From an uncultured delta proteobacterium (GTDB taxonomy: Bacteria; Myxococcota; Myxococcia; Myxococcales; Anaeromyxobacteraceae), in contig CAWFDF010000012.1 of the NCBI GenBank assembly GCA_963814585.1, forward strand, positions 320,001 to 384,000: a stretch of DNA of 64,000 bases. The letters are read 5' to 3'. The position numbers and the translations under genes are program-made. The notes under the pieces were generated by a model. The model saw only the letters and a program-made list of their open reading frames with translations, was not told where the DNA came from and searched no databases. The first letter of the stretch is position 1, and every line of letters starts with the position of its first letter. Shown here piece by piece: positions 1 through 64,000 of this stretch.

Positions 1-884
1 AGCTCGCGCCCGGCCTCGGTGAGCTCGATGACCGCCGAGCGGAGCAGCTGCAGCGGCCCGGCCAGCCTCGGGTCGAGCGCCGCGGCGTCGGCGAGCGCCC
101 GCGCCGCCTGGCCCACCTGCTCGCTGGCGCTGCCATCCTCCCCGTAGACCAGCCCCTCGGCCAGTCCAGCCGCCTCGCGCAGCTTCTCGGCGCTGGCCAG
201 CACCCGCCGCTCGGCGTCGAGCGCGGCGTCCTCGCCCGGCTGCGGATCGACCGCGTCCAGCTCCCTCAGCTGGAAGGCGAGGTAGTCGGCCCGCCGGCCG
301 CGCTCGGCCTCGTCGCTCCGCAGGGTGTCCCGCTCGCGGCAGAGGGCCGAGAGCCGGCCGAAGGTCTCGCGGTAGCGGGTGAGGAGCGGCGGCGCCCCGC
401 CCGCCGGCGCGTCGAGCCCGGCGAAGGCGTCGAGGAGCGAGAGGTGGGTGGCCTCGTCGAGGAGCGAGACGTGCTCGTGCTGGCCGGAGACGTCGACCAC
501 GCCGCGCAGCGCCTCGGCCAGCACCGAGGCGGTGACCAGCACGCCGTTGACGTAGGCCCGGCCCCGCCCGCCCCGCTGGGCCACGCGACGGACCAGCAGC
601 TCGGCGGGCTCGCCCGGGGGCGGCGCCGCCACGCCCACGCCGGCCAGGCGGGAGAAGACCGGGTGATCGTAGGGCAGCTCGAAGAGCGCCTCCACCACCG
701 CCTCGTCGGCGCCGTCGCGCAGCACCTCGGCGCTCATGCGGCCGCCCAGCACCAGGTGGAGGGCGTTCACCAGGATCGACTTGCCCGCGCCCGTCTCCCC
801 GGTGAGGACGTTCAGCCCGAGGCCGAACCGGACCTCCACCGCGTCGACGATCGCGAAGCCGGAGATGCGCAGGGTGGTGAGCAT
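1..884 (-). CDS. recN: DNA repair protein RecN (runs off the left edge; not in the ORF track)
   Basis: Manual translation from ATG at 884 gives MLTTLRISGFAIVDAVEVRFGLGLNVLTGETGAGKSILV, the RecN N-terminus with Walker A. It lies downstream of NAD kinase, a common arrangement. Confidence 0.95.
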   Translation of the reverse strand, partial: MLTTLRISGFAIVDAVEVRFGLGLNVLTGETGAGKSILVNALHLVLGGRMSAEVLRDGADEAVVEALFELPYDHPVFSRLAGVGVAAPPPGEPAELLVRRVAQRGGRGRAYVNGVLVTASVLAEALRGVVDVSGQHEHVSLLDEATHLSLLDAFAGLDAPAGGAPPLLTRYRETFGRLSALCRERDTLRSDEAERGRRADYLAFQLRELDAVDPQPGEDAALDAERRVLASAEKLREAAGLAEGLVYGEDGSASEQVGQAARALADAAALDPRLAGPLQLLRSAVIELTEAGRE

Positions 885-910
885 GGGCCGAGTCTGGCAC
901 CGACCCCTGA

Positions 911-945
911 CACTGCGCAAGTATTCAGTGGTTGGAGTGTTCAGG
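911..945. promoter_or_regulatory. Putative LexA (SOS) operator upstream of recN
   Basis: CACTG-N10-CAGTG (911-930) ends in TTCAG, with a second GTTCAGG at 939-945. Resembles the Myxococcus LexA box (CTRHAMRYBYGTTCAGS) with 3 mismatches in its 16-nt core. Confidence 0.55.
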
Positions 946-1014
946 TGGCGACGATCCAGGCAGTCGCCAGAAGGATGATGGTGGCCATCCAGGAGAGTCG
1001 GGACGTCTCCCCCA

Positions 1015-1044
1015 TTGGCGATTCCCGACGTCGGGAATCGCCAA
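1015..1044. repeat. Perfect 30-bp palindrome
   Basis: TTGGCGATTCCCGAC immediately followed by its reverse complement GTCGGGAATCGCCAA. Confidence 0.95.
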
Positions 1045-1506
1045 AGAGGGGCCTTGTCCGGGTGCCAGGCGACACGGCCCCAGAGTCGTTTCAGCTGCCC
1101 GACATGACGCTCAGTCCGTATCGGGTCGTCACCGCGCCACACGCCGCCGCCGCTACCGGTCGAGTCCCGGCGGGGCGGGCCAAACCGGCTCGCCCTTCGC
1201 TGCGCCTTCCGCCCGACCAGCGGCGGCTCCCGGCCCAGCGCCCTCTCGCTGCGCCTCTCGACCAGCGACCGGAGCCGCCCGGCGACAACCGCACGGGACA
1301 CAGCGGGTCGGGGTCGAGGGGAAGAGACGGGCAACGTGACCTGCGTCGCCGCCCCATCGTCGCCGCTCGATGCCGGCCGAGCGCTCGGCAGCGCCGGCCG
1401 CCCGCAACGCCCCCGCGATCCTCGAGCGGCGAGCGGAGCTCCCGGGCAACAAGGGAGCGGGGAACGGTGGGAGGGGATGGAGGGCAAGAGGCGGGCAGCG
1501 TGTCTT

Positions 1507-1537
1507 GCGTCGCCGCTCCAGAAGCCAGCGGCGACGC
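1507..1537 (-). terminator. Hairpin directly after the NAD kinase stop
   Basis: GCGTCGCCGCT-N9-AGCGGCGACGC, 11-bp stem. No clear U tract. Confidence 0.45.
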
Positions 1538-2377
1538 CTATCTCTCCCCCCACCGCAGCTTCGCCCGCAGGATCCCGAAGAAGTCGAGCTTGGGGTTCTG
1601 CACCAGCAGCACCCGGTTGTACGACTGCTTCACCTGCACCCGGTCGCCCCGCTTCAGCGCCGGCCCCTTCCTGCCGTCCAGGGTCAGGAAGGTCTCGGCG
1701 TCGTTCATGAGCAGGATGTCGAGGGTCTCGTCGTCGGGCACCACCAGCGGCCGCTGGGTGAGGGTGTGGGGGCAGATGGGGGCCAGCACCACGCCGCGCA
1801 TGGTGGGGAAGAGGATGGGCCCCATGGCCGCCAGCGCGTAGGCCGTCGAGCCGGTGGGCGTGGCCACGATGACGCCGTCGGCCTTGAAGGTGCAGACGTA
1901 CTGGCGGGTGCAGCGCACGTCGAGCTCCGCCATGCGGCTGAACGGGCTCTTGGAGATGACCACGTCGTTGAGCACCTCGGTGTCGAGCGCCCGCTCCGGC
2001 GAGCCGCCCTGGTGCAGGTGCACGCGCAGCTTCATGCGCGGGGAGACGGTGGCCTTCCCTTCCAGCACCGTCTCCAGCATCGGGTACATCTCGCTCTGCG
2101 GCGTCTCGGTCATGAAGCCGAGGCTGCCCATGTTGATGCCGAGGATGGGCGCGGCCCGCCCTCCCAGCAGCGAGGACGCGTGGATGAGCGTGCCGTCGCC
2201 GCCCAGCACCACCACCAGGTCGGAGTCGCGGCCGATGGCCTCCTCGTCGGTGAGGACCTCCACCCCCCGGTTGCGCAGGAACTGTGTGACGAGCAGCGCC
2301 GTCTCGGTCGCCTCGGCCGAGCTGACCTTGGGGACGACGCCGACGCGCTTGGGAACGGGGCACGGGTGGCCAGCCAT
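1538..2377 (-). CDS. nadK: NAD(+) kinase
   Basis: LGGDGT, NMGSLGF, LNDVV and DGVIVATPTGSTAY motifs. Start trimmed to ATG at 2377. Confidence 0.95.
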   Translation of the reverse strand: MAGHPCPVPKRVGVVPKVSSAEATETALLVTQFLRNRGVEVLTDEEAIGRDSDLVVVLGGDGTLIHASSLLGGRAAPILGINMGSLGFMTETPQSEMYPMLETVLEGKATVSPRMKLRVHLHQGGSPERALDTEVLNDVVISKSPFSRMAELDVRCTRQYVCTFKADGVIVATPTGSTAYALAAMGPILFPTMRGVVLAPICPHTLTQRPLVVPDDETLDILLMNDAETFLTLDGRKGPALKRGDRVQVKQSYNRVLLVQNPKLDFFGILRAKLRWGER

Positions 2378-2399
2378 CGCCGTATGATATCCGAAGGGC

Positions 2400-3710
<1,311 letters not shown>

Positions 3711-3714
3711 CGCC

Positions 3715-4011
3715 CTACCCCGCCCACTCCCCGCGCCCGGCCAGCCGGGCCAGCAAGGGGCCGAGCCACGGCCGGACCACCAGCTGGATCTCCAGGCCGT
3801 CCGCCAGGTCGCCGCGCGCCTCGAGCACCTGCCGCAGGCCGTCGAGAATCGGGCCGGTGGCCTCGTGCTCGCCGCGCGGCTCGGGGACCAGGTCGAGCGC
3901 CTCGACGAAGCAGGCGAGCGCCTCGGCGTTCTCCCCGAGGTGGGCGTGGCGATGGCCCTCGGCGGTGAGCCAGCCCACCTCGTGCCTCCAGACGGATTTC
4001 ACGGAATCCAA
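3715..4011 (-). CDS. Small hypothetical helical (TPR-like) protein
   Basis: C-terminal part of ORF 3715..4779. TTG at 4011 has GGAGG 6 nt upstream. GHRHAHLGENAEALACFVEALDLVP resembles one TPR. Confidence 0.5.
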   Translation of the reverse strand: MDSVKSVWRHEVGWLTAEGHRHAHLGENAEALACFVEALDLVPEPRGEHEATGPILDGLRQVLEARGDLADGLEIQLVVRPWLGPLLARLAGRGEWAG

Positions 4012-4146
4012 GCCACACCTCCACGCGCCACGATGATCCGGAGGGCGCCCGGTGCCCAGTCTCCAAAGGTGTCCTGACCCAAGCTGGCCCGGTCCTCGGT
4101 GACCCGTGCGCGGCCGCGCGCGCCGATCCGGGTTAGGTTCCATGGC

Positions 4147-4784
4147 GTGATCGCCTACCTCCACGGCTTCGCCTCCGGCCCCTCCTCGCGAAAGGCGCGC
4201 GCCATCCAGGACCACTTCGCCGGCCGCGGGGTGGCGGTCACGGTGCCGGACCTGACCCCGGGCCGGGATGGCTTCGAGCGCTCCACGCCGCTCTCCATGC
4301 TGGGCGTGGCCCGGGCCGTGCTCGGCGCCGCCCCCGGTCCGCACGCCCTCATCGGCTCGTCGCTGGGGGGCTACCTCTCGGCGCTGCAGGCCTCGGGCGA
4401 TCCGCGCATCGCCCGGCTGGTCCTGCTCGCTCCCGCCTTCAGGCTGTTCGAGCGCTGGAACGCGCGCCTCAACTCCGCGCAGCTCGCCGAGTGGCGCGAG
4501 CACGGCCTCGAGGTCGACCACCACGTCAGCAACGACCGGCGCCGCCTCGGCTGGCAGTTCCACCAGGGGGCCGCCGGACTGCCACCCTTCCCGGAGGTGA
4601 AGGTGCCGGCGCTGGTGATCGCGGGGCGGCGCGACGAGTCGATCCCGCTCGAGGACATCGAGGCGTGGGTGGCGCGGACACCGTCGGCGCGGCTGGTGGT
4701 GGTCGACGACGGCCACGAGCTGGCCGGCTCGCTCGACCTGATCCAGCGCCAGGCCTTCGACTTCCTGCGCCCGCTGCAAGAAGG

Positions 4785-4788
<4 letters not shown>
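4147..4788 (+). CDS. YqiA/YcfP-family alpha/beta hydrolase
   Basis: YLHGFASGPSSRKA, GSSLGG nucleophile motif, D and H of the triad (RDES, DGHEL). Confidence 0.88.
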
Positions 4789-7833
<3,045 letters not shown>

Positions 7834-7910
7834 CGTGCACGGGTCGGTCCACGGACCCGCCCCGACGAGCTCCCGGAAATCGAGTGCTTGAGGTTATAGG
7901 CACCCGGGTC

Positions 7911-8924
7911 TTATCTGCCCCGGGTCTTACCGGACCCGCATCCGGCCCTCAGCCACGCTCCGGCTCGCGGCCGGATCTTCTGGGCCTGGTACAGGCAGAT
8001 GTTGTTCCGGCCCGACCGCTTGGCCTGGTAGAGCGCCTCGTCGGCGAACTTCACCAGGAGCTCGGCGGTGATGATGTCCTTCGACGGGAAGAAGGCCAGC
8101 CCCAGCGAGGCGGTCACCCGGACCTCCGCCACCGCCGCCTGGCCCACCGCCGGGACCTCCTGCCGGTAGACCTTGTCCCTCAGCCCACGCCAGACGCGCT
8201 CCGCCACCGTGAGCGCGCCGCCGAGGTGGGTCTTGGGGAGGATGACCGCGAACTCCTCGCCGCCGTAGCGGGAGCAGATGTCGGGATCGCGCACCGAGGC
8301 CTTGATGGCCGCGGCCGCGTCCCGCAGCACCACGTCGCCCATCTGGTGGCCATACCGATCGTTGACCTCCTTGAAGTGGTCGAGGTCGATCATCATCAGG
8401 GAGACGGGGTCGCTGTAGCGCTGGGCGCGGCCGAACTCCTCGGGCAGCCGCTCGTCGAAGAAGCGGCGGTTCTTGAGGCCGGTGAGGCTGTCGGTGACCG
8501 ACTGCTCCTCGAGGCTGCGGCGCGTGGCGCGGAGCTGGTCCTGCAGCAGCTTGATGCGCAGCATGGCGGCGCAGCGGGCCAGGATCTCCGCCTCGGCGAA
8601 CGGCTTGGCGATGAAGTCGTCGGCGCCGATCCGCAGCCCCTCCACCTTGGAGTCCACGTCGCTCTTCACCGAGAGGATGATGACCGGCAGGAACCGCTCG
8701 TCGGGACGCGCCTTCACCAGCCGCAGCACCTCCAGGCCGTCCATGTCCGGAAGGATCATGTCCAGCAGCACGAGATCGGGCGCCAGGGTGCGGGCCTTGA
8801 CGACGGCGTCGCGGCCGGTGGCGGCGGTGACCACGTCATAGCCGTCGCGCAGCAGCACCTGGACCAGCCAGTCGAGCTGGGTGGGGCTGTCGTCGACGAC
8901 CAGGATGCGGGGGCTGGTGGCCAC
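7911..8924 (-). CDS. Response-regulator diguanylate cyclase (REC-GGDEF)
   Basis: VVDDS/LLDMILP receiver; DSLTGLKNRR, DLDHFKEVND, RDPD I-site, RYGGEEF active site. Confidence 0.94.
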   Translation of the reverse strand: MATSPRILVVDDSPTQLDWLVQVLLRDGYDVVTAATGRDAVVKARTLAPDLVLLDMILPDMDGLEVLRLVKARPDERFLPVIILSVKSDVDSKVEGLRIGADDFIAKPFAEAEILARCAAMLRIKLLQDQLRATRRSLEEQSVTDSLTGLKNRRFFDERLPEEFGRAQRYSDPVSLMMIDLDHFKEVNDRYGHQMGDVVLRDAAAAIKASVRDPDICSRYGGEEFAVILPKTHLGGALTVAERVWRGLRDKVYRQEVPAVGQAAVAEVRVTASLGLAFFPSKDIITAELLVKFADEALYQAKRSGRNNICLYQAQKIRPRAGAWLRAGCGSGKTRGR

Positions 8925-9049
8925 CGGAGGAGTATCCCCGGAAGGCCGCCGCAGTGCCATACGGGGACGGAGCCTGGAGCCTTCCTGGAGCGCTCATGGG
9001 CCTCCGCCGTGCCGGCGGCGCCGGTAGGCGCCGCCCGGGGAGGGCGGGG

Positions 9050-10390
9050 TCAGCGCAGCCGCTCGTACACGTCGGCGGGGATGACCGGGGCCAGGCCGCC
9101 GCCGCCGAGGATGTTCACGATCGGCGACGCCGCCGCCCGCACCACCGAGCCGCCCGGCCGCGAGGGCCCCAGCCCGCAGTAGGTCGAGAGGTCGCGGTAG
9201 AGGTCGCCGCGCGTCTCCTCGTCCCCGGCGATCCGGGTGGCCGCCTTGCGGACCGCGAAGATCCGCTCCTGGGCCACGAAGCCGCCGCCTCGGCGGTCGG
9301 CCAGGGCCTCGTCCACGGCGCGCTCCCAGGCCGCCTGGTCCAGCTCGGCGCCGAGGTGGACCGACTTGCCGCCGTAGTCCCAGCTCCGCTTCAGCACGAA
9401 GCGCCGCCGCTCCGCCTTGACCCGCGACGCCAGCGCCGGGTCGAGCCGCCGCGTCCACGGCAGCCGCGCCGCCGCGCCGCGCTCGGCGGCGTCGAGCCCG
9501 GCCCGGTCCGCCAGCGCCACGTCCTCGGCGCACTCGGAGAGGCGCGCGAAGAGGGCCTTGGCCTCCAGCAGCCCGTTGACCGGGTTGTAGACGGGGTAGC
9601 GGCCCGGCGCGAGGAGCGCCCTGGCGAACGGGGCGTCGGGCGGCACGTTGTGGGCCCACACGTGCCGGTAGAGGAGGTCCCAGTCCTCCGGCACGCACCC
9701 GGTGGGGAGCAGGTTCTCCACGGCGTGCCCCTGGGCGCGGAAGTGGGCCTCCAGCCGCCGCAGCTCCCCGATCTGCGAGTCGCCGGGCCGGGCCACGATG
9801 GCGATCGACGGGCGGGCCTTTCCGCCGCCGCGGGCCCGGTAGGCCGCCACCAGGGCCTGGCGCAGCCGCTCCATGTGGCTGCCACAGGCGGACACCAGCT
9901 CCCCCGCTTCCCGCTCGGTCCGGCCCCTCGCCCGCGCCGCCGCCCGCAGCCAGGCGTGGGCGGCGAGGTCGGCATAGGCCGGCATGGCCGGGATGGTGGC
10001 GTTCAGCTCCAGCGCCCGGGGCGCGCCGCCGCCCTCGGGGATGAGGTAGTCGACGCGGGCCACCATCACCGGCAGTGGCGCCTCCTCGAAGAGCCTGCCC
10101 ATGGCCTCGGCCTCGAGCCCGGAGAAGGGCTCGACCAGCGCCGCCCGGTCTCGCTGGTCGCCGCCCCGGAGCAGGGCCCGCGCCAGCTTCACCGCGCCGG
10201 AGAGGATCAGCTCGGCCTCGCGCCCGGCGGCCAGCAGCTCGTCTCGGCCGAAGACCTCGGGCTCGGCCAGCAGCGGGATGGGGACCACCGTCCCGTCGGG
10301 CTTGCGCACCGTCATGCCGCCGTCCCAGGCCCGCCGTGCCGCGGCCCGCCCCACCTCGACCGCCGCCTGGCCCTCGAAGATCGGCTCCAT
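9050..10390 (-). CDS. Circularly permuted ATP-grasp (glutathionylspermidine synthase-like) peptide ligase
   Basis: RVDYL...LELNATIPAM, FVLKRSWDYGGKSVHLG, FVAQERI, VNILGGGG. Confidence 0.7.
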   Translation of the reverse strand: MEPIFEGQAAVEVGRAAARRAWDGGMTVRKPDGTVVPIPLLAEPEVFGRDELLAAGREAELILSGAVKLARALLRGGDQRDRAALVEPFSGLEAEAMGRLFEEAPLPVMVARVDYLIPEGGGAPRALELNATIPAMPAYADLAAHAWLRAAARARGRTEREAGELVSACGSHMERLRQALVAAYRARGGGKARPSIAIVARPGDSQIGELRRLEAHFRAQGHAVENLLPTGCVPEDWDLLYRHVWAHNVPPDAPFARALLAPGRYPVYNPVNGLLEAKALFARLSECAEDVALADRAGLDAAERGAAARLPWTRRLDPALASRVKAERRRFVLKRSWDYGGKSVHLGAELDQAAWERAVDEALADRRGGGFVAQERIFAVRKAATRIAGDEETRGDLYRDLSTYCGLGPSRPGGSVVRAAASPIVNILGGGGLAPVIPADVYERLR

Positions 10391-10463
10391 CCTCCCCCTC
10401 TCCCCACCAGCCCTCAGGCCCGCGATTGCCGCGGCCCGGGCACCGGTGATAGGCACGTCGTCG

Positions 10464-11027
10464 ATGAAGATCTACACGAAGAGCGGGGACGGGGGAGAGA
10501 CCGGCCTGTTCGGCGGGGGGCGGGTCCGCAAGAGCGAGGCCCGGGTGGAGGCCTACGGCGAGGTGGACGAGGCCAATGCCGCCATCGGCGCCGCCCGCGC
10601 CGCGCTCTCCGACCCGGAGCTCGACGCCGAGCTGGGGCGCGTCCAGGCGGAGCTCTTCACCATCGGCGCGGAGCTGGCCAGCCCGCACGGGGCCGCGGCC
10701 CGGGGCGCGGTGCCGGCCATCGACCCGTCCTGGGCCTCGCGGCTGGAGCAGGCCATGGACCGCTGGGACGCCGAGCTCCCCGAGCTGCGGTCCTTCGTGC
10801 TCCCCGGCGGGACCGCGGGGGCCGCCGCGCTCCACCTCGCCCGCTGCGTCTGCCGCCGCGCCGAGCGGCGAGTGGTGGCGCTGGCCGACCAGGTCGAGGT
10901 CGATCCCGGCGCCCTCGTCTACCTGAACCGGCTCTCCGACCTGCTCTTCGTGGCGGCCCGCGTCGCCAACCTGCGGTCCGGCCGGGCCGAGACCTCCTGG
11001 GATCCCAGGGGGGATCGCCGGGCATGA
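10464..11027 (+). CDS. ATP:cob(I)alamin adenosyltransferase (PduO type)
   Basis: MKIYTKSGDGGET, EAYGEVDE, RRAERR, YLNRLSDLLF. Confidence 0.95.
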   Translation: MKIYTKSGDGGETGLFGGGRVRKSEARVEAYGEVDEANAAIGAARAALSDPELDAELGRVQAELFTIGAELASPHGAAARGAVPAIDPSWASRLEQAMDRWDAELPELRSFVLPGGTAGAAALHLARCVCRRAERRVVALADQVEVDPGALVYLNRLSDLLFVAARVANLRSGRAETSWDPRGDRRA

Positions 11028-11734
11028 CCGCCGCCCGCCAGGTGGCGCTGGTGACCGGCGCCGGCGTGCGCGTCGGCCAGGCCATCGCGCGCCACCTCGC
11101 GGACCACGGCTACCTGGTGGCGGCCCACTACCGCTCGCACCGGCCTCGCGGCTTCGCGGTGGCCCTCCAGGCCGACCTGGCCGCGCCCGGCGGCCCCGAG
11201 GAGCTGGCCGCCGCCTTCCGGGCCCGCTTCTCCCGGCTCGACCTGCTGGTCAACTCGGCCGCCGGCTTCGAGGCGCGGAGCCTCGAGCTCACCGACGCCG
11301 CCGCCTTCGACGCCCAGATGGATCTCAACGCCCGGGCCCCACTCCTCCTCACCCGGGCGCTCCTGCCGCTGCTGCGCCGCGCCCGCGGCTGCGTGGTCAA
11401 CGTGGCCGACGTGGGTGGCGGCCTGGTGGCCTGGAGGGGGTACGCCGCCTACGGTGCCTCCAAGGCGGCGCTGGTCCGGCTGACCGAGTGCCTGGCGCTG
11501 GAGCTGGCGCCGCGGGTGCGGGTCAACGCCGTGGCGCCCGGGACCGTCCTCTGGCCCGGGAGCGCCAGCGCCGCGTCGCGGCGCCGGCTGGCGGCGCGCA
11601 TCCCGCTGGGCCGGGCCGGCACGCCGCTCGACGTGGCCGCGGCGGTCCTGTACCTGGCCGGGGCACCCTTCGTCACCGGGGCGGTCCTGCCGGTGGATGG
11701 CGGCCGCCGGCTCGACGGGAGGACCGGTGGGTGA
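11024..11734 (+). CDS. SDR oxidoreductase, pteridine reductase-like
   Basis: VTGAGVRVG, VNSA, YGASK, RVNAVAPG, VDGG. ATG overlaps the upstream stop. Confidence 0.88.
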   Translation: MTAARQVALVTGAGVRVGQAIARHLADHGYLVAAHYRSHRPRGFAVALQADLAAPGGPEELAAAFRARFSRLDLLVNSAAGFEARSLELTDAAAFDAQMDLNARAPLLLTRALLPLLRRARGCVVNVADVGGGLVAWRGYAAYGASKAALVRLTECLALELAPRVRVNAVAPGTVLWPGSASAASRRRLAARIPLGRAGTPLDVAAAVLYLAGAPFVTGAVLPVDGGRRLDGRTGG

Positions 11735-11848
11735 CCCGGGGCGTCCTCGGCGCGACCCTCCCGGGGGCCCTCGAAGCGATCGTTGACGAGGGTCCGGGGG
11801 ACGCTCGGATGCCGCCTGGTCCCGGGCCATCCAGGCCGGACGGTTCCG

Positions 11849-11877
11849 TTGAAGCGGCCCAGCCGCCCTGTTAGACT
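11849..11877 (+). promoter_or_regulatory. Putative sigma70-type promoter of the Fe-S carrier gene
   Basis: TTGAAG-N17-TAGACT with extended -10 TG. Confidence 0.5.
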
Positions 11878-11930
11878 CCTTGCGTTCAATCAAGTCCGGG
11901 GCCTGCCCCCGGGAAGGAACGGAAGAACAC

Positions 11931-12308
11931 ATGGAAGCGACCACGACGGCAGTTCCGCAGGCAGCCGAGCTCGGCATGGACAACTTCGTCACCCTCACGG
12001 ACAAGGCCGTGGAGATGGTGAAGGACGCGATGCAGCGCGAGGGGTTGGCCGGCCACGGCATCCGCATCGGCGTGATGGGCGGCGGCTGCTCCGGGTTCCA
12101 GTACTCGATGGACTTCGAGAACGAGCCCAAGGCCGGCGACGTGACGCTGGAGCAGGGCGGCATCCGGCTCTTCGTGGACGCCATGAGCTCCATGTACCTG
12201 CAGGGCGTGACCGTCGACTACGTGGTCGGGCTGCAGGGGGCCGGGTTCAAGTTCAACAACCCGAACGCCAAGAGCACCTGCGGCTGCGGGTCGTCGTTCC
12301 AGGCCTAG
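11931..12308 (+). CDS. A-type Fe-S cluster carrier (IscA/ErpA/HesB family)
   Basis: GGGCSGFQY, FNNPNA, TCGCGSSF. Confidence 0.95.
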   Translation: MEATTTAVPQAAELGMDNFVTLTDKAVEMVKDAMQREGLAGHGIRIGVMGGGCSGFQYSMDFENEPKAGDVTLEQGGIRLFVDAMSSMYLQGVTVDYVVGLQGAGFKFNNPNAKSTCGCGSSFQA

Positions 12309-12332
12309 CGCCGCTCCTCGCGAGTGAATCCC

Positions 12333-12369
12333 GGGCCGGTGGGGCGATCCCCCTCCGGCCCTTCGTCTT
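12333..12369 (+). terminator. Rho-independent terminator
   Basis: GGGCCGGTGGGG-CGAT-CCCCTCCGGCCC followed by TTCGTCTT. Confidence 0.7.
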
Positions 12370-12384
12370 GGTGGGGTCGCCGCC

Positions 12385-13041
12385 ATGCTGATCGTCCGCA
12401 GCGCCGAGGTGGGGCCGTTCGCCATGAACGCCTGGCTGGCGGCCTGCTCCGAGACCGGCGAGGCGGTGCTCATCGACCCCGGCGCCGAGATCCCGAGGGT
12501 GCTCCGGCTGAGGGAGCCGGAGGGGTTCGTGGTGAAGCGGATCCTGCTCACCCACGGCCACGTCGACCACGCCGCCGGGGCGGCCGAGGCGCGCGAGGCC
12601 ACCGGCGCGCCGGTTGCCATCCACCCGGGCGACCTGCCCTGGCTCACGGCGCTGCCGCAGCAGGCGGCCATGTTCGGCCTCCGGGGAGCCCGGCCGCTGG
12701 TCCCGGACGCCCGGCTCGCCGACGGCGAGGTGATCCGGTTCGGGCGGCAGTCGGCCACCGTGCTCCACACCCCCGGCCACTGCCAGGGCTCGGTGAGCTT
12801 CTGGTTCGAGGAGGCCGGGGTGGTCTTCACCGGCGACACGCTCTTCCGGGGCTCGGTGGGGCGGACCGACCTCCCCGGCGGCGACTTCGACGCGCTGGCC
12901 GAGTCGATCGCCAGGCGGCTCTTCACGCTGGGTGACGAGGTCAGGTTCTTCCCCGGCCACGGGCCGGGCGGGACCATCGGCGAGGAGCGGCTCGACAACC
13001 CGTTCGTCGGCAAGAAGGCGCGCCAGGGCCGGTTCGTCTAG
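12385..13041 (+). CDS. MBL-fold metallo-hydrolase (glyoxalase II/YcbL-like)
   Basis: THGHVDH, HTPGH, FTGDTLF, GRTDLPGG, PGHG. Confidence 0.93.
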   Translation: MLIVRSAEVGPFAMNAWLAACSETGEAVLIDPGAEIPRVLRLREPEGFVVKRILLTHGHVDHAAGAAEAREATGAPVAIHPGDLPWLTALPQQAAMFGLRGARPLVPDARLADGEVIRFGRQSATVLHTPGHCQGSVSFWFEEAGVVFTGDTLFRGSVGRTDLPGGDFDALAESIARRLFTLGDEVRFFPGHGPGGTIGEERLDNPFVGKKARQGRFV

Positions 13042-13079
13042 CCGCCTCGTCGCGGCGGCCGGGGGTCACGGGATGCGCC

Positions 13080-13904
13080 CTACCGCATCGACACCACGCC
13101 CATGATGTTCTGGCCGGCGTCGACGTGGAGCACCTCGCCGGTGACGTTCTTGCCCAGCTCGGAGCAGAGGTAGAGGGCGGCGCGGGCCACGTCCTCGTGG
13201 CCGATGTTGCGGCGCAGCGGGGTCTTCTCGGCGTTCTCGCCCAGCATGGTCCGCATCCCCTTGATGCCGGCGGCGGCCAGGGTCTTCAGCGGCCCGGCGC
13301 TGATGGCGTTGACGCGGATGTGATCCGGGCCGAGATCCTCGGCCAGGTAGCGGGTGGAGGCCTCCAGCGCCGCCTTGGCCACGCCGGCGACGTTGTAGTT
13401 GGGGACCACCTTCTCGGAGCCGTAGTAGCTCAGGCAGACCACGCTGCCGCCGTCCGGCATGAACGGCAGGGCGGCGCGGGTCAGCGCGATGAGCGAGTAG
13501 GCCGAGACGTCCAGGCTGATCCGGAAGGCCTCGCGCGAGGTGACCATGGTGAAGCGCCCGTCCAGCGCCTCGCGCGGCGTGTAGGCGATGGAGTGGACCA
13601 GGATGTCGAAGCGGTCCCAGTGCTTCTTCAGGGCGGAGAAGCAGGCCTCGATGCTGGCGTCCTGCCCCACGTCGCAGTCGAGGATGGCCACCGGCTGGAG
13701 CTGCTGCGCCACCGGGATGACCCGCTTGCCCATGGCCTCGCCCGGGTAGGTGAAGGCCAGCTCGGCCCCCTCGGCGTGGAAGGCCTCGGCGATGGCCCAG
13801 GCGATGGAGCGGTCGTTGGCCACCCCGGTGATGAGGGCGCGCTGGCCCCGGAGGAGGCCACCGAGCGGCTGGTGCGGGTAGACCGGGGTGTAGGCGTCAC
13901 TCAT
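13080..13904 (-). CDS. fabI: Enoyl-ACP reductase FabI
   Basis: GVANDRSIAW, LVHSIAY, YNVAGVAKAALE, NAISAGPLKTLAA. Confidence 0.94.
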   Translation of the reverse strand: MSDAYTPVYPHQPLGGLLRGQRALITGVANDRSIAWAIAEAFHAEGAELAFTYPGEAMGKRVIPVAQQLQPVAILDCDVGQDASIEACFSALKKHWDRFDILVHSIAYTPREALDGRFTMVTSREAFRISLDVSAYSLIALTRAALPFMPDGGSVVCLSYYGSEKVVPNYNVAGVAKAALEASTRYLAEDLGPDHIRVNAISAGPLKTLAAAGIKGMRTMLGENAEKTPLRRNIGHEDVARAALYLCSELGKNVTGEVLHVDAGQNIMGVVSMR

Positions 13905-14253
13905 GGTGTCCTCGTCCTTCGGCCTCGGGTTGTTGCGAGCGGAGGGCCTCGAGGGCTCCTTCCAGCTCACCGCGTGCGTGGAGATCCTGCCGGCGGGACG
14001 CCACGGCCATGCCGTCCCGGTAGGCCGTGGCCGCCTCGCCGCCCCGGCCCGCCGCCTCGAGCGTCTGCCCGAGCATCAGCCAGGTGGGGACGTAGTCCGG
14101 CGCCCGCGCCGCGAGCTCCCGGAAGGCCTGCACGGCCTCGCCGAGCCGGCCCATGCCCCGGAGGTGCATGGCCAGCCCGTAGCGGGTGAAGGGATCGTCG
14201 GGCCTGGCCTGCACGAGCTTCTGGAAGGCCTCGAGCCGTTGCTCTTCGGTCAT
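13897..14253 (-). CDS. Small TPR protein
   Basis: PDDPFTRYGLA...PDYVPTWLMLGQ TPR pattern. Overlaps the fabI start. Confidence 0.85.
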   Translation of the reverse strand: MTEEQRLEAFQKLVQARPDDPFTRYGLAMHLRGMGRLGEAVQAFRELAARAPDYVPTWLMLGQTLEAAGRGGEAATAYRDGMAVASRRQDLHARGELEGALEALRSQQPEAEGRGHHE

Positions 14254-14317
14254 CGAACCGCGCTACATACACGAATCGAGCGCGTGGGTCCACGACCCGC
14301 GGTGCTACGCTCCTGGC

Positions 14318-14917
14318 GTGTCCGTCCCCTACCCCGACATCACCGGCGCGCTCATCGCCGGGGGCCGCGCCGCTCGCATGGGGGGGGTGCCCAAGGGCCT
14401 GCTGCGGCTCGAGGGGCGGCCCGTGCTGGCGCGCTCGCTCGACCTCTTCGGGAGGCTCTTCGGCGCCTCGCTGCTGGTGGTCAACGACCCCTCGCCGTAC
14501 CAGGGCTTCGAGGTGGACCAGCTCGCCGATCTCCTCCCCGACCGCGGCGCGCCGGGCGGACTTCACGCGGCGTTGACGGCGTCGAGGACGCCGTGGGTCT
14601 TCGCCGCCGGCTGCGACATGCCGTTCCTCTCGGCCGCGGGAATCGCGCTGCTGGCGGCCCGCCGCGCCGGGGCCCCGGCGGTGGTGCCGCGCTGGGACGG
14701 CCGGTTCGAGCCGCTGCACGCCCTCTGGTCGCGGGAGGCGCTGCCCGCGCTGGAGCGGGCGCTGGCCGATGGGGACCTGTCGATGCAGAGGCTGGTCGCG
14801 CTGGTGGGAGCCGCGGTGGTCGAGGCCGACGAGTGGCGCGGCGTCGATCCCGAAGGCCGGGCCTTCCTGAACGCCAACACCCCGGACGAGGCCTCGCGGA
14901 TGGGCCTGTCGAGCTGA
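14318..14917 (+). CDS. mobA: Molybdenum cofactor guanylyltransferase
   Basis: IAGGRAARMGG..K, PGGLHAAL, GCDMPF, EPLHALW, NANTPDE. Confidence 0.9.
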   Translation: MSVPYPDITGALIAGGRAARMGGVPKGLLRLEGRPVLARSLDLFGRLFGASLLVVNDPSPYQGFEVDQLADLLPDRGAPGGLHAALTASRTPWVFAAGCDMPFLSAAGIALLAARRAGAPAVVPRWDGRFEPLHALWSREALPALERALADGDLSMQRLVALVGAAVVEADEWRGVDPEGRAFLNANTPDEASRMGLSS

Positions 14918-15016
14918 CGCTCCGCCGGTGGCGGCCGCGACCTCGCGCCGATCCGCTGGCGGAGGCGGGCGGAGCCGGTGTGGCGACCTCGCCCGGGGGC
15001 CGTTACATCTCCGGAC

Positions 15017-15631
15017 ATGTCCCTGAAGGTGACCCTCTACACCGACATCGTCTGCCCCTTCTGCTTCATCGCCGAGGTGAGCAGCGTGCGCCGGCTGCAG
15101 GAGGAGTACGACGTCGAGCTCGACTGGCGGGGCTTCGAGCTCCACCCCGACACGCCGCCGGGCGGCCGCCGCCTGGCGGACGTCTTCGGCGAGGAGCGCA
15201 GCCAGGCCATGCGCGGGTACCTGACGCGTTTCGCCGCCGAGTTCGGCGTCACCGGCATGACCTTCCGCGACGTGATGCCGAGCACGCGCCGCGCGCTGGC
15301 GGTCGCCGAGTTCGCCCGTGACCAGGGCAAGCTCCACGCCTTCCGCGCCGCCGCCATGGAGGCGGCCTGGCGCCACGGACAGGACGTCGAGGATCCCGAG
15401 GTGCTGGCCCTGTGCGCCCGGGCCGCCGGGCTCGACCCGGTGGCGGCGGTCGAGGCCTTCGACGAGCCCACCTACCTGGCCCGGGTGATGACCATGGGCG
15501 CCGAGGCGCGCCGCACCGGCGTCACCGGCGTCCCCACCCTGCTGGTCGGAGGACGGCGCGTGGTCGGGTGCCAGCCCTACCAGGCGCTGGCGGAGGCGGC
15601 CGAGGCCGAGGGGGCGAAGCGGCGGGCCTGA
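15017..15631 (+). CDS. DsbA/FrnE-family oxidoreductase
   Basis: DIVCPFC, FELHP, GVTGVPT, VGCQP. Confidence 0.9.
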   Translation: MSLKVTLYTDIVCPFCFIAEVSSVRRLQEEYDVELDWRGFELHPDTPPGGRRLADVFGEERSQAMRGYLTRFAAEFGVTGMTFRDVMPSTRRALAVAEFARDQGKLHAFRAAAMEAAWRHGQDVEDPEVLALCARAAGLDPVAAVEAFDEPTYLARVMTMGAEARRTGVTGVPTLLVGGRRVVGCQPYQALAEAAEAEGAKRRA

Positions 15632-15646
15632 GTCCGGGAGGTGGAG

Positions 15647-17650
15647 TCAGTCCTGCCGCGGACCGCGCCGGACCGAGTGGCCGTGGCCGCTCAGCGGGCG
15701 GGGCTTGTGGCCGCCGGGCCGATCGGCCACCGACCGAGGCGCGGACGGTCGCGGCGCGTAGGGCCGGCTGCCGTAGGGCCGGCTCGCGGACGGACGGCTC
15801 GCGGGCGGACGGTTCCCGGACGAACGGTTCCCGGACGGACGGGTCTCGGGCGGACGAGCCGCGGACGGACGGGCCTCGGACGGACGGGCCTCGGACGGAC
15901 GGGCCTCGGGCGGACGGGCTTCCGGCGAGCGGACGGACCTCGCGAACGGCCGGCTCGCGGGCGGACGAATGGCGTCCGGTTGGCTCGCGGGGGGCGGTCG
16001 CCCTGCCAGCGCCTCGCCCGGCGGCCGGGCCGGTTCGATGCGGAGCCCGGGTGCGCGCGGATCGGGGACCCGCGCGGCGGCGGCGAACCGGGCGGCGGCT
16101 CCCGTGGCCACCTCGAAGCGGGTCTCGGCGGCGAGGATGACGATCTTGCCGATGTCGTCGCGGGTCACGCCGCCGCGCCGGCAGAGCAGCGGCAGGATCC
16201 ACTTCGGGTCGGCCTTCTTCTCGCGGCCGGTGGAGATGCGGAACCAGGCGGCCTCGGCGGGCGGCCCCGCGCGTGCCGGGCGCGGACCGCGCGGCGCCTC
16301 GCTGGCGGCGCGCGCCGTCTCCGGGAGCTCCTCCGGGGCCGGCAACGCCGCCCGGGCCCGGCGCACCAGCGCCAGCGCCACCGCCACCGGATCCCGGCCG
16401 GCCAGCAGGGCGCGGGCCGCCGTGAGCTCGTCCTCGGCCGCCTCGGCCATCGTCCCCGACACCTCGGCCGCCAGCCGGGTCTCGTCCTGGAGGCGGATCT
16501 GGTCGGCGGTCGGCACCGGCGCCCACTCCGGCGCCACGCCGGCCTCGCGGAGCATCCGCTCCAGCCTGGAGCGCTCCGGCGGGGACGCCAGCAGCACCGC
16601 CAGCCCCTTCCTCCCGGCCCGGCCGGTGCGGCCGCTGCGGTGCTGCAGCGCCGAGGCGTCCTGCGGCAGGTCGGCGTGGAGCACCAGCTCGATGCCCGGG
16701 AGGTCGAGGCCGCGAGCCGCCACGTCGGTGGCCACCAGCACCCTGGCCCGGCCGTCGCGCAGGGCCTTCAGGGCCCGTAGCCGCTCGGCCTGCGTCAGCT
16801 CGCCGGAGATGGCCACGGTCTCGAAGCCGCGCTCGCCGAGCGAGGCGGCGGTGTGGGTGACCGCCTCGCGCCGGGCCCGGAAGACCAGCGCGCTGGCCGG
16901 CTCGAGCGACCGGAGGACGTTGACGATGACGTGCTCGCGCTCGCGCTGCGCCACCACGTGGGCCCGGTAGGTGATGTCCTCGTGGGCCTGCCGGGGCGGC
17001 GTGGCCGTGACCCGCACCGCCTCCCGCGTGTAGGCCCGGGCCAGCTCGACGATGGGCTTCGGCATGGTGGCCGAGAAGAGGATGGTGCGCCGCTCCGCCG
17101 GCGCCGCCTCGAGGATGGCCTCCAGCTCCTCGCGGAAGCCCATGTCCAGCATCTCGTCGGCCTCGTCGAGCACCAGCGCACCCAGGACCGAGAGGTCGAG
17201 GACGCGGCGCGAGATGTGGTCGACGAGGCGCCCGGGCGTGCCCACCACGACGTGGACGCCGGCGGCCAGCGCCTTGGCCTCACGCCGCGGATCCAGCCCG
17301 CCCACGCAGGCCGTGACGATGGCGCCGGCCGGGCCCAGCAGCCAGGAGAGCTCGCGCTGGACCTGCACCGCCAGCTCGCGCGTCGGCGCGATCACCAGGG
17401 CCAGCGGCGGGCCGCCGCGGCCGAAGGCGGGCGCCTCGCCGAGCAGCGTCTCCGCCAGCACCAGGCCGAAGGCGACGGTCTTGCCGGAGCCGGTCCGCGA
17501 CGAGACCAGCAGGTCCTTGCCGCGCAGCGCGGGGTCGAGCACGGCCGCCTGCACCGGGGTCGGCTCGGCGTAGCCGCGGGCCGAGAGCGCGCGCTGCAGG
17601 GCGGGATGTGCGGCCAGCGAGGCGAACGAGGCGGCGGCGGGAGCGCTCAC
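15647..17650 (-). CDS. DEAD-box RNA helicase with DbpA RNA-binding domain and repetitive tail
   Basis: PTPVQ, TGSGKT, PTRELA, DEAD, SAT, HRSGRTGRAG, DbpA-like DDIGKI. GTG start at 17650. Confidence 0.93.
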   Translation of the reverse strand: MSAPAAASFASLAAHPALQRALSARGYAEPTPVQAAVLDPALRGKDLLVSSRTGSGKTVAFGLVLAETLLGEAPAFGRGGPPLALVIAPTRELAVQVQRELSWLLGPAGAIVTACVGGLDPRREAKALAAGVHVVVGTPGRLVDHISRRVLDLSVLGALVLDEADEMLDMGFREELEAILEAAPAERRTILFSATMPKPIVELARAYTREAVRVTATPPRQAHEDITYRAHVVAQREREHVIVNVLRSLEPASALVFRARREAVTHTAASLGERGFETVAISGELTQAERLRALKALRDGRARVLVATDVAARGLDLPGIELVLHADLPQDASALQHRSGRTGRAGRKGLAVLLASPPERSRLERMLREAGVAPEWAPVPTADQIRLQDETRLAAEVSGTMAEAAEDELTAARALLAGRDPVAVALALVRRARAALPAPEELPETARAASEAPRGPRPARAGPPAEAAWFRISTGREKKADPKWILPLLCRRGGVTRDDIGKIVILAAETRFEVATGAAARFAAAARVPDPRAPGLRIEPARPPGEALAGRPPPASQPDAIRPPASRPFARSVRSPEARPPEARPSEARPSEARPSAARPPETRPSGNRSSGNRPPASRPSASRPYGSRPYAPRPSAPRSVADRPGGHKPRPLSGHGHSVRRGPRQD
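15720..15990 (-). repeat. Degenerate 15-bp tandem repeat encoding R-P-x-x-x pentapeptides
   Basis: ggacggacgggcctc units; protein reads RPPEA RPSEA RPSEA RPSAA RPPET RPSGN ... RPYGS RPYAP. Confidence 0.9.
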
Positions 17651-17828
17651 GCGGCCCTTGTAGCAGAGGGGGCGTGGTGGCGATACCTGGCGCCCCGACC
17701 CCTGCCGTGATCCCGGCCGGGGCCAGGCTTGACCGGCAGGCCTGCCCACTCCACCATCCCCACGCCTGCCCGCCGCCGATCCCTACGCCGCCCTCCGCTT
17801 CCCGGAGTACCGCGCCTTCCTGGCGGCC

Positions 17829-19016
17829 ATGACCGCCATCTTCGTGGCCACGCAGATCCAGAGCGCGGTGCTGGGCTGGCAGGTCTACCTCCTCACCGGC
17901 GACCCCTTCGCCCTCGGCCTGATCGGCCTCGCCGAGGCGGTCCCCTTCCTGGCCCTGACGCTGGTGGGGGGCTGGGCCGCCGACCGCACCGACCGGCGCC
18001 GCGTCTCGCTGCTCTCCTTCGGGGCCGTCGGCCTCTCCGGACTGGCCCTCTTCCTCCTCACCCTCGGCCCGCCCGGCCCCGTCCTCCCGCTCTACGGCGC
18101 GCAGGTGCTGGCCGGGCTCGGCCGCGCCTTCTTCCGTCCCGCCTCCGCCGCGCTCGGCACCGAGCTGGTGCCTCGCGAGCACTTCCAGAACGCCGCCTCC
18201 TGGCGCTCCTCGCTGTTCCACGCCGCCATGGTGCTCGGCCCCGCCGTCGGCGGCGGTCTCATCGCGCTGGGCGGCCCGCGCCTCGCCTACGGCGTGGTGG
18301 TGACGCTCTCCGTCACCGGCCTGCTGCTCATGGCCACCATCGCGCCGCGCCCTCGCCCGGCCGGGGCCGCCGGACCGATCGGCGCCGGCCTCTCCGAGGG
18401 GATCCGCTTCGTCTTCTCCCAGCCCATCCTGCTCGGTGCGCTCGGCCTCGACCTCTTCGCCGTCCTCTTCGGCGGCGCCACGGCGCTGCTCCCGATCTTC
18501 GCGCGCGACATCCTCGGCGTCGGCGAGGTCGGCTTCGGCTTCCTGCGCGCCGCGCCCGCCGCCGGCTCGATCATCGTGGCCCTGCTGCTGGCGCGCTTCG
18601 GCTCGCTCCGGCGCGCCGGCCGCGTGCTGCTCTGGTGCGTGGCCGGCTTCGGCGTCACCTGGATGCTCTTCGCCCTGTCCCGCTCCTTCGCCCTCTCGCT
18701 GGCGCTGCTGGTGCTCGGCGGCGCCCTCGACGGCGTCTCGGTGATCCTGCGCGGAACGCTGGTGCAGCTCTGGACGCCCCAGGCCATGATGGGGCGCGTG
18801 GCGGCGGTCAACAGCTTCTTCATCGGCTCGTCCAACGAGCTGGGCGCCTTCGAGAGCGGCCTGGCGGCCAGGCTGCTGGGCGTCGTCCCGTCGGTCCTCT
18901 TCGGCGGGACCATGACGCTGGTGACGGTGGCCTGGGTGGCGTGGCGGGCCCCGGCGCTGCGTCGCCTGGGCCGTCTCTCACCGGAGGGGACCGATGGCGA
19001 CGCGCACCCTGCGTGA
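17829..19016 (+). CDS. MFS transporter (true start probably further upstream)
   Basis: About 12 hydrophobic segments, [12 protein letters not shown] motif A, MMGRV...SNELG. In-frame upstream DPYAALRFPEYR looks conserved but has no ATG/GTG/TTG. Confidence 0.88.
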
Positions 19017-19779
19017 CTGGCTCGGGGAGGGCCCGTACACGCTGGCCCTGTCCTCCGGCTTCTTCGGGTTCTTCGCCCACGCCGGCGTGCTGGTGGTGCT
19101 CGAGGAGGAGGGGCTCCTGCCCGCCCGCCTCTGCGGCTCCTCGGCCGGCGCGCTGGTGGGCGGCCTGTTCGCGGCGGGGCTGCCGGCGTCGGCGATCCGG
19201 GAGCAGCTGCTCACGCTCCGCCGGGACGACTTCTGGGATCCCCGTCCGGGGCTCGGGCTGCTGCGCGGCGCCCGCTTCCGGGCCCGGCTCGACGGCCTCC
19301 TCCGCGTCGAGACCTTCGAGGCCTGCTCCCGCCCCCTGGCGATCTCGGCCTGGGACCCGCTGGCCCGCCAGACCGTGGTGCTGCGGAGCGGCCCGCTCGC
19401 GCCGGCCATCCAGGCCTCCGGCTCGGTCCCCTTCCTCTTCCAGCCGGTCCGCCTCGGGGGTCGCTGGCTCCTCGACGGCGGCGTCGCCGATCGACACGGC
19501 CTGGCCGGGGCCCCGCCAGCCGGCGCGACCGGAGCGCCGCCCCCGCGCGTCCTCTATCACCACATCACCTCGCGCTCCCCGTGGCGCCGCGCCGGCAGCC
19601 CGGCGCTCCGGATCCCCGACCGCCCCGGCCTGGTCGCGGTCGCGCTCCACGGCCTGCCCCGGCCCGGGCCCTTCCGCCTGGCGCTGGGCGCCGAGGCGCT
19701 GGCGCGGGCCGCCGACGGGATGCGCGCCGCGCTAGGCGGGCCGGCGGAGGAGCGCCTCGCTGCTGTAGAGCGCCAGTGA
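18994..19779 (+). CDS. Patatin-like phospholipase
   Basis: [20 protein letters not shown]. Confidence 0.9.
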
Positions 19780-20618
19780 CGCCCAGATGCAGCCGAAGGC
19801 GACGGCGTGCGCGGCGGTGAAGGTCTCGCCGAAGCGCCAGACCGCCAGCGCGAACTGCGTGGTCGGGTTGACGTAGAGGAGCAGCCCGACGGTCGCCAGG
19901 GTGAGGCGCCGGACCCCCACCGCGAAGAGCAGGAGCGGCACCGCCGTCACCACCCCGGTGAGCGTGAGCAGCGCGGTGACCCCCGGCGCGGACCCGAGGT
20001 GCCCCTCGCCGCGCCACGCCAGCCAGAGGAGCCAGCCCACCGCCAGCGGCGACAGCACCGCCACCTCGGCGAGCAGCCCGGCGATGGCATCGACCGCCAG
20101 CCGCTTGCGGAGCAGCCCGTAGAGCCCGAAGGAGCCCGCCAGCGCCAGCGCCACCCAGGGCACCTTCCCCACCCAGAGCACCATGGCCAGCACCCCGGCC
20201 GCGGCCAGCACCACCGCCCCCACCTGCCTGCGGCTGAGCGCCTCGTGCAGGAAGAGCACGCCCAGCAGCACCGAGACCAGCGGGGTGATGAAGTACCCGA
20301 GGCTCGCCTCCAGCACCCGCCCCGACTGGACCGCCCAGATGAAGACCAGCCAGTTGGTGGAGATGAGGAGCGCGCTGGCGGTGAGCGACCGGATCGCCCC
20401 GGGGCGCCCGAGCTGCACCAGCACCGACGGCCACCGGCGCAGCAGCGTCACCAGCACGCCCATGAAGAGCGCGCTCCACGCCACCCGGTGGGCCAGCACC
20501 TCGCTGGCCGGGACGCCCTGGAGGGCGTGGAAGTAGAGGGGGAAGAGCCCCAGATCAGGTAGGCCGAGGCGGCAGCGGCCACGCCGGCCGACTGCTGGCG
20601 CTTGGCGGTGGTGGTCAT
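19732..20618 (-). CDS. rarD: EamA/RarD-family transporter (apparent 1-nt deletion at 20548-20551)
   Basis: AYLIWG then (one G added) LFPLYF...[27 protein letters not shown]. Confidence 0.85.
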
Positions 20619-20636
20619 GGCGCGGCTCGCTGGCGG

Positions 20637-21349
<713 letters not shown>

Positions 21350-21353
<4 letters not shown>

Positions 21354-22165
21354 GGCGCCGCTCCCGGTCCCGGGACGGCGATGTGCCGCTCCTCCAGGTA
21401 GGCGTCGCCGAGGTAGGCCTCGATCACCTTGGGGTCGCGCCGCACCTCGGCGGGCGAGCCGGCGGCGATGGTGCAGCCGTGGTCCAGCACCAGCAGCCGC
21501 TCCGACACCCCCATCACCAGCCGCATGTCGTGCTCGATCACCAGGATGGCGATCCCGAAGCGGTCGCGGATGGAGCGGATCAGCTCCATCAGCTCGACCT
21601 TCTCGCCGGCGTTCATCCCGGCGGCCGGCTCGTCGAGGCAGAGCAGCTTCGGCCCGGTGGCCAGGGCGCGGGCGATCTCCAGGCGCCGCTGCTCGCCGTA
21701 GGGGAGGTTGCGCGACACCTCGTCGCGCCGGCTCCCCAGCCCCATGACCTCGAGGTACTCCTCGGCGCGGGCCAGGATGCGCGCCTCCTCCCGCAGGTGG
21801 CGCCCGGTGAGGAAGAGCGCGTCGAAGAACCCGCTCTCGGCGCGGGCGTGGCAGGCCACCCGGACGTTGTCGAGGGCCGTCAGCTCGCGGAAGAGCCGGA
21901 TGTTCTGGAAGGTGCGGGCCACGCCGCGGGCGCAGATCTGGTGCGGTCGCCGACCGTTGACCCGCGCTCCGCCCACCTTCACCTCGCCCTCGCTGGGCTG
22001 GTAGACGCCGGTGATGGCGTTGAAGGCGGTGGTCTTGCCGGCGCCGTTCGGGCCGATGAGCCCGACCAGTTCCCCCGGGCGCATCACCAGGTTGAAGTCG
22101 GCCAGCGCCTTCAGGCCGCCGAAGCGCATGGTGACGCCGGTCACCTCCAGGGTGGCGTCGCTCAC
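21350..22165 (-). CDS. livG: Branched-chain amino acid ABC transporter ATPase LivG
   Basis: FGGLKAL, GPNGAGKT, RTFQNIRLF, LPYGEQRRLEIARA, DEPAAG. Confidence 0.93.
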
Positions 22166-23184
22166 GGCCCGCCCCCCGCGTCGGCCGCCCCCGCGGCGCC
22201 CTTGCGGGCCCCGCGCCGCCTGAAGAGCGGCAGGTCCCAGAGCTCGTGGGTGCCGAAGATCCCCTGCGGCCGCAGCAGCATGAGGACGATGAGCAGCGCC
22301 GCGTAGACCACCATCCGGTAGGCCTGGAACTCGCGCAGCGCCTCCAGCCCGAGCGTGAGCACCACCGCCGAGATCACCGAGCCGGTGATCGAGCCGAGGC
22401 CGCCCAGCACGATCATCACCACCACCTCGATGGAGCGGACGAAGGTGAACATCCGCGGGGTGGCCAGCAGGATGGCGTGGGCGATGAGCGCGCCGGCCAG
22501 CCCGGCGTAGGCCGCCGAGATGACGAAGGCCCTGACCTTGTAGCCGGTGGTGTCGACCCCCATGGCCTCGGCCGCCACCTCGTCCTCGCGGATGGCGAAG
22601 AGGGCCCGCCCCTGGGTGGAGACCGAGAGGCGCCGCGCCATCACCACGGTGGCCAGCGCCGAGATCCCGACCCAGACCAGGTTGGTGCGCAGCGGCAGGC
22701 CGGAGAGGCCGGTGGCCTGCCCGAGCGCCGGCATGTTCTCGATCACCGACCGGATGATCTCGCCGAAGCCGAGGGTGACGATGGCCAGGTAGTCGCCCCG
22801 CAGCCGCAGCGAGGGAAGGCCCACCAGCACGCCCGCCAGCCCGGCCGCCGCCATGGCCGCCGAGAGCGCCAGGGCGAAGAAGAGCTGGTCGGAGACCGCC
22901 TCGGGGAGGAAGGCCAGCTGCTGGCCCGCCAGTCCCAGCGTGATCTTGGCGGCGGTGTAGGCGCCGACCGCCATGAAGCCGGCGTGGCCGAGCGAGAACT
23001 GGCCGGTGGCGCCGTTCACCACGTTGAGCGAGACCGCCAGGATGACGTTGACGCCCACGGTGGTGAGGATCAGCGTGTAGGCCTGCGACCCGCTGGCCTG
23101 CAGCGCCCACTGGAAGGCGAGGAGCGCCGGGAGGCCGATGAGGAACGGGAGGAACGAGCGGAGCGCCTGCCGGACGGCGGCCAC
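22162..23184 (-). CDS. livM: Branched-chain amino acid ABC transporter permease LivM
   Basis: GQFSLGHAGF, RLRGDYLAIVTLGF, AIREDEVAA, LGGLGS. Confidence 0.92.
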   Translation of the reverse strand: MAAVRQALRSFLPFLIGLPALLAFQWALQASGSQAYTLILTTVGVNVILAVSLNVVNGATGQFSLGHAGFMAVGAYTAAKITLGLAGQQLAFLPEAVSDQLFFALALSAAMAAAGLAGVLVGLPSLRLRGDYLAIVTLGFGEIIRSVIENMPALGQATGLSGLPLRTNLVWVGISALATVVMARRLSVSTQGRALFAIREDEVAAEAMGVDTTGYKVRAFVISAAYAGLAGALIAHAILLATPRMFTFVRSIEVVVMIVLGGLGSITGSVISAVVLTLGLEALREFQAYRMVVYAALLIVLMLLRPQGIFGTHELWDLPLFRRRGARKGAAGAADAGGGP

Positions 23185-24139
23185 TAGACCTTCTCCACGG
23201 TGAAGCGGCCGAAGAGCCCTGCCGGGCGGACCAGCAGCACCAGGATCAGGACCGTGAAGGCGATGGCGTCGCGGTAGGAGGAGTCGGTGTAGCCGGCCAC
23301 GTACTCCTCGGCCAGCCCCAGCACCAGCCCCCCCACCATGGCGCCCGGCACGCTGCCGATGCCGCCCAGCACCGCCGCCACGAAGGCCTTCAGCCCGGCC
23401 ATGAGCCCGAAGAGCGGCTCGATGCGGGGACGCGAGACGGCGTTGATGATGCCGGCGGCCGCCGCCAGCGCGCTCCCCAGCACGAAGGTCCAGGAGATGA
23501 TGCGGTTGACCGGGATGCCCATCAGCCCCGCCACCTGCGAGTCGAAGGAGACGGCGCGCATGGCGGTGCCGAAGCGGGTCCGGTAGACGATGAACTGGAG
23601 CCCGAGCATCAGGGCCAGCGCCACCAGCAGCCCGATGATGTCGTAGTTGGAGAGGCTCACGCCCATCCACTCGTAGCCGGTCCGGGCCAGCAGCGCCGGG
23701 AAGACGCGCGGGCTCGGCCCGGGGGGAAACTCGATGGGCACGTGCACCAGCGGCGACAGCTGGAAGCCGAACTCCAGCAGGAAGGAGACGCCGATGGCGG
23801 TGATGAGCGCGGTGAGCCGGGCCCGGTGGCGCAGCGGCCGGTAGGCGAACCGCTCGATGACGTAGCCGAGCACGCCGCAGACGATCATCGCCCCATGGTG
23901 ACCACGGTGGCCTTGAAGAAGGTCTCGCCGGCGCCCGGGGGCGGGTCGGCCCAGGGCGGGCGGACCCCGACCAGCTCCGACAGGTAGTAGCCGGCGAAGG
24001 CCCCCACCATGTAGACGTCGCCGTGCGCGAAGTTGATGAGCTTCAGCACGCCGTAGACCATGGTGTAGCCGAGCGCCACCAGCGCGTAGATGGTCCCGAC
24101 CGAGAGGCCGTTGACCAGGTGCTGGAGGAACTCGGTCAC
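23184..24139 (-). CDS. livH: Branched-chain amino acid ABC transporter permease LivH (apparent 1-nt deletion at 23891-23894)
   Basis: NGLSVGTIYALVALGYTMVYGVLKLINFAHG in one frame; IERFAYRPL...KAFVAAVLGGIG in the next. Confidence 0.9.
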
Positions 24140-24145
24140 CCGGGC

Positions 24146-25337
24146 CTAGGGCTCGATGGTGGCGAGGTACTTGGCCTTGTTCTTCTCGATGCGCAGCACC
24201 ACCGCCGACTTCACGGCGTTGTGGTCGGCGTCGATGGTGATGGTCCCGCCCACGCCCGGGAAGCCCTTGGTGGCCGCGATGGCGGCGGCCACCGCCGGGC
24301 CGGAGAGGTCGGGGGCCCGCGCCATGGCGTCGAAGGCCACGTGGGCGGCGTCGTAGCCCAGCGCCGCCATCGAGTCGGGGGTGGCGCCGAACTTCTCCCG
24401 GTAGCGCTTCACGAAGGTCTGGATGAGCGGGTCGGGGTTCTCGTCGGTGTAGTGGTTGGAGAAGTACCCTCCGTCGAGCGCCCCCTGGGCGATCTCGTAG
24501 AGCTTGGCCGAGTCCCAGCCGTCGCCGCCGCCGAGCGGCACCTTGATGCCCAGCTCGCGCGCCTGCCGGCCCACCAGCGCCACGTCGGTGTAGTAGCCGG
24601 GGACGTAGATCATCTCGGGCTCCTTGCCCTTGATGGTGGTGAGCTGCGCCTTGAAGTCCTGGTCGCCGCCCTTGAAGCTCTGGTCGCTGACGATGGTCCC
24701 GCCCAGCTCCTCGAACTTCTTCTTGAAGTAGTCGGCCAGCCCGACCGAGTAGTCGCTCCCCACGTCGCGCAGGATGGCCACCTTCTTCAGCTTCAGGTTC
24801 TCCCTGGCGAACTTGGCCATCACCGTCCCCTGGAACGGGTCGATGAAGCAGACGCGGAAGACGTACGGGCGGGTCTTGTCGCCGTCCTTGGTGACCCGCG
24901 GGTTGGTGGAGGTCGGCGAGATCTGCGGCACCTTGTTGGCGTCGGCGATGGGCGCCATGGCCAGCGAGCGGCTCGAGGCCACCTCGCCGATCAGCACCAC
25001 CACCTTGTCCTGGGTGATGAGCCGCGTGGCGGCGACGGCCGCCTCCTCCGGCTTCCCCTGGTCGTCGTAGGTCTTGGCCTCGACCCGCTTCCCCTTGATG
25101 CCGCCCTTGGCGTTGATGTCCTCGATGGCGAGCCGCAGGCCGTTCTCGGTGGAGACGCCGAAGGATGGCCTCCGAGCCGGTGAGCGAGCCGACGTGGCCG
25201 ATGAGGATGGTGTCCGCGGCCGGCGTGGCGGCGGCGGCCGGGGCGGGGGCGCCCTTGGGGGCCTCGGGCTTCTTCTGCTCGCAGGCGGCGGTGACGATCG
25301 CCAGGGTCATCAGGACTGCTGCACGAACGAGTCGCAT
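24146..25337 (-). CDS. Branched-chain amino acid ABC substrate-binding lipoprotein (apparent 1-nt insertion near 25165)
   Basis: Lipobox VTAAC, IGHVGSLTG; FRVCFIDPFQG, DFKAQLT, GGDGWD, LGYDA. Confidence 0.88.
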
Positions 25338-25568
25338 CTCAGCCTCCGTCGGAAGGGGATCAGCGGTGGGGGACCGCGACCTGGCATCAAAGCCCAGCAC
25401 CGACGAAACGTCGAGGCGAAAGGCGACGGGGCCCGCTGGCCGACCGGGCCAGGGCCCCGGCCGCCATGGCCGACGGGGGACGGGGCGGCCTGGAACGGGC
25501 CGTGCGCGGCGCCGGGGCGGGCCCGGCCTGGCGCCTCGCCCCGAACCGGCCTGGATCGCCGCCGCGCG

Positions 25569-26306
25569 CTACGGGGCCTTCTTCACCTCGACCGCGGGCG
25601 GGACATAGTCCGCCGCCGTCAGGGCGATCTCGATGCGCCGGTTCTGGCTCCGATTCTCCGGCGAGTCGTTGGGGACCACCGGCCGGTACTGCGAGAAGCC
25701 GGCCACGCCGAGCATCTTCGGGTCGAGCCCCTTGCCCTGGAGGTACCGGACCACGGCCGTGGATCGCGCCGCGGAGAGGTCCCAGTTGTCCTTGAAGGCG
25801 CCCTGCTTGCCCACCGGGACGTCGTCGGTGTAGCCGGCCACGATCACGTTCTTGCCCTGCAGCTCCTTGAAGGCATCGGCCACGGCGTCGAGCGCCACCT
25901 TGCCGTCCTTGCCGAGGCTGGCCGACCCCGAGGCGAAGAGGATCTTGTCCTTCAGCTTCACCGTCATCTTGCCGCGCAGCTCGGAGATCTCCACCTGCCC
26001 GGCCTGGATCTGCCCCTTGAGCGACATCGCCAGCTGCTCGTACTGCTGGCTCTTGGCCTGCAGCGCCGACGCCTTGGCCTCGGCCTGATCCTTCTCGCCC
26101 CGGATCGCCGCGGTCTCGGCCTGGCTGGTCTTCAGCTTGCCCTCGAGGTCCGCGACCTTGGCCTCGAGTGCCGCGGCCTTGCCGGTCTCGTCGGTGAGGG
26201 CCTGCTGGTACTTGAGCGCCTCGGCCTCCTTGGCCGAGTACTTCTCCTTGCTGATCCCACAGCCTGCCACGGCGACGGCGAGCACGACGACGGCGATGCG
26301 ACGCAT
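25569..26306 (-). CDS. OmpA/MotB-family peptidoglycan-binding lipoprotein with coiled coil
   Basis: Lipobox VAGC; ILFASGSA, GYTDD, NWDLSAAR, NRRIEI. Confidence 0.9.
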   Translation of the reverse strand: MRRIAVVVLAVAVAGCGISKEKYSAKEAEALKYQQALTDETGKAAALEAKVADLEGKLKTSQAETAAIRGEKDQAEAKASALQAKSQQYEQLAMSLKGQIQAGQVEISELRGKMTVKLKDKILFASGSASLGKDGKVALDAVADAFKELQGKNVIVAGYTDDVPVGKQGAFKDNWDLSAARSTAVVRYLQGKGLDPKMLGVAGFSQYRPVVPNDSPENRSQNRRIEIALTAADYVPPAVEVKKAP

Positions 26307-26473
26307 GTGACCTCCCGGTGGCCCGCAGCCGGGCCGGTTCAGCGTGGACTCGAAGCGCGAGGATGCTGGCACGAGTCACCGGCCGAACACCAGAGCGCCA
26401 GAGGGCCCGGCGAGGTTGGTCCGGGATGGCGAACCCGTCCGGTCACCCGACCTGGCGCCGGGAGGAGCGCCCG

Positions 26474-26523
26474 GCCGCTTCGAGGAAGTCCTCGATGCGA
26501 AGGCGCCACTTCCTAGGTGGCAC
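26474..26523 (-). repeat. Direct-repeat copy of the hepT 5' end (46/50 identical to 28067-28116)
   Basis: gccgcttcgagga-a/t-gtcctcgatgcgaaggcg-nnnnnn-cctaggtggcac at both sites; encodes MPPRKWRLRIEDFLEAA. Confidence 0.92.
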
Positions 26524-26678
26524 CCTAGCGGGCGCTTCAGCGGGAGCCCGAAGAAGGCGCACGAAACCGGGCGAATGGGGGCGGCCTGTTGCCACGTTGT
26601 TCCTCCCCGGCCTTGTGCCTAGCGTGTTGGCGCGGTTCGGCTGCTTGAGCGTTGCTCGCATGCGGCTGTGAGGTCACC

Positions 26679-27653
26679 ATGAAGTCGGCGCGCGGACGCT
26701 GGTTCCTTGCGGTGCGGTCGGCTTCGGCCCTGCTCCTCTCCATGGCCATCGGCTGCGGGGGCGGCGGCGGTGACCCGGCGGGTGATCCGGTGATCGATTG
26801 CACCCCGCTGCTCAGCAACGGCCCGCAGGCCGTCATGGCAGGCACGGTCGACTCCGGGGAGTACCCCTGGGTCGCCGCGCTCGTCTTCCGTGCTTCTGCG
26901 AGCGGACCATGGGTGACTCGCTGCTCGGGGTCGCTCGTCGCTCCCGACCTGGTCCTGACGGCCGCGCACTGCGGCGTCTACTACTCCGGGCTTCCCGCCG
27001 GGCGCGTCGGGGTGACCTTCGACACCGTCCTCGGCGCGAGCTCGCCCGTGGTCACGGGGACCTTCATCGCGCATCCAGACTTCGCGCTCGACAAGACCCG
27101 CGACTTCGCCGTCGTGAGGCTCGACCAGCCGGTCAGCGGGATCACGCCCGCGACCGTGGCGCCACCCAACCTCCTCCAGGTCTTGAAGGACGGTGGCAGG
27201 CTCGTCGGCGCCCACTTCGAGGCCGTCGGCTACGGGATCGACGCGGTCACGGCGCGCGATCATTCCTGCGGGCAGGTGGTGGACTGGACGGGCAGCGGCA
27301 CCCGGCGCATCGCCAGCGGCGCCTACGTCTCCCTCTCGACGGCCCAGCTCCTCATCGACATGAGCGCGGCCCAGGGCCACGGAGGGAGCTGTTACGGGGA
27401 CTCCGGCGGTCCGCACGTGTTCCCTGGCACCGCCATCGTCGTCAGCAACACGCAGGGCGGCGACGACTGGTGCCTGATGACCGACGACACCATCCGTGTG
27501 GACACCTCCGTGGTGCAGTCCTTCGTCGGCCAGTACGCCACGCTGCCGCAGGACGTGCCGATGTGCCGGCCCGGCGTGGGTGCGCTGCGGGTCCCCGTCG
27601 CCGACGTCCTCGTCGCACTGGACGCGGGCGCGACGTTCGGCGACTGCCCGTAG
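26679..27653 (+). CDS. Trypsin-like (S1) serine protease, predicted lipoprotein
   Basis: CSGSLV..VLTAAHC, DFAVVRL, CYGDSGGP triad motifs; signal peptide ending MAIGC. Confidence 0.92.
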   Translation: MKSARGRWFLAVRSASALLLSMAIGCGGGGGDPAGDPVIDCTPLLSNGPQAVMAGTVDSGEYPWVAALVFRASASGPWVTRCSGSLVAPDLVLTAAHCGVYYSGLPAGRVGVTFDTVLGASSPVVTGTFIAHPDFALDKTRDFAVVRLDQPVSGITPATVAPPNLLQVLKDGGRLVGAHFEAVGYGIDAVTARDHSCGQVVDWTGSGTRRIASGAYVSLSTAQLLIDMSAAQGHGGSCYGDSGGPHVFPGTAIVVSNTQGGDDWCLMTDDTIRVDTSVVQSFVGQYATLPQDVPMCRPGVGALRVPVADVLVALDAGATFGDCP

Positions 27654-27688
27654 GACGTTGGTTTGTGTCGCCTCTGCAGGCCAATACG

Positions 27689-27775
27689 CTGCAAGGTGAG
27701 GCCGCGCGGCTTGAGGTACTCCTCCAGCAGCAACTCGCCGGGAGGGGTCGGGGTGCGGTTCTTGGGCCCTCGCAT
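27689..27775 (-). pseudogene. Truncated HigA-family antitoxin (N-terminal fragment)
   Basis: MRGPKNRTPTPPGELLLEEYLKPRGLT matches the HigA start (P-T-H-P-G-E-x-L-x-E-E-F-L-K-P); similarity is lost before the HTH. Confidence 0.7.
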
Positions 27776-28116
27776 CACTTGTCGGCGAGCAGCTTCTGGA
27801 GGCTCTCGACCAGCGGCGGCAAATCTTCCCGCGCCGTCTTCCAGAGCGTCTCGTTCGTCACGCCGAAGTACTCGTGGACGACGACGTTCCGCATGGCGCG
27901 CATCTCGGCCCAGGGGACCTCCGGGTGGGCCGCCATGACCTCCTTGGGCACGTGCGTCACGGCTTCGCCGATGATTCCGAAGCAGCGGGACACGGCGTCG
28001 AGCGTGAGGTCGTCCGAGATGAACGCGGCGACATCCTTGCCTTCGACGTAGCGATCGACGCGACCTGCCGCTTCGAGGATGTCCTCGATGCGAAGGCGTC
28101 AGTCCCTAGGTGGCAC
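27775..28116 (-). pseudogene. HepT-like (DUF86/HEPN) RNase toxin with TGA at codon 6
   Basis: GTG at 28116 reads MPPRD*RLRIEDILEA...IIGEA...PEVPW...MRNVVVHEY (RX4H motif); 113 codons. Confidence 0.85.
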
Positions 28117-28396
28117 GAACGGCCTCGGCGAAGATCCGGTCTCGCAGCTGCCGCTTCACGGCGTCACGCATGACCAGGTCGACCCTGGAGCCGAGGATCT
28201 CCTCGATCCGGTGCTGCACGCGGAAGAAGTGGAAGAGGCCGATGGGCTTGTCGAACTCGACGAGCAGGTCGACGTCGCTGTCCGGGCCAGACTCTCCGCG
28301 AGCGACCGAACCGAACAGGTCGAGCGAGCGCACGCCCAGGCCGGCGAGCTCGGCTCGCGCTCCGGCAAGACGCTGAAGGACCTGATCGCGGGTCAT
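28106..28396 (-). CDS. MntA-like minimal nucleotidyltransferase antitoxin
   Basis: LFGSVARGESGPDSDVDLLV (GS-X10-DXD), VDLV; 96 aa; overlaps hepT. Confidence 0.92.
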   Translation of the reverse strand: MTRDQVLQRLAGARAELAGLGVRSLDLFGSVARGESGPDSDVDLLVEFDKPIGLFHFFRVQHRIEEILGSRVDLVMRDAVKRQLRDRIFAEAVRAT

Positions 28397-28455
28397 GAGC
28401 GGATTCTAGGCCCTGCCACCGACGGTGACCAGCGGGCCTCCTCGGCTGGTGAACC

Positions 28456-28473
28456 AGTCCAAACGTTTGGACT
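28456..28473. promoter_or_regulatory. 18-bp perfect palindrome, candidate TA operator
   Basis: AGTCCAAACGTTTGGACT, 60 bp upstream of the mntA start. Confidence 0.55.
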
Positions 28474-28525
28474 TCTCCCGGCCACCTCGCCCGGGCCGCA
28501 GGCGCCGGGCACTCCAGCCCCCGCC

Positions 28526-28562
28526 AAGAAGAAACCCCCGGCCACCTTTCGGCGACCGGGGG
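28526..28562 (-). terminator. Rho-independent terminator after tRNA-Gly
   Basis: CCCCCGGTCGCC-GAAA-GGTGGCCGGGGG then TTTCTTCTT on the minus strand. Confidence 0.85.
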
Positions 28563-28567
28563 CGAAC

Positions 28568-28642
28568 TGGAGCGGGAAAACGGATTTGAACCGTCGACCC
28601 TCGCCTTGGCAAGGCGATGCTCTACCGCTGAGCTATTCCCGC
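28568..28642 (-). tRNA. tRNA-Gly (GCC)
   Basis: GCGGGAATAGCTCAGCGGTAGAGCATCGCCTTGCCAAGGCGAGGGTCGACGGTTCAAATCCGTTTTCCCGCTCCA: cloverleaf with encoded CCA, downstream of pgsA. Confidence 0.98.
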
Positions 28643-28678
28643 AAGAAGAATCGCGAAGCTCCGGTCGCGAGGAGGCGT

Positions 28679-28708
28679 TTTATAGAGGGGTGCCGCCGGA
28701 GGTGTCAA
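28679..28708 (-). promoter_or_regulatory. Sigma70-type promoter of tRNA-Gly
   Basis: TTGACA-N18-TATAAA on the minus strand. Confidence 0.7.
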
Positions 28709-29310
28709 GGCCCCTGGCCCGGCCGGTAGACCGCCTTCAGGAAGTCGGCGAAGTAGGTCCACGCCGACCAGATCGAGAAGACCAGGGAGAGGTAGAGGAG
28801 CGCGGTCCCGACCTTGTTGGAGTCGTACTCGAAGGACGTGAAGCCGAAGTCGATGGGGTAGGCGTAGTGGAGCAGGAGGAAGGTGATCCCGGCGATCTGG
28901 AAGATGGTCTTGGTCTTCCCCTCCTGGCCGGCGGCGATGACGATCCCCTCGCTCATGGCGATGGTGCGCAGGCCGCTGACGATGAACTCCCGCGCCATGA
29001 CCAGGATCACCACCCAGGCCGCCACCCGCCCCAGGTGGACCAGCATCACCAGCGCCGCCATCACCACCAGCTTGTCGGCCAGGGGATCGAGGAACTTGCC
29101 GATCACCGTCACCAGCCCGCGCTGCCGCGCCACCCAGCCGTCGAGGAAGTCGGTGGCCCCGGTGATGGCGAAGAGCATCGCGGCGATGAAGCTGGCCCGG
29201 CGCGACTCGTAGTAGGTGAACCAGAGGATCACCGGGATCATCGCCATCCGGACCAGGGTGATGGCGTTGGGGAGGTTGAGGGCCTCCTCCCGCAGCGAGC
29301 GGGCGCTCAC
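28705..29310 (-). CDS. pgsA: CDP-diacylglycerol--glycerol-3-phosphate 3-phosphatidyltransferase
   Basis: NLPNAIT, TDFLDGWVAR, GKFLDPLADK, REFIVSGLR. Confidence 0.96.
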   Translation of the reverse strand: MSARSLREEALNLPNAITLVRMAMIPVILWFTYYESRRASFIAAMLFAITGATDFLDGWVARQRGLVTVIGKFLDPLADKLVVMAALVMLVHLGRVAAWVVILVMAREFIVSGLRTIAMSEGIVIAAGQEGKTKTIFQIAGITFLLLHYAYPIDFGFTSFEYDSNKVGTALLYLSLVFSIWSAWTYFADFLKAVYRPGQGP

Positions 29311-30646
29311 GTCGCTTCCCCGGCGCGCCCGGTGGGGCCGGGATCGACCAGCACCCGCCCCTCGCCGCTGATCTCCACCGCCTCGCCGGCGGCCCCGCCG
29401 CCGAACAGCGGCGCGATCCGCGGCGACAGGGCGCCGGTCCAGCCCACCAGCGAGGCCAGCGGCACGTGGACCGGCGAGTAGGGCGTCACCTCCACCGCCA
29501 CCAGCTCGCCGCGGGTGACCAGCACCAGGCAGCCGCGGCCCTTCAGGTGGACCAGGTCGAGCCCCCCGACGCCGAGGGCAGCCGGCCGTTCTCGAACGCC
29601 ACCTGCTCCTGGAAGCCGAAGACCACCGCCTCGCGGAAGTAGCCGGCCTCGCCGCCCAGCTCGAGGACGGTGAAGCGGCGGCCGGCGGCGCGCAGCACCA
29701 CCAGGCCGTCGCCGGCCAGGCGGTGCATCTGCTCGGGCGGGAGGCCGAAGGGCTTGTCGGTGGACTGGCCGCGGAACCGCTTCACCTCGCCGGCGAAGGC
29801 CAGCTCGCCGCGCCAGGCGGCCAGCCCGGCCAGCCGGCACAGCAGCTCGCCGTGGACGTTCACGGTGAGGTTGGCCCCGTCGGCGACGAAGGCCTGCCCG
29901 GCCGGTCCGTGGACGGCGCGCGCCGCGGCGAAGCCCGCCAGCGTCGGCAGGCCGGCCGCCTCGGGTGGGCGGGGCGAGGCCGGGAGCTGCGCCAGGGTCG
30001 GCGGCGGGCCGGACGGCGCCGCCGGGGCGTCGGCCGGCTCGAAGGTCACGGCGGGATCCGCCACGGGCGCCGTCACCGGCGCCGCCACCGCCGCGAGCGG
30101 CGGCTCCATGGCCGGACCGGCCGGCGCCTCGGCGGCCGGCTCGGCGGCCCGGAGCTCGGGCCGGAACTCGGCCGGCGCCCTCAGCAGGTCGTCGCAGCGG
30201 GCCACCATGGCCTCGCTGCCGGCCCGCAGGAAGCACTCGCGCGCCTGCGCCGGCTGGCCCACCTCGAGCCAGGCCAGCCCGAGGTAGCCGGCCGCCTTGC
30301 GGTGCTCGGGGTTGAGGTCGAGCGCGATGCGGAGCTGCTTGATCGCCTCCTCGTACTGGCGCGCCTTCATCCAGGCCAGGCCGAGGTTGACGCGCGCGCC
30401 CGGCTCCACCGGGTTGTCGTCCACCAGCCGCTGCCAGGCGATGGCGGCGTCGTCGTAGCGGGCCAGCCGGTAGAAGACCTGCCCGAGCAGCCCGAGCACC
30501 TTCGGGTCGCGCGAGCGGATGGCCAGGGCGTCCTCCAGCGCCTCGCGGGCCGGCTCGAGGTCGCCGCGCGCCGAGGCCTCCTCGCCCCGCGCCAGCAGCC
30601 GCTGGAACTCCTCCTCGAGGGCGGCACCGGCGCCGTCGTTGGCCAT
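29307..30646 (-). CDS. TPR + AIM24-like domain protein (apparent 1-nt deletion near 29562-29573)
   Basis: N-terminal TPRs, Pro/Ala linker, then beta-rich region (YFREAVVFGF..FENGRL); continues in the other frame as LDLVHLKGRG...LVGWTG. Confidence 0.7.
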
Positions 30647-30650
30647 GGCG

Positions 30651-31289
30651 CTACCGCCCTGCCTTGTAGGCCTGGTAGAGCGCGACCACCTTGCGGACGT
30701 ACTCCTGGGTCTCGGGGATGTTCGGCACCGCGTCGCCGGCCCGGCGAACGGCCTCGGGCCCGGCGTTGTAGGCGGCCAGCGTCCGGACCATGTCGCCGGC
30801 GTACTGGTTGGCCAGCAGCCGCAGGTAGCGCGAGCCGCCCTCGATGTTCTGGGCCGGATCCCAGGCGTCGGAGACGTAGAGGTCCCGGGCGGTGGCCGGC
30901 ATCAGCTGCATCAGCCCCATCGCCCCCTTGTCGGAGAGGGCGCGGGGATCGAAGTTGGACTCGACCGCCATGACCGCGAGGATGAGCGCCTCGGGCAGCG
31001 CGTACTTGGCCGAGGCGGCGCGGACGTGGTCGAGGTAGGGGCCGGGCCGGCCGGCGGCCGGCAGCTGGCGACCCTGCGGCGCGCCACCCTGGGACGACGT
31101 GCTCCGGTAGAGGCCGCCGACGTCCCGGGTGCGCCGGACCTGGCGATACCGCGGATCGGAGGGTGCGTTGGTGAAGTGGATGACGCCGTCGGGGTCGACG
31201 AACGAGTAGACCTCGCCGGCTCCCGCCGCGGGCGGCGCGGCGACGAGGGCGAGCGTCAAGACCTGGGCGATGGAGGAGGGCCACCCCAT
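30651..31289 (-). CDS. Lytic transglycosylase (DUF4124 + SLT domain)
   Basis: DPDGVIHFTN; AVESNF, GAMGLMQLMP, AYNAG, ETQEYV. Confidence 0.93.
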   Translation of the reverse strand: MGWPSSIAQVLTLALVAAPPAAGAGEVYSFVDPDGVIHFTNAPSDPRYRQVRRTRDVGGLYRSTSSQGGAPQGRQLPAAGRPGPYLDHVRAASAKYALPEALILAVMAVESNFDPRALSDKGAMGLMQLMPATARDLYVSDAWDPAQNIEGGSRYLRLLANQYAGDMVRTLAAYNAGPEAVRRAGDAVPNIPETQEYVRKVVALYQAYKAGR

Positions 31290-31360
31290 GATCCCGGAAC
31301 GTAGCAGGGCCGGCCCGGCCCGGACAACTTTCCCAACCCGCCCCGTGCTAGATCTGCGGC

Positions 31361-32975
31361 ATGAGCGCGCTCCCCCCCCGCGAGCACGTCGACTTCCTGG
31401 TCCTGGGCGGCGGCGTCGCCGGCCTCAGCTTCGCCCTCGAGGTCGCCGGCCACGGCTCGGTGCTGGTCCTCACCAAGCGGCAACGGTCGGAGGGCTCCAC
31501 CCAGTACGCGCAGGGGGGCATCGCCAGCGTCCTCGGGCTCGACGACCAGTTCGAGCTGCACGTCGAGGACACGCTGGTGGCGGGCGCCGGCCTGTGCAAC
31601 CGCGAGGCCGTCGAGGTGACGGTGCGGGAGGGGCCGGAGCGGATCCGCTGGCTCCTCTCGCTGGGCGTCGAGTTCGACCACGACGGCGCCGGCCTCCACC
31701 TCACCCGCGAGGGGGGCCACTCGCGCCGCCGCATCGCCCACGCCAAGGACGCCACCGGCCGCGAGGTGGAGCGGGCCCTGCTGGCCGCCTGCGACGCCCG
31801 GGGCGTCCGCATCGTCGAGGACGCCGTGGCGGTCGATCTCGTCACCAGCGGCAAGCTGGGGCTGGGCGGCCCCAACCGCGCGGTGGGCGCCTACGTCCTC
31901 TCCCGCGCCAGCGGGGCCATCTCCACCATCTCGGCGGGGGTCACGGTGCTGGCCACCGGCGGCGCCGGCAAGGTCTACCTCTACACCACCAGCCCGGACG
32001 TCGGGACCGGCGACGGCGTGGCCATGGCGTGGCGGGCCGGAGCGGCCATCGCCAACATGGAGTTCTTCCAGTTCCACCCCACCGCGCTCTTCCACCCCCA
32101 GGCCAAGAGCTTCCTCATCTCCGAGGCGCTGCGCGGCGAGGGCGGCATCCTGCGCAACGCCGCCGGCGAGGCCTTCATGGCCCGCTACGACCCGCGCAAG
32201 GAGCTGGCCCCGCGCGACATCGTGGCCCGCTCCATCGACGCCGAGATCAAGCGGCGCGGCGACGACTGCGCCTTCCTCGACATGACGCACCTGCCCAAGG
32301 CGTTCCTGCTCGAGCACTTCCCCTACATCCACGCCACCATCAAGGAGTTCGGCGTGGACATGACGGTGCAGCCCATCCCGGTGGTGCCGGCCGCCCACTA
32401 CATGTGCGGCGGCGTGGTCACCGACCTCATGGGCCGCACCTCGCTGCCCGGGGCTCTTCGCCATCGGCGAGGTCTCCTGCACCGGCCTGCACGGCGCCAA
32501 CCGGCTGGCCTCCAACTCGCTGCTGGAGGGGCTGGTCTTCGGGCGTCGCGCCGCCCTGCGTGCCACCGACGCCCTCTCCGACGCCGGCGGCCAGGCGCCG
32601 GCCATCCCGGACTGGAACCCGGGCGACGCGCTGGAGCCCGACGAGGGCGTGGTGGTGGCGCACAACTGGGACGAGGTGCGCCGCACCATGTGGAACTACG
32701 TGGGCATCGTCCGCACCCAGAAGCGGCTGGAGCGGGCCCGCACCCGCATCGCCAACCTGCGCGCCGAGATCCGCGACTACTACTGGAAGTACCAGGTGAC
32801 CCCCGACCTGGTGGAGCTGCGCAACCTGGCCGACGTGGCCATGCTCATCGTCGAGTGCGCGCGCCGCCGCAAGGAGTCGCGCGGGCTGCACTACGTGCTC
32901 GACTACCCCGCCACCGACGAGCGCCAGCGCCGCGACACGGTGATGACGCTGGGTGACGTCGAGGCGTCGCGCTGA
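31361..32975 (+). CDS. nadB: L-aspartate oxidase (apparent 1-nt insertion at 32447-32453)
   Basis: [46 protein letters not shown]; second frame has [13 protein letters not shown] and ESRGLHY. Confidence 0.93.
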
Positions 32976-33006
32976 CCGGCGGCCGGCCGCGCCGGACCTC
33001 CGGGCG

Positions 33007-33636
33007 TTACGGTGGGAGCCGCGGCGGGAGGGTCCGCTGGCCGGCCGGGCCGAAGTCGAGCACCAGCGCGCCGAGGCCGCTGCCGATGAGGAGCTTGAAC
33101 GGCCGCCCCTGGAGCGGCGCCCCGGTCCACGCGAAGCGCACCCGGTAGACCACGTCGAAGGGACCGACGTAGGGGAAGAGCTGCCGGACGGTGGCGTCGG
33201 TGTGGTAGGGCGTGATCTCCACGGCCGGTTCCCGGGCCTGGCCGTCGTCGAGCTCGAGGTGCCAGACGCTGCGGGGCGCGTCGAGATCGTTGGCGCGCCG
33301 ATCGGCGGTGTAGAGGGCGACCACGAACTCCTCGCCGCGGGCCCCGTCGGCCCGGCCCCTGGCCACCGCGCGCTCGGTCTCGGCCAGGTTCCTCGCCTCC
33401 CACTCGGCCTGCCGCCGCACCCCCGCCTCCCGCACCACGGGCGAGAGCCAGGTGGCCGAGGCGCTGGCCCGGTGGACGAAGCCGTCGTAGAGCTCGGCCC
33501 GTCGGGAGGCGTCGTCGCGCAGCCGGCCCCAGTCCCCGGAGTCGGTGCCCGGATCTGGGTTGCGCTGGAGCGGCACGCCGGAGGCGCACCCCCCGGCGAG
33601 CAGGGCCAGCGCGGCCACGGCGGCGAGGCGGATCAT
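33007..33636 (-). CDS. Hypothetical lipoprotein
   Basis: MIRLAAVAALALLAGGC lipobox; overlaps the pyrE stop. Confidence 0.78.
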   Translation of the reverse strand: MIRLAAVAALALLAGGCASGVPLQRNPDPGTDSGDWGRLRDDASRRAELYDGFVHRASASATWLSPVVREAGVRRQAEWEARNLAETERAVARGRADGARGEEFVVALYTADRRANDLDAPRSVWHLELDDGQAREPAVEITPYHTDATVRQLFPYVGPFDVVYRVRFAWTGAPLQGRPFKLLIGSGLGALVLDFGPAGQRTLPPRLPP

Positions 33637-34193
33637 GGCAGGAAGTCCTTGCGGGTGAAGAGCGTCCGGAGCGGCACCCCGGTGGCCTCGATGGCCTCGC
33701 GGCCACCCTCCAGCCGGTCGACCAGCGCCAGGCAGGACACCACCTCGAGCCGCTCGGCGCGGCAGCGCTCGATGGCCTTGAGCGCCGAGCCCCCGGTGGT
33801 CACCACGTCCTCGATCACGATGACCCGGCTGCCGTCGGGGATGGTCTTCCGCCCCTCGATCCACTGGCCGGTGCCGTGCCCCTTCGGCTCCTTGCGGACG
33901 ATGAAGGCGTCGACCGGGTGGCCCTCGAGGAAGCTGGTGAGGGCGATGGCGCTGGCGATGGGGTCGGCGCCGAGCGTCAGCCCCCCCACGCCACGCACCA
34001 GCGGCTGCACGCGCAGCACCTCGGCCAGCAGGCAGCGGCCGACGAGGACGTGACCCTCGGCGGTGAGCGCGGTTCGCTTGCAGTCGATGTAGAAGTCGCT
34101 CTCCTTCCCGGAGGCGAGGATCACCTGGCGCCGCTCGAAGGAGAGCTGGCGGAGCAGCTCGAGCAGGCGGGCGCGGTCGGTCGGGATGCTCAT
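33633..34193 (-). CDS. pyrE: Orotate phosphoribosyltransferase
   Basis: LASGKESDFYID, VRKEPKGHG, IEDVVTTGGS. Confidence 0.95.
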   Translation of the reverse strand: MSIPTDRARLLELLRQLSFERRQVILASGKESDFYIDCKRTALTAEGHVLVGRCLLAEVLRVQPLVRGVGGLTLGADPIASAIALTSFLEGHPVDAFIVRKEPKGHGTGQWIEGRKTIPDGSRVIVIEDVVTTGGSALKAIERCRAERLEVVSCLALVDRLEGGREAIEATGVPLRTLFTRKDFLP

Positions 34194-34972
34194 CGGCGGG
34201 CTCCGGCGAGGAAGGCGTGCAGCTCGGCGAGGTAGCGGAGCTGCTCGAGGATCTGGCGGCGCCCATCTTCGGGCAGGTCGGACCAGGCGTCCACGGCGAG
34301 GTCGAGGTCCTGACCCACCGACCAGAGGCCGCTGGCCACCGCCTCGGCCAGCTGCTCCCCGGTGACCTCCTCGGGCCCCTCGTCGGCGGCGGCGGCGCCG
34401 GCCGCGTCCTGCGCGGAGGCGTCGGGCGCCTCGGGCTGCGGCGCCGCTGCCGGCGCGCCCTGCAGGAAGCCGAGGAACCGCTCGCGCAGCTCCGGCGCCA
34501 CGGGGGCCCGGACCAGCGCCTCGTCCACCAGCTCCTCGGCCCACGGGGCCATGCGGCCGGCGGCCAGGCGGTCGCGCAGCGCGCCCAGCTCGGCGGGCGA
34601 GAGCGGCTCGCCCAGCAGCGCCTGCGCCAGCGCCATCGACCAGGCGTCGTCGTCGTCGAGCACGGCGTGGACGCGGGCCAGCACGCGGCCGCGGGCCAGC
34701 AGCCTGACGGCCGCCAGCCGGCGGAAGCCGGCCACCACCTGGTAGCGGGGGCCGCTGGCCTCGGCCGGGCCGGAGCCCGGCGCGCCGGCCGGGAGCGGAC
34801 GGAGCTCGACCGGGCTGAGCTGGCCGAGCCGGGCCATCGAGCCGGCCAGCGCCGAGACGTCCCCCTCCGCCCTCAGGCGGAAGGTGGCGTCGGCGGAGAG
34901 GGCCGAGAGCGGGACGAGCTCGACGACGCCCGTGGCGTGCGCCGGTGCCGTGGTGCGCGCGACGAGCTCCAC
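34190..34972 (-). CDS. ParB-like (ParB/Srx) protein, PadC-like
   Basis: GQLSPVELR, YQVVAGFRRLAA; no HTH evident; directly after the bactofilin genes. Confidence 0.8.
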   Translation of the reverse strand: MELVARTTAPAHATGVVELVPLSALSADATFRLRAEGDVSALAGSMARLGQLSPVELRPLPAGAPGSGPAEASGPRYQVVAGFRRLAAVRLLARGRVLARVHAVLDDDDAWSMALAQALLGEPLSPAELGALRDRLAAGRMAPWAEELVDEALVRAPVAPELRERFLGFLQGAPAAAPQPEAPDASAQDAAGAAAADEGPEEVTGEQLAEAVASGLWSVGQDLDLAVDAWSDLPEDGRRQILEQLRYLAELHAFLAGARR

Positions 34973-34984
34973 CGCGCTCCGATC

Positions 34985-35530
34985 CTACCTCTTGGTCTTG
35001 ACGAGGACCTTGCGCTTGACCGCGCCCATGGCCACCGGGGCCGGCGGGCCCGAGGGGCGGGCCGTCTGGGGGGCGGGGGCCTCGGCCTTCTTCGCCTCGC
35101 CGCGCTGCGGGGCGCGGGCCGGGGCCGACGGACGGAGGGCGGGGCGGGCCGGGGCGGCGCTGCGGGCCGGAGCCCCCTGCACCCGCCGCTCGCCACCGAC
35201 GTCCACCTCGCCCATGTCGATGCGGCCGCGGAAGCTGGCGCCGTCGACGATGATCACCCGGGGCGCGGCGATGTCGCCGACCATCCGCCCCTCCTTGGTG
35301 ATCTCCACGGACTCGGTGGCGGTGACGTTCCCGACCACGATGCCGGCGATGATGCAGTTCTTGACCTGCACCTCCGCCTTGACCATGCCGGTGGGCTCGA
35401 CGACCAGGGTGCGGGTCAGGGTCAGCGTCCCCTCGACCCGGCCGCGGACCGTGAGGTCCTCGTCGCCCGCCAGGCTGCCGCTGATGAGGATCGACTCGCC
35501 GATGATGGTGGTGCCGTCAGTGGTGGCCAT
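34985..35530 (-). CDS. Bactofilin with Pro/Ala tail (BacP-like)
   Basis: TIIGESILISGSL..DEDLTVRGRVEG...GDIAAPRVIIVDGASFRGRIDM; tail ends KRKVLVKTKR. Confidence 0.9.
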   Translation of the reverse strand: MATTDGTTIIGESILISGSLAGDEDLTVRGRVEGTLTLTRTLVVEPTGMVKAEVQVKNCIIAGIVVGNVTATESVEITKEGRMVGDIAAPRVIIVDGASFRGRIDMGEVDVGGERRVQGAPARSAAPARPALRPSAPARAPQRGEAKKAEAPAPQTARPSGPPAPVAMGAVKRKVLVKTKR

Positions 35531-35533
35531 GGC

Positions 35534-35902
35534 TCACTTCCCCTTCGCTTCCTTGACGTCCATGTCCACGTTGCCCTTGAAGACCGCGCCGTCGGCGATG
35601 AGGATGCGCGGCGAGCGGATGTCCCCCACCACCTTGCAGTCGGCCTTGAGCTCGACCTTGTCGCTGGCGGCGATGTTCCCGGTCACCTGCCCCGACACCT
35701 CCACGTTGGCCGTCTCGATGTCCGCCTCGATCACCCCCGAGGACTCGACGTAGAGGCTCTCCTTCAAGGAGATGCGCCCCTTCACCGTGCCCTGGATGAC
35801 CAGGTCCTCGTCACCCGAGATCTCGCCGTCGATGACGATCGAGCTCCCGATGACGGTGTGCGCGCCGCTGCGGGGCGCGCTCGCCTTTTCGATGCCTGCC
35901 AT
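35534..35902 (-). CDS. Bactofilin (BacN/BacO-like)
   Basis: TVIGSSIVIDGEISGDEDLVIQGTVKG...ADGAVFKGNVDM; GGAGGAG upstream of ATG at 35902. Confidence 0.92.
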   Translation of the reverse strand: MAGIEKASAPRSGAHTVIGSSIVIDGEISGDEDLVIQGTVKGRISLKESLYVESSGVIEADIETANVEVSGQVTGNIAASDKVELKADCKVVGDIRSPRILIADGAVFKGNVDMDVKEAKGK

Positions 35903-36022
35903 GACCTTGGACTCCTCCAGAACGGCTGGGACCCGGTGGCGAGGGCGCGACACGCGCCGTGGGATCGCCAGACCCGGGGGAACCTTCCGAGGATACGGGG
36001 GCGATCGGCGCGGCGTCAACGC

Positions 36023-36889
36023 CTATCGCCGGGCGCGCGCCGAGATCCACGCCACCACGTCGCCGAGCGGCCGCTCGCGCTCGCGCTCGCTGAACAGCTC
36101 GTGACGGAAGCCCTCGTAGATCACCAGCTCCTTGTCCCTGGCGCCGGCCGACTCGAAGAAGTCGCGGCTCGCGCCCGGGTCGGCGATCCGGTCGTCGCCG
36201 CCGGCCAGCAGGAGCAGCGGGGCGGTGAAGCGGTGGGCCGCGGCCAGCACCTCGCGCTGCGCGGCGGCCGAGGCGGTGACCCAGCGCGCCGTGGTGGTGG
36301 TGCCGCGGAGCGGATCGCGATCGATCCAGGCCTGCAGCTCCGGGTCGGAGGTGAGCGCGGCGGCCTCCACCCGCGCGGCCAGCGCGAAGCGGGGGACGGC
36401 GGCCCCCAGCAGCCTGGCCTTCCACCGGTCCCGCGGCGGCGAGTCGGGTCCGAAGCCGAACAGCGGCGAGGCGAGGACGAAGCCGTCCGCCTGGCCCGGG
36501 TGGTCGAGCCCCCACCGCGCCGCGATCAGCGCCCCGGCCCCCTGCCCCACCACGAAGAACGGGCCGTGGGGGCCGGCCTGCTGCGCCTGCAGGAAGGCCT
36601 GGGCGTCGGCGACGTAGTCGGCGAAGGCGTCGATCGACCAGCGCCGCCCGTCCGACTGGCCGTGGCCGCGGAGGTCGACCAGGGCCACCGTGAAGCCGGC
36701 CCGGACCAGGGCGCCCGCCAGCGCCGGGTAGCGGCCCGAGTGATCGCCGCCGCCGTGGAGCACCGCGACGGTCCCCCGCGGCGCGGCCGGGCGGTAGCTC
36801 CGCCAGTAGAGCCGGGTGTGGTCGCCGGAGTGGAGGAACCCCTCGTCGTGGGTGGCCGCGGGGGCCTCCGAGAAGGGCGGGACGCTCAT
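36023..36889 (-). CDS. Lysophospholipase-like alpha/beta hydrolase (AgmH-like position), nucleophile Ser absent
   Basis: LHGGGDHSGRY, DLRGHGQS, GGDDRIA, RHEL; elbow reads GQGAG. Confidence 0.85.
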   Translation of the reverse strand: MSVPPFSEAPAATHDEGFLHSGDHTRLYWRSYRPAAPRGTVAVLHGGGDHSGRYPALAGALVRAGFTVALVDLRGHGQSDGRRWSIDAFADYVADAQAFLQAQQAGPHGPFFVVGQGAGALIAARWGLDHPGQADGFVLASPLFGFGPDSPPRDRWKARLLGAAVPRFALAARVEAAALTSDPELQAWIDRDPLRGTTTTARWVTASAAAQREVLAAAHRFTAPLLLLAGGDDRIADPGASRDFFESAGARDKELVIYEGFRHELFSERERERPLGDVVAWISARARR

Positions 36890-36981
36890 GCTGGCTGGAA
36901 CCTAGGAGCGGACCGCGGGGGCGTCAACCGCGCGTCCACGGGCGCTTGGGGGGGGCCCTCGCCCGTGCTAGATCCCAGGCC

Positions 36982-37794
36982 ATGGCTCCGCCCAACTTCC
37001 TGGTCGCCGCGGCCCAGATGACCTCCAGCGCCGACCGCGCCCGGAACCTGGAGACCGCCGTCCGGCTCATCGAGGAGGCGGCCGACCTCGGCGCCCGGCT
37101 GGTCGGGCTCCCGGAGAACTTCTCCTACATGGGCCCGCAGGAGGGGCTGCTCGAGGGGGCGGAGACGCTGGAGGGCCCGACGCTGGGCGTGATCCGCGAG
37201 GTGGCCCGCCGGCGGGCGGTCTATGTCATCGCCGGCTCGATCGCCGAGAAGGTCCAGGACCCGAGGAAGACCGCCAACACCAGCGCCCTCATCGCCGACG
37301 ACGGCTCGCTGGTGGCCGCCTACCGGAAGATCCACCTCTTCGACGTCAGCATCCCCGACGGCGCCCGCTACGCCGAGTCGGAGGTGGTGGCGGCCGGCGA
37401 CCAGGCCATCATCGCCCCCACCCCGCTGGGCCGGATCGGCCTGACCATCTGCTACGACCTGCGCTTCCCGGAGCTCTACCGGAAGCTGGCCGGCTTCGGC
37501 GCCGCCATCCTCTCCATCCCGGCGGCCTTCACGCTCTTCACCGGCAAGGATCACTGGGAGGTGCTGCTGCGGGCGCGCGCCATCGAGAACCTGGCCTACG
37601 TGCTGGCGCCGGCGCAGGTGGGGAGCCACTCGGCCAAGCGCCAGACGTTCGGCAACGCCATGGTGGTCGACCCGTGGGGGGTGGTGCTGGCCCGCTGCCC
37701 CGACGGCGAGGGGATCTGCGTGGCGCCCTTCAGCCGGACGCGGCTGGAGCGGGTGCGCCAGGAGCTGCCGGCGCTCAAGCACCGGAAGCTGTGA
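36982..37794 (+). CDS. Carbon-nitrogen hydrolase (Nit1/deaminated glutathione amidase-like)
   Basis: LPENF, YRKIHLFDV, ICYDLRFPE, HWEVLLRARAIEN, DPWG. Confidence 0.93.
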   Translation: MAPPNFLVAAAQMTSSADRARNLETAVRLIEEAADLGARLVGLPENFSYMGPQEGLLEGAETLEGPTLGVIREVARRRAVYVIAGSIAEKVQDPRKTANTSALIADDGSLVAAYRKIHLFDVSIPDGARYAESEVVAAGDQAIIAPTPLGRIGLTICYDLRFPELYRKLAGFGAAILSIPAAFTLFTGKDHWEVLLRARAIENLAYVLAPAQVGSHSAKRQTFGNAMVVDPWGVVLARCPDGEGICVAPFSRTRLERVRQELPALKHRKL

Positions 37795-37809
37795 GCCCGC
37801 GGCGGCGTC

Positions 37810-38520
37810 CTAGAAGGAGAACATCAGCCCGAAGGTCATGAGGACCCCGTCGTTGGAGAGGTCCCAGCTCGACGACGAGTCGAAGTCGCTGATCTTGGCC
37901 TGCTGGGCCTCGAACACCAGCATGGTGTGCTTGATGCCGGAGTCGCGCTCCAGCTCCCGCGAGAGCGTCGGGTCGATGAAGTCGAGCACCAGCCCCAGGC
38001 CGCCGCCCCAGCCCCAGCCGTTGGTGCCCCCGGACTTGTCGGTCCGGCCGCTCGAGCCGGTCGCCCACCACTGGTCGCGCAGGAGCGCCACGCGAGCGAA
38101 GGGGATGACCGGGATGCCGACCCGCTCCCAGACCTGGTCGACGCGGTAGGTGAGGTCGAGCGAGAGCGGCATGATCCTCAGGCCGGTCGGGTCCTGGCTC
38201 ACGGTGCCGTCGGCGAAGCGCCCGTGGCCCTTGAACTGGACCCAGCCGATCCCCCCGCCCACCTCCAAGGTGCCGTAGCCGCTGATCAGCGCCTTGCCGC
38301 CGCGGAACTTGAACATCCAGCGCTTCGAGGTGCCGAAGCTGCTCTCGAAGGGGGCGAGCGAGCCGGCTGGCATGGCGAACTCGGAGTCGATCATGGGCCG
38401 GTACTGGCCGGCCTGGAACTCGAAGGAGCCGATGCCGGCCTCCCGCTCCGCGGCCCGGGCCACGTCCGGGACGCCGGCGAGGGTGAGCAGCGCCGCTGCG
38501 GCGAGGAGCGCGCGGCTCAT
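37810..38520 (-). CDS. Outer-membrane beta-barrel protein (resembles the MXAN_2562 family)
   Basis: Signal peptide, amphipathic strands, terminal FGLMFSF; coupled to the upstream MYXO-CTERM gene. Family name from memory. Confidence 0.75.
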   Translation of the reverse strand: MSRALLAAAALLTLAGVPDVARAAEREAGIGSFEFQAGQYRPMIDSEFAMPAGSLAPFESSFGTSKRWMFKFRGGKALISGYGTLEVGGGIGWVQFKGHGRFADGTVSQDPTGLRIMPLSLDLTYRVDQVWERVGIPVIPFARVALLRDQWWATGSSGRTDKSGGTNGWGWGGGLGLVLDFIDPTLSRELERDSGIKHTMLVFEAQQAKISDFDSSSSWDLSNDGVLMTFGLMFSF

Positions 38521-39371
38521 GACCGCCTCCGCAGCCCGCGCAGCGCCAGCGCCACGCCCAGCAGGGACAGCACGCCGGCCGGCCCGCCGGCGCAGCCGCC
38601 CTGCTCGCGCCCGCCGTCCTCCTGGTACTGGTCCCAGAAGCTCGAGACCGGCTCCGGCGTGCCGTAGGCCGGAAGCGAGGCCGCGGACGGCGAGGAGCCG
38701 GCCGCGAGGGCCTTGACGGTGACCTGGTACTCGACCCCGTTGACCAGGCCGGAGACCTTGTTGTTGGTCCTGCCGGTGAAGCTCTGGATGCGGGTGGGGG
38801 TCACGTCGGGAACGGGGTAGGTCTCGGCCGTCACCTCGTAGGTGGCCGCCGCCACGCCGTTGCTCGGGCCGTCCACCCAGCTGACGTAGAGCGCGGAGTC
38901 GCCCGGCGCGGCGGTCACGCCCTCCGGCACCGGCGGTGGCTTCAGGTTCAGCGGGGCACTGCCGGTCGCGGTGGCCCGGAAGACCGTCCCGTTGACGTCG
39001 ACGTGCTGGACGCAGACGTAGATGATGCTGTCCGCTGCGGTCGCCAGGCAGCTGGCGGTCGACGCGGTGATGAACTGGGCCCTGGTCAGCGTGCCGAGGG
39101 TCTGGGTCGGCAGGGTGGCATCCAGGGTCTCGACCAGGGTCCCCGTCGCCGCGGCCGAGGCGGGGCAGGTCGAGGCGTTGTTGACGTAGACCTTGTACTT
39201 GTCACCCGTCACGATCAGGGCGGACGACGTCCAGGCGATGGTGACCAGGTCCGTGGTGTTGTTGCAGTCGGACGGGCCGAAGGCGGCCGGCACGATCAGC
39301 ACGTTTCCAGCGGTCTGGGCGAGCCCTGCGGCCGGGGTGAGCAGGGCGAGGAGGAGGAGCAGGCGGCGCAT
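38517..39371 (-). CDS. Fibronectin type III surface protein with MYXO-CTERM anchor (resembles the MXAN_2561 family)
   Basis: Signal peptide; FN3 pattern (PGDSALYVSW, GLVNGVEYQVTV); C-terminal GGC + hydrophobic helix + RRRS. Confidence 0.82.
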   Translation of the reverse strand: MRRLLLLLALLTPAAGLAQTAGNVLIVPAAFGPSDCNNTTDLVTIAWTSSALIVTGDKYKVYVNNASTCPASAAATGTLVETLDATLPTQTLGTLTRAQFITASTASCLATAADSIIYVCVQHVDVNGTVFRATATGSAPLNLKPPPVPEGVTAAPGDSALYVSWVDGPSNGVAAATYEVTAETYPVPDVTPTRIQSFTGRTNNKVSGLVNGVEYQVTVKALAAGSSPSAASLPAYGTPEPVSSFWDQYQEDGGREQGGCAGGPAGVLSLLGVALALRGLRRRS

Positions 39372-39383
39372 GGCCCGGGATTG

Positions 39384-39399
39384 TGCAAGGCCGGCGCCA
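39384..39399 (-). promoter_or_regulatory. Sigma54 (-24/-12) promoter
   Basis: TGGCGC-CGGCC-TTGCA on the minus strand, 12 nt before the ATG at 39371. Confidence 0.72.
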
Positions 39400-39521
39400 G
39401 CGAAGCAAGGTTCGAACCACCCGGCGGGACTCGGGTTTCCCTCGCCGCCCGCCGTCTCGGAGCCGGCCGGCTGCCATTCTGGCAAAGGAGCCGGGGAAAC
39501 CACCGGACCCCTGCCAAACTG

Positions 39522-40559
39522 TCAGCCCTCCCCGGCTCCCTTCCGACGGCGCTCCACCATCGCCAGCGCCACCTGCACCAGGTTGGTGGGGCCGCCCTTG
39601 CGCAGGTTGTCGACGGTGAGGAAGAGCGCCAGCCCGTTGGGCAGCGCGGCGTCGGCCCGCAGCCGCCCCACCAGCACGGCGTCGTCGTTCACGGTCAGCA
39701 TGGGCATCGGGTAGACGCCCTCGCCCGGCCGGTCGATCAGCTTCACCGCCAGGGCGTGCCGCAGCACCTCGCGGGCCGCCGCCACCTCGAGCGGCCGCTC
39801 GAAGCCGACGTGGACCGCCGCCGCGTGCCCGAAGAAGACCGGCACCTGCACCGCCGTGGCCGAGAGGGCCAGCCCGGGGAGGTCGAGCAGCTGCCGGAGC
39901 TCGCGCGCCAGGCTCGCCTCCCCCTCCGCCACGCCATCGGAGTCGACGTCGCCGATCTGCGGCACCAGGTTGAAGGCGATGCGGTGGCGGATCCGCCCCG
40001 GGTCGGGCGGCTCGCGGCCGTTCATCAGGTCGGCCGCCTCGCGCTGCAGCTGCTCGACGCCGCGGTGGCCGGCGCCGGAGACCGCCTGGTAGGTCGCGAC
40101 CACCACGCGCTCCAGGCCGGAGGCGGCGTGGAGGGGCCTGAGCGCCAGCGCCAGGGCGATGGCCACGGGGCCGGGGCTGGCCACCAGCGTGGCGCCGCCG
40201 TCGAGCGCGCCGCCGTTCACCTCGGGCACCACCAGCGGCACGCCGGGCTGGTGGCGGAAGGCGGAGGAGTCGTCGACCACCAGGCAGCCGGCGGCGCGCG
40301 CCCGGGGCGCCCACTCGCGGCTGGCCTCGGCCCCGGCGGCGAGGATGGCCACGTCGCAGCCGGTGAAGGCCTCGGCGGTCGGCACCTCCACCTTGAAGGT
40401 GCCGCCGCGGAAGTCGATCTCCTGCCCGGCCGAGCGGGCGGTGGCCAGGAGCCGCACCCGGCCCACCGGGACGTCGAGGTCCTCGATGACCTCCAGGACG
40501 GCGCGTCCGACGGCGCCGGTGGCGCCGAGCAAGGTGATGGAGATGGGGCGTGGGTCCAT
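39522..40559 (-). CDS. Aspartate-semialdehyde dehydrogenase-like protein lacking the catalytic Cys (Usg-like)
   Basis: LGATGAVG, DDSSAFR, LVVPEVN, YQAVSGAG, AFNLVPQI, DNLRKG; ASPGP where ANPNC is expected. Confidence 0.85.
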   Translation of the reverse strand: MDPRPISITLLGATGAVGRAVLEVIEDLDVPVGRVRLLATARSAGQEIDFRGGTFKVEVPTAEAFTGCDVAILAAGAEASREWAPRARAAGCLVVDDSSAFRHQPGVPLVVPEVNGGALDGGATLVASPGPVAIALALALRPLHAASGLERVVVATYQAVSGAGHRGVEQLQREAADLMNGREPPDPGRIRHRIAFNLVPQIGDVDSDGVAEGEASLARELRQLLDLPGLALSATAVQVPVFFGHAAAVHVGFERPLEVAAAREVLRHALAVKLIDRPGEGVYPMPMLTVNDDAVLVGRLRADAALPNGLALFLTVDNLRKGGPTNLVQVALAMVERRRKGAGEG

Positions 40560-40581
40560 GGGGTCGGAAGATACCGCACCC

Positions 40582-40629
40582 GCCGCTCCGGGACAGCCGC
40601 TCCGGGACCGCCGCTCCGGAGAGCCGCTG
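40582..40629. repeat. 14-bp tandem repeat, about 3.5 copies
   Basis: gccgctccgggaca gccgctccgggacc gccgctccggaga gccgctg. Confidence 0.85.
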
Positions 40630-40842
40630 GGCCGAGCGCCGGGACGTCCGCCGTGACCGGGGCGAGCTCGTCGCGCCTCCGGCGCGCCCTCTGGCGGCGG
40701 CAGCTGCGAGTGGCCGCGCCGAGGCGGACGATCCTGGGGCTGCGAGGCTCGGCCCCGGGCACGGCGGACGCCGGCGGCCCGTCGCTCGAGGTCCGCGTCC
40801 CGTCGCCGTAGGACGCGATCTGCGCCCGGACCGGCTTCGAGG

Positions 40843-41736
40843 TCAGGCGAGCAGGTCGCGCAGCGCCGGCTCCAGCTCCGGGAACTTGAACCGGTAGCCG
40901 AGCGCCTGCGCCCGGGCCGGCACCACCCGCTGGCTCGCCAGCAGCACCTCGGCCATCTCGCCGACGGCGAGCCGCAGCGCCGCGGCCGGCACCGGCAGCA
41001 GGTTGGGCCGCCGCAGCACCCTCGCCAGCGTCCGCGCCAGCTCGGCCTGCCGCACCGGCGCCGGGGCCACGGCGTTGATCGGGCCGATCGCCCGCGGGTC
41101 GTCGAGCGCCAGCAGCAGGAGGCCGAGCTCGTCGTCGAGGTGGATCCAGGGCTGCCAGGCCTGGCCGTCGCCGAGCGGGCCGCCGGCGAAGAGGCGGAAG
41201 GGGCGCGCCAGCGCCGGCAAGGCGCCGCCGTCTCGCGCCAGCACCAGCCCGGTCCTCACCAGCACCAGGCGCGCGCGCGCCGCCGCCGGGGCCGCCGCCG
41301 CCTCCCAGGCGGCGCTGAGATCGGCGAGGAAGCCGCGCCCGGACGCCGCGGCCTCGTCGAGCGGCTCGTCGCCGCGGTCGCCGTAGAAGCCGACCGCGCT
41401 CCCCTGCACCAGCACCCGGGGACCACCGGCGCCGAACGCCCCGGCCACCAGCCGGGTCGAGTCGAGCCGGGAGGCGACGATGCGCCCCTTGCGTTCCGCC
41501 GTCCAGCGGCCTCCGGCCACCGGCTCCCCGGCCAGGTGGACCACGGCGTCGGCGCCGGCCAGCGCCTCGGTCCAGGGCCCGGCGATCGCCGGGTCGCCCG
41601 CCACCAGCCGCACGCCGGACGGGAGCGCCACGCCCGGCCGCCGGGAGAGCGCCGTGACCGAGTCGCCGCGCTGGAGCAGCGCCCGGCAGAGCGAGCGCCC
41701 GATGAGCCCGGTCGCGCCGGTGACGAAGACGTGCAT
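40843..41736 (-). CDS. TIGR01777-family oxidoreductase/epimerase
   Basis: TGATGLIG, HLAGEP, SAVGFYG, PWIHLDD, LLASQRVVP. Confidence 0.92.
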   Translation of the reverse strand: MHVFVTGATGLIGRSLCRALLQRGDSVTALSRRPGVALPSGVRLVAGDPAIAGPWTEALAGADAVVHLAGEPVAGGRWTAERKGRIVASRLDSTRLVAGAFGAGGPRVLVQGSAVGFYGDRGDEPLDEAAASGRGFLADLSAAWEAAAAPAAARARLVLVRTGLVLARDGGALPALARPFRLFAGGPLGDGQAWQPWIHLDDELGLLLLALDDPRAIGPINAVAPAPVRQAELARTLARVLRRPNLLPVPAAALRLAVGEMAEVLLASQRVVPARAQALGYRFKFPELEPALRDLLA

Positions 41737-41759
41737 GGCGCCTTGCTCCTCGCCGCCGC

Positions 41760-42515
41760 TCAGCGCCGCGGCGGCAACCCGTCCGGGAACTTCACCTCGG
41801 CCTCGCTCTTGCGGACGTAGTGCGGCTCCAGCGCCGCCAGGCCGGCCTGGTCGAAGGTGGCCCCACGCAGCGCGGCCGCGCAGAGGTGGCCGATGGCCGC
41901 GGCGCTGGGCACCCGGACGCCGGTGGCGAGCCGCGGCAACGCCTGGCCCAGCTCCGCCACGTAGGCCTCGTACCCCTCGCCGAAGCCGGCCGGCGACCGG
42001 CCGTTGGTGAGCGCCCGCACCGCCTCCAGCAGCGCCGCGGCCGGGAGCGCCGCGTCGGGCCGGACCGCGACCACCCCGGTCCCCTCGGCCCGGTAGAACC
42101 CGGCGTAGAGCTCGCCCTTCCTGGCGTCGAGCAGCGGCACCAGCAGCGCGCCGGAGGGCGCCTCGGGGGCGGCCGCCAGGGCCATCGAGGCCAGGCTGGA
42201 GGCGCCGGCGATGGGGCGCCGGTTGGCGTAGGCGAACCCCTTGAAGGTGGCCAGGCCGATGCGGAGGCCGGTGAAGGAGCCCGGACCGAGGCCGATGGCG
42301 TAGCCCTCGATGTCCGGGAGCTTCCGCTGGCTGGCGAGCAGCAGGTCGCCGATCACCGCCGGCAGCCGCGCGCTGTGGCCGATGGTCGAGCCGACCGCCG
42401 GGCGCAGCGGCTGGTGATCGGTCCGCTCCGACACCAGGGTGGGCTCGGCGTCGCCCAGCTCGAGCAGCGCGGCCGAGAGCGTGAGCGTGGCGGTGTCGAG
42501 CGCGGCGACGAGCAC
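41760..42515 (-). CDS. tsaB: tRNA threonylcarbamoyladenosine biosynthesis protein TsaB
   Basis: ALDTAT, GPGSFTGLRIG, DARKGELY, LEPHYVR. Confidence 0.94.
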   Translation of the reverse strand: MLVAALDTATLTLSAALLELGDAEPTLVSERTDHQPLRPAVGSTIGHSARLPAVIGDLLLASQRKLPDIEGYAIGLGPGSFTGLRIGLATFKGFAYANRRPIAGASSLASMALAAAPEAPSGALLVPLLDARKGELYAGFYRAEGTGVVAVRPDAALPAAALLEAVRALTNGRSPAGFGEGYEAYVAELGQALPRLATGVRVPSAAAIGHLCAAALRGATFDQAGLAALEPHYVRKSEAEVKFPDGLPPRR

Positions 42516-42519
42516 GGGC

Positions 42520-44178
42520 CTAGCCCCAGATCCGGATGACGTCGTTGGCGAAGGCGAGGACCATGAGGGTGAGCAGCAGCGCCAGCCCGACCCAGTTGGC
42601 CGCCTCGCGGGCCCGCAGCGAGAGCCGCCTTCGCGTCGCCCCCTCGACCAGCGCGGTGACGATGTGCCCGCCGTCGAGCACCGGGATGGGCAGCAGGTTC
42701 ATCAACCCCAGGTTGACGCTGATGAGCGCCATCTGGAAGAGGTAGACCTTGATCCCCGCCTCGGCCGCCTCGCTGGCGATCTGGAAGAGCATGAGCGTGC
42801 CGCCGACGTTCTTGAAGCTGAGCTGCAGCGTGGCGATCTTGTAGATGCCCAGCACGGTGAGTCGGACCACCTCGGTGAGCTGCTCCGCCGCCACCCGGGA
42901 CAGCTCGCCAAGCCCGCGCCGCAGCGCCACCTCCTCGGCCACCAGCGCCCGGGTGTCGATGCCGGCCCGGTCCTCGAGGTGGAAGCCGATGACGGGCCGG
43001 CGCCGCGGCTCGCGCGTCACCTCGTCCTTGAACTGCTCCTCCCCCGGCACCAGCGTGACGGTGCGTCCGTCGCCGAGGCTGATGGCCACCGGCTTGCCCG
43101 GCTCGAACTCGCGGGCCACGGCGTTGAGATCGCGCCCGGCGCGGATGGGCTTGCCGTTGACCGACACCAGCCGCGCGCCGCGGGCCAGGCCGGCCGCCTG
43201 GGCGGGTGAGCCCTCGTCGACGCGGCTCACGTAGGCGGAGAGGCTCGGGTCGGCTGGCAGGATGGCGCGCTGCCCGCCGGCCGAGCAGGTCGGCACGCCG
43301 GCCAGCGCCACCGGCGCCCGCGCCTTGCCGAGGCCGCGCCGCACCTCCAGCTGCACCGGGGCGCAGGCGGCCGCGGCCAGCGCCGTCTCCAGGTCGCCGG
43401 CGTGGCGCACCTCGCGGCCGTTCACCCGCGTGATCAGGTCGAGCGGCTCGAGGGGCGAGGCCAGGCCCGGGGCCGGGGCGGCCAGCGCCGCGGCGAAGAC
43501 CGGCGTGACCCCGATGACGCCGATGGCGCGGGTCTCCACCGGGTTCACGTCCTCCTCCCGGGCCGGCGTGATCTCGAGCCGGAGCGGCGCCTCGCCGCGG
43601 CGGATCGAGAAGCCCAGGGGCACGCCCGGCCGGGGCGCCACCAGCTCGCGCAGGTCGGAGAAGTAGCGGACCGGCCGCGGCGCGCCGTCCGGCCCCTCCA
43701 CCGCCTCGACCCGATCGCCGGGGAGGAGCCCGGCCAAGGCCGCCGGCGAGCCGGGCGCCACGGTGCCGATGACCGGACCCGGCACCGGGGTGCCGTTCTG
43801 CGCCAGGCCGAGCGCGAGGTAGACCACGAAGGGGAAGATCAGGTTGGCGGCCGGCCCGGCGAAGGCGATGGCCAGCCGCTTCCACGGCGGCTGCTCCAGG
43901 AAGGTGCGCCCGGCGTCCTCGGGCGGGATGGGCTGGGCCGGATCCTCGCCCGCCATCTTGACGTAGCCGCCCAGCGGCAGCACCGAGAGCCGGTACTCAG
44001 TTTCACCCCACGTGAAGCCAGCCAGCCTGGCCCCGAAGCCGACCGAGAAGCGCAGCACCTTGACGCGGAGGAGCTTGGCGACCACGAAGTGGCCCAGCTC
44101 GTGGACGAAGATGAGCCCGGCCAGGAGCGCCACCACCGAGCCGGCCTTGAAGAGGTGATCCATCACGTCGGTCCCCAT
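42520..44178 (-). CDS. rseP: RIP metalloprotease RseP with PDZ domains
   Basis: HELGH, PLGGYVKM, AGPAAN, NLLPIPVLDGG. Confidence 0.94.
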   Translation of the reverse strand: MGTDVMDHLFKAGSVVALLAGLIFVHELGHFVVAKLLRVKVLRFSVGFGARLAGFTWGETEYRLSVLPLGGYVKMAGEDPAQPIPPEDAGRTFLEQPPWKRLAIAFAGPAANLIFPFVVYLALGLAQNGTPVPGPVIGTVAPGSPAALAGLLPGDRVEAVEGPDGAPRPVRYFSDLRELVAPRPGVPLGFSIRRGEAPLRLEITPAREEDVNPVETRAIGVIGVTPVFAAALAAPAPGLASPLEPLDLITRVNGREVRHAGDLETALAAAACAPVQLEVRRGLGKARAPVALAGVPTCSAGGQRAILPADPSLSAYVSRVDEGSPAQAAGLARGARLVSVNGKPIRAGRDLNAVAREFEPGKPVAISLGDGRTVTLVPGEEQFKDEVTREPRRRPVIGFHLEDRAGIDTRALVAEEVALRRGLGELSRVAAEQLTEVVRLTVLGIYKIATLQLSFKNVGGTLMLFQIASEAAEAGIKVYLFQMALISVNLGLMNLLPIPVLDGGHIVTALVEGATRRRLSLRAREAANWVGLALLLTLMVLAFANDVIRIWG

Positions 44179-44180
44179 CG

Positions 44181-45333
44181 TCAGGTGTTCTTAACGCGCC
44201 GCTCGGCCTCGCGCCGGCCCCAGTCGCTCGCCGCCAGCGCCTGGTCCACCGAGCCCAGCCGCTCGACGGCGTGCGCCTCCAGCACCTCGGCGCAGAGCCG
44301 CGCGATGTCGGTGAAGCGGCAGCGCCTGGTCAGGAAGGCCGCCACCGCCGCCTCGTCGGCGCCGGAGAGGACGGCCGGGGCGGTCCCGCCCAGCTCCAGG
44401 GCCCGGTAGGCGAGCCGGTAGGCCGGGAAGCGGACCGGATCGGGTGCCTCGAAGGAGAGCTGCCCCAGCCGGGCCAGGTCCAGCGGCGGCAGGTCGAGCG
44501 GCAGCCGGTCCGGGTGGCCCAGGGCGTAGCTGATGGGGCCGCGCATGTCGGAGATGCCCAGCTGGGCCACCACCGAGCCGTCGATGTACTCCACCATCGA
44601 GTGCACGATCGACTCCGGGTGGACGACGATGTCGATGCGGGCCGGCGTCGACGTCGAAGAGCCAGCGGGCCTCGATCACCTCCAGCCCCTTGTTCATCAG
44701 CGTCGCCGAGTCGACGGTGATCTTGTCGCCCATCGACCAGGTGGGGTGCTTGAGCGCCTGCTCCGGCGTCACCCCCGGCAGCTCGCCGGCCGCCACCCCG
44801 CGCAGCGGGCCGCCCGAGGCGGTGAGGAGGAGCCGGCGCACCTCGCCGTGGTTGTGCCCCAGCAGCGCCTGGTGGATGGCGGAGTGCTCGCTGTCGACCG
44901 GCAGGATGGCGCCGCCCCGCTCGGCGGCGAGGCGCATGACCAGCTCGCCGGCCAGCACCAGCGACTCCTTGTTGGCCAGCCCCACGTCCTTGCCGGCCTC
45001 GACCGCGGCGGCGGTGGAGCGCAGCCCGGCGCCCCCCGAGATGGCGGCCAGCACGAAGTCGACCTCGGGGTGGGTCGCCGCGGCCACCACGCCGTCGTCG
45101 CCGGCCCGCACCTCGATGCCCGGCGGGAGCAGGGTCCGGAGCGCCGCGGCGGCGGCCGGGTCGGCGGCGGCCACCAGCCTGGGGCGGAGGCGCAGCGCCT
45201 GCTCGGCCAGGCGCTCGACGTTGCGGCCGGCCGCCAGCGCCACCACCCGGAAGCGCTCCGGGAAGCGTGCCACCACGTCGAGCGCCTGCACGCCGACGGA
45301 GCCGGTGGAGCCGAGGATGGCGAGTCGGCGCAT
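44181..45333 (-). CDS. dxr: 1-deoxy-D-xylulose 5-phosphate reductoisomerase (apparent 1-nt insertion near 44639-44645)
   Basis: LGSTGSVG, LANKESLV, PVDSEH, TASGGP, MGDKITVDSATLMNKGLEVIEA; second frame HSMVEY..DMRGPI. Confidence 0.93.
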
Positions 45334-45367
45334 CGGGCCGGACCCTAGCACGCGGGCCGGGCGCGGC

Positions 45368-46198
45368 TCACGAGAGCCAGCGCACGAACAGGTAGACCCA
45401 CGGGACCACGAAGAGGAGCGCGTCGATGCGATCGAGCAGCCCGCCGTGGCCGGGGATGAGCTTGCCGGAGTCCTTGACCCCGGCCGACCGCTTCAGCAGG
45501 GACTCGGTGAAGTCGCCCAGCGGCCCGAGCACCGCCGCCCCGGCGCCGAGCAGGACGGCCAGCGACACCGGGAGCTCCGGCAGCATGGTGGAGCGGAGCA
45601 CCAGCGCCCCGGCCACGCTCCCCGCCGCGCCGCCGGCGAACCCCTCCCAGGTCTTCTTCGGGCTCACCTTCTCGTAGAGCCGGTGCTTGCCGAAGAGCAT
45701 CCCGGCGAAGTAGGCGAAGGTGTCGTTGGCCCAGGTGATGACGAAGGCCAGCACCACCCAGGCCGTGCCGCCCTGCACCCGCAGGCCGACCAGCATCGAG
45801 GCCAGCAGGCCGCAGTAGAGCCAGGCCAGCGCCACCCGCCCGGCCCGGCCCGGCACCTCGGCCTGCTCGACGTGGGTGAAGAGGAGGAGCCCGAGCAGCG
45901 CCAGCGTGGCGAAGGCCAGGGCCAGCGGCGCCCAGTCGGGGAGCAGCGTCTGTCCGCGGTGGAGCGCCGCCAGCAGCGGGATGGCGCCGGCGATGGCCAC
46001 GCCGTACCCCTCGGCCAGCCGGATGGGTCCGAACATGAGCAGCAGCTCCGCGGCGCACAGGCTGGCGGCCACCGCCACCAGCGCGGCGAATGGCCAGCCC
46101 CCGATCCAGGTGAGCCAGATGGCGACGGGGAGCAGCACCACCGCGGAGATGGCCCGCTCCAGCAGGTTGCGGCGGTTGCCGGGGTCGAAGGTCCTCAC
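45368..46198 (-). CDS. cdsA: Phosphatidate cytidylyltransferase
   Basis: DTFAYF, SPKKTWEG, GDFTESLLKR, KDSG..IPGHGGLLDRID. Confidence 0.96.
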   Translation of the reverse strand: MRTFDPGNRRNLLERAISAVVLLPVAIWLTWIGGWPFAALVAVAASLCAAELLLMFGPIRLAEGYGVAIAGAIPLLAALHRGQTLLPDWAPLALAFATLALLGLLLFTHVEQAEVPGRAGRVALAWLYCGLLASMLVGLRVQGGTAWVVLAFVITWANDTFAYFAGMLFGKHRLYEKVSPKKTWEGFAGGAAGSVAGALVLRSTMLPELPVSLAVLLGAGAAVLGPLGDFTESLLKRSAGVKDSGKLIPGHGGLLDRIDALLFVVPWVYLFVRWLS

Positions 46199-46953
46199 TC
46201 CCGCCCCCCCGAGGCCGCGACCTGGTCGCCGGTGAGGCCGAAGCGGCGCTGCCGCGCCTGGAAGTCCGCCACCGCCAGGAGCAGCTCGTGCTCGTCGAAG
46301 TCCGGCCAGTGGGTGTCGGTGAAGTAGAGCTCGGCGTAGGCGGCCTGCCAGAGCAGGAAGTTGGAGATGCGCCGCTCGCCGCTGGTGCGGATCAGCAGGT
46401 CCAGCCCGGGCAGGCCCCGCGTCCAGAGGCCGGCCTCCAGCGCCGCCTCGTCGATGGGGCCGCCGCGCGCCGCCGCGGCCCGCGCCGCCTGGACCAGCTC
46501 CTCCCGCCCGCCGTAGGAGAGCGCCAGCGTGAGGACCATGGCCCGCCCGCCGGCGGTGGCCTGGCGCACCGCCTCGAGGCGCTGGCGCACCCGCGCCGGC
46601 AGCCGATCGAGGTCGCCGATGGCGTCGAGCCGGATGCCGTTGTCCAGCAGCTCCTGCCGCTCCTTCTCCAGGAACTCGACCAGCAGCAGCATCAGCGCCT
46701 CGACCTCGCTGGCCGGGCGCGACCAGTTCTGCATCGAGAAGGCGTAGAGCGTGAGGGCCTCGAGGCCGAGCCGGCGGGCCGCGCGGGTCACCGAGCTGAC
46801 CGCGGCGGCCCCCTCGCGGTGGCCGGCCACCCGTGGCAGCCCGCGCCCCTGCGCCCAGCGCCCGTTGCCGTCCATGATGATGGCGACGTGGCGGGGCAGC
46901 GGCCGGGCCCGGACGCGCGCCTCCAACTCAGCGGTGTCGGAAGTTCCCGGCAC
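46195..46953 (-). CDS. uppS: Undecaprenyl diphosphate synthase
   Basis: HVAIIMDGNGRWA, LYAFS..NW.R, SYGGR, IRTSGE.RISNFLLWQ, WPDF. Confidence 0.96.
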   Translation of the reverse strand: MPGTSDTAELEARVRARPLPRHVAIIMDGNGRWAQGRGLPRVAGHREGAAAVSSVTRAARRLGLEALTLYAFSMQNWSRPASEVEALMLLLVEFLEKERQELLDNGIRLDAIGDLDRLPARVRQRLEAVRQATAGGRAMVLTLALSYGGREELVQAARAAAARGGPIDEAALEAGLWTRGLPGLDLLIRTSGERRISNFLLWQAAYAELYFTDTHWPDFDEHELLLAVADFQARQRRFGLTGDQVAASGGRE

Positions 46954-47026
46954 GGGCGCTCTATAGCACGGGACCGACCGGACCGGGCCGTTTGACCAAT
47001 GGAGCGAGCCATTCCATGCTGCCCGG

Positions 47027-48100
47027 GTGGTCCCGCACTTCATCGGCCCGTGGGAGCTGCTCGCGGTCATCGGCCGGGGCGGCGTCGGCGTGGTCTACAA
47101 GACCGTCCACCGCGCCACGGGGAAGCCGGCGGCGCTCAAGCTGCTGGGCCCGGCGCCGCTGGTCGAGCCGCGGGCGGCGCGGCGGCTGGCGCGCGAGTTC
47201 GAGGTGCTCCGGCGGCTCGACCATCCCAGCGTGGTCCACGTCTACGAGGCTGGCGTCCACGAGGGCTACTCCTACCTGGCCATGGAGCTGGTGGAGGGGC
47301 TCGACCTCCGCGCCTTCCTCTCGCCGGTGCTCGACGAGCCGCGCGCCGTCAGCCCGCCCGGGGCCAGCGCCTCCCACGCCCCGGCCACCGCCGGCCCGGG
47401 AGCCTCCGGGGAGCTGGGGCCCGACGCCATGCGGGCGCTCGCCACCATGATGGAGGAGCCGGAGACCGCGCCCGACGGCATCCACCCGCCCCTCCCCGCC
47501 GGCCCCCACGGCGGGGCCCGGCCGCCGCCCCGCCCCCCGCTCTCGCCGGCGCTGGCCGCCGCGCTCAACCGGCCGCTCCGGATGCTGCGGCTCTCGGTGG
47601 CGCTGCGGCAGGTGCTGTCCGGGCTCGACTACATCCACCGCCACGAGCTGATCCACCGCGACCTGAAGCCCTCCAACATCATGGTGGACGACCACCGGAC
47701 CGCGCGGATCATGGACTTCGGCCTGGTCAAGTGCGACGACGGCGCCGAGCCGCTCACCGGCACCGGGCGGGTGGTCGGCACCTATCGCTACATGTCGCCG
47801 GAGCAGGCCCAGGGGCGGCTCATCGACCCGCGCAGCGATCTCTACAGCCTCGGCGTCATCCTCTACGAGCTGCTCAGCGCCGCCCCGCCCTTCACCGCGA
47901 GTGATCCGGCGGCGCTCTGGCAGCAGATCCTCCACGACCGGGCGCCGGCGCTGGCCACCCTCAACCCGGGCGTCGACCCGCTCCTGGCGGCGGTGGCCGA
48001 GCGCTGCCTCGCCAAGGACCCGGCGGCCCGGTTCGAGAGCGCGGCCGAGATCCTGGGCCTGCTGGGGCACCCGGACCACGACCACGGCGCGGGGCGCTGA
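47027..48100 (+). CDS. Hanks-type Ser/Thr protein kinase
   Basis: GRGGVG, ALK, HRDLKPSN, DFG, YMSPEQ, DLYSLG; Pro-rich insertion in the middle of the domain. Confidence 0.93.
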   Translation: MVPHFIGPWELLAVIGRGGVGVVYKTVHRATGKPAALKLLGPAPLVEPRAARRLAREFEVLRRLDHPSVVHVYEAGVHEGYSYLAMELVEGLDLRAFLSPVLDEPRAVSPPGASASHAPATAGPGASGELGPDAMRALATMMEEPETAPDGIHPPLPAGPHGGARPPPRPPLSPALAAALNRPLRMLRLSVALRQVLSGLDYIHRHELIHRDLKPSNIMVDDHRTARIMDFGLVKCDDGAEPLTGTGRVVGTYRYMSPEQAQGRLIDPRSDLYSLGVILYELLSAAPPFTASDPAALWQQILHDRAPALATLNPGVDPLLAAVAERCLAKDPAARFESAAEILGLLGHPDHDHGAGR

Positions 48101-48105
48101 CCGGC

Positions 48106-48882
48106 GTGGACCTCCTGCTCTCCACCCTCTCCGGGCTGGCGGCGGGCCTCCTCTCCGGCGTCTTCGGCATCGGCGGCGGCGTGGTGCTGGTGCCCATGCT
48201 GGGGCTGGTGCTGGGGCTCGGGCAGCACGACGCCCAGGGGATGACGCTGGCCATCCTGCTGCTGCCGGTGGGGCTGGCCGCGGTGATCGAGTACCACCGG
48301 GCCGGCTACGTCCGCTGGCGGTTGGTGGCGCCGCTGGTGGCCGGCTTCCTGGGCGGGGTCTGGCTCGGCGCCGCGGCGGCGACGGCGGTGGCCGAGCGCC
48401 CGCTGCGGCTCGGCTTCGTGGCCTTCCTGGTGGCGCTGGCGGTGCGCAACTGGAGGTCGGCGGGGAGGGCGCGCGGGGCGGGTGGCGCGGTGGCGGAGCC
48501 GGCGGCGGCGGGCCGGATCCTGGCCCACGCCCTCTGGATCGGCGCGGCCGGCGGCCTGGCCTCCGGGCTGCTCGGGATCGGCGGCGCGGTGGTGATGATT
48601 CCGCTGCTGGTGGCGGCGCTCGGCCTCCGCCAGCACGAGGCGCAGGGGACCAGCCTGGCGGTGATGCTGCCGCCCGTCGGCCTGCCCGGGGTGCTGGTCT
48701 ACGCCAGGGCCCAGGGCGGCCTGCCGTGGCTGGTGATCGGCTGCGTGGCGGCCGGCTTCCTGATCGGGGGCGCGCTGGGCGCCCGGGTGGCGCGGCGGGT
48801 GGCGGGCCCGGCGCTGGTGCGTGGCTTCGCCGTCTTCCAGCTCACCGTGGCGGCGGCGCTGCTGGCCCGGGCGCTCGGGTAG
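48106..48882 (+). CDS. TauE/SafE (TSUP) family membrane transporter
   Basis: Two repeats of SG..GIGG..V.P and AQG.(T/S)LA; highly hydrophobic. Confidence 0.9.
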   Translation: MDLLLSTLSGLAAGLLSGVFGIGGGVVLVPMLGLVLGLGQHDAQGMTLAILLLPVGLAAVIEYHRAGYVRWRLVAPLVAGFLGGVWLGAAAATAVAERPLRLGFVAFLVALAVRNWRSAGRARGAGGAVAEPAAAGRILAHALWIGAAGGLASGLLGIGGAVVMIPLLVAALGLRQHEAQGTSLAVMLPPVGLPGVLVYARAQGGLPWLVIGCVAAGFLIGGALGARVARRVAGPALVRGFAVFQLTVAAALLARALG

Positions 48883-51268
48883 GCGACATGCCCGCCGACC
48901 CCTCCGGCACCAGCCAGACGCGGAGCAGGGCATTCCAGTGGGCCTCGGTGAGCTGGTCGTTGGGCGTGACCCAGAGGTCGCGCGCGCCCCCCTCCAGCGC
49001 CGCCGCCAGGGTGGCGGCCAGCTCGTCGGACCCCATCGTCGTCCCGCCCGGCCCCCAGAGCCCCACCGACATGCTCCAGCGGCCGGCCGGGAGCGTGGCC
49101 GCCAGGCGCCGGGCCAGGTCGCCCGACGCCGCGACGGGCAGACCCTCCAGGGCGCGGTAGTTCCAGACCACCAGCCGGTCGGCGTGGCGCAGCAGGCGCG
49201 CGTAGTCGTGGCCGTGGTCGCGGCCGTCGCGTGCCAGGTCCTTCCAGCTGGCGGCCACGTCGACCCAGAGCTGCTTGCCGTGCCGGTGGGCGGCCTCGGC
49301 GCACCGCTGGACGAACCGCTCCATCAGCGCCGACTTCCACGCCCAGACCTCCGGGGACTCGACGTCGGGGCGGCCCCGCCCGTCACGGGGCCAGTCGGCC
49401 CTGCCGCTGGTGGCCCGGAAGGAGGCCAGGTCGGCCGGGCCGAACGAGGTCTGCCGGTAGGCCGCCTCGGTGAGGTCGATGGCGTCGACGGCCTGGGTCC
49501 TGGCGATCTCCTCGACCATCTGGACCACCAGCCCGCCGAACTCGCCGTCCGCCAGCTCGGCCAGGCCCACCTGCTCGGGGTGGGCCGTCCCGTCGGCCAG
49601 GATCGCGGCCGAACCCGGGTGGGTGGCGATCCAGGTGGGCGCGTAGAGATCGACGAAGGCGGCCACCTGGAAGCCGCGGGCGCGGAACTCCGCCGCGGCG
49701 GTGGCCAGCAGGTCCTCGGGCGAGCCCTTCTGGTGGTTCGACCAGCGCGCCTCCTGGCCCATCCAGCGGAAGTAGGCCCAGTCGGTGCGGCCGGCCTCCA
49801 CGCCGATCACCTGGCCGACGCCGACCAGCCACCGGTCCGTCACCCGGCGGATGGCGTCGTGCCAGTCGCCGTACGGGTTGAAGTGGGTGGAGAGCCCGAG
49901 CGCGAAGGCCGGCCGTGCCGCGCGGTCCCCGGCCCCGGGCACGGGGGCCATCACCACGACCGGAGCCGGGGCCGGGGCCGGCCGCAGCAGGAGCGCCACG
50001 CCCGCCACCGTGGCCACCAGGACCACCCACGCCACCACCGTGCCCCAGGGGCGACGCCCGGCCGCGGCCGCGCCCTCCAGGCGCCCCAGCTTCTCCCACT
50101 TCTCCTCGGCTCGGTTCATCTCTTTCCACCATGAGTACAGGACGACGGCGTTGAGGAAGTACGACACCGGCAGGATGAGGAGGCCAAACGGGAGGTAGGC
50201 GAGATCGCGCCACTCCCGGTCGAGCAGGATGCCGTAGACCGCCACCGCGAAGAAGAAGAAGAGCCCGAGCCAGGCCGCCAGCTCCCAGGGGCCCCGGAGC
50301 GCGATCCAGCCACGGGACAGCGCCAGCGGCAGCGCCAGGAGCAGCCCGGTCTGCAGGAGCGGCACCAGCGCCATGTTGGCGAAGTTGACCGGCAGGTAGA
50401 GCGAGAAGGGCCAGGCGTCGCGGGCGAGGAAGCGCCCGCGGTAGCGCCGGGCGATCTTGAGGTAGCTGCGCACCCAGCGGACGCGCTGGCGCCAGAGCCC
50501 GTCGAAGGTGGCCGGGCAGTCGGCCAGCACCATGGGCTCCGGATCGAAGACGATCCGCTTGCCGGCCAGCTGCAGCCGCCAGGTGAGCTCCAGGTCCTCG
50601 CCCCAGATCGGCTCGAAGCCGCCCACCTCGTCGAGCACGCGCCGGCGGATGGCGCCGAGGTTCCCGGAGATGATGGGCAGGCAGCCGATCACCGACAGGG
50701 CCCGGCGGACGTAGCCGGTGCCGATGTGGGTGGTGATCACCAGCAGCTTCTGCAGGGCGGTGGCGGCCCGGAGCGGCGCGTCGTTGCCGCAGACGGCGTC
50801 GATGGACGGATCGGCGAACCAGCGGACCAGCTGGGCCAGGGTGTCGCGGAGGAAGAGGCTGTCGGCGTCGGTGTAGACCACCACCTCGCCGGTGGCGGCG
50901 GCGATGCCGGCGTTGAGGGCCCGCGCCTTGCCGGCGTTGGCCTGCCGGACCAGCCGGATGCGGCCGGCGTCGGCCAGCCCCTGCACCCGATCGGCGGTGC
51001 CGTCGCGCGAGCCGTCGTCGACCACCACGACCTCGAGGTCGTGCCAGGCCGACTCCAGCAGGGTCTCGACGCTGGCCCGGATGGTGCGCGCCTCGTTGTA
51101 GGCGGGCACCACCACGGTCACCCGCCCCGTGAACGGCGGCAGGCGGCGCAGGGCCCGACGCTTCCACCACTCATAGGCGAGCGTGAGCGGGAAGTAGATC
51201 GCCCCCTGGAGTCCGAGGACGAAGACCGTCAGGCCGAAGGCCCAGAAGAGGGCGTGCAGGGCGCTCAT
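48842..51268 (-). CDS. Processive GT2 glycosyltransferase (PgaC/IcaA-like) fused to a C-terminal glycoside-hydrolase-like domain
   Basis: VPAYNE, DDGSRD, NAGKA, TDAD, GED, QRVRW; TM helices; PAPAP linker; about 320-aa barrel-like domain (DAIDLTE, GHDYARLLRHADRLVVWNY). Confidence 0.85.
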   Translation of the reverse strand: MSALHALFWAFGLTVFVLGLQGAIYFPLTLAYEWWKRRALRRLPPFTGRVTVVVPAYNEARTIRASVETLLESAWHDLEVVVVDDGSRDGTADRVQGLADAGRIRLVRQANAGKARALNAGIAAATGEVVVYTDADSLFLRDTLAQLVRWFADPSIDAVCGNDAPLRAATALQKLLVITTHIGTGYVRRALSVIGCLPIISGNLGAIRRRVLDEVGGFEPIWGEDLELTWRLQLAGKRIVFDPEPMVLADCPATFDGLWRQRVRWVRSYLKIARRYRGRFLARDAWPFSLYLPVNFANMALVPLLQTGLLLALPLALSRGWIALRGPWELAAWLGLFFFFAVAVYGILLDREWRDLAYLPFGLLILPVSYFLNAVVLYSWWKEMNRAEEKWEKLGRLEGAAAAGRRPWGTVVAWVVLVATVAGVALLLRPAPAPAPVVVMAPVPGAGDRAARPAFALGLSTHFNPYGDWHDAIRRVTDRWLVGVGQVIGVEAGRTDWAYFRWMGQEARWSNHQKGSPEDLLATAAAEFRARGFQVAAFVDLYAPTWIATHPGSAAILADGTAHPEQVGLAELADGEFGGLVVQMVEEIARTQAVDAIDLTEAAYRQTSFGPADLASFRATSGRADWPRDGRGRPDVESPEVWAWKSALMERFVQRCAEAAHRHGKQLWVDVAASWKDLARDGRDHGHDYARLLRHADRLVVWNYRALEGLPVAASGDLARRLAATLPAGRWSMSVGLWGPGGTTMGSDELAATLAAALEGGARDLWVTPNDQLTEAHWNALLRVWLVPEGSAGMSPTRAPGPAAPPPR

Positions 51269-51272
51269 CGGG

Positions 51273-53096
51273 TCAGCGCACCAGCACCAGCGAGCGGAAG
51301 GCCAGCGCGTACCGGGCCCCGACCTGGAGGCCGCGGTGGGCGGCCCGTCCCCGGATCACCTGCGGATCCATGTAGGGCCGGTGGGCCTGGGTCGCATGCA
51401 GGGCGCAGGCCCGCAGGTGGTCGTCGAGGTAGTGGCTGATGTCCACGAACAGGTTGGGCTGGAACCGCTCGGTGGTCGAGACGTCCTCGTAGCAGAGCAC
51501 CGTGGGCACGCCGCGCGCCGCCTCGCGGGTGGCGGCGTGGACGGCCCGGTGGTCGCCGTGGACGTCGGCGTCGCTGTGGGTCAGCACGACGGTGGGCCGC
51601 AGCTCCTTCACCCGGACCTCGATGGCCGCCTTCACCTCCCCCACCCGATCCTGGAGGCCGCTGTCGGGCAGGTCGAGCACCTCGTGGCCGTCGAGCCCGA
51701 GGAAGCGGGCGGCGCGGGCGCTCTCCTCCGGCCGGGCCTCGGGCCGGTCGGTGCCGCGCTCGCCCCGGGTCAAGGTGAGGCCGTGGACCTGCGCGCCGCT
51801 GGCCTTGAGCTTGAGGATGAAGCCGGCGCAGCCGAGCTCGATGTCGTCGGGGTGGGCGCCCACCATCAGCACCACCTGTCCGGCGAACTCCGGCTCGGTC
51901 GGCTCGCGCCGCAGCACCGCCAGCAGCGCCGTGGCCAGGCCGGCGATGATCAGCACCTCGGTGCCCGCCTCGATGATGCGGGGATCCGTCCAGCTCGTAA
52001 GCCACGGCTGGAACACGAAGGTGGCCACGTTCAGGACCAGGGCGACCGGCACCACCCAGACCGCCATCAGGCGCGCCCAGGGGCGGCGGCGGAGGCCGTG
52101 GCGGACCCGCCCCGAGACCAGCACCAGGAGCGGCAGCAGGGCCACGTGCACCAGGAGCTCGGCCCACTCGGAGGTGCTGCGGAGCGGCGCCAGCGCCCCC
52201 TCGCGGTCGAGCGCCGCGGTGAGCTGGATGGCCCCCTCGTCGCTCGGGCTCATCCGCAGGGCCAGCACGGCGTGCTCGCGGGCCGGGATGAGCCGGCCCT
52301 GCGCCAGGTAGCTCCGCCCCAGCGCCACCTGGGCCGAGGCCGACTCGGGGTCGAGCTGGGTCACGACCGACCAGGCGGCGATGGCCGCGGGCCAGTCCCT
52401 GCGGCGCTCCTGGGTCTCGGCCAGCAGGCGCCGGGCCTCGAGATCGGCCGGGGCGATCGCCACCGCCGCCTGCGCCGCCCCGAGGGCCTCGTCGAGCCTC
52501 CCCTGCTGGGAGAGGAGCCGGGCCTGGTCCCGGTGGAGATCGGCGTCCCGGGGGTAGAGCCGCAGCGCCCGCTCCAGCACCGGGGCGGCCCCGGCGGCGT
52601 CACCCCGGAGCAGCCGGGTGCGGGCCATGCCCTTGAGCGCCTCGTGGTAATCCGGGTGCCTGGCCAGGACGTCCTCGTAGAGCCGCTCCGCCTCGTCGAG
52701 CCGCTTGGCCCAGGAGAGCGCGTCGGCCAGGTCGCTCTGCAGCGCCGCGTCGTCGGGGCGCCGCGCGATGGCCTCGCGGTAGCGGACGATGGCCTCGTCG
52801 TAGCGGCCGGCCCAGGCCAGGAGCTGTCCGAGGTGGCCGAGCGCGTCGGCGTCGCGCGGGGCGATGGCGAGGAGCTGCTGGTAGGAGCGGATGGCGTCGT
52901 CGAAGCGGTGCTCCTTGGTGTGGGCGCGGCCCTGGCGGCGCAGCTCCTCGATCCCGGCCGCCGTGCTCCCGGACTCCGCCGGCGGGAAGGGGGGCGGCGG
53001 CCCGTCACCGGGGGCGCCGCGCTGGGCCAGGGCGATCGGCGAGCCACCGGCGACGAGCAGGGCCACCAGGGCCGCGGGCGGGAGAGGGAGCTTCAC
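51273..53096 (-). CDS. TPR + 3 TM + PIG-L family de-N-acetylase
   Basis: Signal peptide from GTG at 53096, about 7 TPRs, three hydrophobic helices, AHPDDIE, TRGERG, R.EES, HGDH, HATQ. Confidence 0.87.
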   Translation of the reverse strand: MKLPLPPAALVALLVAGGSPIALAQRGAPGDGPPPPFPPAESGSTAAGIEELRRQGRAHTKEHRFDDAIRSYQQLLAIAPRDADALGHLGQLLAWAGRYDEAIVRYREAIARRPDDAALQSDLADALSWAKRLDEAERLYEDVLARHPDYHEALKGMARTRLLRGDAAGAAPVLERALRLYPRDADLHRDQARLLSQQGRLDEALGAAQAAVAIAPADLEARRLLAETQERRRDWPAAIAAWSVVTQLDPESASAQVALGRSYLAQGRLIPAREHAVLALRMSPSDEGAIQLTAALDREGALAPLRSTSEWAELLVHVALLPLLVLVSGRVRHGLRRRPWARLMAVWVVPVALVLNVATFVFQPWLTSWTDPRIIEAGTEVLIIAGLATALLAVLRREPTEPEFAGQVVLMVGAHPDDIELGCAGFILKLKASGAQVHGLTLTRGERGTDRPEARPEESARAARFLGLDGHEVLDLPDSGLQDRVGEVKAAIEVRVKELRPTVVLTHSDADVHGDHRAVHAATREAARGVPTVLCYEDVSTTERFQPNLFVDISHYLDDHLRACALHATQAHRPYMDPQVIRGRAAHRGLQVGARYALAFRSLVLVR

Positions 53097-53109
53097 GACG
53101 AGGTGACTC

Positions 53110-54399
53110 TTACAGCACCCCGGTTCGCCACTCCACGTCGAGCAGCAGCGTGGCGTCGCTGCGTGGACCGGCGGTGGGGCTGGTGCTCTCCGGGCCCGGG
53201 TTGGCCACGTACTTGAAGCCGCCTCCCAGCGCCAGTGCGGGCGTGATCCCGTAGCGGGCCCGGGCCCAGAAGACGTTGCCGTCCTTGCCGGCGAAGGTGG
53301 GACCGGAGGCGCTGGAGTAGCGATCGAAGATCCACTGGAGGTCGAGGGCGAGCCGCTCCTGCGGCCGGAGCTCCAGCGCCGAGAGGACCGACCAGGCATA
53401 GCTGGCGTCGAGGTCGCGGTTGGGGATGACGCGGACGCTGGCGGTGAGCAGGTCCGACTCCCAGGCCACACCGCCGCCCACCAGCAGCTCGCGGCGCATG
53501 ACGACGTCGGTGGCGGCGGCACAGTCCGGCGACGGGGCCCCGGGCGTGCAGACGGTGCCGGCCGGGGCCCCGGGCAGCGGCCGGCCCTTGATGGCGGTCT
53601 GGTCGGGATCCGGGTCGAAGAGCACGGCGGCCACGGCGGAGATCGCGAAGCCGTGGCCGAGCAGGACCTCGACGTCGGCGGTGGCCTTGTGGTTCACCAC
53701 GTAGGTCTGCGGATCGTAGAAGAAGTTGGGCGTGAAGAGCTGGTACGCCAGCCCGGCCCGGACCGTCCTGCCGAAGCGGTGGGAGACCTCGACCTCGATG
53801 CGCGGGACCAGGTCGTAGGCGTTCGAGTCGGGCGTGGGCCGATCGGCGCCGGAGTAGGCGTAGCGGCGCAGCGAGAGGTCGCCCTTCAGGTAGGAGCCGG
53901 GGGCGTGGAAGAAGTAGGCGGTCGCGTAGCCCTTGGCGGACTCGTAGAAGATGCTGTCGGACCACCCGGCGCCGGCCTGCAGCTCGAGGCGATCGAGGCC
54001 GGCGTAGCGGAGCTGTCCCTCCACCGCCTGCTTGGAGGTGCCGGGCTCGGTGCCGCCCAGCCAGGCCCGGACCGCCAGCCCGCGCGAGCGCTCCAGCGCG
54101 GCCAGGTCGTCCCGCGCCTCCCGGTCGGCGGGGTCGATCGCGATCGCCTGGCGGAGGGCCTCGGCGGCCTCGGGCGTCCGGTGCAGCCCCCGGAGCGACC
54201 AGCCGATCCGCTTCCAGGTCTCGGCGCTCGGGCCGCCCGCCGCCAGCTCGGCCTGGTACTCGGCCAGCGCCGCCTGGTACCGTCCCTCGGCGCGCCGCCG
54301 ATCGCCCTCGGCCTGATGGGCCTGCGCGGCGGCGGGATCGGCCGCTGCGGCGGGGCCGGCGAAGTGCAGCAGGACCGTCAGGGGCAGGATCAGGCGCAT
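53110..54399 (-). CDS. TPR + outer-membrane beta-barrel protein (PgaA/YaiO-like porin)
   Basis: Signal peptide, 2-3 TPRs, then aromatic-rich alternating strands to the C-terminus. Confidence 0.75.
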   Translation of the reverse strand: MRLILPLTVLLHFAGPAAAADPAAAQAHQAEGDRRRAEGRYQAALAEYQAELAAGGPSAETWKRIGWSLRGLHRTPEAAEALRQAIAIDPADREARDDLAALERSRGLAVRAWLGGTEPGTSKQAVEGQLRYAGLDRLELQAGAGWSDSIFYESAKGYATAYFFHAPGSYLKGDLSLRRYAYSGADRPTPDSNAYDLVPRIEVEVSHRFGRTVRAGLAYQLFTPNFFYDPQTYVVNHKATADVEVLLGHGFAISAVAAVLFDPDPDQTAIKGRPLPGAPAGTVCTPGAPSPDCAAATDVVMRRELLVGGGVAWESDLLTASVRVIPNRDLDASYAWSVLSALELRPQERLALDLQWIFDRYSSASGPTFAGKDGNVFWARARYGITPALALGGGFKYVANPGPESTSPTAGPRSDATLLLDVEWRTGVL

Positions 54400-55262
54400 C
54401 GTCCGTTCCTCCAGGCGTCATCGAGGGCGTCGAGCACCTCGCGCGCGGTGAGCACGTTGGCGCCGAGCCGGGCGTTGAGCTCCAGCACCGCCGGCCTTCC
54501 GTCGAGGCCGACCCGGACGTCGGCGTCGAGCGGCCCCTCGAGCCGGAGCACCCGGGCGGCCGCGACCGCGAGGGCGGCCAGGTCGGGGCGATGGACGCGC
54601 TCGACCCCGGTGGCGTTGCCCACCTCCCCGTCCTTCAGGCCGGTCTTGCGGAGCACCACCGCCGCCGGAACGCAGCCGTCGCGCTCGAGGAACAGGTTCA
54701 CGTCGAACTCCTCGCCGGGGAGGAAGGCCTGCCAGACCACCTCCTCGGCGCCGATCCGCGCCAGATCGGCGAGCGTCCGGTGGACCAGCACGCCGCGCCC
54801 GCCGCGCCCGAAGCGCGGCTTGGAGAGCAGCGGGAGGGCGAGCTGCCGGGCGGCCTCGACGCCGGTCATGGTCCCCGGGAAGGTGGCCGGGGCCGCCACG
54901 CCCGCCCGGGCCAGGGCCTGGGCCGTGAGCAGCTTGTCGTTGGCGACGTCGATCCCGGCCGGCTCCGAGACCGCGGCCGCGATGCCGCGCTCGCGCAGCA
55001 CCGGGCGGATCCGGGAGACGACCGGCAGCTCCTCGGTCACGGTGGGCACCACCAGCGACGCCCGCCCGGCCACGGCCAGGTCGACGAGCGCCGAGGGGTA
55101 GGCCGGATCGCGGGCCATGGGCACCAGCCGGAACTCGGTCGCCGCCGACGCCACCTCGCGCACGTCGGTCCCGATCACCCGGTAGCCGCGCTCCACGAAG
55201 TAGGCCGCACCGGCCCGGCCCGCCGGGCCGCCCACGCCCGTCACCAGCACGGTTGCATTCAC
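54390..55262 (-). CDS. ATP-grasp ligase (PylC/carbamoyl-phosphate-synthase-like N-terminus)
   Basis: LVTGVGGPAG, VPTVTEEL, NDKL, KPRFGRGGRG, QAFLPGEEF, LELNAR. Confidence 0.88.
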   Translation of the reverse strand: MNATVLVTGVGGPAGRAGAAYFVERGYRVIGTDVREVASAATEFRLVPMARDPAYPSALVDLAVAGRASLVVPTVTEELPVVSRIRPVLRERGIAAAVSEPAGIDVANDKLLTAQALARAGVAAPATFPGTMTGVEAARQLALPLLSKPRFGRGGRGVLVHRTLADLARIGAEEVVWQAFLPGEEFDVNLFLERDGCVPAAVVLRKTGLKDGEVGNATGVERVHRPDLAALAVAAARVLRLEGPLDADVRVGLDGRPAVLELNARLGANVLTAREVLDALDDAWRNGRCA

Positions 55263-55469
55263 CTGAAGTGTTCCTCCCAGGTGCTTCTTGACTCACGACA
55301 AGGGCCGCTGACAACCCGGATTTCCGCCGACCGCGCCTCCGCAAGGATCAAGCCCTTGACACGACAGGTGAATCTGGATTGTGGCAACTTGGTGACGAAC
55401 CGGACCGGGGCCCGAGTCCAGGGTGGCGAGGCGGCCTCCACCGTCACCCTCCTCCGCTACACTGCGCTC

Positions 55470-56150
55470 ATGTCGGACCTGGCTCCGGGCGACCTGTCCT
55501 ACCAGCTGGTGGTGGCCGAGTACTTCCTCGGCCTCTCCGGCAAGGGGCTGATGGTCTCGCCGCTCGACCGGGAGCTGGTCGCCGACTGGGAGCGGCGCGG
55601 CCTCCCGGTGCCGGTGGTGCTGCGCGGCCTGCAGCAGGGCTGGCAGGACTTCGAGCTGCGCCGCGCCCCCGGCGCCAGCGCGCCCCGCTCGATCCGCGCC
55701 CTGCGCTTCGCCGTCGAGGACGAGTGGCGCGCCTTCACCTCGCGCGCGGTGGGCGACGCCCCGCCGCCGCCGAACGAGTCCGGCGCCGCCGGGGCCCGGC
55801 TCGACGCGGCCCGCCGGCGGCTCGCCGAGGCCGTCGACGGCGCCCCGGCGGCCTGGCGCACCGGCTACCGCGCGGCGCTCGCCGAGCTCGACGCCACCGT
55901 CGCCGCCGGCCCGGGCGTCTCGCTGGAGCGGGTCGAGGCCGCGGTCGCCGCCGCCGACGCCCGCCTGCTCTCGGCCTGGCTGGCCTCGCTCGACCGCCCT
56001 CGCCGCGCCGCCCTCGGCCCCCGCCTCGCGCTCCGGGCCGGCCCCCGCCACCGCGGCGCCAGCCGGCGCGCCCACCGGGAGACCCTGCGCCACCACCTGC
56101 TCGAGGCCGCCCGCGCCGCCGGGCTGACCTGCCTGCGGGGAACGGTGTAG
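55470..56150 (+). CDS. Hypothetical protein with DnaD-like N-terminal motif
   Basis: C-terminal part of ORF 54591..56150 from ATG at 55470; YFLGLSGKGLMVSPLDRELVADW...VVLRGL; directly upstream of a DnaC-like ATPase. Confidence 0.65.
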   Translation: MSDLAPGDLSYQLVVAEYFLGLSGKGLMVSPLDRELVADWERRGLPVPVVLRGLQQGWQDFELRRAPGASAPRSIRALRFAVEDEWRAFTSRAVGDAPPPPNESGAAGARLDAARRRLAEAVDGAPAAWRTGYRAALAELDATVAAGPGVSLERVEAAVAAADARLLSAWLASLDRPRRAALGPRLALRAGPRHRGASRRAHRETLRHHLLEAARAAGLTCLRGTV

Positions 56151-56163
56151 AGTCCGCGCCCTG

Positions 56164-57051
56164 ATGTCCACCCCGGTCGAGAGCACCCCGTGCGCGTCCT
56201 GCGGCGGCGCCGGCTACCTGGTCGAGCAGGTCCTCGGCAAGACGGCCCGGGCTCGCCGCTGCGAGTGCCAGGCCCGCTGCACCCGCTGCAACGGCAGCGG
56301 CTTCGCGCTGGTCCCCTCGCCGTCCGGGCCGGTGGCGCAGGCCTGCTCCTGCCGGCACCTCGACGAGCGGCTGGCGCTCTTCAACCAGATCGGCATCCCC
56401 GCCGCGGTCGCCAGGGCCAGCTTCGACGGCTTCAAGGTCTGGTCGCCGGAGCACGCCGGGGCCAAGGGCATCGCCGAGGACTTCGCCCGGAAGTTCCGCC
56501 GGGACGAGCCCACCAAGGGCTTCCTCCTCTACGGCCGGCCCGGCGGCGGGAAGACCCACCTGCTGGCCTCGACGCTGCGCTGGCTGGCCCTGGAGAAGGG
56601 CGTGGCCAGCCGCTACGTCGAGTTCATGCTGCTGCTCTCGGACATGAAGGACGGCTTCGGCGCGGGGCGGAGCCACATGGAGATCCTGCGGCCGCTCCTC
56701 TCGGTCCCGGTGCTGGCCATCGACGAGCTGGGCAAGGAGCGCGGCACGCCCTGGGAGCAGTCGATGCTCGACGAGCTGATCAGCCGCCGCTTCAACAGCG
56801 GCCTCTCCACGCTCTTCGCCACCAACTACTTCGTCGAGCCGCGCGCCGCGCCCCCGGATCCCGCCCGCCGGGCCGATCCGCGCTCCCCGGAGTTCCGGCA
56901 GGAGGCCGAGTCCATGACCCTGGCGCAGCGGGTCGGCGACCGGATCTACTCCCGGCTGAGCGAGATGTGCACCTTCGCCAAGCTCGATCCGGGCATGGAC
57001 GTCCGCAAGGACGTGCACGGCGCCGGGGCCGGGGGCTTCTGGCGCCGCTGA
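56164..57051 (+). CDS. DnaC/DnaI/IstB-like AAA+ ATPase with N-terminal Cys clusters
   Basis: CASC..CEC, CTRC..CSC; GRPGGGKTHL; IDELG; LISRRFN; FATNY; RIYSRL. Confidence 0.88.
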   Translation: MSTPVESTPCASCGGAGYLVEQVLGKTARARRCECQARCTRCNGSGFALVPSPSGPVAQACSCRHLDERLALFNQIGIPAAVARASFDGFKVWSPEHAGAKGIAEDFARKFRRDEPTKGFLLYGRPGGGKTHLLASTLRWLALEKGVASRYVEFMLLLSDMKDGFGAGRSHMEILRPLLSVPVLAIDELGKERGTPWEQSMLDELISRRFNSGLSTLFATNYFVEPRAAPPDPARRADPRSPEFRQEAESMTLAQRVGDRIYSRLSEMCTFAKLDPGMDVRKDVHGAGAGGFWRR

Positions 57052-57072
57052 GCGCGGGCGCGCGGCCGGCAG

Positions 57073-57222
57073 CTACATCGCCAACATCACCAGCAGCGCC
57101 ATCGCTGTGACGACGATGACCAGGGACCGCCTCCCGCTCGGCCGCGACGCCTCCGCGGCCGCCCCGGAGAGGGGGCGCCGGCTCCTGCTGCTCCATGCAA
57201 GGCTGGTCGGCTGCGTGGTCAT
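57073..57222 (-). CDS. Putative 49-aa small protein with C-terminal hydrophobic helix
   Basis: MTTQPTSLAWSSRSRRPLSGAAAEASRPSGRRSLVIVVTAMALLVMLAM; GGGGAGGGG upstream of the ATG. Confidence 0.55.
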   Translation of the reverse strand: MTTQPTSLAWSSRSRRPLSGAAAEASRPSGRRSLVIVVTAMALLVMLAM

Positions 57223-57257
57223 GGCCCCTCCCCCGTCTCGGCGTGACGGCATGATCC

Positions 57258-57273
57258 AGCAAGCCGCGTACCC
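57258..57273 (-). promoter_or_regulatory. Sigma54-like promoter upstream of the small ORF
   Basis: GGGTACG-CGGC-TTGCT (GG-N10-GC) on the minus strand. Confidence 0.58.
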
Positions 57274-57430
57274 GCCTGGTCACGAAAGGGACGCCCGCCA
57301 TTTCAGGTGGATCCGGGGCCGGTGTCCCGTGAACCCGGGTGGTACGGCGACGCCCCGCGGGTCGTCGGAGCCCGGTCCACGGGGACCCGGTGCGTCCATG
57401 TCGGACAGCCCCCGGCGACCTCGGCGCAGG

Positions 57431-58594
57431 CTACCCGATCAACCTACGGTGTATTTCACGCGCCGTGTCGGCGAGGAGCCCCGCCTCGGCGTACACCGTC
57501 ACCTCGAGCGGCCCCACCTCGACCGCCAGCGGCGCCGCGCCCAGCGCCGCCAGCGCCGCCACCAGGGCCTCGCGGACCCGCGGGGTGGCGGCCACCCCGG
57601 TCCCGACCACGGTCACCGCGCCGATCCCCTCGGCGGTGACGCGGGCCCCGTCGATCTCGCGCCCCAGCGCCTCGGCCAGCGGCGCGAAGCCGTGGACGTT
57701 CTCGAGCGCCACGGCCAGCACCGCGCGGCCCGGCGCCCCCTCGACGCGCGCCCACGGGGCGTGGGCCGCCGCCAGCAGGGCCTGCGCCCGCCCGGCCGCC
57801 GCCTCCGGGACGTCCACCAGCGCCAGCTCCCGCTCGACCGCCACGCCGGCGATCCGCGCGACGCCGCTCCCGGCACGCACCACCGTCTCCTCGTCGCCGC
57901 CGAAGCTGCTCCGGGCCCGGATGGCGATGCCGGTGCTCCGGGCGAACTCCACCGCCTGGGCGTTGAGCACCTTGGCGCCGGCCCGGGCCAGCGCCTGCAT
58001 CTCCTCGTAGGAGAGCTCGTCCTGCCGCCGCGCCCCGGGCACCACCCGCGGGTCGGCGGTGAAGACCCCGGCCACGTCGCTGTAGATCTCGCAGTCGGCG
58101 GCCAGCGCCGCCGCCAGGGCCACCGCCGTGGTGTCCGAGCCGCCCCGCCCCAGCGTGGTGATCTCCCGGCGCGCCGAGACGCCCTGGAAGCCCGCCACGA
58201 TCACCACCTTGCCCCGGGCCAGCTCCTCGCGGACCCGGGTGGGCCGCACCTCGAGGATGCGCGCGGTGGCGTGGGCGTCGGAGGTCAGGATGCCGGCCTG
58301 GCTGCCGGTGAAGCTGATGGCGTCCACCCCCAGCTCCTGCAGCGCGATGGAGAGGAGCGCCATCGAGATGCGCTCGCCGGCCGTGAGCAGCATGTCGAGC
58401 TCGCGCCGCGGCGGGTCGGGAGAGACCTGCTTCGCCAGCCGCAGCAGGTCGTCGGTGGTGTCGCCCATGGCCGAGACCACCACGCAGACGTCGTCCCCGG
58501 CCCGGCGGCGCGCCGCCACCCTGGCCGCCACGCGCCTCAGCCTGTCGACGTCGGCCACCGAGGACCCGCCGTACTTCTGGACCACCACCGCCAT
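57431..58594 (-). CDS. lysC: Aspartate kinase
   Basis: [43 protein letters not shown]. Confidence 0.93.
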
Positions 58595-58751
58595 CGGAGC
58601 CACCCTCCGGCCGCGACCGTGCCACCGGTGCGGCGGGCCGTCCAGCACCGGGCGGCCCGGCGGCCCTCCACCGCGCCCCCGGGGGCCTCCGGGTTGACCC
58701 GGGCCGGCATCCCGGCTAGATCTCCCCGGCCGAAAGAGAAAAGGACTGCCC

Positions 58752-59018
58752 ATGGCCCGCGTCACCGTCGAAGACTGCCTGCCCCTCGTCGACAACCGCT
58801 TCGCGCTGGTGCTCCTCGCCACCAAGCGCACCCGCCAGCTCATGGCCGGCGCCCGCCCGCTCCAGCCCAACACCAAGAACAAGGCGCCGGTCCTCTCGCT
58901 GCGCGAGATCGCCACGGGCAAGGTCCGGTTCGACCGCCCGGTGCGCGACGCCCTCTCGGGCAAGTACGACAACGAGAAGGTCACCATCGCCTCGAGCCAG
59001 ACCCGCACGCTGCGGTAG
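58752..59018 (+). CDS. rpoZ: RNA polymerase omega subunit
   Basis: [31 protein letters not shown]. Confidence 0.96.
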
Positions 59019-59195
59019 GGTCGGGCGCGATCGCGGTTCACCAGGGGCGCCTCCGGGCGCCCCTCTCCATTCCTGCAGGGTCCCGTGACCGTCCTCCGCG
59101 CTCCTCCCCCGAGATCGGCAGTCTCCCTCCTCGACTGCTGAGGGCTCCCTCGAAAGTCCAGTCGTTTCGCGTGGGTGAATAATCGTCCCCGCCGC

Positions 59196-59223
59196 TTGAC
59201 ACCGGCCCGCCGGTGATTACCAT
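59196..59223 (+). promoter_or_regulatory. Sigma70-type promoter of groESL
   Basis: TTGACA-N16-TACCAT just before the CIRCE-like element. Confidence 0.6.
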
Positions 59224-59233
59224 GCCGCCGTCC

Positions 59234-59260
59234 CTGGCACTCGGAGGTCGAGACTGCCAG
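59234..59260. promoter_or_regulatory. CIRCE-like element (HrcA operator)
   Basis: CTGGCACTC-N9-GACTGCCAG versus consensus TTAGCACTC-N9-GAGTGCTAA, upstream of groES. Confidence 0.8.
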
Positions 59261-59331
59261 AGGCCTCTTCGAACCAACGTGCGGCCGCGCCCCTCCCGGG
59301 CCAGCCGACCCTACGCACCAGGAGGAAGTCC

Positions 59332-61309
<1,978 letters not shown>

Positions 61310-61338
61310 TCCGCCCCGCTCGAGAGAGCGGACGCCTC

Positions 61339-61374
61339 ACGGGGTCGCCGGGGAACCGGCGGCCCCGTTTCATT
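61339..61374 (+). terminator. Rho-independent terminator after groEL
   Basis: ACGGGGTCGCCGG-GGAA-CCGGCGGCCCCGT then TTCATT. Confidence 0.8.
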
Positions 61375-61388
61375 CCGGGAGCATGACG

Positions 61389-61808
61389 CTAGAGCGCTCC
61401 GAAGAGCGCGGTGGCCACCCGGCCCAGCCCCTCGACCACGCCGGCCGGCCAGAGCAGCAGCGGCAGCGCCAGGCCGAACCCCATCCCGATGGCCAGCGCC
61501 CGCGGGTGCAGCCGCTCCTCGAGCCGCGCCTCCAGGGCCGAGACCCCGGTGAGCGTCAGCGTCAGCAGCCCGCCGGTCACGAAGGCCGCCGGGGGCGGGA
61601 AGCCGAGCAGCACCAGCCCCGCCGAGAGCGCCACCACCGCCGCGGCGTTGATGACGTCCCGGCCGTGGCCCGCCCACCAGGCCCGGTGCTCCTCGCGCCG
61701 CAGGTGCTCGCCCAGCTCCTCCAGCCGGACCGTCCCGGCCACCGCGGCCAGCAGGGCCAGCCGGGCCAGCAGCTGCTCGGCGTCGCCGCGCGGCTGGAGC
61801 GTCCACAT
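61389..61808 (-). CDS. Hypothetical membrane protein
   Basis: 139 aa with 3-4 hydrophobic segments. Confidence 0.7.
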   Translation of the reverse strand: MWTLQPRGDAEQLLARLALLAAVAGTVRLEELGEHLRREEHRAWWAGHGRDVINAAAVVALSAGLVLLGFPPPAAFVTGGLLTLTLTGVSALEARLEERLHPRALAIGMGFGLALPLLLWPAGVVEGLGRVATALFGAL

Positions 61809-61836
61809 GCCGTGGATGGTACCGGAGCGTGCGCCG

Positions 61837-62613
61837 TCAGGGAACGCCGGGGAGGAGCTCGAGCACCGAGCTGCTCCTCCGCTCCCCCGCCTCGCCGGCC
61901 CCCGACCAGCGCCGCTCGTCCTGGAAGGACACCGCCAGCAGCCGGTCGCCCACCCGGGTGAAGCGCCAGGCCTGCTTCACCTCGGTCTCGAAGGTGATGA
62001 TCAGGAAGACCCGCCCCTTGCCGAGCAGCCGCGCGTCCGCGGCCAGCGGCAGCCCGTCGGGGCCGAGCCAGATCCTGCCGATGGCGTCCAGGTCCTTCAG
62101 GTACTTCCGCTCCCGGGCCTGCAGCGCCGGCGAGAGCCGCAGCACCAGCAGCCGGGCCGGCGCGCCGTCGAGCCGATCCTCCCTCTCCTCGATCAGCGTG
62201 GCGCGCGCCAGCTCGTCGCGGAGCTTGCCCGCCGCGTCCAGGCGGTTGGCGAGATCGATGGCCTGCACCTGCGCCAGGCCGTCGCGCGTGGGCGTCGATG
62301 CCTCGTGGTCGGCGGCGTGGCGCCGCTCCTCCTCGCGCGCCTGCTGGAGGACCGCATGTCCCCAGCGGATCTCCAGGCCGCTGGCGGTCTCGGTGGCCTC
62401 GCCGGACACCTCCCCGCCCACCTTGAGCGCCTCCTGGCCCTCGCCGGTGACGTTCTCGAACCGGACCGTGAACCGGGCGGAGACCGGCGTCCTCGCCGTG
62501 AGCCTCCCCAGCGCGGCCTGCAGGTCGGCGAGCGGATCGGGGCGCGGCCCGATGGCCGGATCGGCGCCCAGCGCCAGCGCGGCCAGCAGGGCGAGGGAGG
62601 TGGAGGCGGTCAT
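61837..62613 (-). CDS. Hypothetical exported beta-rich protein
   Basis: Signal peptide; GRIWLGPDGLP resembles LolA/MucB-like folds (weak). Confidence 0.7.
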   Translation of the reverse strand: MTASTSLALLAALALGADPAIGPRPDPLADLQAALGRLTARTPVSARFTVRFENVTGEGQEALKVGGEVSGEATETASGLEIRWGHAVLQQAREEERRHAADHEASTPTRDGLAQVQAIDLANRLDAAGKLRDELARATLIEEREDRLDGAPARLLVLRLSPALQARERKYLKDLDAIGRIWLGPDGLPLAADARLLGKGRVFLIITFETEVKQAWRFTRVGDRLLAVSFQDERRWSGAGEAGERRSSSVLELLPGVP

Positions 62614-62677
62614 GCGACCTTCATAGCGTGGCGGCGGCCGCCCGGCTCATCGGCCTTCGGCAGGCACCTCGGGTCGA

Positions 62678-63433
62678 TCAGTCCCTCGGCTCGCGCTCCA
62701 GCGCCGCCTGCACCAGCGCCACCAGGTCGCCGACGCGCCGCACCCGTGGCACCGCCGCCTCGTCGAGCGTCACGCCGAACCGCTCCTCGAGCGCCAGCAG
62801 GAGGCGCAGGGCCCCGAGCGAGTCCCAGCCCGCCAGGTCGTTCGGCCCCTGCTCCGGCGAGGGCGGCGCCGCCAGCGCCAGCGTCTCGGCCACCACCCGC
62901 GGCACCTCGGCGGCCGGGTCGTCGGCCGCCGGCTGCTGGCCCGGGCCGACGGGGCGCGCCGGCACGCCGCCGACGGTGGCGCCGGCCGGCACCTCACCGG
63001 AGACCACGCTGCCGGCCAGCACCCGGGCCCCGTCGCCGACCACGGCGCCTCGCAGCACCGTGACCCGGCTCCCGAGCCGGACCTGGCGACCCAGCGAGAT
63101 GGGGCTGCTCTCCGGGCGGGCCTCGCGCTGGCCGGCCACGTGGAAGTCGGTGTCGGCGATGGAGACGAAGGGGCCGATCCGCGTCCCGGCGCCGATGCGG
63201 ATGCGGGCGTGGGCGGCGACCGCGGCGCCGTGACCGATGGTGACGTCGTCGCCGATCTCGAGCTCACCGCCCGGGGCCACCACCAGGTGGGACTGGACCG
63301 GCACCGAGGCGAGGCGGAGCCGCTCCCCGACCACGAGCCGACCGCGGTTCTCGATCCAGGGTCGCCCGTCCAGCGCGGCGCCGGCGCCGAGCCGGTCGCA
63401 GCGGCGAAGCCAGAAGGCGGCCCGGAGCGTCAC
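62678..63433 (-). CDS. Hexapeptide-repeat (LbH) acyltransferase fused to an acyl carrier protein
   Basis: IGDDVTIG, DTDFH, VGGVPAR; C-terminal GWDSLG...LEERFGV ACP. GTG at 63433 overlaps the upstream stop. Confidence 0.85.
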   Translation of the reverse strand: MTLRAAFWLRRCDRLGAGAALDGRPWIENRGRLVVGERLRLASVPVQSHLVVAPGGELEIGDDVTIGHGAAVAAHARIRIGAGTRIGPFVSIADTDFHVAGQREARPESSPISLGRQVRLGSRVTVLRGAVVGDGARVLAGSVVSGEVPAGATVGGVPARPVGPGQQPAADDPAAEVPRVVAETLALAAPPSPEQGPNDLAGWDSLGALRLLLALEERFGVTLDEAAVPRVRRVGDLVALVQAALEREPRD

Positions 63434-64000
63434 GCCCGCTCCCGCCGCCACTCCAGGTGGATGCAGGCCGGCAGCGCGAAGGGCTCCGAGACCTTCCAGC
63501 GGAACTGCTCCGGCCCGGGCGACTCCAGGCCGGAGCGCAGCCAGAAGTCGAGGCACGGCTTGTTCTTCTTGGTGGGCAGCAGCCGCGCCTCCAGGCTGGT
63601 GGCGCCGCCGCTCCGCGCCGTCTCCACGGCCAGGTGGACCATGGCCTCCTCGACCCGGCGGCCCATGACGCGGCAGGAGAGGACGTAGTCGACCACCCGG
63701 GCCGTGGCGCCGGACACCTCGACGCTGACGATGCCGGTCAGGCCGGCGTCGCCGAAGCGGTCGGCCACGCTCACCGCCCAGAGCGACCGGCCCGGCGCCG
63801 CGGCCCAGGCCACCAGCTCGGGCTCGGTGAGCCGGCGGGTGGCCAGGTTCATCTGGTTGGTCTTGTTGAGGAGCTGGGCGGTGCGCGCCAGGTTGCCGGG
63901 GCCGAGGGGCTCGACGGTGACGCGGATGTCGAGCTTCTCCAGCCAGTCGTCCATCGAGCCGACCTGGTCCATCAGCGTCTGGCGGGCCCGCTCCGAGGCG
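63430..64000 (-). CDS. FkbH-like (HAD-IIIC) protein, C-terminal part (5' end beyond the window)
   Basis: RTAQLLNKTNQMNLATRR, DRFGDAG, LSCRVMGRRVE, PTKKN. Confidence 0.9.
   Translation of the reverse strand, partial: ASERARQTLMDQVGSMDDWLEKLDIRVTVEPLGPGNLARTAQLLNKTNQMNLATRRLTEPELVAWAAAPGRSLWAVSVADRFGDAGLTGIVSVEVSGATARVVDYVLSCRVMGRRVEEAMVHLAVETARSGGATSLEARLLPTKKNKPCLDFWLRSGLESPGPEQFRWKVSEPFALPACIHLEWRRERA

Follow-up and report, generated by a model that had tools for sequence, protein, structure and literature searches.

What would an ATP-grasp ligase contribute to an operon that otherwise looks built to make and export an exopolysaccharide? The question is raised by four genes on the minus strand of the window (the whole stretch of 64,000 nucleotides that was analysed), which the initial annotation put forward as a candidate modified amino-sugar polymer system. 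The answer that we favour, by little better than an even chance, is that the four genes constitute a self-contained synthase-dependent machine, in which the precursor would be edited in the cytoplasm and the resulting N-acyl sugar polymerised, trimmed and exported.

Gene layout and predicted products

All four open reading frames, and the tight packing initially reported for them, were confirmed. They encode an ATP-grasp protein (54390-55262, 290 amino acids, with a GTG start and GGAGG at 55277-55273), a TPR/barrel protein (53110-54399, 429 amino acids, overlapping the ATP-grasp gene by 10 bp), a signal peptide-TPR-3TM-PIG-L protein (51273-53096, 607 amino acids, after a 13-bp gap) and a GT2 (48842-51268, 808 amino acids, after a 4-bp gap). 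The ribosome-binding site lies in the 207-bp divergent intergenic region (55263..55469, minus strand), where the promoter of the operon presumably lies as well; a sigma-70 site and an Rfam family were looked for there, and neither was found. The operon is accessory, as had been proposed: of 12 genomes from the same genus, 5 have a full-length GT2, and genomes G002, G003 and G006 show an empty site.

The ATP-grasp protein has no signal peptide or transmembrane helix, and is predicted to be cytoplasmic. In Pfam and NCBIfam profile searches it matched ATP-grasp_3 (E 7e-12) and, under the cut-off, a PRK12767-like model (E 5e-34). We assigned it to the PRK12767/PylC-like class, its best PDB profile match being 2PN1 (E 1e-27). 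Invariant residues are T8GxGGPxG15, T74VxEE78, K110, R153GGR156, K206, D246xDxR250, N263 and R265. The second protein consists of a signal peptide, a short TPR region and a predicted 16-strand outer-membrane beta-barrel (53110..54399, barrel at 53113-54099). The modelled barrel appears nearest in fold to PelB, PgaA and BcsC, and YaiO or PgaA profile models matched 0 of 44 barrels.

The third protein begins with a signal peptide and a periplasmic TPR array (52227..53096), followed by a three-helix membrane anchor with an Arg-rich first loop (residues 311-395, 51912..52166) and by a PIG-L/LmbE N-deacetylase domain (51273..51875). This domain matches PF02585 above the cut-off (E 1e-28); its motifs H415-P-D-D418 and H513-x-D-H516 are intact, and the metal/catalytic HPDD and HxDH are invariant in 37 of 37 homologues. 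Among 60 homologues, three transmembrane helices were counted in 48, two in 8, four in 1 and none or one in 4, these last being truncated, split or divergent; the anchor is retained even in archaea. Together, the signal peptide and the three helices predict a cytoplasmic position for the PIG-L domain, which favours editing of a precursor over editing of the polymer.

The membrane GT2 synthase domain (50069..51268) has an N-terminal helix, the D-DxD-ED-QxxRW residues, three C-terminal hydrophobic segments and a W391 loop. Its D,D,D,QxxRW signature, already recognised initially, is borne out by the invariance of D85, D134xD136, E224D225 and Q261RVRW265 in 37 aligned homologues. A transmembrane helix (residues 410-428, 49985..50041) then leads to the predicted periplasm, and behind it residues ~445-795 form a GH153/GHL10-like (beta/alpha)8 TIM barrel (48884..49936), a glycoside-hydrolase domain fused to the synthase. 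In the model its nearest fold is the GH153 domain of PgaB, and hydrolase activity is predicted; among 40 members, the GHL13 profile matched none and GHL10 matched 17 weakly. E601, invariant and placed where strand 4 ends, aligns at a probability of only 0.3% to D466 of E. coli PgaB, which we take to be equivalent to D474 of the Bordetella bronchiseptica enzyme. The latter is the catalytic Asp of GH153 (PMC5933820).

Neither PilZ nor PgaD had been visible initially, and we agree: a Pfam search of the four proteins gave no PilZ match, the window leaves no space for a PgaD gene, and no small hydrophobic PgaD-like ORF recurs in 69 loci. The three-helix anchor of the PIG-L protein is a candidate PgaD-like partner of the GT2.

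Linkage, phylogeny and spread

The initial annotation depended on the ATP-grasp gene keeping company with its partners, and it does so: PIG-L and ATP-grasp are both present at 43 of 43 well-flanked GT2 loci, and at 55 of all 69 GT2 loci, the 11 without ATP-grasp having at most 2.5 kb of upstream sequence each. The reciprocal search from ATP-grasp, restricted to metagenome loci having 4.5 kb or more of downstream sequence, found both partners at 33 of 33; an Arthrobacter plasmid locus was recovered by the ATP-grasp search alone. In wide loci, the hydrolase with its PgaB-like fold is linked in 42 of 43 and the barrel in 41 of 43, the two misses being one archaeon and one Chloroflexales bin. The porin is missing at Chloroflexota, Arthrobacter and archaeal loci, and of 9 loci from the genus Methanosarcina, only 3 keep the hydrolase gene intact.

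Gene arrangement varies among five orders and one porin-less form. Over 53 loci, 22 of the 26 well-supported splits in the ATP-grasp tree are common to the GT2 tree, and 2 are in conflict. The ATP-grasp/PIG-L/GT2 trio is linked from soil bacteria through methanogenic archaea, and non-pathogenic isolates carrying the system include Collimonas antrihumi DSM 104040, Herminiimonas aquatilis CCUG 36956, Glaciimonas soli GS1, Sphingobium faniae and Arthrobacter sp. StoSoilB13. Genome G259 holds an in-clade ATP-grasp without partner genes, and has no in-clade GT2; this orphan has lost the GGP, TVxEE and GGR motifs. In genome G370, an in-clade GT2 was not found, and the contig breaks off at PIG-L. One further locus (L211) has a trio of soluble PIG-L, ATP-grasp and PHP inside a GT4 cluster, without the family synthase.

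A proposed route and its alternatives

How might such a machine work? In the cytoplasm, a UDP-N-acetylhexosamine, most likely UDP-GlcNAc, would lose its acetyl group through the action of the membrane-anchored PIG-L, and the ATP-grasp would ligate a common cellular carboxylic acid onto the freed amine. Building a chain from this N-acyl sugar and passing it through the inner membrane would fall to the GT2. On the far side, trimming is predicted for the fused hydrolase and export for the TPR/barrel proteins, and the three-helix anchor would substitute for PgaD. The genes, intact motifs, linkage, congruent trees and fold matches on which this model is based come from sequence and computation, topology and folds being predicted; we infer every reaction, the identity of the sugar, the order of the steps and the role of the anchor. 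A proposed deacetylation followed by acylation agrees with the topology predicted here, with the gene contexts of the outgroup and, by analogy, with published precedent. No precedent of a PIG-L acting on a UDP-sugar was found in the literature searched, and the best PDB profile matches of this PIG-L, diacetylchitobiose deacetylase (E 2e-27) and BshB-type enzymes, act on chitobiose ends and small glycosides. The initial proposal of a modified amino-sugar polymer system is supported in part, by the linkage and by the porin and hydrolase folds, but it had overlooked the fused hydrolase and had not noted the predicted cytoplasmic location of the PIG-L.

The weakest step is the acyl donor. No donor-making gene or phosphatase was found to travel with the clade, so that an unphosphorylated central metabolite is likely. 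It could be a dicarboxylic or 2-oxo acid, by analogy with Pyl, a suggestion that we make tentatively; an amino acid is somewhat more doubtful, and another small acid is the further option.

The same machine could perform the same N-acyl swap at the membrane, with PIG-L and ATP-grasp working at the synthase, on the last residue of the elongating chain or on a primer attached to a lipid, instead of on free UDP-sugar. The PIG-L is consistently membrane-anchored, and its gene lies directly before the GT2 in the most frequent arrangement (34 of 55 complete loci). Its best PDB match, diacetylchitobiose deacetylase, presumably acts on a non-reducing terminal GlcNAc. However, outgroup ATP-grasps neighbour nucleotide-sugar enzymes: in 16 outgroup loci of the class, and as lower bounds, a DegT aminotransferase occurs in at least 8, a PIG-L in at least 4, either in at least 10, and a PglC-type transferase in at least 5. 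Moreover, two enzymes would find it sterically hard to reach an acceptor inside the synthase channel, and we consider this scenario unlikely.

Less probable again is a non-processive GT2, whose product would be an N-acylated glucosaminyl lipid or short oligosaccharide, made as by MshA/B/C through transfer of GlcNAc, deacetylation and ligation. Only four or five hydrophobic segments are seen in the GT2, the best of its long PDB alignments is to 6YV7, which we take to be a non-processive archaeal mannosyltransferase, and ceramide glucosyltransferase also matches; in addition, the three enzymes remain where porin and hydrolase are missing. Against this, QxxRW and a W-x-K-x-x-R loop at the terminus are conserved, no NCBIfam model scores higher than PgaC_IcaA, and nearly all wide loci have the PgaB-like hydrolase and the PelB/PgaA/BcsC-like porin.

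Could the product be PNAG (beta-1,6-GlcNAc) of the ordinary kind with some acetyl groups removed, or else a chain resembling chitosan, with the ATP-grasp in a side role? PgaC is the closest named synthase (31% over 228 columns), and the hydrolase and porin appear to fold like PgaB and PgaA. Yet the GT2 scores 162.3 bits against the PgaC_IcaA cut-off of 422.3, short of the equivalog threshold, and a family signature, H181-I-G-T-G, stands at the position of PgaC's E-Y-S-S-I-I-G; the loss of the EY motif is expected if the substrate changed. Pfam finds no CE4 domain in the four proteins, PgaD is absent, the ATP-grasp tree tracks the GT2 tree through rearrangements, and the orphan ATP-grasp copy has decayed. 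We regard ordinary PNAG as improbable. Finally, the ATP-grasp might activate a uronic acid carboxylate and amidate it with an amine, like the TupA-like domain of Campylobacter Cj1438 in capsule synthesis (passages of PMC11800379), while the PIG-L would deacetylate independently. This is very improbable: there is no TupA-type Pfam match, and no further gene, for instance a UDP-sugar dehydrogenase, recurs across loci.

In Pel, alginate and cellulose synthase systems, the N- or O-acyl groups of the chain are edited outside the cytoplasm. Acyl editing outside the cytoplasm has likewise been published for PNAG. If the proposed cytoplasmic route is true, a deacetylase-ligase pair feeding a synthase would be a new polymer chemistry, in four genes and with no dedicated precursor pathway. 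It would add a matrix polymer to soil, groundwater and methanogen communities and open a route toward polymers of N-acyl-glucosamine. A large and functionally unassigned class of ATP-grasp proteins, which currently goes by 'carbamoyl phosphate synthase-like', would also gain a function that can be tested. No surface polymer of the predicted type was found described in the literature searched. Going further, at somewhat less than even chances, this may be an undescribed family of secreted polysaccharides whose unit is a non-standard N-acyl hexosamine, formed by stripping a UDP-sugar and attaching a free acid in its place at the expense of ATP. On this reading, the set of three enzymes would have travelled as one block through many bacterial phyla and into methanogenic archaea, and the anchor of the deacetylase would also serve as the channel partner that the synthase lacks.

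Comparison with known systems

One close likeness is to PgaABCD (E. coli, Bordetella) and IcaADBC, which share a PgaC-like GT2 with D,D,D,QxxRW, a GH153-like TIM barrel, and TPRs with a 16-strand porin. The deacetylase here is a PIG-L, predicted to be cytoplasmic, whereas that of Pga/Ica is an extracytoplasmic CE4 (PgaB N-domain or IcaB). An ATP-grasp ligase is linked, PgaD is absent, H-I-G-T-G replaces EY, the hydrolase is fused with the synthase and not with the deacetylase, and the inner-membrane protein bears most of the TPRs.

The E. coli cluster yaiS-yaiP-yaiX-yaiO, annotated as putative, also groups a PIG-L, a GT2, an acyl-transfer enzyme and an outer-membrane protein; yaiX is interrupted by IS2 in K-12. 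YaiS matches the PIG-L at 35% over 167 amino acids, and YaiP the GT2 at 31% over 227. However, YaiS (185 amino acids) lacks the membrane anchor and the TPRs, an acyltransferase (YaiX) takes the place of the ATP-grasp whereas no acyltransferase gene recurs across the loci studied here, the cluster has no hydrolase gene, the barrels are without similarity, and YaiP falls outside the family GT2 clade.

For the chemistry, Bacillus cereus Pat/Pyl, which synthesise UDP-Yelosamine (Hwang et al. 2014, cited in passages of PMC11257628 and PMC4595770), offer a parallel by description only: the ATP-grasp Pyl couples 2-oxoglutarate to the amine of a UDP-amino-sugar for a surface polysaccharide. In B. cereus, an aminotransferase installs the amine at C4 and the sugar goes on to a phosphoglycosyl-transferase pathway, in contrast to the de-N-acetylation and synthase proposed here. 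In Caulobacter holdfast, a cytosolic deacetylase (HfsH) and a proposed acyltransferase (HfsK) act on the exposed amine of exopolysaccharide precursors, as set out in passages of PMC5362036, but HfsK is a GNAT enzyme, the pathway is lipid-linked with a flippase, and the acylation is proposed only. Pel and cellulose (Bcs) secretion resemble the locus through PelB and BcsC, both in the top three when the modelled barrel is compared by fold; the modification enzymes differ, and a Pfam search of the four proteins gave neither PilZ nor any other receptor domain for c-di-GMP. With a membrane GT2, TPRs and a barrel porin in diderms, and a modelled hydrolase fold, the system shows several hallmarks of synthase-dependent exopolysaccharide secretion.

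The four genes and their surroundings

Checking the window sequence bore out the four minus-strand genes of the initial annotation, with their 10-bp overlap and gaps of 13 and 4 bp: an ATP-grasp gene (54390-55262), a TPR/barrel gene (53110-54399), a TPR-PIG-L gene with three predicted helices (51273-53096) and a GT2 fused to a GH153/GHL10-like hydrolase domain (48842-51268). In a profile scan, the ATP-grasp falls in the PRK12767/PylC-like class, the second product is a TPR protein whose barrel has no named family, the third matches TPR and PIG-L models, and PgaC_IcaA is the best named model for the GT2, with a score far under its cut-off. For the third gene, GTG 53096 is the most likely start; it gives 607 aa including a signal peptide, in agreement with homologues of 606-611 aa.

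The GT2-hydrolase stop runs 41 bases into a convergent TauE gene (48842-48882), and its C-terminal tail differs between relatives. A short GTCA-ending motif (55285-55330), some 15-20 bases ahead of the ribosome-binding site, was also found upstream in six close relatives. At 55470-57051, a 226-aa protein without Pfam/NCBIfam match is followed by a DnaC/IstB-like ATPase; this pair, possibly a replication helicase-loader pair, is conserved in all five genomes tested from the same genus. The genes dxr (44181-45351) and groEL (59651-61309) each appear split across two frames, probably by assembly frameshifts.

Recurrence and co-inheritance

Conservation of the family is real and wide. Homologues at 83-90% identity belong, by record title, to Anaeromyxobacter, Anaeromyxobacteraceae or Myxococcales, and the GT2 is present at 60% identity or more in 11 of 60 relatives. 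Recurrence of the four-gene order, a check put forward with the initial annotation, was indeed found: the entire cluster keeps its gene order in eight fetched relative loci, and contig ends interrupt it in three others. Scanning a GT2 alignment against GTDB genomes yielded 69 loci, titled as bacteria (Myxococcota, Acidobacteriota, Nitrospirota, Thermodesulfobacteriota/Deltaproteobacteria, alpha-, beta- and gamma-proteobacteria, WOR-3, Aminicenantes, Chloroflexota), Methanosarcina and a few other groups. The ATP-grasp is present in 58, PIG-L in 61 and both in 55, and these 55 complete loci show five gene orders plus one porin-less form. When the count is restricted to the 43 loci whose flanks reach at least 4.2 kb on the upstream and 5.5 kb on the downstream side, ATP-grasp and PIG-L co-occur in all 43, the hydrolase in 42 and the barrel in 41.

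The proposed association also holds from the ATP-grasp side. The reciprocal scan was taken on the best 80 of 378 metagenome loci, and is hence biased toward close relatives; a partner gene is visible in 67 of these 80, the remaining 13 having at most 624 bases downstream, and GT2 and PIG-L accompany the ATP-grasp in all 33 of the 80 with at least 4.5 kb downstream. An Arthrobacter plasmid, located by means of the ATP-grasp, has genes for PIG-L, ATP-grasp, GT2 and hydrolase. For 53 loci, the trees of the three enzymes are largely congruent (for ATP-grasp and GT2, 22 of 26 supported splits are common and 2 conflict); since kin are not independent, this agreement shows co-inheritance, not function.

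No further gene recurs family-wide across the loci. A secreted protein of about 225 aa without Pfam match occurs only in five betaproteobacterial/Acidiferrobacterales loci, between hydrolase and PIG-L in convergent gene order (L077:12369-13043, L078, L079:5216-5896, L081, L084). One locus titled Eubacteriales (L063) has an outer-membrane barrel version whose nearest copies are from Aminicenantes and WOR-3, and its bin label may be wrong.

Accessory status and exceptions

The operon had been described as accessory, and its distribution agrees: the GT2 is present in 5 of 12 same-genus genomes, and three others have an empty site, with about 0.9 kb between TauE and the operon-flanking gene in G002 and a kinase directly adjoining that gene in G003 and G006. 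Since operon GC3 is near that of the host, the gain or losses are old. In the window's phylum, an ATP-grasp of the same branch occurs in 10 of 301 genomes (at least 286 bits; next score 144). One of these, in G259 (L215:5957-7084), adjoins a MatE transporter. Partner genes are absent from its surroundings, and no same-branch GT2 was found in the genome; the GGP, TVxEE and GGR motifs are gone from this ATP-grasp, as expected of a decaying orphan. In G370, the contig stops at PIG-L, and no such GT2 was found in its 570-contig assembly.

In Methanosarcina, 11 of 59 genomes have a same-branch ATP-grasp. The three enzymes are present in 9 of 9 fetched loci, and an intact hydrolase gene in 3 of 9 (L202, L209, L210). 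A 45-aa truncated hydrolase remnant lies downstream of the GT2 at L083:11173-11310, and a secreted GH16-like gene is nearby in 5 of the 6 fetched loci without the intact hydrolase gene, versus 0 of 3 that keep it. In three loci, a 320-370 bp insertion with a 14-bp terminal inverted repeat, which looks like a MITE, separates ATP-grasp from GT2 (L083:9676-10001, L203:5268-5592, L204:6668-7031).

Proposed chemistry and known systems

The chemistry of the family is a proposal. From the predicted signal peptide, the TPRs and the three helices, of which the first loop is rich in Arg, the catalytic domain of the PIG-L protein is predicted to lie in the cytoplasm. The metal motifs of this domain do not vary among aligned homologues. 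Archaeal versions and those lacking TPRs still have a membrane anchor; of 60 homologues, 48 have three helices and 8 have two. The ATP-grasp has neither signal peptide nor helix, and keeps its ATP-binding residues. Synthase structures imply that a chain inside the channel is largely out of reach of cytoplasmic enzymes, so the donor is the likely substrate of editing enzymes: PIG-L and ATP-grasp would edit the sugar donor rather than the chain in the channel. In the GT2 alignment, an invariant H-[IV]-G-T-G replaces the EY motif of PgaC and six other GT2s, which suggests a changed sugar-binding site.

As a check on the donor reading, 16 of the 44 nearest outgroup ATP-grasp matches were fetched; the scan of their surroundings covered 44 hand-picked neighbours, so that counts are lower bounds: a DegT aminotransferase is present in at least 8 of the 16 loci, PIG-L in at least 4 and either in at least 10; a PglC-type transferase in at least 5; and a HAD, PHP or metallo-phosphatase in at least 7. 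Three loci (L222, L224, L230) had no sugar context among the neighbours scanned. An archaeal surface-glycan cluster (L211:5606-9090) has a soluble PIG-L, a distant ATP-grasp and a PHP phosphatase beside a GT4, without a family synthase. Together, these neighbours indicate that this ATP-grasp class tends to adjoin a sugar-amine-making enzyme. In a sister cassette (L217:3726-7829, L218:4531-9426), PIG-L is fused to a receiver-like domain and accompanied by an EY-type GT2 and a more distantly related ATP-grasp; L218 also holds an intervening sigma-54 response regulator.

A targeted literature search, with most subscription papers outside its reach, found no published description of the system. 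According to PMC11257628, a B. cereus ATP-grasp moves oxoglutarate onto a UDP-amino sugar, a precedent for the proposed type of reaction. For the Caulobacter holdfast, a cytosolic deacetylase-acyltransferase pair is proposed in PMC5362036. As read from its genes, the operon works like a PNAG-type secretion system. It had been set apart from ordinary PNAG systems, and three of their features are indeed missing: an equivalog score, a CE4 deacetylase and PgaD. At L099:5070-9617, yaiO-yaiX-yaiP-yaiS brings together PIG-L, GT2, an acyltransferase and an outer-membrane protein; of the only four papers found to mention two of these gene names, none has a title on function. The E. coli yaiSPXO cluster is a parallel design using an acyltransferase, not an orthologue of the operon.
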